64,000 nt of DNA, taken from assembly GCA_951406725.2 (NCBI GenBank), contig OX597824.1, positions 41,540,001 to 41,604,000 on the forward strand, given 5' to 3'. Of this stretch, positions 1 to 64,000 are shown piece after piece (the stretch's first letter is position 1; every line of letters starts with the position of its first letter). Origin of the DNA: Octopus vulgaris (Eukaryota). The notes under the pieces are model-generated. The model was not told where the DNA came from. It did no database searches and saw nothing but the letters and a program-made list of their open reading frames with translations. The translations under genes and the position numbers were made by a program.

Positions 1-155
1 AAAGTAATACAGATGAAATCTCTAGGAGCAATCATAGTTTTTTAGTGTCGTCAGCAGTGAAGATGACGTCATGCCACCCCTCTTCAAGAAATCTGAGGCC
101 TCAAACTGAACACCGACGGCTACATCCGTGTTCTAATCGATGTGGTAAAACCCTG
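1..155 (+). mobile_element. Tc1/mariner-superfamily transposase fragment (catalytic region, decayed)
   Basis: Frameshifted translation MKSLGAIIVF / VVSSEDDVMPP / GLKLNTDGYIRVLIDVVKP resembles the 'SVMVLGVVSSEGDVMPP..GLRVN..YIEVL..VVKPW' block of maT/Tc1-like transposases; runs off the window edge. Confidence 0.65.
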
Positions 156-624
156 TTCTTATTTCTGTTGTTGCTACTGTTTCTGTCAATGTTAGTGTTT
201 TAACTGTAGACGTGGATTCATAGTTTTCTTGGCGCACTGTGTGCGGGAAGTATCAGCATTCAACAAGATTGGTAGAACTTTAAACCTGGTCTTCTACATC
301 CAGCCATAATCAGCATTATTTGGGTGGAAGTTTTACAGGTCTTTTTGATCTGGTTTTGTTTCTCTGCTGGCCGGATCTGGACTACGATTTCTAGGTCGAT
401 TCTTCATCGGTTTTCTTGACGGAATCTCTTCACGATAAGTTCAAAGCGTGATCTTCCATTACAACCCCTACCGCCAAACAACAGATTTCTGTTTCAGTTG
501 GCAGATTGCACATCATTACTTTCATCACTAATCGGCACATATAGACGAGTATAAGGGTGAAATCCAAACTCCTACGTGAGACAGCTCCGTAGCCTAGGTT
601 TATGAGATCCATCTCACATCTTCT

Positions 625-1312
625 GACCTATGTCGTTTGCAGAATCAACAACACTACTGACAACCACAAATGCAGAATGTATGGTGAGTGGGATGAAACG
701 ATATGGCACATCGTTAGCGAATGTCCGAAATTGGCACAACGCGAATACAGAAGACAATATGACAATGTGGCAAGAATGATCCATTGGGAGCTCTGTGGAA
801 ATCACGGCCTACAAAGAGCAAAGACATTTTATGAGCAAATCCCAGAAGGAGTCTCTGAGAACGAGAATTGAAAAATCCCGTGGGATGCAATGATTCAATG
901 CGATCAGCTGACCAAACATCGGAAACCGGACATTGTTATGGCGAAAAAAGAAAAACAAAAGAAAGAACATGCATGGTAGTCAACATAGTATGTCCCGGTG
1001 ACAACAGGATCAAAAAGTAAGAAGAATGCTGAACAACTACGACGATTTGAAGTGGGAAATACGAAGGTTGTGTTTAATGAGGAGAGTAGACGTGATACCA
1101 ATAGTAATTGGCGCACTTGGAAGTATCAGCATTCAACAAGATTGGTAGAACTTTAAAGGTAGAACACCAACAGAAATCAGCATTGCTTGGAACTGGAAGA
1201 ATTCTTTGTAGGGTTCTTGAAGCATGACTAATAAACAAGTGTCATCTTAGTCTGCTGGCTTCTGGCACTTTCCATCATACCTAGCAAAATAGGCAGTGAG
1301 TTTTCATCAAGC
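625..1312 (+). mobile_element. R4/Dong-clade RLE non-LTR retrotransposon, 5'-truncated, ending in (TAA)n
   Basis: CCHC-like CRMYGEWDETIWHIVSECPKLAQREY, endonuclease motif HRKPDIV, VIPIVIGALGS and QKSALLGTGRIL; short 3' UTR runs into AATAATAAT at ~1313. Confidence 0.9.
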
Positions 1313-1339
1313 AATAATAATAATAATAATAATAATAAT

Positions 1340-1447
1340 CCTTTAGGCACAAGGCCAGCAATTTTGGGGGTGGATGTAAGTCGATTACGTCGATTACTCT
1401 AGTATTCAACTGGAACTTATTTTATCGACCCCGAAAGGATGAAAGGT
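1340..1447 (-). mobile_element. Meta-type SINE fragment
   Basis: Reverse complement of CCTTTCATCCTTTCGGGGTCGATAAA core plus GGCCTTGTGCCTA tail shared with many copies in the window. Confidence 0.8.
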
Positions 1448-2049
1448 GGTGGTAGAAGTGATGGTGGTAGTAGTAGTAGTATTAGTAGTAGTAGTAGTAG
1501 TAGTAGTAGTCGTAGTCGTAGTAGTAGTAGTGGGAGAGTCGGCATGACCGATTAGAGTCCCGAGTAAGGTACCTTGCGCCTTTGTTAAAGATTATTTTTA
1601 TTGCTATTGATATAACTATAACTGCCGTCATGTCACTCAAATCTGGGTTTTGATGATTTTCTTGCGACACATCTATCATAAACGTACCTTACCAATTCCC
1701 CCTCACCCACACACACATAGGGCTTTTCCAAATCACAGCTGAAGCTCGTACGATAAAAGTAGATACCTTTGTTTTTGATTTTGCAGTTCCAGTATAAAGA
1801 AAAGCTCTGCTTGTGAGAGTTGTCAACGGTCTTACTTATCAGAAATAATCATTGACGTTATAATTGTTGTTGTTGTTGTTGTTGTTATTGTTGCTGTTCA
1901 ATAAGCGCGTGATATAAGCTATGAAAACCGCCATTACTGACGTTTAAACAAAGAAATTCTTTTTTAGCCTAGCTCTGTTTACCAAGCGAGGTGGGGGCAT
2001 TTGTGCGAACTCTTTGATGTTTAAGTTTTTTTTTACTTTGTTAGTCTGA

Positions 2050-2208
2050 CTATGGAGATCGATATCCTTTGTATAATTGTTTGTTCGATATATCCCTGTC
2101 AAGTTCTTTGAAGTCTCCAGTAGAACCAGTTACTGACTGGGTACCTTCTATCGACTGCAGTAATTTAAGACAAACACTGGATCTCTGTTCCCTTTGGATA
2201 TGTAATTT
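2050..2208 (-). CDS. Weak candidate terminal coding exon (KLHIQREQRSS...GYRSP*)
   Basis: Non-repetitive island; minus-strand acceptor tttctgttttcggcag| at 2209, then 52 open codons in phase 0; no recognisable domain. Confidence 0.15.
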   Translation of the reverse strand, partial: KLHIQREQRSSVCLKLLQSIEGTQSVTGSTGDFKELDRDISNKQLYKGYRSP

Positions 2209-2223
2209 CTGCCGAAAACAGAA

Positions 2224-2309
<86 letters not shown>

Positions 2310-2345
2310 TACTACTACTATTACTATTATTATTATTATTATTAT

Positions 2346-2807
2346 TGAGTGAGAGAGCAGTGCATGCCATCAAAGTGACACTGGGGTAAAATATATGAAG
2401 CCCAATATACCCATCATGACTACCCGTCTGATAAAGGTACACCAGGCACATGCATCACAACCATATGTGCGCGACATGGTGATCTCATATCAAGATAAAC
2501 AGCACATGACCTTGCAGGTGAGACCCAGTTAGAATTTTCTTCAGGTTGAGTAGCCCATCCCGCTCAAAAGATCCCTGAATAAGGGTTGTTTAAGGATGTT
2601 GAAAGAACCACCCATGTTTCCAGAGGTGAATTATTCAAACCCCAAAGAATCCCTCTCAACACATGGCTATGATGCTCCCCCACTACTTCTGCTCGTGATC
2701 AGAGATGCACATATCGTCAGCCACTAAGGGACATGCTCAACTGGTTATGGTCGAACAACTGACAAGCAAATCTGTGGTATTGAGCAGAATATTTGCTGTA
2801 GCCCATC
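2346..2807 (-). mobile_element. ~460-bp interspersed element embedded in (TTA)n; probably the 3' end of a TAA-targeting retroelement
   Basis: Complex sequence bounded sharply on both sides by pure (TTA)n (2225-2345, 2808-2909); family and strand inferred. Confidence 0.5.
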
Positions 2808-3490
<683 letters not shown>

Positions 3491-3513
3491 CCTTGTAGCC
3501 ATATCATTTTTAT

Positions 3514-3575
<62 letters not shown>

Positions 3576-3618
3576 TTATTATTATTATCATTATTATTAT
3601 TATTATTGTTATTATTAT

Positions 3619-4012
3619 TGCCTTTGCACAACTTCTAACGCTGGAGATGTACTACAGTATCAGCTGTTCACTACCAGTGAACTAAGGTAACACCTCTTAT
3701 TTTTCGAGCACCTTCCGTAGTATTCAAGCAGTGCTGTTTTCTGCAAGTGCTCCACTCTTATTGCAGCCCATATTTGTTCTACGTACTTCTCGAGATTTTT
3801 TGCTCACTGTCCCCAGGGCTCCGACAATTATTGGTACTACTGCTACCTTTTTCATCGACCACAACTGCTTAACTTCACAAGCTAACCTGTAATATCTCTC
3901 AACTTTTCTTTCTTCCTTATCGCATAACTTGTCAGCTGGGCATGCTATATCTATGATCCAGAATAGTTTTTCTTTCTCAATTAAGACTATATCCGACTTG
4001 CTATTCTATTTT
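3619..4012 (-). mobile_element. R4/Dong-clade 3' fragment flanked by (TAA)n
   Basis: KSDIVLIEKEK..IIDIACPAD..VKQLWSMKKVAVVPIIVGALGTVSK..HLQKTALL on the minus strand; TAA/TAG triplet repeats on both sides. Confidence 0.9.
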
Positions 4013-4028
4013 TCTATATTATTATTAT

Positions 4029-4102
<74 letters not shown>

Positions 4103-4106
4103 TCAT

Positions 4107-4375
4107 TAGGGCGCATTCACCTAGCGATCGTGATTTCGATTCCTAGACCGGGTGGTGCGTAGTGTCCTTGAGCAAAACACTTCGTCTCACGTTGCTGTGT
4201 GATTACTTCGATACCTGACGTGTTGCGTACAGTGCACCTGTTCAGACAACGTTGATTTGATGGAGAGAGAGTGAATTAGTGTGCGGCACTATAAACAATT
4301 GGATCATTATAAACAAATCATTTGTGGGGGTAGTCCGGCAAAAGCTGAAAGCTCATAAGTCATCTTCGAAGAATA
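4107..4375 (+). mobile_element. tRNA-derived SINE (B-box plus GTGTCCTTGAGCAA domain)
   Basis: B-box-like ATTTCGATTCC followed by GTGTCCTTGAGCAAAACACTT; related heads at 25195-25533 and 40846-41160. Confidence 0.65.
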
Positions 4376-4605
4376 CCCTACCACCACCACCACCACCACC
4401 ACCACCACCACCACCACCACCACCACCACCACCACCACCATCATCATAATCATCATCATCATCAATACCATGACCACGACCACGACCACAACCACAACGA
4501 CAACGATGACGAAGACACCCCATCATCATTATCATCATTCTTCTTCTTCTTCTTCTTCTTCTTCTTCTTCTTCTTCTTCTTCTTCTTCGCCTTTTTCTTC
4601 TTCTA

Positions 4606-4815
4606 GCGGCGGACTGGCAAAATCGTTAGCACGCCAGGCGAAATGCGCAGCAGTATTTCGTCTGCCGCTACGTTCTGAGTTCAAATTCCGCCGAGGTCAA
4701 CTGTACCTTTCTTCCTCCCGGGGTCAATAAATTAAGTAGCAGTTGCGTACTGGAGTCGATCTGATCGACTGGCCCCTTCCCCAAAATTTCGGGCCTTGTG
4801 CCTAGAGAAGAAAAG
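4606..4815 (+). mobile_element. Meta-type tRNA-derived SINE, full length, ending in (AAT)n
   Basis: GGCGG..CTGGCA head, B-box GAGTTCAAATTCC, Meta-like core, GGCCTTGTGCCTAGAGAAGAAA tail. Confidence 0.85.
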
Positions 4816-5015
<200 letters not shown>

Positions 5016-5489
5016 CAGAAAGATCGCCCTCTGGTCCCAATTCTAATAATTTTAATGATACGTCTAATTATTTCTTTGTATAATAGTGCTCACTTGCTTA
5101 GTACACATTGCTTTCACTATTACATCCCAGTCATAATCTTTTTTTTTTTAAACAAGCATCAAGGTAGTCCAAATATGGAGGGGGAAGAGCAGGTTGTGAA
5201 GTTTTACCTTCCTATCAAAGCAAGATAGAGATTTCCATTCAACAGCCCATGTGCACGCTTTGCAGTGTGTATGTGTGTGACATGGAGGGGGGGAGAGAAC
5301 ATTGCAAACAATGAATGGAATAAACATGAAATGCAAAAATTGTATAAATAAAAGGGCATAACTGAAGTTGTACACACCTCGAATCTGTGTCTCATAACAT
5401 CCAGAAATATGGATACTTTTTAACGATTTTTTTTTACAAATACCACCTAGATGTGGTATCACCTAGATGTTGTGGCTTGAGAGTATATA

Positions 5490-6620
5490 GGGATTTATAG
5501 TAAAGAATTTTTCCGAGGGGGTGGAAAGAAAAGTTTCGGAAAATTCAAATGATCTGACTTTTTCCCCCCATAACGGTTCAAGAAAATGGGTATCTGTTAA
5601 TGAAAGTTCATACAAATACCTTTCAAACGGCATAGATTACGATTATAAAGAAATTTGTGTACAAAATCTTTTTCCGAGTAGGTGGGGAGAGGAGTTTCAG
5701 ATCAGGAAGATCAAATAAATTAGAACTACTCTGTTTTGACGGGGATTTTCCTCACTTTTTAAAAACCAGTATTCGAAATGATGAAGTGGGAGTGGGGGTC
5801 ATCTTTGTATGAGAAAATGCTTTGAAAATTTTTTACAACTCTCCCTTCCTCGTCATACCTTTCCGGACCTATTTTGGCCAATAATGTTGACCTTCAAAAC
5901 CATGGGAGGAGCCTTTTCGGTAAAAAAAATGTTAATATTTTCAGAGGGAAAGTGAGTGATTTAAGGGAGATTTGGCTGATGTTTCTAGCACATCCAAAGA
6001 CAACCCTCATCGTTTTTTTCTCATTCTCGCATGTATTGATGTTTTTCAACATTTTCTCCCCTTAAATACAGTTGTATGCTAAAGAGAAAAAAATTTGAAA
6101 AATTATGAATTTTTTGCAACCCCACGCCCTACCCCCGATTGTTTCTGTTTATAAATTAAAATACTGGAGAACCTGAGAAGGTCATTGCTGGCATTTATCT
6201 ACAGTGGTGTAAAGAAAGAGTTATAATTCATTTTAATAGTATACTTTTTTGTTAGAAAATGTCTTTTACGCACGCGCACACACGTCTTCGTTTGATCGAG
6301 GTGGGAATAAAAATTTAGATTGCAAGTTTTTTTCTTGCTTACATTCCACCAATGGACCACGCGTCTTACTTCGGTATCATCAGTCTATAGAATGTGTTTA
6401 ATGCGAGAAAAATATGGAAAAATCATATTGTAAACAGAGGGTGGTTTGGGTTGTGCTGGAAACAATAGCTAAACCTGCCTTGAACTGTTAACCTTTTCCT
6501 CTGAAAATATATACCAATTTTTTTTAACGAAAAGGCTCCTCGCATGGCTTTTTAATTAGAAAAAAAGGCCAAAATCGGTCCGGATAGTTATTATAGTAGG
6601 GCTTGTAGCGTTCGAAACAG
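5490..6620. mobile_element. Unclassified AT-rich DNA-transposon or Helitron-like remnant
   Basis: Non-coding; AAAATCGGTCCGGATAGTT motif recalls rolling-circle non-autonomous elements; termini not identified. Confidence 0.3.
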
Positions 6621-7412
6621 CCATGACAATAAAATAACTTACTAATTTTTTTTTTACAAAAATTATACCAGTATATTAAAAAAATTTCATTCAATAAATA
6701 ATCTTTTTACATTATGTATATAAAATAAACTGGGTTTTCCAAGTAGGGAATTAAAACTTGAAATGAAAACATTGAAATAGAGAGAGAAAGACTTTGCAAA
6801 TTAAAACGGAATACTCCGCAGTGAATGCAACGGAAAAACGGAGTGCCTTTGTTAATAAATTTGCTGATCTGAGGTTAACCAGCAACAATAACACATACTC
6901 AATATTTCTTGTTTTATGTGTATGAGCCTTTCATCTTTACTCATCTCTCGCCCTCTTCTACCTCATGTATGCACAGGCATGTATACACGATTACAAATGT
7001 ACATGCAAGCTTACATACATGTATTAGCACATCTATCACACCCTACATGCGCATAAATATACATAATTATAATAAATAGATATTACTACTTTCCCATGAC
7101 CTCATACTAAGCTTCTTCTTAAACAGAACATTTCGGTGGATGTAACTCGAATGAAGGTTTTCTCTCAAATGGTGGTTTTATTCAAATATTCTTTATAACA
7201 ACGTATAATCAATTTTCGTTTGCGTCTGCGTTTATTAAATAAAAATCTTATCGGTATATTTTTACATACCTCAGCATACACTCATACATGAAGATGAACA
7301 ATAAAGTATAATGCGATTCGAAATATTTGCTATGTCTTCATCAGACGAATATTTCAGATATATCTTTTATTTAATTCTTTGAGATGTCCAGTTTACTGTA
7401 TGTATATTATTA

Positions 7413-7458
<46 letters not shown>

Positions 7459-7478
7459 CAGTAGTAGTAGTAGTAGAA

Positions 7479-7514
<36 letters not shown>

Positions 7515-7519
7515 ATATT

Positions 7520-8097
7520 TCGACTCCAAAAGGATGAAAGGCAGAAGTTGGCTTTGCCTTTCATCTTTTCGGCGTCGAAGAAATAAGTACTAGTTGAACA
7601 GTGGGTCCATGTCGTCGACTAGTTGTCAACCCTAACTCCTACTCCCAAATTTCAGTCCTTGTACCTATAGAAAAAAAGAATAAGTATGTATGAAATATAA
7701 GGTGGCGAGCTGGCAGAATCATTAGCACACCGGACAAAAAGCTTAGTGACATTTCGTCCGTCATTACGTTCTGAATTCAAATTCCGCTGAGGTCGACGTT
7801 GCCTTTCATCCTTTCGGGGTCGATAAATTAAGTACCAGTTACGCACTGAGGTCTATGCAATCGACTTAATCCTTTTGTCTGTCCTTGTTTGTCCCGTCTA
7901 TATTTAGCCCCTTGTGGGCAATAAAGAAATAAGAATCGTTAGCACACCGGGTAAAACGATTAGTGGCATTTCGCGCGTCTTTACGTTCTGAGTTCAAATT
8001 CTGCCGAGATCGATTTTGACTTTCATCCTTTTGGAGTCAATAAATTAAGCACCAGTTCCCGAAAAATGTCAGGCCTTGTGCCTATAGCAGAAAGAAT
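7520..8097 (+). mobile_element. Cluster of 3 Meta-type SINE copies
   Basis: Repeated GCCTTTCATCCTTTCGGGGTCGATAAATTAAGTACCAG core with heads at ~7700 and ~7933. Confidence 0.9.
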
Positions 8098-8428
8098 TAT
8101 GATCATCATTATACGTACATATTTTTGTATATAATTGTACACGTGCAGCCATATATATACTTCCACATGCAAATATCTACATACTTAGAACGAGCACATG
8201 CGCACACGCATATAAAAATATATTTATGTATGTGTGAGCGCTTGTGTGTATTAATAGGATTTGAGCATCTGTGTGTGTGTGTGTATGTGTGTGTGTGTGT
8301 GTATTTATGCATGTGTCAGTGCGTCTGTGTGTGCGTTCGCAATTAGGTGAACAGGTGTTGTCCTCCTTTACAAACATTTTCAAACAGACGACTCACGCTG
8401 TTGCTATTAGAAACCTGATAATACCAAG

Positions 8429-8468
<40 letters not shown>

Positions 8469-9521
8469 ACACACACACACACAAACGGACAGGCACACAC
8501 ACATACAAAAGGACAGGCACACACACGCACGCACACACATGTGCACACATATATATATATATACATATTTATATATAACCCCTTATCTACCTTTTTTCTG
8601 CGTCCTTCCCCGCTCTGTGTCTCCCCTATTCTCTCTTCTGTCTGCATTCATCTGGGGTTTCTGTGTATGTGTGTGTCTCTGCTTCACACAATCTGTCGTT
8701 GCTCTCTTCTGCTTCTGTTTTCCCATGAGTATAAGGACGAGAGAAAGAAAGGTGCACACGAAAAAACAAAAACAAAAAGAAAAAAAACAAAAAAGTCTCC
8801 AAAAAACAAAAAAAATCTTTGGAAACTTACACACACGCACACGCACACACACAAAGACTCACAAGCATGTCTGTAAATACATACGCACTGCACGCATATA
8901 TGAAGGACTACATACATGTATACATGCATACATGCATACATACATTCCTATATGGATGTAGATATATGTATACACATACATCTACATATATATATATATG
9001 TGCATACAGACAGACAAACACTCATACACACACATGCGAGCGCACACATACACAGATATTTATGTGTGTTTATATACGTTTAGAAATACACGTACACTTG
9101 TATACGCGTACATGTATGTACTTTAAGCGGATACACACATACATTTACACACACACACATAATACACCTATATATACATACACAAATACATGCATACACA
9201 CATACATACACATTCACATGTGTATGTGTGTAAGTTTGCATGTATGTATGTATGTATGTATGTATGTATGTATGTATGTATGTATGTATGTATGTATGTA
9301 TGTATACAAAGAGGAAAATAATAGAAAGCGGTGGGAATATTGTCGAAACCGAGCTAAAAGGAAGAAGATATAATATACAAATGTAAAGAAAGCCTGAAAG
9401 CAGGAATAAATAAATGACTGATTGAATATGAGAATGATTGAATAAAAAGAAAAAGGCAAAAAAGAACGAGAATGAAAATGTGGATGGATGAAAGGAAACA
9501 CTATTATTAGTCATGAAAATA

Positions 9522-10085
9522 AGGAGGCGAGCTGGCAGAAACGTTAGCACGCCGGGCGAAATGCGTAGCCGTATTTCGTCTGCCGCTACGTTCTCAGTTC
9601 AAATTCCGCCGAGGTTGACGTTGCCTTTCATCCTTTCGGGGTCGATAAATTAAGTACCAGTTACGCACTGGGGTCGATATAATCGACTTAATCCGTTTGA
9701 CTGTCCTTGTTTGTCCTCTCTGCGTTTAGCCCCTTTGTGGGTAGTAAAGAAATAGGAATTTCGCCTGCCGCTACATTCTGAGTTGAGATTCTGCCGAGGT
9801 CGGTTTTGCTTTCATCCTTTCGGGATCGATAAATTAAGTACCAGTCAAGCACTGGGGTCAATGTGATCGATTGTGCCCAGTCCCACATAAAACCAGGCCT
9901 TGTGCCTATAGTAGAAAGAATTATTAGTCAGGAAGATAACGTGGTGAGCTGGCAGAATCGTTAGTACGCCGGGCAAAATGCATTGCGGCATTTCGTAAGT
10001 CTCTACGATGTGAGCTCAAATGCCACCGAGGTCGACTTTGCCTTTCATCCTTTCGGGGTCAATTAAATAAGTACAAGAAAGAATT
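9522..10085 (+). mobile_element. Tandem Meta-type SINE cluster (plus strand)
   Basis: Three core copies; heads GGCGAGCTGGCAGAA at ~9525 and ~9942. Confidence 0.9.
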
Positions 10086-10127
10086 ATTAGTCAGAAAAAT
10101 AGAATAAAATTTCTGAGAATTGAAATA

Positions 10128-10972
10128 TTCTTTTCTACTCTTGTCACAAGGCCTGAATTTTTGGGGATTAGATCGACGCCAGTACGCAACTGGTACTCAA
10201 TTTATCGACCCGGAAAGGATGGAAGGCAAAGTTGACCTCTGAGGAATTTGAACTCAGAACGTAAAGGCTGACGAAATACAGCTTAGCATTCCGCTCGGGG
10301 TGTTAACGTTTCTTATTTCTTTATTATCCACAAGGGGCTAAACATAGAGGGGACAAAAAAAGACAGACAAAGAGATTAAGTCGATTACATCGACCCCCAG
10401 TGCGTAACTGGTAGTTAATTTATCGACCCCGAAAGGATGAAAGGCAAAGGTGACCTCCTGAGGAACTCGGAACGTAAAAACAGACGAAATACAGCTAAGC
10501 CTTTCGCTCGGGGTGTTAACGTTTCTGCAAGGTCGCCGCCTTCTGAGAATTCTTTTCTACTCTAGGCACAAGGCTCGAAATTTTGGGGGTGGGGGTCAGT
10601 CGATTAGATCGATCCTTGTACGCAACTAGTACTTAATTTATCGAACCCGAAAGGATGAAAGGCAAAGTCAACCTCGGCGGAATTTGAACTCAGACGAAAT
10701 ACCTATTTCTTTACTACTCACAAGGGGCTAAACACGGAGAGGACAAACAAGGACAGACAAACGGATTAAGTCGATTATATCGACCCCAGTGCGTAACTGG
10801 TACTTATTTAATCGACTGGTACTTATTTAATCGACCCCGAAAGGATGAAAGGCAAAGTCAACCTCGGCGGAATTTGAACTGAGAACGTAGCGTACTATTT
10901 GATCACTGAGTCGATGTAATCGACTTAGCATCTCTCCCGAAATTGCTGGGTTTGTGCCAAAATTTGAATCCA
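10128..10972 (-). mobile_element. Tandem Meta-type SINE cluster (minus strand)
   Basis: Four or more copies of TCGACCCCGAAAGGATGAAAGGCAAAGT, the reverse complement of the core. Confidence 0.9.
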
Positions 10973-12492
10973 ATATTGAAAATAAGAGTGTTTGATGAAA
11001 TTGTAGTATTTAGTTGTGATTCTTTGTGCTCATTGTTCGAATGCCGCAGAAGTCAGGTTTGTTATTTTTTATCCTTCTGGAGTCGGTAAAATTATTTCTC
11101 AATCACAAGTCGACTAAATTCGGGTATATTATCTTCCTGATGTGTTTTTGCCGTTTCGAGACAGTGATCTTTATGGAATTATCACCAAACATAAAACAGC
11201 AATAACAGAGTACAAACGGACATAACTAGTAGGATAGTCAGAGTAAAGAAGATACCTTTGTTCTCAAGCAGCAAGGCCCAGGAAAAAGTAGAGGATCAAG
11301 AAGTTGAGGAGTCTTTTCCTTAGCACAGAGCCGACAAGGAAGCATGACTATCAGTGCCATATCATCAGCTTGAAATGATTGAGGAGAAAATGAATGCTGT
11401 AGAAGAAAGGGAATCCACAAAAAATAAATGAATAAATAAAAGAACGAATTAGGCAAGAAAATGGGAGGAAGGTCCTTCATGAGTAATTATCAACACTTAC
11501 AAGGCATTAAGAATTTAGTGATCCGAAAGAAAACCCTCTGCTCTATTTGCTGGTTTTTTACGAGACGATCCATGTGAATGTACAGCAAGTTTGGGACCAA
11601 GTACAATAAAATCATTTATGAAAAATTATTAAGAAAAATAAATAGAAAGAAATCAAAAAAGATAATTTCACACTCTGTTACAAATGAGTAAAAATGTAAT
11701 GATATTTCTTATAATGTTTAATAGAAATGGTAATAGTTTTACTATCAATTCTAATCAAAAGGAAGAACTAGATGCAGTTGGATTGTAAAAAAAAAAAAAA
11801 AAAGAAAAAAAAAACGTAAAGATGGCGTGCTGCAAGGGTCAACATTTCCTGACTTTTGCAACAGATCAAGGAAGTGGTAACGAGGAGAGTAATAAACTAT
11901 TGTCTTGTTGCCAAAAAAAACAAAACAAAAAAAAACAAAAAAAAGAACAGGGCAACAACAAGAAGCCCTGGCCAAAGTATAGCACAGTGGGTACTCCATC
12001 AACTGGGGAAGAGCATATGGGAATATATGCCTGGTCTTTAAAACAGAAGACCAGAGAGATCTAAGAATAGATTCATACCCTGTAAATGAAATTGTGCTGA
12101 TGGAAACTATATAAAAAGCTCTCGAGTGAATTGTATCTCTAATTAAAAAAAAAAATAGGTGCAACCTTATCGCATATTGTCACACCGTATCTGTTTGAGT
12201 ATTACGATAAAGGTAGCCGAGTCTGTGGAATGCTCAGCCACTGACGCGGTAATTCATTTGATTGATCATCTGAATCCTCATCGTCGAACGACGGAGATCC
12301 ACCATCGACTTGATTATACATGTATATACCCTGCACTGGGCTTGTGTCCACAAAAGCCCAGTTCTCACATTTACGTACATATATATATGTATACATGCAC
12401 ATGCACACATATATATGTTTATGCATAAATAAATGTACATACATGTACATAGACACACACACACATACACACACACATATATATATATATAC

Positions 12493-12593
<101 letters not shown>

Positions 12594-12924
12594 TGTATAT
12601 AAGTACATGTATATATACGCACATACGTATACATACACCACACCCTCGCACATGCTCATACACACGTGCGCACATTTATATATATATTCTGTGATATGTT
12701 TAACTAAAAAAAAAGCAGAACGGCCACGATTGGAATGCGTTTGATCTATTTATTAGGGGCCGGTGAAGGGATATATAACCGCAGCAGTAACAACGATAAT
12801 AAAAGTAACAGCACATCGCGGCAAGCTTCCATTCTACGCAAAACGTATGCAATCGTTTTCATATTTTTCAGATTTTCAGTATCCAACGCACAGCTGCATC
12901 ATCACATCATGACAAAGAGAAAGG

Positions 12925-13477
12925 TAGAGGGAGATAGAGAGGGAGAGAGAGAGGGAGAGAGAGAGAGAAAGAGATAATACAGAGAGGGAGAGAGAGGAAG
13001 AAAGAGATAATACAGAGGGAGAGGGAGAGAGAGGAAGAAAGAGATAATACGGAGAGAGAGAAAGAAAGAGATAATACAGAGAGATAGGGAGAGAGAGGAA
13101 GAAAGAGATAATACAGAGAGAGAGGGAGAGAGAGGAAGAAAGAGATAATACAGAGAGAGAGGGAGAGAGAGGAAGAAAGAGATAATATAGAGAGAGAGGG
13201 AGAGAGAGGAAGAATGAGATAATATAGATAGAGAGGGAGGGAGAAGAAGAAAGAGATAATACAGAGAGAGAGGGAGAGAGAGGAAGAAAGAGGAAGAAAG
13301 ATATAATACAGAGAGAGAGAGAGGAAGAAAGAGATAATACAGAGAGAGAGGGAGAGAGAGAGAGGAAGAAAGAGATAATACAGAGAGAGAGGGAGAGAGA
13401 GGAAGAATGAGATAATACAGAGAGAGAGGGAGAGAGAAGAAGAAAGAGATAATACAGAGGGAGAGGGAGAGAGAGGA

Positions 13478-13480
<3 letters not shown>
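12925..13480. repeat. Purine-rich minisatellite, ~30-bp unit GAGAGAGGGAGAGAGAGGAAGAAAGAGATAATACA
   Basis: Roughly 15 units visible, each marked by GATAATAC. Confidence 0.95.
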
Positions 13481-13518
<38 letters not shown>

Positions 13519-13789
13519 TAAGCAAAAAAAACAACAACAAAAAACAGAAGCCGAATTTCCTCAAAGCAGTGCAAAGTCCTACAGTCTCAAGAACAGGTTC
13601 TTTCGCTTGTGTAGTTCAGTAACCACTTTCACGAGATGATGTTCTATACAAACGTCTCACTTGAACGACTTCATCCCGCTTCCCAAAAACACTCTCCCCA
13701 CAAATAAAACAAGCCAAGTTTATTTTTATTAAACAGAAGTTAATTTAGCAGAGTTGTTTATTATCTACTTTCTGTTTTCTTATTTTACA

Positions 13790-13955
13790 CTGGCATGGCT
13801 GGCTGTGTGGTAAGAAGTCTGTTTTCCCAGCCACATAGCTTCCGGTTCTGACCCATAGCGTAGCACCTCGAGCAAGTGTCTTCTACAAGTCGGAGTTGAC
13901 GAAGATTTGTAAGTGCATTTTTCTAGACGGTAACTGAAAGAAGCTCCTCCAGTAT
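13790..13955 (+). mobile_element. CORE-type tRNA-derived SINE, 5' part
   Basis: TGGCTGTGTGGTAAG head, GCAAGTGTCTT CORE motif, GTAACTGAAAGAAGC. Confidence 0.8.
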
Positions 13956-13980
13956 ATACATACATACATACATTTATCTG

Positions 13981-14046
<66 letters not shown>

Positions 14047-14474
14047 AATCTATCTATGTGTGTGTGTGGGGGGTATTTGCGCGTGTGTGTGTGTATGTGC
14101 GTGTGTGTGTGTGTATGTGTGTGTGTTTGTGTGCGTGTGTGTGTGTAGCGGACTAGTTTGCTAGTTACAAGATCAGTGATTGTATGACACTGTATTTTCT
14201 ATATATTGCAAGAGAGGTCAAACTAATGTCATGCCTGGCAAACGAGTGGCCACCAGTGAAGTGATCCCATAAGATCAAAATCAAGTGATCTGGTTGTCTC
14301 TGGGCTAGGGTGGCAGGAGTTCTCTTCCGCTTGCAATAAATATCGAATGCAAAAGCGCATTGAAAACCAGCTGGAGGAGATGTCTTCCTGGAGTTGAAAT
14401 AGCAGTATAGTCTGTTCTAAAAGAACACCCACGTTAAAGTGGCGATAAGTACTATCTCATATATATATAATAAT

Positions 14475-14545
<71 letters not shown>

Positions 14546-14657
14546 GGCAATTATGCGGATAAACAAATTAGATACATCAAATATACTAAATATATTAAAT
14601 ATATTACATACGTATATTTTGCATTTCATACACTAATTAATATACCCTAATTAATAT

Positions 14658-14787
14658 TGTTACGGAACGGAATCACCCGTCGTCGCCCTCCCGAACGGCT
14701 CACACAAGTTCCGCCACGGAGCCCAAAGAGGCGGAACTTGTGTGAGCCGTTCGGGCGGGCGACGACGGGTGATTCCGTTCCGTAACA
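14658..14787. repeat. 130-bp palindrome (58-bp arms, 1 mismatch, 14-nt loop) replacing the 5' LTR
   Basis: 14658-14715 is the reverse complement of 14730-14787; both match the 3' LTR end (~17897-17971). Confidence 0.97.
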
Positions 14788-14789
14788 AC

Positions 14790-14807
14790 TGGTGTCAGAA
14801 GTGGGAT
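14790..14807 (+). promoter_or_regulatory. Primer binding site, probably tRNA-Leu
   Basis: TGGTGTCAGAAGTGGGAT 2 nt after ...TAACA; complementary to the tRNA-Leu 3' end ATCCCACTTCTGACACCA. Confidence 0.88.
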
Positions 14808-14845
14808 TGTCCTGATTGCTGCGTTTCGATCGGTTCTTTTTCGCT

Positions 14846-16783
14846 ATGGATTTGTCTGGCTGTCAGACCGGAGACGAGGAGATTTCGCTTGCTCTGATTG
14901 TGGGGATGTTAAGGGGCCAGATGGCGCAGACGGACGCGTTCATGGAAAGGATGGACGAGAGGCGACAGGGCCTGTGGGCAGATCAGCGGGAGCTTGAGGT
15001 TGCGGATGGGTCAGCTTTGAAGGATCGGTGTTGGACCGAGGATAGCGACGGTCCTGTGGGCAGAGATTGCCCGTCGAACGAAGCATCGAGGGAAACAGAT
15101 AGTGAAGGAAGTGTTGCCGAAATCTGTGATGCTGGACCGGCTGTGTTTGCGGAACCTGGGCTGGTTGCCGAAATTTGTGACGCTGTACCCAAGAAATCTT
15201 GTGATTTGGAACCCGTAGAGGTTGAAGTAACCAAAAGGCCTGTGGAAGGTGTTATGGCTGATGCTGTTGTTCCATGTCTGGAGCCCTTGGCATCTCAACC
15301 CCAGTCTCTCGGAGCTCAGGACGAAGAGCTGGCGAGGTCTGGGGTGGATGTCGCTGAATCCGAGGTTCCGGCTCTGTGTGTGATGGTCGCGGCAGGTGTT
15401 GTGCCGTGTGCGGGTCCTTTGGTGTCTGGACTCCTGTCTCTTGGGGCCCGGAGGGACTGTATGGTTCCCACTGTGGAGAGGCCACAGGCGTGGATGGACT
15501 GGCGGCCGGGCGTGTGTGTTGTGAGGCCTGCGGTACGGAAGCTGGTGAAGAAAAGGACCAGGCCCGTTGACGAGGCGAGACGGCTGCGAACGGTGGTGGG
15601 TCCACCGAGTCCAGGAAGACTGCTTCAGCGTTGGGTGAGCTTTGTGGTTGATGGTTGCTTGGGGCCGGTGGAGCCCGACAGGCAGTGCCTAGTGAAAGCT
15701 CGATTGAGGGTCGGGTGGACCCTAGTGGAAGCAGAAGCTGGTGGAGCGCTGGCTGGGTCGGCCGATCTTTTGGAAGTGGCACAGGCGATTTGCAGAAGGC
15801 AAATCGAGGAATCGTGCCAGATGGCGAACCAGTGGTGGGGCCAGTTCTGCCGATACGGCAACGCAGTGGAAGGAGATGGTGGCCCACGGATGCAGTTGAG
15901 GAAGCAGTCCGCAAGGAGTCGCTGGTGCTTTGTTGGCACCTGGGGGAGCTCTGTGTTCGATGGTTGCGTAGGGCTGGTGGAGCCCGACATGCAGTGCGGA
16001 GTAAGAGCTCAGTTGAGGGTCGGCTGGACCCTGGTGGAGGCAGAAGCTGACAGAGCGCTGGTTGGGTCGGCCGAGTTATTGAAGGCTGCGCAGGCGATTT
16101 GCAGAGGGCAAATCGTGGAACTGCGCCGGACGGTAAACCAGCGGCGGGGTCAGTTCTGCCGGTGCAGAGATGAAGTTAAGGGAGTTCGTGGTCCGCTGAT
16201 GCAGTTGCGGAAGAGGCAACTGTTGGTGAAAAGCGCAGGACGTTGGTCGCGAGGGTTGTTGGATGCTGGTCGCACGGACCTGGCAGAACGTTTCGTCGAC
16301 CAAGGCGGTTGTCGCTTGAGGAGGCAGCGAGGCCGGAGGAAGGTCCCAGTACGGCAGCGCAAGAGGAGTTATCGGCGACGGGGAACAGTGGAAAAGCGGA
16401 ATGGTCCCTGGTCGTCAGCGATAATTGCGCGGAATGGGGATGGTACAGCAAGGTGCTACGTGGGCTATAGAGCCCTGAGGAAGGTGGCCACTGTGAAGGA
16501 TTGGCCGGACCCTGCCTGTGGAAGGGATTTGAGGAACTTCCTCGGACGGTGCGCCTATTGTGGGCGGCTAGTAGGAAGCCTGGCGGCGTTGGCGGAGGTG
16601 TTACCCAAGCCGCAGAGGGAAGGTGCCAACCTGTGGCTGGTGCTGAAGTGGTTGCCGTGGGAGGTGAGACCCCCGGAGGAGGGACCACCCAGGGGGACCT
16701 CCAGTTCCTGGAGCGTCTGCTGGAGCTCGCCCTCGGAGCTGCGGGTTTCTTATGCTTTGTCGGGTCGACAAAAGCTTAGGTAG
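14846..16783 (+). CDS. 645-aa ORF of the gypsy element; degenerate pol-derived, no RT catalytic core
   Basis: First ATG of the 14816-16783 ORF. GPWSSAIIARNGDGTARCYVGYRAL (RT N-terminal block) is fused in frame to VKDWPDP..RDLRNFLGRCAYCGRLV (thumb/connection); no YxDD, RNase H or integrase; stop lies in the PPT. Confidence 0.7.
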   Translation: MDLSGCQTGDEEISLALIVGMLRGQMAQTDAFMERMDERRQGLWADQRELEVADGSALKDRCWTEDSDGPVGRDCPSNEASRETDSEGSVAEICDAGPAVFAEPGLVAEICDAVPKKSCDLEPVEVEVTKRPVEGVMADAVVPCLEPLASQPQSLGAQDEELARSGVDVAESEVPALCVMVAAGVVPCAGPLVSGLLSLGARRDCMVPTVERPQAWMDWRPGVCVVRPAVRKLVKKRTRPVDEARRLRTVVGPPSPGRLLQRWVSFVVDGCLGPVEPDRQCLVKARLRVGWTLVEAEAGGALAGSADLLEVAQAICRRQIEESCQMANQWWGQFCRYGNAVEGDGGPRMQLRKQSARSRWCFVGTWGSSVFDGCVGLVEPDMQCGVRAQLRVGWTLVEAEADRALVGSAELLKAAQAICRGQIVELRRTVNQRRGQFCRCRDEVKGVRGPLMQLRKRQLLVKSAGRWSRGLLDAGRTDLAERFVDQGGCRLRRQRGRRKVPVRQRKRSYRRRGTVEKRNGPWSSAIIARNGDGTARCYVGYRALRKVATVKDWPDPACGRDLRNFLGRCAYCGRLVGSLAALAEVLPKPQREGANLWLVLKWLPWEVRPPEEGPPRGTSSSWSVCWSSPSELRVSYALSGRQKLR

Positions 16784-16790
16784 GGGGTAG

Positions 16791-17971
16791 TGTTACGGTT
16801 GGCTGAGTGCATTTCTGGTGACCCACTTAGGAATTATGGCACCATCATGTCTGGTGAAAATGTGACAGTCTTTTGTCTAATGGAGGACTGATGGGTTTTG
16901 GAAGGACCTGTGACCTCGTGCGGTTGAGAAAAGGGTCAGGAGAATGTGAGAGAAAAGGGACAGATTAAGGGCTGAGAGCAAATAGAGATAGGGTATAAGC
17001 AGTAGGGGACGGATGGAGAGGCTAAGAGACAGCAGGCGATATAGATAGAGTAAGGAATGAGATAGCAAATAGAAAGGCTATAAGAGGGAGATGAGGGAGT
17101 GGAGGCGAGGACAGAGACGAAGTGAAGTCCTGGCAGTCGTTGAGCGGTCGTCGAGGAACACAGACGGACTCTGGAGGTCAGAGCGAGTGGATGGAACCTT
17201 GGATTTAAGGAGCAAGCGTTGGAATTCCTGGGAGCGAGCTGGGATGCGAGGAGGCCTAGGAGCAAGCGACTGGAATATGCACAGAGGGGAATTAGCAGAG
17301 TATTCAGAGGATTTGGCAGTACGGAGAGATGAGGTGCAGAATGGGACACTGGCGATTCAGTTGGGAATTAAGGTATGTGATTGTGTATTGATGCGTGTCA
17401 CGATGTAAAGAGACAGTGAAAAGAAATGAACAGTGAAAAGAACAGTCAAGGACTTGTCGATATGTCGATTGTGGTATTTATGTTCAGAATTGTGTTGATA
17501 TGTGTAGAAAAAGATTATAAAGAACTGTGAACGTTATCTGTTGATGTGATTTGGGAAAAGAACTGTGTCTTCGGACGTGTACCTTTGAAATACTGTATAT
17601 GACTTGTTGTGTCTCCGGACTGTTATATTGTTACATGCTGTTGTATTATGCTTTGATCTGTTGTATTATGCTTTGATCTGTTGTATGATGTATTGAGTAG
17701 TCACGTGCATGTCTTCCTTTAAATGTCTGCCTTAAATGTATTTGATGTGTAGCAATTGTAATTGTCGTATAAACTGTTGTTTGAATATAAGCCAGTGTTG
17801 CCAGTTGTTGCCTTGCCTCTTTGGGTTGTATCTCGGGTTGTGCCTCTGTATCTCTGTGCTGTTGAGGTTGTGGCAGTATCTATCTGTATCTCCTCTCTCC
17901 GCCTCTTTGGGTTCCGTGGCGGAACTTGTGTGAGCCGTTCGGGACGGGCGACGACGGGTGATTCCGTAACA
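16791..17971 (+). repeat. 3' LTR (1181 bp)
   Basis: Follows PPT AGGTAGGGGGTAG; TGTTACGG...CCGTAACA 8-bp terminal inverted repeat. Confidence 0.9.
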
Positions 17972-17987
17972 ATATATTTAATATATC

Positions 17988-18088
17988 TTTCGGGGTCGAT
18001 AAATTAAATACCATTTGCGTACTAGGTTCGATCGAATCGACTGGTCCACTCCATCAAAATTTCGGGCCTTGTGCCTAGAGTAGAAAAG
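17988..18088 (+). mobile_element. 5'-truncated Meta-type SINE
   Basis: CTTTCGGGGTCGATAAATTAA...GGCCTTGTGCCTAGAGTAGAAAAG, flanked by AATATAT on both sides. Confidence 0.85.
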
Positions 18089-18415
18089 AATATATTTGAT
18101 ATATTTGATGTATCTAATTTGTTTATCCACATAATTGCCTCTATACCCGCTCAAATTGATCCCCCTTATCGCTTTTCTTTACCTTGTGGATTGACCCCCT
18201 ATGAAGAGATCGGAGCTTAAGTTTGAATGCTTCAAGCACTACTAAGTGTCTTCAAAACGGAGAATCTCTGAATCGCATCTGCGAACTATACGGGTGCGCG
18301 CATACAGATACACACAAATATGCGTTTGTGTGTCTTTATGTCTGTGCTTGTCACCCCGCCCAACCGCTTGAAAACCGGTGTTGGTATGTTTATACCCCGT
18401 AATCTAGTGGTTTGG

Positions 18416-18468
<53 letters not shown>

Positions 18469-18521
18469 ACTAGTAGAATCATTTTCGGGCTGCTGCCCCC
18501 TTGACACCCAGACCACTTTCT

Positions 18522-18562
<41 letters not shown>

Positions 18563-19096
18563 GTATATATGTATATATGTATATATATATATATATATAG
18601 CGTGTATGCATGGATGTATATACATGTATGTATATATGTGTATTAACATGTAAGTGCGTGTTTGTCTGTGCATAAACATTGTCTCTTACCTGGAACACCA
18701 GTGTGGGCAATCCAAACAAATTCAACGACGAAATACATGTAGAACCATTAATTAGGAGTATCTAATTACGAGCCAATTTCTCAGCGACACACAGAAATGA
18801 CTTGACACAAACGAAACAGGTAAACAATAATGCTTGAGAATAGCATGCACAGCTGCATAGCTACATAAATGCACATGGAAAGTCTCGTACAAATCGTAGA
18901 CGGGAGAACGCTGTGAAATGGGTTTGAATGCATAACAGTGAAAATGAATAAAATTTCTCGTACACTGTTTGCATATCCAAATACAATATTGTTCTTCTTC
19001 CGTACTAATGTTCCAAGTACAAGCAGCCAAGTCACAGAATGCAGGTTGTAGTGTGCATGATTAAACTATAAATTCATACACTTTGCTGTAAGTGTT

Positions 19097-19230
19097 GGAG
19101 GCGCAATGGCCCAGTGGTCAGGGCAGCGGACTCGCGGTCGGAGGATGGCAGTTTCGATTCCCAGACCGGGCGTTGTGAGTTTATTAAGCGAAAACGCCTG
19201 ATAAAACTCCACGAGGCTCCGGCAGGGGAT
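19097..19230 (+). mobile_element. tRNA-derived SINE head (GGAGGCGCAATGGCCCAGTGG family)
   Basis: A-box TGGCCCAGTGG and B-box GTTTCGATTCCC; same head at 33681 (+) and 52250 (-). Confidence 0.85.
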
Positions 19231-19519
19231 GCGTTTGCTTGTGTATGTTCGCGTGTGAGGGAGAGGAGGCACATAAGGATATAATGTATATATTTGCATG
19301 AGTAGGAAGGGGAAGAAGTAACAGATATCGGAGAGACATTCCTTTACGTGGACTATTGGACAACGATGTTTCGATGATGTTGCCACTCCTCAGTGTTTGT
19401 GTGTATGCGATATCTGTTATTTCTCTCTTGTCCCTCCTACTTATGTACATATATACATTACATGCCTCCTCTCTCTCACACACGCATGCATACGAACTCT
19501 TACACACACGCACACACAC

Positions 19520-19556
<37 letters not shown>

Positions 19557-19632
19557 TGTATCTATCTATGTATCTATGTATGTATGTATAGCAACTGCGT
19601 ATGTAATATAATCCACAATAACACTAAGAAAG

Positions 19633-19732
<100 letters not shown>

Positions 19733-19764
19733 CAACAACAATAATGATGATAGTAATACTAATA

Positions 19765-19973
19765 GTTCCAAATTTTACTTCAAGGTCAGCCATTTTGGTG
19801 GAGAGGAAAAGTCAATTACATCGGCCCCAGTGTTTCATTGTACTTGATTCATCGATCCCGATAGAATGAAAGACAAAGTTGTCCTCGTAGGAATTTCAAC
19901 TCAGAATGTAACGACGGGCAAAATAACACTAAGCATTTCGTCAGCGTATTAACAATTGTGCCAGCTCGCCGCT
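19765..19973 (-). mobile_element. Diverged Meta-type SINE
   Basis: Ends GCCAGCTCGCCGC, the reverse complement of the head; lies between triplet repeats. Confidence 0.8.
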
Positions 19974-19977
19974 TTAA

Positions 19978-20063
<86 letters not shown>

Positions 20064-20082
20064 ATAATAATAATAATAATGA

Positions 20083-20280
20083 TAGGAAGAAAGAAAAGTC
20101 GATATATATTACAGGTTAGCTTGGGAAGTTAAGCAGTTGTGGTCGATGAAAAAAGTAGCAGTAGTACCAATAATTGTCGGAGCCCTGGGAACAGTGAGCA
20201 ACAATTTCGAGAAGTACGTGGAACAAATAGAGGCTGCAATAAGGGTGGAGCACTTGCAAAAAACAACACTGCTTGGAACC
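20083..20280 (+). mobile_element. R4/Dong-clade endonuclease fragment next to (TAA)n
   Basis: WSMKKVAVVPIIVGALGTVSNNFEKYVEQIEAAIRVEHLQKTTLLGT; close to the 3619-4012 copy. Confidence 0.88.
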
Positions 20281-20644
20281 ACCTACGTAGAAAGACACTG
20301 TCATAGACACGTACAAACAGTAAAGACGATGATAATGATGATAGTGTTAATAGATTAAATATAATAACAGCAGTTCCTAGTTTTTCAGATTGTCTTTTAG
20401 TATATTAATCATTTAGATATGTATACTCCCATATAATTACACACACCTACGTAGAAAGACACTGTCATAGACACATACAGACAGACAAGCACTGGCACAA
20501 GCACACATATATTCATTATAACACCTGTGTGCGTGTACGTGTGTGCGTGCATATGTAAATATATATATATATACACACACATACACACACACACATATAT
20601 ATATATATATACATATACATACATACACATATATATACATACAC

Positions 20645-20743
<99 letters not shown>

Positions 20744-21797
20744 AAGCGAACTGCATATCTCAGTATATTTCCGGTGTGAAGTAATTCATTTCCGGCGTTA
20801 AGTAATTAGGATCAATAGCTTTGTGACTGACTGCATTGCTATCTGAGTCGTTATATAAAAATGTTAAAATTGATTCTGTGTTTTAAATTATGTATAATTC
20901 GGACCATCCTTGTTATCTTCGTATAAAACTGAATATATTCGGATATATTCAGGACGCCTTTTTAATATATATATATCTTTGTATAATGGTATAGTTTATA
21001 TGATAGACTAATTAATATCATAGAAATATGCAGTCATAAAATGTCTTATGTTACCTGATTTCAGAGTTATATAAATATTCTATTAAAGTATAACAGATCA
21101 TTTATGATTTTATTTCCCACATTTTCGATAATTCTATTTACTAATATATGTATTTCCGTTTTATATTCTGTGCATTCATTATTGTCTTGTTCTCATATGA
21201 AACCTGAACAGACTTATGATCAAAGACGTTTCGACTATGACCATGTCATCATGTCTTCTTTCGGATCTCATTGTACAGTTTATCCTTCTTTAGTGAAGAC
21301 TAGAGCGCTCTAATTTGTTTTGTACCAACTACAGTGTGGATTCCTCGTTGTCTCGTATAGGGATTATATCTAGTGGAACAGATATATCTCCTTAGTGACA
21401 GATTTCGTTTGTAGGTTTTAATAATTATGTCTGGTTTGTTTGCAGTAACTGCTGTATTGATTATATTGTATAGTCATAGAGAATGCTGTACTGACCATTA
21501 TTATATACTAGTTTGACTGGCTCTGGGTCGCAATAGTGCCAGTTATCAAACACTACTATATCTAACCAATCTTATGTCTGTTTCCAATGCGAGGAACTGA
21601 CCGAATCATTAGCACGCCGGGCATAATGCTTAGCAGCATTTTGTCCGTCTTTATTTTCTGAGTTCAAATTCCAGTGCGGTCGACTTTGCCTGTCATTCTA
21701 TTGGGTGCGATAAAAATGAGTACTAACCAGAATTTCAAGCCGTGTGCTTAGAGAAGAAATGATTATATTTGTTTCTATATGCTGATTGCCCTACTTA

Positions 21798-21889
<92 letters not shown>

Positions 21890-21954
21890 TATTATTATTA
21901 TTATTATTATTATCATCATCATCATTATTATTAGAAGCAAAAAAAAAGAAGAGT

Positions 21955-22985
21955 GCCATTGTTATCAAGTGAACGGTATTTCGGCATCTAGCATGTCTTC
22001 CATTCATATTGAATTTCTTCCTTGTTCTTCTGTCTAGCTTTGCTTGTTCAGTTTTGCCGAATCTACAAATGCTGCTGAGTATCTAAGTAATGATACTGCC
22101 CAAATATTTACAGCTTTTACTAGATTCGGGCCATTTACGTTGACTTCATTAGCTTCTTCACCCTTCTGATTATAGGCTTTCATATAATCTATGCATGCTA
22201 TCTTTCTAGCTTTTACTTCATTTAGAACTGCTTTGTCTATGTATAATAAATCGTGCGTTCCCCTCGCTTTCTTCCTGCAAACTTTCTGTTCTTCTGACCG
22301 GTGCTCGTAAATGCTTTTTGAAAGCATTCTTGTTAATAGGTTCCGCACTAATGGTAAGCAAGTGATTGGGTTATCGTTAATAGCTGTATTACCTTTGCTC
22401 TTATCTTTCATGATCAGTATTGTCCACCCTCTAGTCATCCAATTTGGTATTATTCTTCCATTAAGGCAATCTAGAAGTTGTTCCTTCAGCCTCTCATGTA
22501 AACTACTAAATTTCTTTAGCTAGTACCCTTGAACTAAATCTAGTCCAGGGCCCATCCAATTCGGCATTTTTCTTAGCCCTTTACTCATTAATGGATTGAT
22601 TAGTCTTAGATCTGGCTGCTTCTCACTCTCTACTTCTTTTCTCACTTTCTTTAACCATACTGAATTTTCATTATGATTGACTGGCTTACCCAAATATTAC
22701 TCCAGAACTTTCTAGCTTCTTCTGCATTAGGTTTCCCCTCTTCAGTACTTCTCTCTCCGCTATTTATTTGGTTATAAAATCACCTCTGGGCTCTCTTAAA
22801 TAATCTATTCTGTTGATACTGATCTATTTTTTTCTGATAACTGGAGAGCTTGCCTGCTACTGCTATGTTACGCTGTTGCAACTCTTCTATAACTGTCCTA
22901 AATCCTTTCTCTTTGACTAAGTATCTGTTCTCAAGGGAAGATTTGCATTTGTGTTTCCTAACTTGTTCAGTTTCCAGGTTTCTAT
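21955..22985 (-). mobile_element. R4/Dong-clade RT region, internally deleted pseudogene
   Basis: MPNWMGPGLD, PITCLP, EEQKVCRK..GTHDLLYID, IDYMKAY, NLVKAVNIWAVSLLRYS; stops and deletions; ends near (TAA)n. Confidence 0.88.
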
Positions 22986-23054
22986 TCTACTATTTACGTC
23001 TAGCCCAGCCCTAACATCAATATTTCACTTATGACTACCCTGTAGTTTTTAGAC

Positions 23055-23270
23055 ATAGCTGGAAGCATGGCTTTTTGGTATTAATCCTACTTCCCAAACA
23101 CGGGTTCCTGGGTTCAGTCCCAACCTTCGGTTGGTTAAATCTCTTCCACTATAACCAAGACCGACGTTAGCTGCATGAATGGATTTGGTAGACAGAATCT
23201 GAAAGAAATCTGTCGTATAATACATACATACATACATACATACACACATACGCACGCACAAACACAGACG

Positions 23271-23319
<49 letters not shown>

Positions 23320-23495
23320 ACTGCTTGACAAAGCATGTTGATTTGTTTATATCCCCGTAACTTAGCGGCTCGGCAAAAAGAAACGAATAAAAACCAAAAA
23401 TAAATTTTGGGGTCGATTTGTTTGACTAAACTCTTTAAATAGTTGCTCCAACATGGCCGAAATCCAATGAGTGAAACAAATATAAGATAAAAGAC
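23055..23495 (+). mobile_element. Diverged CORE-type SINE with internal microsatellite
   Basis: GGGTTCAGTCCC B-box, GGATTTGGTAGAC, CCCCGTAACTTAGCGG, GGGGTCGATTTG blocks. Confidence 0.8.
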
Positions 23496-23640
23496 GGTGT
23501 ATTTAAAACCACAATATCCTGTATTCACTTTTAATCATATATTATATTATTTGAAGATTTGGCTGCTATTTCTAACAAACAGGTCGAGCAACCGGATAGA
23601 GAATTCCTTCGGTGGTTCGTTGACTCCGAAGACTTATATA

Positions 23641-23690
<50 letters not shown>

Positions 23691-23789
23691 AGAATATGAC
23701 CGTACGTGAGGAGTTTCGGTGACATATTTCCCCTCTTGTACAACAGCGTCCGGTCGCATCTCAACATAACATAACATAACATAATATAA

Positions 23790-24699
23790 TGTTATATATG
23801 CCATAATACATGTTTGTATGCAGTGCCAGAGTAGATGAATAAAGGGACGCCAAAAACCGTTCTACTTTTATAAAGAGAAGATAGATTTTATTCACAGTGT
23901 ACAAAGTGATTTGTTATATTTAGCATAGTGTTGTGTCATGAATGCATGCTTATAATATTTGTGTCTGTGTGTTCGTGTGTGCGACAAAAGTACAGAATAA
24001 GGTTTATGCAAATACAACAGAGCATGAGAGGAGTCTCAACATTTTGAGTTAAAATGAAGTTATTTAACCAGTTCATGTAGTACACGATAATGAGTTCTAT
24101 ACAAGATTTGAGTCTCAGAGCTGAGATTAGTTGAGTCACTTGTTGTGCATATTTTTCTCTTGTCATAGATATTCTTTCAGATATATATACTGCAACTGTT
24201 TTTCCGTGGTGAGATTTTCACACTAACAGCATGAGTTGAATCTGTATTTATCGTGTTGTGTACAAGTTGAAATCTTCGTAGATGGAGACGATGTTGGTGA
24301 TGACGTTACGTCTGTCGATGGTTTACAATAGCGTCTTCATATTATGGTTGGCTTGGCTGTCATCTGCCTTTCGAACTGGAACATGGTTGAGTAAGCTCTG
24401 TGTGGCCTCCGATCAAGACCTTAAAAGGTCTTAAGCCAAAAGACAGTGAATCGTGATATATCAGCATATTTAAAGAGTTAAGATGGCTCAAGTGAAAAGT
24501 CCTATCCAAAAGCCGTGATTGGTCAGTTTACACACTGGCGCGAAGTAAGTAGAGAGACAGACCGCGCTTAGATGCTAACCAATCAAAATAGTGGACACAA
24601 CAAAGTTAAACTAGCCAAAGATATTTGTAATCTCAAACGAGATCATTCTTAATATTTTTCTCAAACAGTGAAGATAGCAATGAAGAAAACAATATTGCT

Positions 24700-24702
<3 letters not shown>
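23790..24702 (-). mobile_element. Candidate solo LTR
   Basis: TGT...ACA ends in an AT repeat context, two CCAAT boxes (~24517, ~24579), minus-strand AATAAA near the left end; TSD imperfect (ATAA/ATAT). Confidence 0.4.
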
Positions 24703-24769
<67 letters not shown>

Positions 24770-24932
24770 TATAGAGAGAGAGAGATAGAGAGAGAGAGAG
24801 ATGTACTTGCATAGCGAGTGACTTGATCTGAGATCGTGTGCTGGAACGAAAACAATTGCAGCGTGGAAGGTGTTTATAAGTCATTTAAGAAACACACAAA
24901 ACCGTTAGATTCACTTCAACATTTAAATTTAA

Positions 24933-24983
24933 TTTGTCAAAATATTTTCATCGCTTTGAGACCGCGACCTGTTCACTAACAAA
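24933..24983 (-). ncRNA. Minimal type I hammerhead-like motif with G3:C8 core (GUGAACA)
   Basis: Minus strand: uuuguua GUGAACA g GUCGC-loop-GCGAU GAAA AUAU UU ugacaaa. Confidence 0.55.
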
Positions 24984-25002
24984 ATTTCGTCCTGCACGAA
25001 GT

Positions 25003-25052
25003 TTTGTCAGTGAATAGGTCGCGTCTCAAAGCGACGAAAATATTTTGACAAA
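25003..25052 (+). ncRNA. Mirror hammerhead-like motif (core GUGAAUA)
   Basis: uuuguca GUGAAUA g GUCGC gucucaaa GCGAC GAAA AUAU UU ugacaaa; perfect 7-bp stem I and 5-bp stem II. Confidence 0.55.
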
Positions 25053-25128
25053 TTAAATCTAAATGTTGAGTAAATCTAACGGTTTTGTGTGTTTCTTAAA
25101 TGACTTATAAACACATCCCACGCTGCAA

Positions 25129-25174
<46 letters not shown>

Positions 25175-25194
25175 GAATGTGCTTCATGCAACCT

Positions 25195-25533
25195 ATAAAA
25201 AGGGTAAAATACCCAAATGAATGACCATGGGATCGCATGATGAAAATTACCCCCGAGGCACAAGTCCGGGTAAAGTTGTTTATGTAAGACCAGCAGTCAC
25301 CCATGCATACGAGTCTTCCCTCTCACGCCACCGATGTTATCCAAGGGGAAGGCAAAGGCCGATACAGCTCGGCAGCATTGATGTCGCAACTCATTTCTAC
25401 AGCTGAGTAAATTGGAGCACCGTGAAATAAAGTGTCTTGCTCAAGAGCACAACACACAGCCCGGTCCGAAAATCGAATTCCTAACATCATGATTAGAGCC
25501 TGATGCTATAACCACTAAGCTATGCGCCTTCAC
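25195..25533 (-). mobile_element. tRNA-derived SINE (GTGAAGGCGC head family)
   Basis: Minus strand GTGAAGGCGCATAGCTTAGTGG...TTCGATT...CTTGAGCAAGACACTT. Confidence 0.8.
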
Positions 25534-25739
25534 ATGCAAGCCATACATTTCTATCATCTAATTGTCAGTTATTTATGCGACATTTGTTACTTATAATAAT
25601 TCAGCAGGAATTGTACTTGTCCAGAAGATTTTGACAAATTTTCTTGGCTAAATTTCGATGCAGTTATTCACCCATTCACGATTGCAACGTGGACGACACG
25701 AGTTTGTTATTCAGAAATGCACAAAACCCATTAACTTCA

Positions 25740-26465
25740 TTAAACATTTATTTGTTATAAGGTGTTAAAATTTTCGTAGCGCGATACTGCGACTTGCTTA
25801 TTGATAAAATATTGTACAAAAAACTGTGCAACTTTTTGTCAGTGGACAGGTCACAGTTTCGAGCGACGAAATTTTTGATACTATAATGCATCGTTCTTTG
25901 GGGGTTTAACAAATAAATAAATAATAAATTTAAAAAATGTGAAAACAACTCAAAAATATTCTGTAATGCAAATATACGACCATCACGATTAAAAAAGTAT
26001 GGAAAACAGTCGAAATACATAAATAGATACAATCCTTTCACTTTTATAATACTCTCTGATCGAAACATTCAAACGATATACACCAATACACATATAAGAA
26101 AATATAGAAAGTAATAATACACAATTACAACATATGAATAGATAATAAATAAAAAATGTGAAAAAACCACTAAAAATATTCTGAATAACAAAAATTCGAC
26201 CATATAGAATTTAAAAAGCATGGAAGACCCTACATACAAAAAACTATGTACATACAACGAATTAGAGAAAAACCCGTGTAAACCACCGTTTTTTCCGGTT
26301 TGTCCATTTACGCGACAGCTCTGGGTAAAATGTTAAAGGGCATGACCATCCTTGGCACGTAAGTAATGTGTGTGTAAAGTTTGGTGCAAATCGGTTGAGA
26401 ATTGTGGAAATGCATGCGTTAGTTAATATACACACACACAAATTGTGATGTATATATATACTAGA
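25740..26465 (-). mobile_element. Non-autonomous Helitron-like element with internal diverged duplication
   Basis: Minus-strand start TCTAGTATATATATA then (TG)n; AAGTTTGGTGCAAATCGG motif; 25920-26010 resembles 26140-26230; far end uncertain. Confidence 0.45.
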
Positions 26466-26835
26466 TAAAACGTTTAAGTAAAGTTAACACTGAATGATTA
26501 CAATCATTTTAGTTTTAGTAATGAATCTCAGATCAAAACTCTTGCGATGCAAATACATCTCCGTATTCACCAATTGTAAAGCGTCTCTAATTCTCTCAAT
26601 ATGCACTTTTTCCCTTTCGTTTTGACCTTTTGACCTTGGAATATTTACCGTTAATAACACCATATGTTATTGGTCAGACTCAGCAAAAGTGTTCTTTTGG
26701 TGTGATTTTGATTCGAGATCAAAGGTGGTATGTCAGACGATAGGTGTCTGAGATCTCGCACTATTTCTCGACGAATGATTGATGTTGCTGTTGTTTTTAT
26801 TGTTGTTCTTCTTCTTGCTAGTACTGCTACATATA

Positions 26836-26886
<51 letters not shown>

Positions 26887-27626
26887 GTGATGATGACAAC
26901 AGCGACGACGACGGTAGTGGTGAATGATAATATACCATACCCATTCACCCCCAACATTCACAACTGCCATAAAAAAATATATCAACGTCATCATAATTGT
27001 TATCCTCATCACCACCACGACGATACCACCATCATTATCATCATTATTGCCGCCGCCACTACTATCACAACCACCACCACCACCACTACCACCACCACCA
27101 TCGCTATCACCTAATTACATACCATTACTAATGACACTACATACAACAAGCATCAGCATCACAACCACTAACGTATTTCACCCGCTCCTCTTCCCCTCAT
27201 CTTTCGTGTCTTCTTCGTCTTTTTTGCTTCACAATCTTTTACTTTTCTACTGTTATTAAAAGTGTTTAAATAGAATCAGTATTGCTACAAGCGTACACCT
27301 AAATAAGTTAATTATCTTCACATCGTTATTTTCTTGTCTTAATTCATATTGCTTGTTTTTTTTTCTTTCATAGATTTTATTTTATTTTTTTTATTTTTAT
27401 CCTGTAAGTTTGTTTTCATTCATGTTTGCATTTGTTCCTCTCCTTGTTGTTATCGCTATTATTACAATAAGTTGTTCTTGTTGGTACAGCAGTCGCTGTT
27501 ATCATAGTTGTTATTGTTGCTTGTCTCGCCTGTGCATCCAAAATCGCCTCCGGCTAAAGACCCCTCAGTGCAAATAAAATAGATGTCAAAATAAAATAAA
27601 ATTCATAGGAAAAAATATTTGAAAAG

Positions 27627-27672
<46 letters not shown>

Positions 27673-28341
27673 CAACGAAAAAAAAAAATAAAATTTACCA
27701 AAAATGCTCTTTAAAAAAAGGACGCCATTACATGTAGTCAAAATGTCGGCGTATAAAAGCTATTATTGTGAAATTACTTTTTACTGATACCGCTCTTTTC
27801 TTTTATATATAGATTTCATATGCTTTATATTTTGTATTTGATGTTTCGAATACTTTAGACACTTTCTCTTTGTTTTATTTTATTTACCCTATATATATAT
27901 TTATATATATTTTATAATTTATGTATTTTCCGTTTCCTATTTAATACTTTCTGTCATTTTTATATAGTTATACATTACATACATCCACACAAACACACAC
28001 ACACGTATGTATGTGTGAATGTATGTATGTATGTATGTATGTATGTATGTATGTATGTATGTATGTATGTATGTATGTATGTATGTGTGTGTCAATATTT
28101 CTTTGCTTATATTTATATATTTTATACATTTTATGCTTACATGTATTTCAGATGTTATATCTTTCGTGATGTTTTTCTTAAATATTTCTCCCCATATATT
28201 TCGATATATGTATATTTATATTTAATTCATTTTACACATTTTATAATCTATGCATGTCTGTCTGCCTGTCTGTATGTACGTATTTACATATGCAACACAC
28301 CAACAGACTACATACATTAATATGTATGTATACATGTGTGT

Positions 28342-28400
<59 letters not shown>

Positions 28401-29343
28401 ATTATATATGTATGTGATTGTGTGTGTGTGTGTGTGTGTGTGTGGTGTATGCGAGTGTGTGTTTGTGTGTGTATGGTGTCCGTATTTGTGTGTCCCTGCG
28501 TGTTTTAATCTATTTCATACATATATTTATATATACATACCAATTTTATTTGCATTTATGCATTTTTGATATTTTATTTCACATCAGATATGAGTTTCAT
28601 TTTTTCCCGCTCTTTTAATCATGCATATTTTATAGTTCGCTATACACACATACACACGTGCATGCATACATACATACATACATACATACATACATACATA
28701 CATACAAACATACATACATACATACATACATACATACATACATACATTCATGCATATATACATACATACATACATACTTTACATACACACATACATTACA
28801 TGCATACATACATACATTACATACATGCATACATACATACATATATACATACATTACATACATGCATACATACATTCATGCATATATACATACATGCATA
28901 CATACACACATATATATCATATAATAATCGTATATGAAACATATACTTATACAGTGTATATGAATTGTAAATGAATCATATATATATTTATTTATATATA
29001 TGTGTGTGTGTATATTTTTGTGTGTGTGTTTATATGCATATAAGTCGGATTTATATTATGCAACCTCACACGAAGTGAAAAGTGAAAATCAAACCGCTAC
29101 AACAAGATAGCAAAAAAAAAAAAAAGAAGATAAAAATATCTACGGAGATGAGTGTTTCGATCTGATATCTTGCGGTTATAAAATCAAGAAGAAAAAACAG
29201 TAGGAGAGAAAAAAAAAACAATAAGAAAACAATAGAAGAAAAATTGGAAAGCATATTATTGCTACATTATTCAACATTATGTAATAAACTAAGGGATGTA
29301 TTATTTTTTATATAACGCGTTTTATATTATTTGTTTTATACAG

Positions 29344-29371
29344 AATGTGTCGTTTGCTGATTAGGCTGAAG
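29344..29371 (+). CDS. Candidate micro-exon or first coding exon (MCRLLIRLK|)
   Basis: ttatttgttttatacag| acceptor, ATG at 29345, AAG|GTATGT donor in phase 0, inside a non-repetitive island. Confidence 0.3.
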
Positions 29372-29426
29372 GTATGTATAAGCAGCAAGGTGTGTGTATA
29401 TATATATAAATATATATATATATTTA

Positions 29427-29461
<35 letters not shown>

Positions 29462-29648
29462 ACATATATAAGTGTGTTTTTGTGTGTATCTATGTACATA
29501 CGTACATGTATATACACACACATATACATATACATATATATATATATAAATATATAACTGTATGTATGCATGTATGTATGTATCTGTGTATCTATATGTA
29601 TGTATGCTTATATATATATGTATATGTAAATATATATGTGTGTGTGTG

Positions 29649-29688
<40 letters not shown>

Positions 29689-29983
29689 CTTGTGTGTATG
29701 TATGTATATATATGTATATGCATATACATCTGTGTTGGTGTAAATGTACATACATACACACATATATGAATACATGCGTATATGCACACATGGAATATCA
29801 TAACTGTACTTCGGCTGGAGTTAGGGTTTGAACGAGGGTGGGAGAAACGGAATAATGAAAGAAAAGTGAGAGAGAAAGAAAATGTGAGAAAGAAAGACAG
29901 AGAGAGGCATTAGTTGTAGTGGAATGAGACATATTAACTCAGAATAGTAAAATACAAATGCTTATGTACATACACGCACACGT

Positions 29984-30015
<32 letters not shown>

Positions 30016-30428
30016 GCACACTCACTCGCGCGCACACATACGCACACAAACATGTATGTATATATGTGTCTGTGTGTATGTTTATATGTGTGTGTGCGTA
30101 TATGTCTGTATATGTAGATATATATGTATGTGTATATATGTATATATATGTGTGAGTGCGTATGCGTGTGCGTGTATGTACATGTATGCATGGATATAGC
30201 TGTTCGTCTAATTGACTTCTGTGTAATTATGTGATTAGATCCATGTAAATGTTTCATAGCGGTTATCCTGGTGATATCAATACATTCATTATCCTTCTTC
30301 GTGCGTAACATACATACACACGCGCGTACGTGTATACCTAGAGAAGTGGAGTGAAAAAAAAAGTAAAAGAAAGGAATAAAGAAAAAACAAAGAGATGGGA
30401 TGAGACCATTAAGTACTGATGGGAAGAT

Positions 30429-30473
<45 letters not shown>

Positions 30474-30736
30474 AAGATAGATAGATACAGAGAGAGAAAG
30501 AGTGAGAGACAGAAAGGACAAAAAGGGAGAGGTTACGTTGGCGAGAAAGCGGGCATATGTACTGTTATTTGGGTGAGTGTGTGTGTGTGTGTGCGTATAA
30601 TATATATATATATATATATATATCCATGAATATATGTATGTACGTATGCATGTATATGTAAATTCTTCAAAATGTAGCATGGATGAATTTGGGAAGCTTA
30701 ATCCACAAGCGTGCGCCATAAACTTGAGAGAACGGC

Positions 30737-30837
<101 letters not shown>

Positions 30838-30840
30838 ATG

Positions 30841-30871
<31 letters not shown>

Positions 30872-30937
30872 GTATATATGTATATATATGTATATATGTA
30901 TATATATGTATATATGTATATATATGTGTATATATAC

Positions 30938-30971
<34 letters not shown>

Positions 30972-31828
30972 CTGTGTGTGTATGTATACATGCGTAAGAG
31001 TGTGTATCTCGGTGTGTGGTATATGTGTGGGATTTAATTTACATGATAAGTTAAAGCAATCCACATAAATATTCATGAGTTATTTTGATGAAATTATTAA
31101 ATAACAACAAAACGACGAATACAGAATCTGATATAGCAGAGTTTTATTTGAATAGGAAGTAAGGATATTATTGATGTGTATGTTGAAAGAGAGCTGGCCA
31201 TTAGAATTTGACATTTGTTTTTGTATGTTGATATTTTTATTGCATCTACAGAATCTACAATATTGTATTATATCTATGAAATTTCCTGTATATATATGTG
31301 TGCGTGCATGTATGTATATGTGTGTGAAAGTGTGTGCTTGTTATATATACACACGGTTATATATATATTTATGCTTGTTTTTATGTCAAGTTATGCGTAT
31401 TAAAATAAAGGATTACTCAATACATTTTAGTATAGTACATGTAATCCTAACCTTCCCAAAATGTCCAGATTAAAATTTCTAAACAGAAAGCTCATAGCAT
31501 GAACACCGATTTAACCCCAGTCAGACCTTTGATGTGTGACCAAAAGATTGATCTACAAACATTCTTTCGTGAGGCCTAAAGCACTGCTACATCCAACTTT
31601 TATGCCAAAGATGGCGTAACCTGAATTTGACTAACATTGAACCCTAACTGAGCACTTAAGAAAATTTCCCCCATCGAACCGAAGTAAATATCCTCACCAT
31701 AACTTTCTATCATCTCACGCCCTAAAAATTCATACTTTCCTATGAAACTATTTCCTGGCCTGCCTACAACATATCTAATATTCATTCACATAGATCCAGC
31801 TACCGACAAAAAATTATTTGCCAACATC

Positions 31829-32050
31829 TACGAAGTGCGTCCAAAAAGCATCAGACTTTATTTTTTCCCGCCAAAACAAATCCTTTGGGTGAGAAGTGAC
31901 GCTACTCTTTCACCCAGACCTTCATCAATCGGCTCTTCGTTTTGGCTTGTGGATGGTTTACCTGAGCAAGCCACGCTTTCCAATGACGTTTGGCCATGTT
32001 TGAAGCGGTTGTACAACTCCTTGATATAAGTTTTGGCTATAGGGGGGGAA
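31829..32050 (-). mobile_element. mariner remnant (TIR plus transposase N-terminal piece)
   Basis: TACGAAGTGCGTCCAAAAAG TIR-like end; minus strand IKELYNRFKHGQTSLESVACSGKPSTS resembles W..RFK.GR.S.....RSGRPST. Confidence 0.7.
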
Positions 32051-32296
32051 ATGCAATGAAATGTTTAGCGTAAGCTGATTTCTAGAGGCCCCTTGTACTC
32101 TGTAACGTAGTTCAGAACAGTTTGTCTTACTCTTTTAATGGTTTCAGTCATTCCGTGGGCTGTGGTCACACATGAGATTTCCCTTCTAATTAGTTACTTG
32201 ACTTGCTATAAATAATTGTTAATTTTCCCTCAAATCATGAAAATTAAAGCAAATAAGAAAGGAACTCATTGAATAATCTATTCCCACACATACATA

Positions 32297-33255
32297 CGAG
32301 GGCAGGCTGAAACGTTCTTAGACTGACTACAAAGGAGGGATGCTAGAGCTGTGAAATATTGCTTGCATTATTTTCAACTCTTCTTATTAATAAATGCGTT
32401 CTTTCGTTGCAAGTAAACTGATATCTGACTGTTCAAAGAAGACTTCAGAACTGGCAGCGACTGCTCTTGAAAATGAATAAAATATAGCAGAAAAACGGAG
32501 TTTAGCCCCCTGTGACATTCATGTTGACTTGGTTGCTACATTAGGGGATGACGATCCAGCTTTATCAACAGTGCAAAAGTGGGCAGCTAAATTTAGGTGG
32601 GGAAGAGAGAGCCTTGAAGATGACCCAAGGTCTGGACGTACGGCATTTGCCTTCATCGAGGAAAACATCGAGTGCTCACCACATAGTGATGGTTGACAGG
32701 CGATTGACTATAAATCAAATAGCCAATGCTATTAGCATATCCAGTGAGAGACTTGAGAATATTCTGCACAATGAACTTGGCTTGACGAAGAATTTTGTTC
32801 GGTGGGTATCACGTCTTCTGACTCTTGGTTAAAAGCATAATGAAGAGTACTATACCAACTTGCTGTGGCAATTATGAAAGGCTATCAAGATCAAACGCTC
32901 AGCAAAACTGACGAAAGGTGTCTTGTTTCATCAGTACAATTCTCCGGGACACGCGTCCTTGGCTTCAATGGTTGTTGTACTCAACTGTTGCTTTGAACTT
33001 GTTGATAACCTTCCTTATTCTCCTGATTTGGCTCCATCTGACTATCCTCTGTTCCTCAACACTGAAAAGACTCTTGGCTTAGAAGTTGTATCGCAGTGAT
33101 AATGACGTGATATCTGCTTTTGATGACTTTTTTGACCAACAGGATGAAATTTCTACACCAATGGTATTCAAGCACTGCAACACCGATTGGAGAAGCGTGT
33201 GGATCGCTCGCAAGGGGAACTATGTTGAAAAATAAACCTTATTTCCTCGCATTCC
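32297..33255 (+). mobile_element. mariner transposon, internally deleted pseudogene
   Basis: TA|CGAGGG TIR; STVQKWAAKFR..ESLEDDPRSGR, DRRLTINQIA, RWVSRLLT (WVPxxL), LPYSPDLAPSDY, and terminal NYVEK*. Confidence 0.93.
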
Positions 33256-33680
33256 ATGTACATACAATATGATGTTGATGATGGCTGTCTATTCGTGACC
33301 AAGGAAGACCACCACTGACCATTACCCATTCAAATAGCCTGCAATATTCTTGCATGAGGTTATTACACCAGCTGTCGGCTTCACCTGGATTCAGGCCCAT
33401 GGATTCGGTGCTCAGCACGGCGCTCTTCTACTGCACTGGGCACCGGATAGTCGCTTCATTGGCGATTGCAAAACCTAAAATTTTAGGTTCAATAAAGCAT
33501 GCACAAAATGTAGATCCCCTCGACCCTACTGACATGATCCAGAGACAGGATCATGTCAGGGCAAGATATCCAACACTAAACAACGGCGGCGTGGACGACG
33601 TCCATAAGAACAGCAATAGCAACAAGAACATCAGCAACAACAAAGACGACGATGACGACGACGACAACAGCAATAACAGT

Positions 33681-33862
33681 AGAGGTGCAATGGCCCAGTG
33701 GTTAGGGCAGCAGACTTGCGGTCGTAAGAACGCGGTTTCGATTCCCGGTCCTGGCATTGTGAGTGTTTATTGAACAAAACACATAAGCTCCACGAGGCCC
33801 CGGCGGCAGAGGGTGGCGAATCCCGCTGTACTCTTTCACCACAACTTTCTCTCACTCTCACT
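33681..33862 (+). mobile_element. tRNA-derived SINE, 5' part
   Basis: TGGCCCAGTGGTTAGGGCAG...GGTTTCGATTCCC head as at 19097. Confidence 0.85.
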
Positions 33863-34041
33863 GCCACAAAGCAGAAGAACCACGGTGTAACCCACTGTGG
33901 TGTGGTAAACTTTCAGACCCTAGTCTAGATTGCGAATCCTCTGTACCCTAGGATGGTTCAGCTTTCCAGCCGTTAAAAGCCACCGTTTACGGAATGAGGA
34001 TAACAACGTAGCTTTCGCACCCGTGCAACCGCCAGTCTATC

Positions 34042-34215
34042 AGAAGAAGAAGAAGAAGAAGAAGAAGAAGAAGAAGAAGAAGAAGAAGAAGAAGAAGAAG
34101 AAGAAGAAGAAGAAGAAGAAGAAGAAGAAGAAGAAGAAGAAGAAGAAGAAGAAGAAGAAGAAGAAGAAGAAGAAGAAGAAGAAGAAGAAGAAGAAGAAGA
34201 AGAAGAAGAAGAAGA
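34042..34215. repeat. Pure (AAG)n, about 58 units
   Basis: Uninterrupted triplet array. Confidence 0.98.
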
Positions 34216-35026
34216 CAACTGCAACAACAATAGCAACAACTTGGTTGAAGCAAAATTATAACTACTCTTCTTTGTCTGAAACTTTCCCAATAGAATGCAA
34301 ACGACACACTTTCCTCTATTTTGAGAAAAGAAAGTAGTACTATTTATAACTGGCGTATCATTTATTGATTACATACCCATTCGATTATCTATACAAAAGT
34401 GATTGTTTTTATTTATTTATTTATTTATTTATTGCTTTCTTTTTCTTTTAATATATATTTAAAGATTGGTTGTAAGACAAGAAAAAAAAAACGAATTTGT
34501 AAACATCATTTAATGATGAAAACAGAAGAGGATGATGAGGTAGGGTAATGTGACGGAGTGGTGGTTGCGGTGGGGAAGTGGTGTTGCGGTAGAGGTGTGG
34601 TGTTGTGGCTGGCAGCGATGGTGTTGATGGTGAAGGTGGTGGTAGCGAAGTTGGGTGGTGCGATAGGCGGCGGTGTGGTTATGCTGGAGTTGCGTCGTGG
34701 TGGTGGTGGTAGTGGTGGTGGTGGTGGTAGTGATGGTAGTGGTAGTAGTAGCGGCGGCGGTAGTGGTGATAATGGTGGTGATAGCGGAGTTGCGTGGTGT
34801 AGAGTGTGGCGGTGGTGGTTGTGGTGATGGTGGCGGTAGTGTTGGCAGTGTTGGTGGCGGCGGAGTTGTGTGGTGTGATGGTGGTAGTGGTGAAGATCTG
34901 TGGAGTGGCTGTTGCTGTTGTTGTTGGTGATAGTGAAGGCGTGATGGGTGACGCTGGTGGCATTTTAGCAACCACTACCACCAACGATAACAGCAACAAC
35001 AGTAACACCAACTATAGCATCAAAAC

Positions 35027-35061
<35 letters not shown>

Positions 35062-35177
35062 GCTACTACTACTACTAGTCACAAACAACAAGAACAACAA
35101 ACATAGCAACAATAACAACAGCATCAAAGGTCCATTCAGTAACGATAACAGCTTCAGCATGATGAACGAAATCATAT

Positions 35178-35376
35178 AGGCACAAGTATGTTTTTTTAGG
35201 TAAGATGTTTTCTTGCTAATGATGAGGTATTGGGTTCAGTCTCACTATGAGACAAATGACTTTTCTTACGGCCCCGAGCCGAGCAAAGCTATTTGACGGA
35301 AGGAACTGAAAGAAACCCGTCATGTATATAACTCTGCATGTCTGTGTGAGTATGTATATACGTGTGTGTGTATATG

Positions 35377-35432
<56 letters not shown>

Positions 35433-35701
35433 TATACATATATATACATATATGTATATATGTATATGTATATATATATACATATATATATATATGTATA
35501 TATGTATATATGTACATATATACATATACATATATGTATATATGTATATACATATATATACATATATGTATATATATACGTATATATACATATATGTACA
35601 TATTTATACATATATGCATATATGTATATACGTATATATGTATAAGTATGTATATATACGTATATATGGATGTGTATGTATATATGTATTTATATAAGTA
35701 C

Positions 35702-35777
<76 letters not shown>

Positions 35778-36035
35778 CAAACACATATACATACGTTTAT
35801 ATGAGTGTGTGCATGTGTGTGCGTGTGTGTTTGTGTGTCTGCGTTGTGTTTGTCTCCCACCACCATTTGACAACCGGTGTTTGTTTACGCCACCATAACT
35901 TGAAAGATCGGCCAAAGAGGTTTGATAGAATAAGTACCAGATTTAAATGATAAGTTCTGGGTACGATTTACTCGAATAAATCCTTCAAGAAACTGTTCCA
36001 GCATGGGCCACAATCCAATGACTGAAATAGGAGAC
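35178..36035 (+). mobile_element. CORE-type SINE with internal TA/TG tract expanded to ~480 bp
   Basis: Head and GGAACTGAAAGAA at 35178-35320; tail blocks TGACAACCGG, GATAGAATAAGTACC, TCCAGCATGG at 35850-36030. Confidence 0.75.
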
Positions 36036-36612
36036 TTAAGACAAAAGGAAGATATATCATCAGTAAGCGAGAAGAGGAAGGAGAGGAAGAAGACTATCGA
36101 CCGAACTACCACCACCGCCTCCCCCCACACACACCACCGACGACGACAACAACAACAACAACGACAACAATATTATCAAGAAGCAGAACTACAATCACAA
36201 CAACGGCAGCAGCAGAAGGACAGTGTCCAAGAATGCTATTGATTACTTGTCAACGGTGACGTACGTATCCCCATGACAACAGTTGACCTGTGTTGCCATG
36301 GACGCTGTGATAGAATTTCTCCTCAAGTACGTAGAAACGGTACGATTGTGAGGTTGTGTATATGTATGCAGCTATACATATTCACACACGCGCGCTCGCG
36401 CGCACACACACACATGCAAACTTTGGTGTGCGTATGTGTATGCATGCATTTGTGTATGTATGTTTGTATGTATATATGCATGCATGCGTCTATCTATCTA
36501 TCTACCAATCTATCAATGTGTCTAAATGTCTGTCTGTCTGTCTGTTTGTATGTATGTATACATATATATATCTATATACATACATACATACATACATACA
36601 TACATACATACA

Positions 36613-36659
<47 letters not shown>

Positions 36660-36739
36660 GACATCACAAGAACTTATAAACTTTGGGCAGAACGACAAAT
36701 AATTATCTTTTGGAACAGTGAATCTCTAAGCTTATAAAA

Positions 36740-36991
36740 TCTATATATATAAAAGTCAGGTTGTGCATGTGTGTGTGTGTGTGTGTGTGTAAATCCGTAT
36801 AACTTCAGAAGTTCAAAACTGATTTTCTCCAAACTGGGAGCATACATTACTTATGTTCCAGAGATGGTTTTAGACTCTTAAAATTTTTCGCATAACGCGT
36901 AACGGGCCCTCTGGGAGAAGAAAATACCCTTTCTTGGGTTACATGGAGAAGGGAGATAACTCTTTGCTAAGTAACTTCCAGAAACTGCTAG
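36740..36991 (+). mobile_element. Non-autonomous Helitron
   Basis: A|TCTATATATATAAAA 5' end, (TG)n, and CTAG|T 3' end; subterminal hairpin not evident. Confidence 0.6.
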
Positions 36992-37689
36992 TCCCGCTTA
37001 TATCAAGCGCGATTAATCCATTGAACGTTTTTCATCTTTTTAAAATATTGATATTAATTAATGTTTTTTATTGTCATCTCAGTTCATTGTATGTATTTCT
37101 TAAAATTTGCTACGATATTGATACTATTTACCTTTTTTATTGACATTTTATTATTAACCTACAATTGTCATCTCATTTTATTACATCATATTCTTGACTT
37201 TCTCCCAATAGGAGATCTTCCATTGGTCGAAAGATTATCACAATCTCAGTTGGCAGTGTGAAAGAGCAATACTGGCTCCAAAAAACAGCACTGCAGGTAA
37301 AGTTAATGAGCAACATTTGCAGTATCTTCCTGGAAGTTCTCAAAATCTATAAGTCAGTTGATACAATCCCAAACCCAGAAGACATTAATATCGCTATATG
37401 TATGTATGCATGCATGTATGTATGTATGTATGTATGTGTGTATGTATGTATGTATGTATGTCGTATGTATGTATGTATGTATGTATGTATGTATGTATGT
37501 ATGTATGTATGTATGTATGTATGTGTGTATGTATATATGTATGTGCGTGTGTGTGTGTGTACATGCGCCTGTACGTACACTCATGCATGCACAGGTGTAT
37601 ATATATATATACGCATGTATACGCACGTATACTCATAAAACATTCACATGTATGAATGTATGTATACATACGTTTGTATGCATGCATGT

Positions 37690-38900
37690 TCACTTCTGTT
37701 TATGATTATTTAAATTATTGCTCTCAGGTAGAAGCTGGTTTCTAACAAAGTTCCATCACTACAATTTAGATTAAAAGTAACACATTTTAAACATGAGAAA
37801 ATCCCCTCATACTTTTACTGTTCCACTTACAAACTGTATTAGTAATCTATGAATTAGCTGGTTGATTTTTTTTCCCTGAAATCCCTAGCATGTCTAAATT
37901 GTTACTTAGGCATTTACTCACAAAACCATGTGCACCAATTATTATTGGCATAAATGTGAATTTATAATCTGGATATAGAAGCTGGAGGTGTCCAAGCAGT
38001 TGTCTATAGTTATCCTCTTTCTCTTTAATTTTTCAAGTGATATTCGCATCAGCGGAACAGCTGACCTCTATAAAGGTACATACTTTTTCCTGTCTGTCCC
38101 AAACAACAATATCCTGCCAGTTATATTTACATTTAACAGAAGCTTTGATAGGAATGTTCCTCCAGTATTCTTTGTATTGCATTTGCGTACGTATTCAATA
38201 ACAGGGGAATTCTCTGTATGTATTCCAAGACAGTCTTTTTTTCTGGCTGGCATTGTATATTGTCTTTGCGACAACGTTGTGTCGCACAGGGAAGTGGTAC
38301 CTTTGTGAGATTTTTGGGTAGCTGTAAATCCCATGTGTGATGTCTCCTACAGAAATATGACATAATATACATTTTCGGTTGAACTTGGAACTCCAAGGGT
38401 TTCACTCTCTTTTGTTTATTAGGTATTTCGTAGCAATCTCATATTCTTGGATTGCAAATACGTAGCCTTCGAAATGTGATGCAATATAACAGCTACGAGT
38501 CCAAGGGATGCTTCATTTCATGTCGATATTAATAGTCTTCTTCAAGTATTTGATAAACATACCCATGCATAATCATTTTTTGATATGCTGGACGTTTCCT
38601 CTCCAGGTCTTCTTCGAGGTAAGCTAGTGCCGCTGAAAAGGGGTTCTTTGGCAGGTCAGGAAGAGAGTACTTCCTGAGGCGCTCACTCTTAACACGTAAG
38701 ATATTGCTCTCCTCACTGTTCAGCACTAAATTGATGTATCTATTTTGCTGCTGTCTGAGAGAGACTATACGACATTCAAAGGCTGTCAGAACTGCCCCCC
38801 AAGCCTCTACCTCCTATACCCCTTATTACGTAGAGCCTGCCGATATCCCTATTTCTGTGGAGATTTCCAATTGATGTCAGTATCTTCTGGGTTTTAACGT
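37690..38900 (-). mobile_element. R4-clade RLE retrotransposon, (TACA)n-associated family, subfamily A
   Basis: SHFEGYVFAIQEYEI, RHNVVAKTIYNA, DIVVWD..IEVSCSAD..KEKEDNY, LYPDYKFTFMPIIIGA; TATG-type repeats on both flanks. Confidence 0.88.
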
Positions 38901-39012
38901 CTATGTATTTATGTATGCATGTATGTATGCATGTATGTATGTATGTATATACCTCTCTTTCTCTCTCTCGCGTGCGCGCGCTCAGTGTATGTGTGTTTAT
39001 ATATATATATAT

Positions 39013-39054
<42 letters not shown>

Positions 39055-39814
39055 GTCTGTATACGTATATATATTTATAATATATATATATATATATACA
39101 TATTCATATATATATATACATATATATATGTATATATATATATATACATAGACATATGTGTATATATATATATATAACTATGTGTATATATTATATAGAC
39201 AAGTATATATATATATATCTATATATATATATATATGCATATATATACAGGTATATATATATGTATACCTGTATGTATGAATGTATGTATATACGTATAT
39301 ATGTATGTATGATACTTGCATGCATGTAAGTATGCATGTATGATGCCTGCATGTATGTATGTATGTATGTATGTATGTATGTATGTATGTATGTATGTAT
39401 GCGTGCGCGCGTATGTATGTATCAATCTATCTCTCCACCTCCCTCTCTTTATATATATACATATACAGGTATGTACGTAATCATGTATACGCATATCATA
39501 CACACCAACGTGCATTTATGAGCGTACAGGCGTACATAGATGATGTGTCATTGACGTTTGACTTGTGCAAACAGTGAGCCATTAACGGTCTTTGATGGAC
39601 AGCGAGCGAGACGATTAAAACGATGTGTATAGGTTTGATAGCATATATTCTGTGTGTATGTATACATGTTTGGGTATGTATGCATAAAGATTTTTGTGTG
39701 TGTTGTTTGCATGTGTGACAACGTACACTTTCTGTTTATGTATTTATGTATATGTATTTCTGGGCGCATAGATCCATTTATGAGTAGCATAAATGGATAT
39801 ACACGCTTTGTGCA

Positions 39815-39849
<35 letters not shown>

Positions 39850-40845
39850 CTGTGTATCTGTTTGTATGTGTGTATGTGCCTATATATATTTTTCTATGTG
39901 TAGATGTATGTTGTGTCCGCATGTATTTATGTGTTGTTTGTATGTATTTACCAATGTGTGTGCGCGTGTGTGTATGTGTGTGTGTGTATGTACGTGAATG
40001 TGCTTGTGTGTGGAGAGAGGATTGGGTTTATGTGTCCGTATATATTTTAGTGTAAGTTGTGTGTGTATGTGTGAGATCATATTGTGTGTGTGTGTGAGAG
40101 AGAGAGAGTGAGAGAAAGAGAGAGACGTGTTCTGTATATGAGTGTGGATGTGCATGTGTGTGTATGCGCGTGTGTGCCTCTGTGTATGTGTGTGTGTGCG
40201 TGCGTGTGTGTGCGTGTGTGTGCACGTAGTCTTGTGTGTAAATATGTATTTGTATTTAGAGATTTCTATGTGTACGTGTATGTGTGTGTATCTGCATAGA
40301 TACGCGTCGATACCTTTCCGTGCATGCTCGTGCGTGCAGTTAAACATGCATGCTTGCTGCACCATATTCTATTTACATAGGTGTGCACCTGTTTCTAACA
40401 AAGTGTGCATAGGTGCACGAGAAAATGCAAAACCATTACTGGTTTGTTTGTGCATGTGTGTGTATTTCTGTGTGCGTATGTATGTATGTGAGTGGCGTGT
40501 TGTAAATAGATCTTGATGTGCAAATATAAATGTATATGTGTAAACACAATTGTATATGTGTAAATATATTTTGCATATGTGTAAATATATTTTGTATATG
40601 TAAATGCGGAAAAGCGTGGCTTTGTATATATGTACAAAGGCCGTGTGTATAGCTTACGTGGGAAGAGATAGAGCCTCATAACACTGGGACACGGGAGTTG
40701 AAGTAATCAATAGCTGTTACACTATTTATCTCTGCGCCGTGTGAATAACCGAAATGGATCTTCATGGTTCATTCCACTAACCGCTGGCTAGCTGTTACTG
40801 TTGCTGCTGCTGTTGTTGTTGTGGTGGTGGTTGTTGTTGTGCTAT

Positions 40846-41160
40846 AGTGAAGGCACGTGGCTTTCTGGTTAGGGTATTCGGCACACGATCGTAAAGGTCG
40901 TCAGTTCGATACTTGGCAGCGCGTTGTGCCCTTGAAGTAAGACACTGTATTTTACATTGCTCTAGTCCACCCAACTGGCAAAAAATACATAGAGAGTCAG
41001 TCTTGTCACATTCCGTGTCACGATGAATCTCCCTAAGAACTACATTAAGAGCACACATGTCTGTGGAGTTCTCAGCCACTTACACGTTAATTTCACGAGC
41101 AGGCTGTTCCGTTGAACGGATCAACTAGAACACTCATCGTCATAACTGACGGAGTACTAG
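40846..41160 (+). mobile_element. tRNA-derived SINE (GTGAAGGC head), near full length
   Basis: tRNA-like head; tail CTGTGGAGT.CTCAGCCACT..GACGGAG also seen at ~12160-12300. Confidence 0.8.
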
Positions 41161-41238
41161 TCTTGTTGTGCCTTTGTTGTTTAGATCCGCTTTAAAGCGG
41201 ACTAATGAAGTCAAAGATGTTCTAGTTGTGATCAATCC

Positions 41239-41274
<36 letters not shown>

Positions 41275-41532
41275 TTCTAGAATTACATTATGCAGTATGT
41301 CCTTCCTTATTTTAAGACATTATGATGTGACTTGCATTGAATTAAGGTGAGTGAACGACCTGCATCCAAATATGAAATCTAAGCACTGATAAAACCTAGA
41401 AAAAAGAAAACAAGAAAAAAGAAAAAAGATAGTGAAAGTCTAATCCTTAAAAGCAAAGCAGGGATAAAATATAATTTGTGCTTCGTAAGATGTTTGCTTC
41501 TCAGCCACAAGATTCCGGATTCAGTCCCAATG

Positions 41533-42157
41533 TGTTTTTTGCCAATAGGGAAAGAGCAGGTTTCTAACCTAGATCCAAGTCTCCTTTACTGGAATTTTAG
41601 CATCACCAGGGTGTGTATGAATGAATGTATGGATGCATGCATACATGCATACATACATACATACATACATACATACATACATACATACATACATACATAC
41701 ATGCATGTATGTGTGTATGTATGTATGTATAGTGCAGATTTGTATGTTTTGTTTCTCATACATATAGCTGCATATCTAGACATGCTGATATATACTTAAA
41801 TGATAAACTTCTGGAAAGCTTTCCAGATTTTTACAGTTCCAGTGATGGCTTGGATCGGTGGTCTTCGAATCAGCTGTCGCCTCTCTGGTTTTGAGAAGCC
41901 TAATTTCTCAAGATTGGCATTTGGTCAGTGCCCAATAATTACAGGTATAAACCTGAACTTGTAATCTGAATAGAGTAACTGCAGATTCTTTAATAGTTCA
42001 GCGTAGGTATTTTCTTTTCCCCTCATCTTTAGCTTTATGTTAATGTCCACTGCGGAGCTGATTTACACAACTGTACCTTCCATCTTAAATTACTATGTCA
42101 GGTCTATTAGGTGTACAGCTTATTGAGGTTTTCACAGGGTCATTCCACCAGTACTCC
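41533..42157 (-). mobile_element. R4-clade (TACA)n-associated family, subfamily B, 5'-truncated
   Basis: EYWWN..NRPDIVI..KENTYAELLRNLQLLYSDYKFRFIPVIIG..QAITGTVKI.KAFQKFII*; joins (GTAT)n at 42158. Confidence 0.9.
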
Positions 42158-42239
42158 GTATGTATGTATGTATGTATGTATGTATGTATGTATGTATGTA
42201 TGTATGTATGTATGTATGTATGTATGTATGTATGTATGG

Positions 42240-42425
42240 ATAATTCACGAAAAAAAAAAACAAAAGACGAAGATAGATTGTGTAGAAAACAAACAGATGT
42301 ATTAGTATAACGCTCGGGAATTGAAAAACTCTTTTACGTTTCGAGCCTACGCTTTTCCACAGAAAGGAACACAGAAAGAAACAAGGAGAGAAAAAAATGT
42401 ATGTAGTGGCTAACGATCTATCATG
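42240..42425 (-). mobile_element. Short Penelope-like non-autonomous repeat with mini hammerhead-like motif
   Basis: Minus strand CTTTCTGTGGAAAAGCGTAGGCTCGAAACGTAAAAG; homologous to 48555-48730 and 53760-53950. Confidence 0.65.
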
Positions 42426-42529
42426 TATATATGTATGTGTGTGTATGTATGTAAGTATAATGTAGGTATGTATGCATGAATGTATGCAGGTTCGTATGTA
42501 TGTATACATACAAGCATTTATGTATGTAT

Positions 42530-43241
42530 ATGTTTGTCTTCTGTTTTTAATAATTTAAATTCATTCTCTGGAGAAGGAGCTGCTTTCTAACAAAGATACA
42601 AAGCTCCACCATTGAACCGTAGATTTCGAAAACAATGTCACATTTTTAACCTGAGAAAGGTCTTGCATAATTTTACTGTTCCACATCTAGATTGTATTTG
42701 TAACGTTCGAGTCAGTTGGTTAATTTCTTTTTCTAAAAATCCAAACTTATCAAGACTGACGGTTAGCCATTTACTTACAAAGGCAAGTGCTCAAATCATT
42801 ATTGGTATACTCTTTTACTCTTTTACTTGTTTCAGTCATTTGACTGCGGCCATGCTGGAGCACCGCCTTTAGTCGAGCAAATCGACCCCGGGACTTATTC
42901 TTTGTAAGCCCAGTACTTATTCTATCGGTCTCTTTTGCCGAACCGCTAAGTGACGGGGACGTAAAGACACCAGCATCGGTTGTCAAGCAATGCTAGGGGG
43001 ACAAACACAGACACACAAACATATACACACACACTTATATATATATACATATATACGACAGGCTTCTTTCAGTTTCCGTCTATCAAATCGACTCACAGGG
43101 TATTGATCGGCCCGGGGATATAGCAGAAGACACTTGCCCAAGATGCCACGCAGTGGGACTGAACCCAGAACCATGTGGTTGGTTAGCAAGCTACTTACCA
43201 CACAGCCACTCCTGCGCCTAAAATGTAAATTTGTAATCTAG
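42530..43241 (-). mobile_element. R4-clade (TACA)n-associated family, subfamily A, interrupted by a SINE
   Basis: YLDYKFTF (43221-43244) resumes after the SINE as IPIMI*ALAFVSK..IQSRCGTVKLCKTFL; (GTAT)n from 43242. Confidence 0.85.
42810..43218 (-). mobile_element. Full-length CORE-type SINE (octopus OR-like)
   Basis: GGCGCAGGAGTGGCTGTGTGGTAAG head, CTTGGGCAAGTGTCTT CORE motif, GTAAAAGA repeat tail; TA on both sides. Confidence 0.92.
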
Positions 43242-43463
43242 GTATGTATGTATGTATGTATGTATGTATGTATGTATGTATGTATGTATGTATGTATGTA
43301 TGTATGTATGTATGTATGTATGTACGTGCATGTACGTATATGTGTGCGTTTCACGTGATTTCTGGTTATCTCGCTTCGGCCTGTTAATAGACACTAATCA
43401 CAGAAAATCAGAAAGTGGCATTCGTGTTGTACAAGCGTTTATCACTGTAATCTAATGACATAC

Positions 43464-43670
43464 AGATGTCTCTTTGTGGTGACCTTGTTTGTCATTCCAT
43501 CTCCTGTAAGTCCTGTGGCGATCGAAGAGTCGCGACGTGTGCAAATCTAAGCAACTGGAACCGCACAGGCATGCAGGTCTGCAGTGCAACTCCATAGCAA
43601 TCTGAGAGGTCATGGACGGAAAGTCAGTAATGCCATTGACAACGAAGAAGCAAAAGGAGACAGCAATTAT
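43464..43670 (-). CDS. Candidate 207-nt phase 0/0 coding exon (IIAVSFCFFVVNG...CRPACLCGSSC...KETS)
   Basis: cttcacag| acceptor and |gtatgt donor; only phase 0 is open (69 codons); unique, more GC-rich island; no family recognised. Confidence 0.35.
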
Positions 43671-43938
43671 CTGTGAAGATGACGTAATCACTATGTATGT
43701 ATGTGTGTATGTATGTATGTATGTATGTATGTATGTATGTATGTATGTATGTATGTATGTATGTATGTATGTATGTGTGTGTGTGTGTGTATGTATGCAT
43801 GCATGTGTGTATGTATGCATGCATGTGTGTATGTATGCATGTATGTATTATATGTTTATGCATGCATGTATGTGTATGTATATATGTGTGTATATGTATA
43901 TATATGTATGTATGTAGGTAGGTACGTATGTATATACC

Positions 43939-43976
<38 letters not shown>

Positions 43977-44394
43977 GGTATGTATGAATGTACGTATGTA
44001 TGTTTAAATATGTGTATGTATGTATGTACGTATGTATGTATGTATGTATTATATGTATGTATTATGTATGCATGTATGTATATATGCTCGTATGTGTGTA
44101 TATATGTATGTAAATAAACCTGAGAGAGTGGCAAAGTGTTTTACGAGCTTTTGTCACTTAAATCCGGTGACGTACAGATGTCCAACTGTCATTTAATTTC
44201 TTGGTCTGATGAGAGTAAACCAGAACAATCAGACTGAATGTGAGACTGCTATCATCTGACAAAATGAAGCAATCATCGTGATGAACATCATAATCATCAT
44301 GATCGTCATGATTATCAATATTATCAGCATCATCATCATGTATGTACGTACGTACGTACGTAAATATGTATATATGCATGTACATGAGTGTTTA

Positions 44395-44806
44395 TGCCAT
44401 TATTCAGTTTTATTTCAAGATTTCTTGCCAATGGAGAAAGAGCTTGTTTCTAACCTAGATCCAAGGCTCCTTCATTGGAATTTCAACAACATCAACTGGG
44501 TATTTTCTGTATGAATGTATCTATATGTTCAGGTTCGTATATTTTGTTTTATGTATGTATTCTTATGCATATAGTCGCTTGTCTTGACATGCTCATATAT
44601 ACTTAAATGATAAACTTCTGAAAAGCTTTACAGATTTTTATGGTACCAGTGATGGCTTGGATCTTCAGTCTTCGAATCAGCTTTCTCTTTTCTGGTTTTG
44701 AGAAGACTAATTTCTCAAGATTTGTATTTAGGTAGTTTGTTGCATATTCCAGTGCTCCCCCCCCACAAATTACAGGTATAAACCTGAACTTGTAATCTGG
44801 ATAAAG
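44395..44806 (-). mobile_element. R4-clade (TACA)n-associated family, subfamily B, with 3' end
   Basis: LYPDYKFRFIPVI..LEKLVFSKPEKRKLIRRLKIQAITGTIKICKAFQKFII*; minus-strand AATAAA at ~44410; 5' junction in GTATGTATG. Confidence 0.9.
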
Positions 44807-44812
44807 TATGTA

Positions 44813-44903
<91 letters not shown>

Positions 44904-45059
44904 GCATGCATATGAATGTGTGTGTGTGAATGTAGGTAGGTAGAGAGATAAGTTCGAACAGGTAAGTGCAAAACACAAATCTCTTATTCTTCATATAAAC
45001 GTACTTTCATCTTGTTAAATATCATACCGTGAACTTTGATAATTCTTTCTGATTTTGTA

Positions 45060-45330
45060 ACAAGGCCAGCAATCTTGTCGTGCGAGGGAAGTTAATTACA
45101 TCGATACCCGTGCTCATCTGGTACTTAAAATGAAGTATGTCTGATATTTTTAATATATTTTTCTTTATGTGTTTCTTTACTGCCCTCAAGGGGCTAAACA
45201 CAGAGGGGACATACAAGGACAGACAAACGGATTAAGTAGATGACATCTACCCCAGTGCGTAACTGGTACTTAATTTATCGACCCCGAAAGGATGAAAGGC
45301 AAAGTCGACATCGGCGGAATTTGAACTCAG
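45060..45330 (-). mobile_element. Meta-type SINE pieces
   Basis: TCGACCCCGAAAGGATGAAAGGCAAAGTCGAC core. Confidence 0.85.
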
Positions 45331-45846
45331 AGATAAAAACAGCAGATAGACAGATAGGCAGAATGACTTTCAGACAGACGAACAAATAGACAAATAGACA
45401 GGCAGGTAGACAGACATTGATACGGAGAGAAAACCACGGTTGTGTTGGAACTTGCATAATTGTCCCCAGAGTATCTTGCCTCATTGGTTTCACTTTGCAA
45501 TTAATTAGATTGATCTAGCGATGGGTGGGTGGAAAAAAGAAGTGTAACGGGGTTGGGGAGTAGTAGTGGTAGTAGTATCAAACTTAATTGTGGTAGTTAT
45601 GATGATGATGGCAGTGGCGCTAGTAGTGGTAGCCATAGAGATGATGGTTGTGGCTGTGGTGGAGTTGGTGGTTGTTGTGGAATTGTTTGAGGTAGAAGAG
45701 ATGGTGGTGATTATGGTAGGAGCGGTGGTGGTGATGGTGGTGTTGGTGATGGTGGTGTTGGTGGTGATGGTGTTGGTGGTGATGGTGTTGGTAGTGATGG
45801 TACTGATATGGCAGCGGTGATGGTATAGTGAGACTGGGTCGGTATT

Positions 45847-46009
<163 letters not shown>

Positions 46010-46522
46010 ATACTAGTAGTATTAGTAGTAAGAGTTGGGTGTTCGTTGTGACTCGGGTGGCAGAGATGGTATTAATAGTATGGTCGGGTGGTGGTTGTGG
46101 TGGTGCAGCAGATGATCGACAGGGTGGCAGTAACGGTGGTTGTGTAGTGCGGTGGTTGCGTAGTGTGGTGGTTGTATAGCGTGATGGTTGTGGTGATTTT
46201 GCTACAAGCTGTTAGCTGTGGCATCGATGTTGTTGTACAACCCCAAGTCAATCATGTCAAGAAGACCTATGACCACATGTTTACGTGCAATCCAGCCTTT
46301 AACATACCGTCTTTTATTGACTACATTTTCTTACATGTCCTGTATGTATGTCCGTGTATGTATGCATGTATGTATAAATGTATGTATGCATGCATGTATG
46401 TATAAATGTATGTATACATGTATGTTTCTATGCATGTATGCATATATGTATGTATGCATATATGTATGTATGAATGTATGTTTCACATTTAAAGGTTTTC
46501 CTACATCTGAATGTACACGAAC

Positions 46523-46598
<76 letters not shown>

Positions 46599-46788
46599 CA
46601 CAGAGAGAGTGAAAGTGCGTGGCTTAGTCGTTCTGATCTTCATTTCACGTTATTCCAGTCGACTCATCTGGCAAAAATGAGTAATCATGTGACTGACCGT
46701 CCATGGAAACCGGAAAACCGGTCCTATGAGTCTAAATGACTTGGGAAGGAACTTTATCCATTTTATCTTTAAAATATATATAGATATA

Positions 46789-46951
46789 GACGCAGGCGTG
46801 GCTGTCTGTTAAGAAGCTTGCTTCCCAACCACATGGTTCCGAGTTCAGCCCTATTGCGTGACACCTTGGGAAAGTGTCTTCTACTATGGTCTCGGGCCGA
46901 CAAAAGCCTTGTGAGTGGATTTAGTAGACGAAAACTGACAGAGGCCCGTCG

Positions 46952-47011
<60 letters not shown>

Positions 47012-47230
47012 GTGTATGTGTGTGTTTATCTGTGTTTGTCCCCCACCCCATCATCTCTGGACAATCGATATTGGTGTATTTACAATCCCGTAACTTAAAC
47101 CGAAAATAAATACTAGCCGTATAATAAGTCCTGGGGTCGATTTGTTCGACTAAAAACCCCTTAAGGCGATGCCCCAGCATTGCCGCAGTCAAATGACCGA
47201 AATAAGCAAAAGAATAAAAGAATAAAAGAG
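46789..47230 (+). mobile_element. Full-length CORE-type SINE
   Basis: Head, CORE motif, internal (TA)n, AAAAGAAT tail. Confidence 0.9.
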
Positions 47231-48176
47231 TATGTCTTTTTTCAGTTCACTTCACATTTCGTTACTCAGAGTTTTTTTGCAAACAAACATATAAGAACTC
47301 ATTGAAATTCCGAGTTATGCTGCTTCTGTCGCTATATAAATGCACCATGACCAATGCCCTGACGCATGATCCTTACTTCTCCACATCAGATCTCAAATGT
47401 TACTTGATACCAGCTAACAAAGGAACACATGACTGCCACTTGAACCCCGTAGAAAGAGCAACCAAATATCTGTAAATAAAAATGACATTAGCTTAAAAGC
47501 AAAGCATGCCTTGAACAGTGGACAGTCATAGCTAGAACATATGAACATATGAGTGGACGGTCATAGCTAGAACATCTTTTATAATAGGTCTACTCAAACA
47601 GTGCTGATTTGCGGCTAAATGGTAACAAAAAGGAATAAGTATAGGAGAATTCATTCAATAGAATAAGAACATTAAAACAACATGCGCAAACAACCTCAGT
47701 CTCTTGCAGCCTCAAACATTCAGGGATTTACTCTTTCAGCCACTAGACATTTGGGGGTGGAGGACAAATATATGAGATGTATTGTTCATAAAGGCACGAT
47801 CATTTTAAAAAAACAATTACCCCCCTTCTACACACACAAAGTATTGTTCAACCGGGGACGGAATATGTGTAGCACATGGTTCTAGAAGAAAGTATCCTGG
47901 ATTGAAATTGAAACACAAACCACACGGTCATTCCTGCAGCCGGCGATTGTTTGCAATTTGATACTGCCCAGTGCTCTTCGCCGCGGTAAATGAAACTATT
48001 ATAGATGGTAGCAGATATTCTCAGCCAAAAAGAGAACATATCTTATTCGCAAGAATTTCAAATCCTTTTCTGGTAGTCAGACATTTTATACGTCTCTAAA
48101 TCCAATTCAGAATTTGATAAACTTCTTGCTTCAAACCATGATGCCTCAAATATTGATTTCAGTTATTCATTTAGGC

Positions 48177-48400
48177 CAGGGGCTCTCAACCAATTTTTCT
48201 TATCTATGGACTCCTTTGATTACTATTTTAATCTGGTGGATCTCCATAACCATTCGATGTTTAAAAACTAGTATTATAGAAACCTCTATCAAAATTCTTA
48301 TATTGTTTTTCACACATTAACTTGTGAAAATATTAGAGAAAGGAACGGAAAATTACATAGAAATAAGTATGCCGGTAGTAATGAAATATTTTGTGGAACT
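48177..48400 (+). mobile_element. hAT-like MITE end
   Basis: CAGGGGCTCTCAACC resembles hAT TIRs; partner end not found. Confidence 0.4.
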
Positions 48401-48441
48401 GAATGGCAGAGTTGTATATATATATATATATATATATAGAT

Positions 48442-48543
<102 letters not shown>

Positions 48544-48554
48544 CGATCGATCGC

Positions 48555-48730
48555 TAGCGACTACACATTCATTATTTTCTCTCTTTGTTTCTTTCTGTGT
48601 TCCTTTGAGGAAGAGCGTAGGCTCGAAATGTTAAAGACTTTTTCACTTCCCGAACTTTATACTAATACATCTGTTTGTTGTCTACACCACCTGTCTTCGT
48701 CTTTTGTTTTTTTTTTGTGAATTCTCCCTA
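48555..48730 (+). mobile_element. Short Penelope-like repeat with mini hammerhead-like motif
   Basis: GAAGAGCGTAGGCTCGAAATGTTAAAG; between (GATA)n and (TA)n. Confidence 0.65.
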
Positions 48731-49732
48731 TATATATATATTATTAATCGAAAGTAATTTTGATTGAGGATTGTTTATTTTGAGAGTCTTGCATAATTTA
48801 TGAATGGCATTGTTGAGTAAGCGAACTTTACAATTTCCCCAGGCCGCAACATAGTAAGATAATTTTGAGTATATTAAAGAATAATAAAGAGTGATTCTAA
48901 CATTTTCGGGAAGAAGGTAAGACCGGTTCGGTTTTGTTGGGTCTGTCTTGTTGCATAAAATTCCAGAAGCAATTTGCTCTGAAGATTAAACTCTGTAGTA
49001 AAAGATTGTCATATATTTGGTGGTCATCCATCAATATTTTATAATGCATGGCACTTCTCTGAAACAGGAAGGAGAATTTGGTTTTACCTTTGCCATCATG
49101 TGTGCAGTTTTGTCAAGAGACAACATAGACGTTTGTTAAGTTCGAGAGTGGGTGAGTGAGTGAGTGAGTGAGTGAGAGTGTGAGTGAGAGTGTGAGTGAG
49201 TGAAGGAAAGAAATAGGAGTGAGAAGGAGAGAAGTGAGGATTGTTTATATATTGCTTCGCCATTTCTAACGACTGTTGTTGCTTGCCAAGTTTTTTTTTA
49301 TTCATTTGACGTTGTAGTCTCACTTAAACTGGCAACAAAACATAAAAATGCATAAGTCAAATGGTTGAATCAATAGATCGATAGATACATGTGGAATTAT
49401 CTAGAGAGTTTGGTGAACGGGTAAACGGAGAAACAGATAGATAAATACACAGGATCGACCGACATGTTGTTAGATTGATTGATGAGGTAATTAAGCAGTA
49501 AGAAAGATAAAGACACAGATAGACATAGATGTAGGTAAACGTAGGTGATTGTTTCCCATTAAAAGAGAAGCCCTGGGTAACAACGGACGGAGTCAATGAC
49601 CGGATTCTTACGAATAAAAATCCTCTCAACAAGTATTGAGTAGTCTTTCCTCTCGCTTGTTAAAAAAGGTTGTGTCTGAATGTAGGCTTACAAAGTCCTG
49701 GGGTCCATTAAACAAGTAAAAGAATGAAAGAA

Positions 49733-49777
<45 letters not shown>

Positions 49778-49798
49778 GAAACAAGTAAAAGAATGAAA

Positions 49799-49842
<44 letters not shown>

Positions 49843-49859
49843 GAGAGCACACTCCAGTT

Positions 49860-50440
49860 TAACCGCGAATATTGCATAATTTTTCACATGGATTCATTTA
49901 CGTGCAATGGCATTAAAAACGAAGTTCTACTGAAGCAATTGTAACTAATAAAATGTAGTTGTTCTAAATTCATTCTTTACCCATTGGTAAAGATGAATGC
50001 GAAAAAGAAAACAACTACGCAGGACTACTAACAAATTTACAGCTGCTCTACTGGGATTACAAGTTCAGATTTATACCTGTAATTATTGGGGCACTAAAAT
50101 ATTGTAACAAACTGAATCAGCGCCAATCTACAGAAATTAAGTTTCTCAAAACCAGAAAAAGAAAACAGCTAATTAGAAGATTACAAATACAAACCATGAA
50201 CTGAACTGTCAAAATATGTACAACTTTCCAAAGCTTAGAATTTAAGTATATATGCGCATGTCTAGACATGCAGCTATATCTATGAGAACACATGCGTGAA
50301 ACAAAATACACAAATTTGCAATTCTCTGACTCTAACTATTGCACACATGCACACTAGCATGCACAAATACCTTGTTGTTGTTGCTTAAAATTCCAATGAA
50401 GGAAGTTTTGATGAAGGTTAGAAACCGGTTCTTTTTATAT
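49860..50440 (+). mobile_element. R4-clade family subfamily B, older copy
   Basis: EKENNYAGLLTNLQLLYWDYKFRFIPVIIGAL; 3' UTR TTCCAATGAAGG..GGTTAGAAAC matches the 44395 copy. Confidence 0.82.
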
Positions 50441-50442
50441 TC

Positions 50443-50785
50443 GCTGGGCAAGTGTCTTCTTCTATAGCCTTTGGGCAAGTGTCTTCTTCTATAGCCTCAG
50501 GCCGACCAAAGCCTTGTGAGTGGATTTGGTAGACGGAAACTGAAAGAAGCCTGTCGTGTATATATATATATGTGTGTGCTTATGTGTCTGTGTTTGTCCT
50601 CCCAACATCGCTTGACAGCCGATGCTGGTGTGTTCAAGTCCCCGTAACTTAGCGGTTCGGCAAAAGAGACCGATAGAATAAGTACTGTCCTGGGGTGGAT
50701 TTGCTCGACTAAAGGCGGTGCTCCTGCATGGCCGCAGTCAAATGACTGAAACAAGTAATAGAGTAAAAGAGTAAAGAGTAAAAGA
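50443..50785 (+). mobile_element. 5'-truncated CORE-type SINE with 26-bp tandem duplication at its start
   Basis: TGGGCAAGTGTCTTCTTCTATAGCCT twice, then body and GTAAAAGA tail. Confidence 0.9.
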
Positions 50786-51268
50786 GACAATTACGATGTA
50801 AGTGAATGGGGGGGGGGGAGAGAAGGCGAGAAAGAAGGAGAGAAAAAGGAGAGATAGAAAGAGAAAGAAATATTAGAGAGAGGAGAGCATGAGTGAATGA
50901 ATGGGAAGGAATATTTAAAGGAAATAAAGGAAGACTAAATAATCGAAATGAATAAACAAGATAAATGAAGGAAAGAAGCAGAAACATGGGGAAAAAAAGA
51001 AAGAAGGAAAGAAGCAGAAGATCTCTAAATGGACGGCTATCAAATTTCTTTGCTATTCTTACCGGTAAACAGGCATCATGGCGATATTTTCAAGTCGCCA
51101 TTGTGTCCTGGACAGCAGCAGCAGCAGTAGCAGCAGCAGCAGCAACAGGATTACAAAAATAAAAATATAAGAATCATTAGTAGCAGCAATATTAGAATCA
51201 CTATCATTTCTTTCGCGATGACGATGATGATGATGAGGATCCTCTTCCTCCTCCTCCTCCTCCTCCTT

Positions 51269-51328
<60 letters not shown>

Positions 51329-51543
51329 GTCATCATCATTGTCGTCGTCGTCGTCGTCTTCTTCGTCGTGACAAAATCATTACCACCACCACCACCACCA
51401 CCACTACCACCACAACTACTGTCATCATTGTCGTGGTTGTTATCAGCACCGTCTCTACCGTCATCTCCACGCCCCATCACAAGCAGCAACGCCGCAGCTG
51501 CCGTCATCACTTTCAAGCCACAACCGTCACTACCACTACTCTT

Positions 51544-51574
<31 letters not shown>

Positions 51575-51934
51575 CACCACCATCATCATCATCTCTCATC
51601 ATCTTTCGTCGTCATAATCATCTTTCATCGTCGTCGTCATCATCATCATCATTATCATCATCATCATCATCATCGATTTCGACTGCGAAGCTGTCGTCAA
51701 GAATAAGAAAACTCTCTTATCAATAAATTTTCGATTAAGCACAATGGCAATATACGAAAAAATACCTTTCTAACATTATTTCTTTGAAATTCTCTGTCCT
51801 TAACCACACGCGCGCTATATACATACATGCATGAATGCATGAATGCATGCATACATACATACATACATACATACATACATACATACAAACATGGATACAT
51901 ACATACATATATGCATATATATGTAAATGTGTAA

Positions 51935-52250
51935 ATCATATCACCGTGATCACCGTGATCGACCAGGCTATCAGATGTTACTATACATCGCTGGTCACAA
52001 TGCGCTTCGCATTGTTTTAGCCTTCAAATTACGCCACTCCACTGGCTAAGCGAGCAGGCCAACAGAAAAAAGAGTGAGAGAAAGTTGTGGCGAAAGAGTA
52101 CAGCAGAGATCACCACTACCCCCTGCTGGAACCTTGTGGAACTTTAGGTGTTTTCGCTCAATAAACACTCACAAAGCCCGGTCTGGGAATCACAACCACG
52201 ATCCTACAACCATGAGTCCGCTGCTCTAACCACTGGGCCATTCCGTCTCC
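51935..52250 (-). mobile_element. tRNA-derived SINE (TGGCCCAGTGG head family)
   Basis: Reverse complement of the 19097/33681 head plus body. Confidence 0.85.
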
Positions 52251-52390
52251 ACATATATGCATATATATATGTATATAATATGAATTAGAGATAAAACCAC
52301 TATTATGCAACTCAAACAGTGATAGACATAAACCAATACATAAATAACAAATAATATAAATATAATTAATATAATATATAATATAATATA

Positions 52391-52451
<61 letters not shown>

Positions 52452-52492
52452 AAAGTATAAAAAGAATTATAAATATAATATAATAAGTAAAA

Positions 52493-52596
52493 ACACTACG
52501 TACGTTTCACGGCTATAATTAAATTCGAATTACAATTAAGTTTAAATCCAATTGAAATATATTCGAACAAAAATTATAGTCAATCTTCAAGTTAAT
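52493..52596 (-). ncRNA. Degenerate hammerhead-like motif with long stem II (Penelope-like remnant)
   Basis: Minus strand UUGAAGA, stem UGACUAUAAUU/AAUUAUAGCCG, GAAA CGUACG UA; stem I poor. Confidence 0.45.
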
Positions 52597-52680
52597 GATA
52601 ATAGTTAAATAAATAAGACAATAGAGTTAAACAATATTTTTTAAGAAATAAATAAAATAATAATTTTTCTTATAAAAAAA

Positions 52681-53004
52681 CTCCAAACTGTCATTACTTT
52701 CGAGGCAGTATTTCTTGATACATCAAACATTTCGGCCGTTTTCGTTACAATAGTGTCTGCCATACGAGCACCAACAATTTGACCTCTTTGAAAGTCCGAT
52801 AGATCTGCCATTTTAATGAATTATAATTACCTTTTTCTGATGATATCTGAAAAGAAACAACAATTTTAGCAAAACATATTAAGCAACAATAATAATAAAT
52901 AAAAAAAACATACAAAATAAACAAGCCTTTGACAAGGTTTTATAGATATTTCAAAATTATGATGCTATGATGCTAGGTGCTTCCATTATTTTGTCCAACC
53001 CCTG
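52681..53004 (-). mobile_element. Tc1-like transposon 5' end with transposase N-terminus
   Basis: TA|CAGGGGTTGGACAAAATAATGG TIR; ATG at 52811 gives MADLSDFQRGQIVGARMA..TKTAEMFDVSRNTASKV (paired-like HTH). Confidence 0.88.
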
Positions 53005-53200
53005 TATATGCATATATATGTATATTGTATATATATTTTGATATATTTTATTTAGTAGAAGTAACAGAGTGACTCAAGGTCCGAGAGATTCGTGCATTGG
53101 CACTTGAAAAGTGATTAGTTAATCTGTTACTTCTGCTAAATATTAATAGAAATATACATATACTCATATTTTGAGTTGCATTTTTCCTGTTTGCCTCAAC

Positions 53201-53265
<65 letters not shown>

Positions 53266-53307
53266 TATGTATGTATGTATAAATGTATGCATGTATGTAT
53301 GAATATA

Positions 53308-53730
53308 TTCTCTTTTATACTTTTACTTGTTTCAGTCATTTGACTGCGGCTATGCTTGAGCACCGCCTTTAGTCAAGCAAATCGACCCCCTAGACTAATT
53401 CTTTATAAGCCTAGTACTTATTCTATCGGTCTCTTTTGCAGAACCGCTAGGTTACGGGGACGTAAACACACCGCCATCGGTTGTTAAGCGATGTTGGGGG
53501 GACAAACACAGACACACAAACACACACGCGCGCGCGCGCACACACAACACACACATGTATATACATATATACGACGGGCTTTCAGTTTCCGTCTACCAAA
53601 TCCACTCACAAGACTCGTCGGTCCGAGGCTATAGTAGAAGATACTTGACCGAGGTAACACGCAGTGGAACTGAACCCGGAGCCATGTGGCTGGTAAGCAA
53701 GCTACTTACCACACAGCCACTCCTGCGCCT
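53308..53730 (-). mobile_element. Full-length CORE-type SINE
   Basis: Close match to 42810-43218. Confidence 0.92.
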
Positions 53731-53759
53731 ATGTCCACTATGTTGAAGCGTTATTCTCC

Positions 53760-53950
53760 ATTCATATTTTTCTCTTTCCGTGTTTTCTTCCATTCTTTCT
53801 TCGTTTTCCCCCTCTTAATCCTTTCTGGTGAAGCGCGTAGGCTCGAACCGTAAAAGACTTTTCCATTCTTCCCGAGCATGAAACTAACACACCTGCTCGT
53901 TGTCACCACACCTGCCTTCGTCTTCTATTTTTTGTTTCTGTAAATTTGAA
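53760..53950 (+). mobile_element. Short Penelope-like repeat with mini hammerhead-like motif
   Basis: CTTTCTGGTGAAGCGCGTAGGCTCGAACCGTAAAAG. Confidence 0.62.
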
Positions 53951-54104
53951 TTATACACGTATATATACGTATATATATACATATACGTATATAGATACAT
54001 ACATACATACATACATACATACATACATACATACATGTGTGCGTGTGCTTGTGTGTAGATATGCATACACAGGCAAGTATGTAACTGTAGACATGCTCAC
54101 AGAC

Positions 54105-54137
<33 letters not shown>

Positions 54138-54371
54138 AACCCGCACAGAAAAGCACCTGTAGACATGCACTCACTGTCTCTCTGTCTCTCTCTCTGTCTG
54201 TCTCTCTCTGTCTCTCTCTCTCACTCGAGTTCTCTGTCTTTCTTTCATAAACACATAAACGCACACTTATATAGCCGTACAAAAAAAAAACCCGTATCTA
54301 CATCTACATACAGGAACAAACGTACTCTCTCACACACCTGCTCCCAAAAACACATATACAAGCATTCTTGA

Positions 54372-54402
<31 letters not shown>

Positions 54403-54498
54403 CGGACACACACGCAGGCACTTACGTACCAGAATACACATATACACCTGTACACAAACCACACAAGTATATTAATTCAAGAGCACATGTAATCTCTT

Positions 54499-54545
<47 letters not shown>

Positions 54546-54771
54546 TTTTCTCTCTTTCTCTTTCTCACACACACACAAACCTGTACACAGAGACATGTAA
54601 ATATACATAAAAAAACACACAAACACGCAAACACACATAACTGGACACAAATCACCTGTACATACACTCCCACAAGAGCACACGAAACCCTTTTCCTTTC
54701 TTTCTTCCTTTTTTTGTTATTTATTCTTCCATTATTACTTTCTTTCATTCATCCTTTCTTTTTCTTTCTTC

Positions 54772-54802
<31 letters not shown>

Positions 54803-54862
54803 TCATTCATTCAGTCATTACTTTCTCACTTTAATTCTTTTTCATTCGTTCCCTTCCTTCCT

Positions 54863-54922
<60 letters not shown>

Positions 54923-55131
54923 TCGTTCGTTCTTTCTTTCATTCAGTCATTTCTTTCTCACTTTAATTCTTTTCTTTCTTTCCTTCCTTCCTTCTTTCTT
55001 TCTTTCCTTCCTTCCTTTCTTCCTTCCTTCCTTCCTTCCTTCCTTCCTTCCTTCATTCATTCTTTTTTATTTATTTCTTTTCCCTCACACACATACACCT
55101 GTTCGCAAAAGCATGTACATGCACACACACA

Positions 55132-55230
<99 letters not shown>

Positions 55231-55398
55231 GTATAAGAACTGACAGACTTTCACGTAACTTTTTCTCCTACACCGCTGCCATTTTGAATTAAATTGGAGT
55301 AGAAACTATTGTTGCTTTCAATGTTCAGTAATCTTCCTTGGTCTCTGTTCCCCTCCACTCCTTCTCCCCCTCTCTCTTTTCTCTGTGTTTTTACTCAC

Positions 55399-55680
55399 CG
55401 TGTTCTTAACTGTTCAACTGTATTGTTATTGTTGATGTTGTCTCTTGCGTCGTTGTTGCTCTTGTTGCTATTGTTGCTGCTGCTGTTGCTGCTGCTCTTG
55501 AGCGAACGGTCTTCGTCCCAGAGCTTGCAAGATGGGAGAAGTCCGAAGCGTGGTCCTTTGCTATTCGTAAGACACGCAGAAGAGAAAGCAGGTCAACCCC
55601 CGTCACCGAGAGCATCGACGGACGGATGAATGCGCATCCAGGCTCAGCGGTTGCGTCGGAAATAGGGGAGCTGATGCTGT
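55399..55680 (-). other. Candidate first (5' UTR) exon of a minus-strand transcript
   Basis: CpG-rich unique island with CAG/CAA repeats ending at ACG|GTGAGT; YY1-like GCCATTTTG at ~55278; upstream boundary unknown. Confidence 0.4.
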
Positions 55681-56007
55681 TGTTACTGTTGCGTTTGGAT
55701 CCACGTTAACTATCGTCAAACCATTTCCAACCTATGATCAAAGCATTTCCAAACGCGACCAATGCAATATATATGGAACTTGTGGAATAAACATTATCCA
55801 TTGTGTCCTGTCTATTTTTAGCTGATATTTCTAGCAGGTCAAGCGTTCACGCAGAGGTTCATTACGTGACATGTTCTGGTTGTTGTTGTTACCACCATTG
55901 GAGCTGAAGCTACAATAACCTCGATAAAGTCATCGACTAGAAAGAGTCATACGATATATTTATACATACGTTCATTCATAAATACATACATATATAGATA
56001 CACATAT

Positions 56008-57120
56008 AGGCGCAGGTGTGGCTGTGAGAAGGCGGCGAGCTGGCAGAAACGTTAGCACACCGGGCGAAATGCGTAGCCGTATTTCGTCTGCCGTTACGTT
56101 CTGAGTTCAAATTTCGCCGAGGTCGACTTTGCTTTTCATCCTTTCGGGGTCGATAAATTGAGTACCAGTAACGCACTAGTGTCAATCTAATCAATTTAAT
56201 CCGTTTGTCTGTCCTTGTTTGTCCTCTCTGTGTTTAGCCCCTTGTGGGTAGTAAAGAAATAGGTATTTCGCCTGCCGCTACGTTCTGAGTTCAAATTTCG
56301 CCGAGGTCGACTTAAATAAGTACCAGTTACGCACTGGGGTCGATATAATCGACTTAATCCGTTTGTCTGTCCTTGTTTGTCCCTTCTGTGTTTAGCCCCT
56401 TGTGGGTAGTAAAGAAATAGGTGTGGCTGTGTGGTAAGAATATTGCTTCAAAGCCACATGGTTCCGGGTTCAGTCTCACTGCGTGGCATCTGGTCCAAGT
56501 GTCATCTATTATAGCCTCGGGCTGATCAAAGCCTTATGAGTGAGATTTCGTAGACGGAAACTGAAAGAAGCCCTTTGTATTATATCTGTGTTTGTTTGTT
56601 TGTTTTAGTCATTAGACTGCAGCCATACTGGAAGGCCGCTTTGAATTTTTATTCGGATGAATCGACCTAGTACTTAATTTTAAGCCTGATACTTATTCAG
56701 TCGGGTCCTTATACCGAAACGCTAAGTCACGGAGACGTAAGCACACACACCAACGCTGGTTGTTTAGCGGTTGTGGCGGTGGGAGGGGACAAACACATGC
56801 AGTAACACACACACACATGTACAAAGGGTTTTTTTCAGTTTCACTCTACCAAACCCACTTGGGCACATGCCCAAGGTGCCACGCAGTGTGTGTATGTGTG
56901 GATGTGTGTATATGTGTGTGTTGGTGTTTGTGTTTGTCTCCACCACCGTTTGACAACCGGCGTTGGTTTGTTTATATCCCCGTAACTAGCGCTTCGGTAA
57001 ATGAGGCCGATAGAGGAAGTATCTCGATTAGATAAGTACTGGCGACAATTCGTTTTACTAAAGTTCTTCAAAGTGGTATTCCAGCATGACTGCAGTCAAG
57101 TGACTGAAACATGTAAGAAG
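56008..57120 (+). mobile_element. Nested SINE complex: dimeric Meta-type SINE (56027-56418) inside a CORE-type SINE, plus inverted CORE pieces
   Basis: 13-bp TSD AGGTGTGGCTGTG at 56014-56026 and 56419-56431. Confidence 0.9.
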
Positions 57121-57759
57121 AAAAACATATATATAATCAAGAAGAAGAGGCGGAGAGCAAAATCATCATTATCATCACCACCACCAGCAACAGCAGCACC
57201 AGCACCTGCACCAGCAGCAGGAGCAGCAGACGATGATGATGGTTTAAAACTCTACGAGTCAACAAGGGTTTCCCTACGTGGTTATAAGATTTGCTATAAA
57301 TAGCAATCTCCTATCTCTTACACTATTTCAGTATTACGTGTCAAAAGTAAAACAATAGCATATCTATTGTAATGTGAGGTAATACTTTCAGTTTTAATAG
57401 TGAAACTATTAATATTTTCGCTATGTTTATATATATTTGTTTAATTTCTATTACTTTCACTATAATATATTTGTAAGTACATGTATGTATATGTATGCAT
57501 ACATATATATGTATAAATATGAATATATATAAGTATATATATTTATGTATATACATGTTTATGTATGTATATTTATGTGTGTGTGTGTATATATATGTGT
57601 GTGTGTGTGTATATGTATATATATATGCATATGTATGTATATATACGTATATATATATGTATTTATGTGTATATATATGAGTATGTATAAATGTGTGTAT
57701 ATATATATATATGTAAGTATATATATATATATATATGTGTGCGTGTGTGTATGTGTATG

Positions 57760-57831
<72 letters not shown>

Positions 57832-58012
57832 GTGTGTGTGTGTTTGTGTCTGTGTTTGTACCACCAAAACCATCTGCGGTTCGGCAGAAGATATCGATAG
57901 AATAAGCACCAGCCTTAGAAAGAAGTAAGTCTAGTGGTCGATTTCTTCACCTAACAGGCGGTACTCCAGCATGGCCACACTCAAATGACTGAAGCACCTA
58001 ACAGACTAAAAG

Positions 58013-58048
<36 letters not shown>

Positions 58049-58494
58049 TTGTATATATCCCTTGCTCACATGGCACACACGTGACCATCGGTCATCTTTC
58101 TTTCTCTTCGCTGTAACTGGAAGAAGGAGGACGTGTCCTTGTTTGTCTTCTGTCCTAGCTTGATTTACGCGTTCGCCACCACAACCTCGTTTAGGCTTAG
58201 CAGGCCTTCCTGTTTATTTTCATTGTCCTGGTTATGTTACCTGTTTTGACTCTCCGCAAAAACACAAATTTTACTTAATTTGCTTTGCGGGAGCCACTGT
58301 GTTATCGAAAATGTATATTGTTATTTAATCTGCGATATACGAGAGTAGAAAAACAACCAACAACTAATGAAGGGTCGTTTTTTGTGTTGTTTTCCATTTG
58401 TGTCTTTTGTTCGAAAGAATAGTTTATGTTCCATGTACTCGTGCTTCGTATCTTTTTGCTTTGTACACGTTTCGTAACGTCCTGTGCCCACATA

Positions 58495-58568
<74 letters not shown>

Positions 58569-58604
58569 TATATATATATGTATATATATATATGCATACA
58601 CACT

Positions 58605-58635
<31 letters not shown>

Positions 58636-58707
58636 ACATATATTATTTATATCATTATATGATTAAACGCCACGCATCCTCTTCCAAGTAAGCTTTATCT
58701 ATCTATC

Positions 58708-58745
<38 letters not shown>

Positions 58746-58773
58746 ATATATATACACACAGACATATATATAT

Positions 58774-58830
<57 letters not shown>

Positions 58831-58947
58831 AAAAGCAATAAAGATTCAAGTTAATTTAAATGAATTTACTTGAATATGGTACCTAACTTAGATGCACCAA
58901 AAAAAACTATACTGATTTAACAATACAGTAATGTGGGGTGATTATAA

Positions 58948-59432
58948 GCGAGAATGAAGCAACAAGAATGGATAGGTTTTTAGTACAATCGTTTTATACA
59001 AGGACAGGTTTTATTAAAAGTTGCAAAAATTACAGCATATAAACGTGTCCCGTACTCATCAGCTAAAATACATGTGAGTTCTCTAGACATCCTAGTGGTT
59101 GAGGCTATACTCATGAAGTAATGTAGATAATTAAGTAACATAAACAGATTTCAAAAGTTCATTAAAGTTCTTTTAAAATTCTGTGATAAGACTGTACATC
59201 ATCTTTAAAGAACTTTAATGAACTTTTGAAATCTGTTTATGTTACTTAATTATCTACATTACTTCATGAGTATAGCCTCAACCACTAGGATGTCTAGAGA
59301 ACTCACATGTATTTTAGCTGATGAGTACGGGACACGTTTATATGCTGTAATTTTTGCAACTTTTAATAAAACCTGTCCTTGTATAAATCGATTGTACTAA
59401 AAACCTATCCATTCTTGTTGCTTCATTCTCGC
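58948..59432. mobile_element. Penelope-like palindrome, 226-bp arms and 33-bp spacer
   Basis: 58948-59173 is the reverse complement of 59207-59432 (one mismatch noticed); within (TA)n-bounded block. Confidence 0.85.
59312..59402 (+). ncRNA. Type I hammerhead with extended stem II, G12 mutated; mirror copy at ~58978-59068 (-)
   Basis: UUUUAG CUGAUGA GUACGGGACA...UGUCCUUGUAU AAAU CGAUUG UA CUAAAA. Confidence 0.6.
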
Positions 59433-59468
<36 letters not shown>

Positions 59469-59800
59469 GCTCTTTCAGGAACACCAATTTTTTATATTGA
59501 CTGCATATCACCACTTTGATCTATTTTTTATATTGAATGCATATCACCACTATGAACCACTACATCATACTCTCTAAACATATAGCATGAACGAACTCAC
59601 TTCACGATATATGAACTTTTGATGTCTGACTCTATTGTATATTATAAATGAATTTTTTTTATATTTGATAGCATGGACTATCTTTTTTTATATATAACTT
59701 TTTTTGATAAGGTTCTCAAGAACCGAAACATGTTATAATGTATATATAAAAATTAAAAATTTGTGTACTATAGCAGCATTTTCGAATTTCTTTTTTACAA

Positions 59801-59858
<58 letters not shown>

Positions 59859-59861
59859 ATA

Positions 59862-60152
59862 ACCTAAGGCCGACCAAAGCCCATGTGAATGTGTTCGTAC
59901 ACCAAAATTGAAAGAAGTCTGTCGTATATATGTATATATTTGTGCGTGTATGTGTGTGTATGTGTCGATGTTTGTATCCCTACCATTGCCTGACGACCTA
60001 TGTTGCTGTGTTTACAGCAACATAACTTAGCGGTTCGGTATAAGACATTGCTAGAATAAGTACTAGGCTTACAAAGAAGAAATTCTGTCGTTGATTTGAT
60101 CGACCAACGGCGGTGCTCCAGCATAGCCGCAGTCACATGACTGAACCAAGTA
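59862..60152 (+). mobile_element. 5'-truncated CORE-type SINE
   Basis: GGCCGACCAAAGCC, AACTTAGCGGTTCGG, GGCGGTGCTCCAGCAT blocks. Confidence 0.85.
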
Positions 60153-60207
60153 AAAAAAAAGTTACTATGCCTTTTTTAATCCGAAGCAAGGTAGGGCATC
60201 TCTGCTA

Positions 60208-60242
<35 letters not shown>

Positions 60243-60725
60243 TATATATATATATGCACTCACACGAGCGCGTGCGCACACACACACACACACACACGCA
60301 GACTCAATTTAAGTATTGTTATTGTATATGTATGTCACATATACATATTCCCATATATAATCATCATTCATGCATGCGCGCACAACACGATTACATACCC
60401 AAACAAAAACACGCGTACAACAAATGGGTTAACTGTAGAATACAGGTAAATACAACAAACCAAACAGAACCTCCCCCACCACTTTGTGCCTTCCCCTTAT
60501 CCTCTCCCTCTTGCTCTCTCCTCTTCTCCCCTCTCACACTCTTTTCTCTCTCTTTGTCTCACACTATCTCCTTTTACTGTTTTGCTCAGTTCTTTCAATC
60601 TATCTGCAAACACCGGCACTGATGTTGTACACATATACAGGCACACACACACACACACACTTGCGTGCGTGTGTGTATAATTGCATATTTGTATACCTAT
60701 GTATGTATATATATATATATATATA

Positions 60726-60819
<94 letters not shown>

Positions 60820-61284
60820 GTATACATACATATCGTTTTAATTCTTTGTTCACTAGGCTCCTCTGACACTCTTTCCTCGGGATCCCCCCTCTCTGTTTTA
60901 CTTTTTCTCCCCTCTCCATCCCTCAATCCGCTTATTTTCCAAACTTTCATCTTTACCACTCAACATATATATTTCTATTTTCTTTGTCCTAACTATTTTT
61001 TCGTCCTAAACACATTTTTGCTTCAATACTTTTGGCCAAGTTTTGTCTCCTCCCCCTCCTCCTCCTCCTCCTCTTCTCCTTTCTTTCTTTTTTTATTCCT
61101 GTCCTTTCTCGCTTTATCTTCCTCTAGCATGAGATGATAAATATTGATAGAGAACCGAACAGAGATCCCTTTGTGGTGTTAAGTTACGCCCTATTAGGTT
61201 CCCAATTGTAATTAATAACCTGCAAGATTCTATTCTGCATTTTCATTTCGTCCAACAACACAATAAGTACCGATAAGAGAATGA

Positions 61285-61950
61285 GCTCTAATGCTGGCAA
61301 GCAATTTGGGGGTAGGGAATAAGTCGATTACACTGACCCCCACTTATTTCATGGACTATGGAAGGATAAAAGTAAAGACGACTTTGGCGGAATTTGAACT
61401 CAGAACGTAAAGACAGACGAAACGTCACAATGCTTTTTGTCTGACATGATAACGTATCTGCTAACACGTGGTCTTAAAAAAAAATTGTTTCAAATTTTGG
61501 CACAAGGCCAACAATTTCAGGTGTGAGGGTACGGAATAAGTCGGTTGTATAGACCCCAGTACTCAAATAGAACTTATTTTATAGACTCCCGAAAAGATGG
61601 AAAGCAAAGCCGATCACGGCGGGATTTGAACTCAGAACGTAGCGACGGGTGACACGCCGTTAAGGAGTTTGCTCGGCGTGCTAAAGATTTTGCCAGCTCA
61701 CCACCTTGAAATTAACGTCTAATACCAACCACTTCCTAAGACGGCGAGCTGGCAGAATCATTAGCACCCCGGGCAAAAATGCTTAGCGTCATTTCATCTG
61801 TCTTTACGTTCTGAGTTCAAATTCAGCTGAGGTCGACTTCGCCTTTCATCCTTTTGTAGTCGTTAAATTAAATACTAGTTGAACTCTGGGGTTGATGTAA
61901 TTGATTCATCCCCACCACCGAAATTGCTGGCCCCGTGTCAAAATTTGCTT
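61285..61950. mobile_element. Meta-type SINE cluster (two minus copies, one plus copy)
   Basis: GGAATTTGAACTCAGAACGTA at ~61390 and ~61622; plus-strand head at 61743. Confidence 0.85.
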
Positions 61951-62775
61951 TTGTTGACTTTACTGGTCTCTCACTCTCTTCCACGAATTTAATTGCTGCT
62001 GTTGCCTTCCCTTGGTGATGATGTTTCTTGCAGCTTTCCTGCTCCAGGGTGTGAGCAAGTGTTGCAAGCTCCCTATCATGGTGCCATTTATATCTGCCTT
62101 GAGAAAGTGCTACTCTGCACCCTGCCAAGATGTGTGCTAGAGTACCCCTTTCTCCACAAAGTCTATGCAGCTGGTCATCCCTCAAACCCCATCTATGCAG
62201 GTTTGTTGGCGTCGGGAGTATCATACACCGGCCGCGGCAGGAAAGAGATGCAAGAAGGTTTCAGCCTCCACAGGTCAGTCCATGTGAGCTTCCTATAAGG
62301 GAGATCCCATTTAGTCCATGCACCCTGAGATACCAACTCCACAGCTCTTGGTTTTCTTCTTTCTTCCTCCTCGTACCGCACCGTTTCCTTGGTCATAGCC
62401 CACCTCTCCCTGGTGTCTGCTTTCTTCTATTTTGGAAATAGGACGAACCAAGACCCTGGCGACTCCTGCATGTGACTCTAATGATGTTGCATAGCTCCAG
62501 CATCCCTTCAGCCTGAGCGACTGCGGCGCTAGTTACCCACTTTCGCCCAGACCTTGTTGTAATACCTGCATGTTTGACAAGCACGTCCTTGGAGTCTCTG
62601 TACATCATTACAACATTACATTTTGCTACTTCAAATTCCTGCACTACGGATGATAGGGGAAGTTGTAGCTGTCCCGATCTTATGTACAGACCCATTGAAG
62701 TGAAGCTTGGGGGAACACCTAGCCATCTTCGGTATTTATTTATCTTCCTTTCCACCCTTTCCACATTTCTCATTG
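61950..62775 (-). mobile_element. HERO-clade RLE non-LTR retrotransposon fragment
   Basis: RWLGVPPSFTSMGLY..LQLPLSSVVQEFEVAK, QGAWTKW, PTPTNLHRWG, LCGERGTLAHILAGCRVALSQGRYKWHHD; frameshifted. Confidence 0.85.
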
Positions 62776-62794
62776 GAATAACATACAGCTTCAG

Positions 62795-63010
62795 TGTCTG
62801 TGTGTGTGTGTTCGTTTAGCACTCGTCATATCGCTTGACAACTGGTATTGGTTTGTTTACGTCTCCATAAACTAGTGGTTCGGCAAAAAGAAATCGATAG
62901 AATAAGTGCCAGGCTTAAAAATTAGTACTGGGGTCGATTCGTTCGACTAAACCCTTCGCGGTAAGTGCCCCAGCATGACTGCAGTCCAAAATCTGGTACG
63001 AATAAAAGAC
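62795..63010 (+). mobile_element. CORE-type SINE 3' half
   Basis: CGCTTGACAAC, GGTTCGGCAAAA, GGGGTCGATTCGTTCGAC blocks. Confidence 0.85.
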
Positions 63011-63476
63011 AAAATTCTTTTTTAATTCATTTGCACCTTACCCAATCTTTCATCTACGTTTGCCTTTCATTTCTTCCGATCTTTCACAGCCAAATTTTCT
63101 CTTTTTTTTTTCTTGTTCTGAAGTATAGAAAAGAGGTAGCGCTAGATTTGAAAACGGAACCGTTAAACAATAGTATTTAAATAAAACGGCTTACAATCTA
63201 AGGTTCTGCTAGGATTTAATTACAGAAACAAATTTTCAAATGAAATGCAACTGTTTTCTTGTTATTTATACCTAATTAAAGAACTGAAGAAATAAGTTCA
63301 AGATTTACTTTTGTTCTTCGGTCTAAATGTTTATTAGTGATCCCTGGACTGTTGGCCTTTCGCTAAATACTGAACTGATCAGTGTGACTTTCAAACTTGG
63401 TTGCCCTTCTGTTTTAGATATTCTTCTCTATCTCTCTCGCTCTCTTTCATAAATGCACGCGCGTGGAGATACTCAT

Positions 63477-63521
<45 letters not shown>

Positions 63522-63584
63522 CACGCACATCCACCACCATCCCCACTTATACACACATACACATAGTTGACAAACCGGTATTTG

Positions 63585-63620
<36 letters not shown>

Positions 63621-63646
63621 CATATATGTATCTGCTCGTGTATGAA

Positions 63647-63738
<92 letters not shown>

Positions 63739-63771
63739 CATACTTACATACATACATACATACATACATAA

Positions 63772-63803
<32 letters not shown>

Positions 63804-64000
63804 CTCACACACATATAGACACACACACAGGCGCACATATATGCAGAGGCATGTTATTATGCATATGTGTGTGTATGTTTGTATAAGTTTATATGCGCGT
63901 GTGTGAATGTGTTTATGTATGTATGTATGTATGTTTATATACATATCATCTTTTATGTATGCGTGCAAATGTGCGTCTGTTTGCCTATGGCTGTAACCGA

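Follow-up and report, generated by a model that had tools for sequence, protein, structure and literature searches.

Among retroelements, an inverted terminal arrangement is known from DIRS1, with its inverted terminal repeats, and from Penelope, with its inverted pseudo-LTRs. The marks of these elements are a tyrosine recombinase or a GIY-YIG endonuclease, and they have neither a tRNA primer-binding site (PBS) nor a polypurine tract (PPT). A hairpin that forms in the course of reverse transcription has been described for HIV-1, whose minus strong-stop DNA can fold back, prime its own synthesis and be extended by reverse transcriptase (RT) in vitro; each particle holds two RNAs (accessible part of PMC6088434). 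According to the same part of that source, the self-primed products are dead ends, they are undetected in endogenous HIV-1 particle reactions, and nucleocapsid reduces self-priming.

The locus analyzed here lies in a 64-kb stretch of DNA, which we call the window. It is a Gypsy-derived element of 3,314 bp that spans 14658-17971 and carries, as its left end, a U5 hairpin made of its own sequence. Below we describe the element, its insertion site and its family, and then weigh the routes by which such an end may have been formed.

Structure of the element and of its insertion site

Both a PBS after a CA end and a PPT before a TG-starting LTR are present in the element. The PBS-type motif (18 nt, plus strand, 14790-14807) lies 2 nt (AC) beyond the CA end, and we assign it tentatively to tRNA-Leu. 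A degenerate Gypsy polyprotein remnant, in an open frame of 655 codons, occupies 14816-16783 on the plus strand. The PPT (plus strand, 16778-16790) adjoins the start of the 3' LTR (plus strand, 16791-17971), which is 1,181 bp long, begins with TG and ends with CA, and has an 8-nt terminal inverted repeat. Two direct LTRs, on the other hand, are absent: the 5' side repeats the U5 end only. When 14300-18500 was compared with the window by BLAST, U3 and R had no 5' partner and the only matches were in U5, in agreement with a preliminary description of this DNA that had reported a 1,181-bp 3' LTR lacking a 5' counterpart.

The place of the 5' LTR is taken by a palindrome of 130 nt (14658-14787), with arms of 58 nt, one mismatch (14689/14756) and a loop of 14 nt (14716-14729). 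The left arm (minus strand, 14658-14715) is an inverted copy of the U5 end, and provides an att-like left end that starts with TG. The right arm (plus strand, 14730-14787) is a direct copy of the U5 end, with CA at its end. When the correspondence is traced base by base, the left arm, the loop and the adjoining GGCGGA are the reverse complement of the last 74 nt of the LTR (17898-17971), and the right arm is a direct copy of the last 54 nt (17918-17971) plus a 5-nt duplication. The turn of the hairpin is a stem native to the U5 of the LTR, TCCGCC/GGCGGA, which together with its 14-nt loop is found at 17898-17923 (plus strand). Of 32,298 candidate turn pairs in the LTR (loops of 3-30 nt), only two pair over six bases, and this stem is one of them. 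The loop of the hairpin, which reads on the minus strand, is inverted with respect to 17904-17917 of the 3' LTR and differs from it by one base.

The arms resemble each other more than they resemble the 3' LTR, as only 1 of their 58 positions differs between them. Both carry the 5-nt duplication, which is absent from the 3' LTR, and both lack one base of the 3' LTR at the place where they mismatch. The folding z-score of the hairpin is -19.6, and none of 200 shuffled sequences folded equally well. Mapping and sequence comparison thus bear out what had been described beforehand: a U5 palindrome of 130 bp between ATAT and the PBS, a turn at TCCGCC..GGCGGA, a loop inverted relative to the 3' LTR, and a 5-nt insertion common to both arms and missing from that LTR.

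Public reads neither confirm nor refute the structure. The check made use of Logan contigs of 4 of the 24 listed runs, with tables dominated by a high-copy repeat of the flank. In the rows listed (15 of 62 joints, 24 of 1,303 loose ends, 32 of 94,039 pieces), neither the hairpin nor an empty site nor a normal junction of LTR and PBS is bridged. In run X2, a contig matches the right flank from 18125 to 18392 with a single difference.

The retroelement interrupts a host inverted-repeat (MITE-like) element, whose left arm (14539-14606) is mirrored at 17972-17986 and 18089-18146. The self-complementary tetranucleotide ATAT flanks the retroelement at 14654-14657 and 17972-17975. By itself this match is weak because ATAT is locally common (it occurs at 6-9% of positions within 500 nt to the left and right). 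The mirror arm of the host element provides a test of its own: when the retroelement and exactly 4 nt are removed, the flanks match the mirror arm over 17 nt, while each of the other six dropped lengths in the range from 0 to 6 gives a match of 9 nt at most. This outcome supports the view, already put forward in the preliminary description, that ATAT is a true 4-bp target-site duplication (TSD).

Three nested layers can be made out across 14539-14657 and 17972-18146: the host inverted-repeat element, a very high-copy repeat tail in its right arm (17987-18091) which we label SINE-like, and the LTR element, placed where that arm begins. The window also holds a near-perfect palindrome of about 490 bp (58943-59437, 96%), flanked by TA, which looks like a fold-back MITE. 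Further long palindromes lie at 24850-25134 and 61491-61947 (91% and 69%, respectively), and the latter consists of a common dispersed repeat present twice, in inverted orientation. These palindromes resemble inverted-repeat elements and were not counted as parallels that support the hairpin.

No Pfam family was found for the 655-codon frame at E ≤ 1. Comparison with proteins gave 388 matches at E ≤ 0.001, to Gypsy-order polyproteins; among the top 9 of these 388, which were scanned for domains, 8 contain RT and RNase H, and 6 of the 9 also have an integrase core after RT/RNase H. Residues 456-596 of the frame, approximately, in its C-terminal part, align to the regions before and after the RT core but skip the core itself, and no alignment to RNase H or integrase was detected in the frame. 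Because the RT core is missing and RNase H and integrase are lacking, the element is non-autonomous and without coding capacity for its own movement. An autonomous Gypsy element was considered and rejected, as there are no intact RT, RNase H and integrase domains. On account of the related polyprotein, the PBS, the PPT and the short TSD, we classify the element as a derivative of a Ty3/Gypsy LTR retrotransposon.

The closest relatives of the frame are Octopus proteins, with 93% and 88% identity, which points to an octopus as the source of the window. The frame includes an internal tandem duplication of 273 bp (15632-15904 and 15941-16213, 79% identity). It stays open despite the loss of the RT core, RNase H and integrase, and it may be under selection, for instance for RNA stability or packaging. 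Related open frames with 88-93% identity are annotated in two Octopus species, and one of them is fused to a host death-domain/RING gene model (P0002).

Copies of the family and search for other hairpin ends

In four public read sets, the summed depth of the element interior is tens to a hundred times that of single-copy-like contigs. Such high depth indicates a multicopy family, seen under three organism codes. The family is one of Octopus. LTR length variants are many in this family (12 listed and 30 more). The copy in the window has many letters that are rare or absent in the four read sets. The summed contig depth of U3/R is 1.45-2.87 times the internal depth in all four runs, and this ratio weakly suggests that normal two-LTR copies exist in the family; the hint is weak because solo LTRs also raise the ratio and because depth is not copy number. 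Patterns of family-specific DNA had no matches in collections of metagenomes, prokaryote genomes and viral contigs.

A survey based on the PBS covered at least 123 metagenome loci and at least 126 sites besides that of the window, from which six sites with fewer than 60 nt upstream were dropped. The 18-mer of the element's PBS follows ...ACA ends in at least 120 metagenome loci. A fold-back of the last 45 nt was found in none of the 120 other PBS junctions listed, where the best score was 11 compared with 41 in the window; these junctions include none of the element's family and some tRNA-like TRIMs, and short-read contigs tend to break at palindromes. A comparable 6-bp stem is present in 13 of the 92 distinct LTR ends among the junctions listed, so the stem by itself is not rare. 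Three motifs were also sought, and were absent, in the two accessible supplement files of PMC8967140.

Several loci in the survey deserve a description of their own. L062, L072, L076 and L084, and also L048, contain tandem arrays with units of about 140-155 bp, each unit having an LTR-end plus PBS-like motif at its end; they are possibly tandem TRIMs. In 11 loci (L008, L013, L019, L021, L022, L024, L037, L097, L101, L108 and L109), the PBS motif continues into a longer tRNA-like sequence, and ARAGORN detected no tRNA in any of the 11. These loci may be TRIMs of the Helenus type (as described in the accessible part of PMC10886601). Another locus, L071, has PBS junctions in opposite orientations at 837-858 (plus strand) and 2292-2313 (minus strand), 1.4 kb apart.

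Possible origins of the hairpin

Snap-back of a self-primed minus strong-stop DNA is the best single explanation of the hairpin, and we give it an even chance of being right. If the U5 end is written as a-L-a'-b, where a and a' are the two sides of the 6-bp stem, the left end of the element can be read as b, a', L and a in inverted form, followed by b and by the PBS. A tRNA-primed minus-strand DNA would have ended some 78 nt from its primer and snapped back at the 6-bp stem, and extension would then have copied its U5 portion together with 18 nt of the tRNA. Once the tRNA was removed, the PBS tail would have annealed to a full-length minus strand from a second co-packaged RNA, in replacement of the PPT-primed strong-stop DNA. 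RT would then have completed a linear DNA with two U5-type ends, to be integrated in a concerted manner, likely by the integrase of a helper. A second RNA is needed because an intact 3' LTR must be supplied, and its participation would also permit that the arms differ from the 3' LTR. Both length differences shared by the arms are as expected if the arms came from another RNA.

The exact TG att end follows from normal primer removal and integrase processing. Integration of a DNA with two U5 ends is conceivable because U3 and the inverted U5 begin with the same 8 nt, so that the end would look normal to the integrase. In this manner, one aberrant step would give the whole structure. The turn at one of just two six-base pairings in the LTR, and the self-priming described for HIV-1, speak for the snap-back. 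Support for it comes also from the clean 4-bp TSD, as aberrant one-ended HIV integrations usually leave much larger duplications or deletions (PMC5041404, accessible part).

Folding predictions were made for the proposed intermediate of 78 nt. In the centroid fold, its 3' end is closed by the 6-bp stem (the local 30-mer has an energy of -5.8 kcal/mol), and the minimum-energy fold uses a competing stem. U5 as RNA has a z-score of 0.41. According to these models, the 6-bp stem is weak, since the minimum-energy fold favors its competitor, and U5 is not unusually structured. TATA-like motifs are found at 16994, 17079, 17516, 17768 and 17786, all more than 100 nt upstream of the stem; hence, the DNA stop was probably premature rather than set by the natural 5' end of the RNA. 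The dead-end fate of self-primed products in HIV-1, and the failure to find another hairpin among the 120 junctions listed, none of them from this family, also count against the snap-back.

The snap-back origin had been proposed in the preliminary description, and it stands as a coherent account and as the best single one. Two observations that were offered as decisive for it, the orientation of the loop and the TSD, do not decide, however, because a template switch on an integrated copy gives both alike. In the latter scenario, a 1-3-4-2 template switch would have altered a normal 5' LTR after insertion, while the chromosome was being replicated or repaired. Past the first 8 nt of U3, synthesis would have moved over to the other strand at the end of U5, run back along it for about 70 nt and switched again at the 6-bp stem, with deletion of about 1.1 kb. 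Events of this type yield an inverted repeat with an inverted spacer and make up 23% of the high-confidence human-chimp events in the accessible part of PMC5453318. A post-insertion switch keeps the TSD and gives the loop orientation observed, and a spacer that lies between perfect arms can, moreover, be flipped at a later time (PMC8604942, accessible part). Microhomologies of 8 nt and 6 nt are present at the two switch points, inserted fragments of up to 128 nt are known (accessible part of PMC7954356), and the arms are closer to each other (1/58) than to the 3' LTR; in addition, the rare letters of this copy suggest that its two LTRs may have had time to diverge. We still rank the template switch second and consider it less likely, since two aberrant switches would have been necessary, of which the first had to span about 1.17 kb and land precisely on the boundary of the LTR, and both shared length differences would have to arise in about 55 bp after insertion. 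Published events are short-range, with a median inserted fragment of 12 nt and a maximum of 128 (PMC7954356, in the same part).

Another scenario places the accident at the cDNA stage, before or during integration: either RT switched templates twice, starting from the PPT-primed plus strand, or a host polymerase extended the unintegrated U3 end on nearby element DNA. The 8-nt and 6-nt microhomologies would serve equally well here, and for HIV, aberrant ends have been described to which additional viral DNA is attached in one or the other orientation (PMC5041404, accessible part). One would expect, however, that the PBS-side arm be equal to the 3' LTR, and the actual arm differs from it by two length changes that are common to the left arm; furthermore, host-mediated joining of the second end usually occurs without a short clean duplication (same part of PMC5041404). 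We consider the cDNA-stage route unlikely. An assembly or library artefact, in the form of a fold-back chimera or a misjoin at the repeat end, seems quite improbable. The repeat is high-copy and the genome is rich in microsatellites, none of the 32 contig pieces listed (of 94,039) runs across the hairpin, and the 20 runs in which part of the stretch occurs each contain less than half of its words. Yet the arms have private differences from the 3' LTR and one mutual mismatch, the TSD and the host-mirror continuity are exact, and the open state of the adjoining 2-kb frame suggests few indel errors. A fusion of two insertions in opposite orientations, by later deletion at the 6-nt stem, would produce the same sequence order, and ATAT is locally common; nevertheless, the flanks rejoin the mirror arm with an exact 4-nt duplication and no host DNA has apparently been lost, which points to a single insertion and makes the fusion barely conceivable.

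Finally, the whole family, or one subfamily of it, might normally carry the hairpin end. The preliminary description had contemplated a recurrent, inverted-end class of LTR elements, and this part of it finds no backing in the data: a second example did not appear among the 120 junctions listed (none of them from the element's family), and the depth of U3/R above the internal depth in the four runs leans, weakly given that solo LTRs also raise it, toward two-LTR copies. Without U3 and the 5' R, a copy has no promoter and cannot undergo the first strand transfer. If the standard cycle applies, unaided copying in the hairpin form would not occur, and we regard such a class as highly improbable. 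The hairpin copy is predicted to be a dead end and not the founder of a class because it lacks the U3 promoter and the 5' R. In all, it is probably a rare aberrant copy, apparently one-off, rather than a new class.

The significance of the hairpin depends on its origin. If reverse transcription produced it, the copy is a genomic fossil of a self-primed strong-stop DNA that completed the cycle, and the integrase of an LTR retrotransposon accepts two U5 ends in vivo. A broader proposal is that in this family self-primed strong-stop DNA is repeatedly rescued in vivo as plus-strand primer and that integrase inserts the resulting DNAs with two U5 ends. We find this rather unlikely; were it true, read-through from a host promoter would give arms of 58 bp with a much stronger tendency to fold back, and additional hairpin-ended copies would arise from packaging of such an RNA together with a normal one, with the loop flipping in each round. 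Copies with such ends would be missed by LTR finders, which need two direct repeats. If a later template switch was the cause, the hairpin is a scar of ordinary mutation, borne by a dead element.

Comparison with known systems

We liken the element to a LARD that moved in trans. An element of the DIRS or Penelope type, with inverted ends, was considered and rejected: PBS, PPT, TSD and Gypsy-type relatives are present, and nothing points to a tyrosine recombinase or a GIY-YIG endonuclease. The hairpin site of the fungal GalEa elements (PMC5445492, accessible part) replaces the PBS and is a different thing, and PMC12789967, in its accessible part, concerns other matters than this structure. In the literature searched, with subscription journals largely outside it, we found no description of a hairpin-ended copy of this kind.

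Non-autonomous, TRIM-like derivatives of Ty3/Gypsy elements (accessible part of PMC10886601) share with the element the PBS, the PPT, an LTR of the TG..CA type, the 4-bp TSD, the absence of functional RT, RNase H and integrase, and the existence of many copies. The element departs from TRIMs, which are shorter than 1 kb, in its length of 3.3 kb, in its long, open, degenerate frame and in the U5 hairpin that stands for the 5' LTR. A classification as TRIM was therefore discarded, as 3,314 bp cannot be reconciled with a definition of less than 1,000 bp with two LTRs (same part of PMC10886601).

Mutations of type 1-3-4-2 (PMC5453318, PMC8604942 and PMC7954356, accessible parts) are alike in that an inverted repeat with an inverted spacer arises from a short existing stem. 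They are short-range, whereas here about 1.1 kb would have been lost and one of the switches would fall on the LTR boundary. Aberrant one-ended proviruses of HIV and ASLV, as described in the accessible part of PMC5041404, resemble the element in having one normal end and another that is joined to extra viral DNA in either orientation. Such proviruses usually carry large duplications or deletions of host DNA; in contrast, the element has two att-like ends and a 4-bp TSD.

The likeness with cTAR self-priming in HIV-1 (PMC6088434, accessible part) lies in the fold-back of the 3' end of the minus-strand DNA and its extension by RT into a hairpin. In HIV-1, the reaction takes place at the natural 3' end, is a dead end in vitro and is suppressed by nucleocapsid. 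For the element, in contrast, the proposal involves a premature stop inside U5, extension through the primer, and rescue of the product into an integrated copy.
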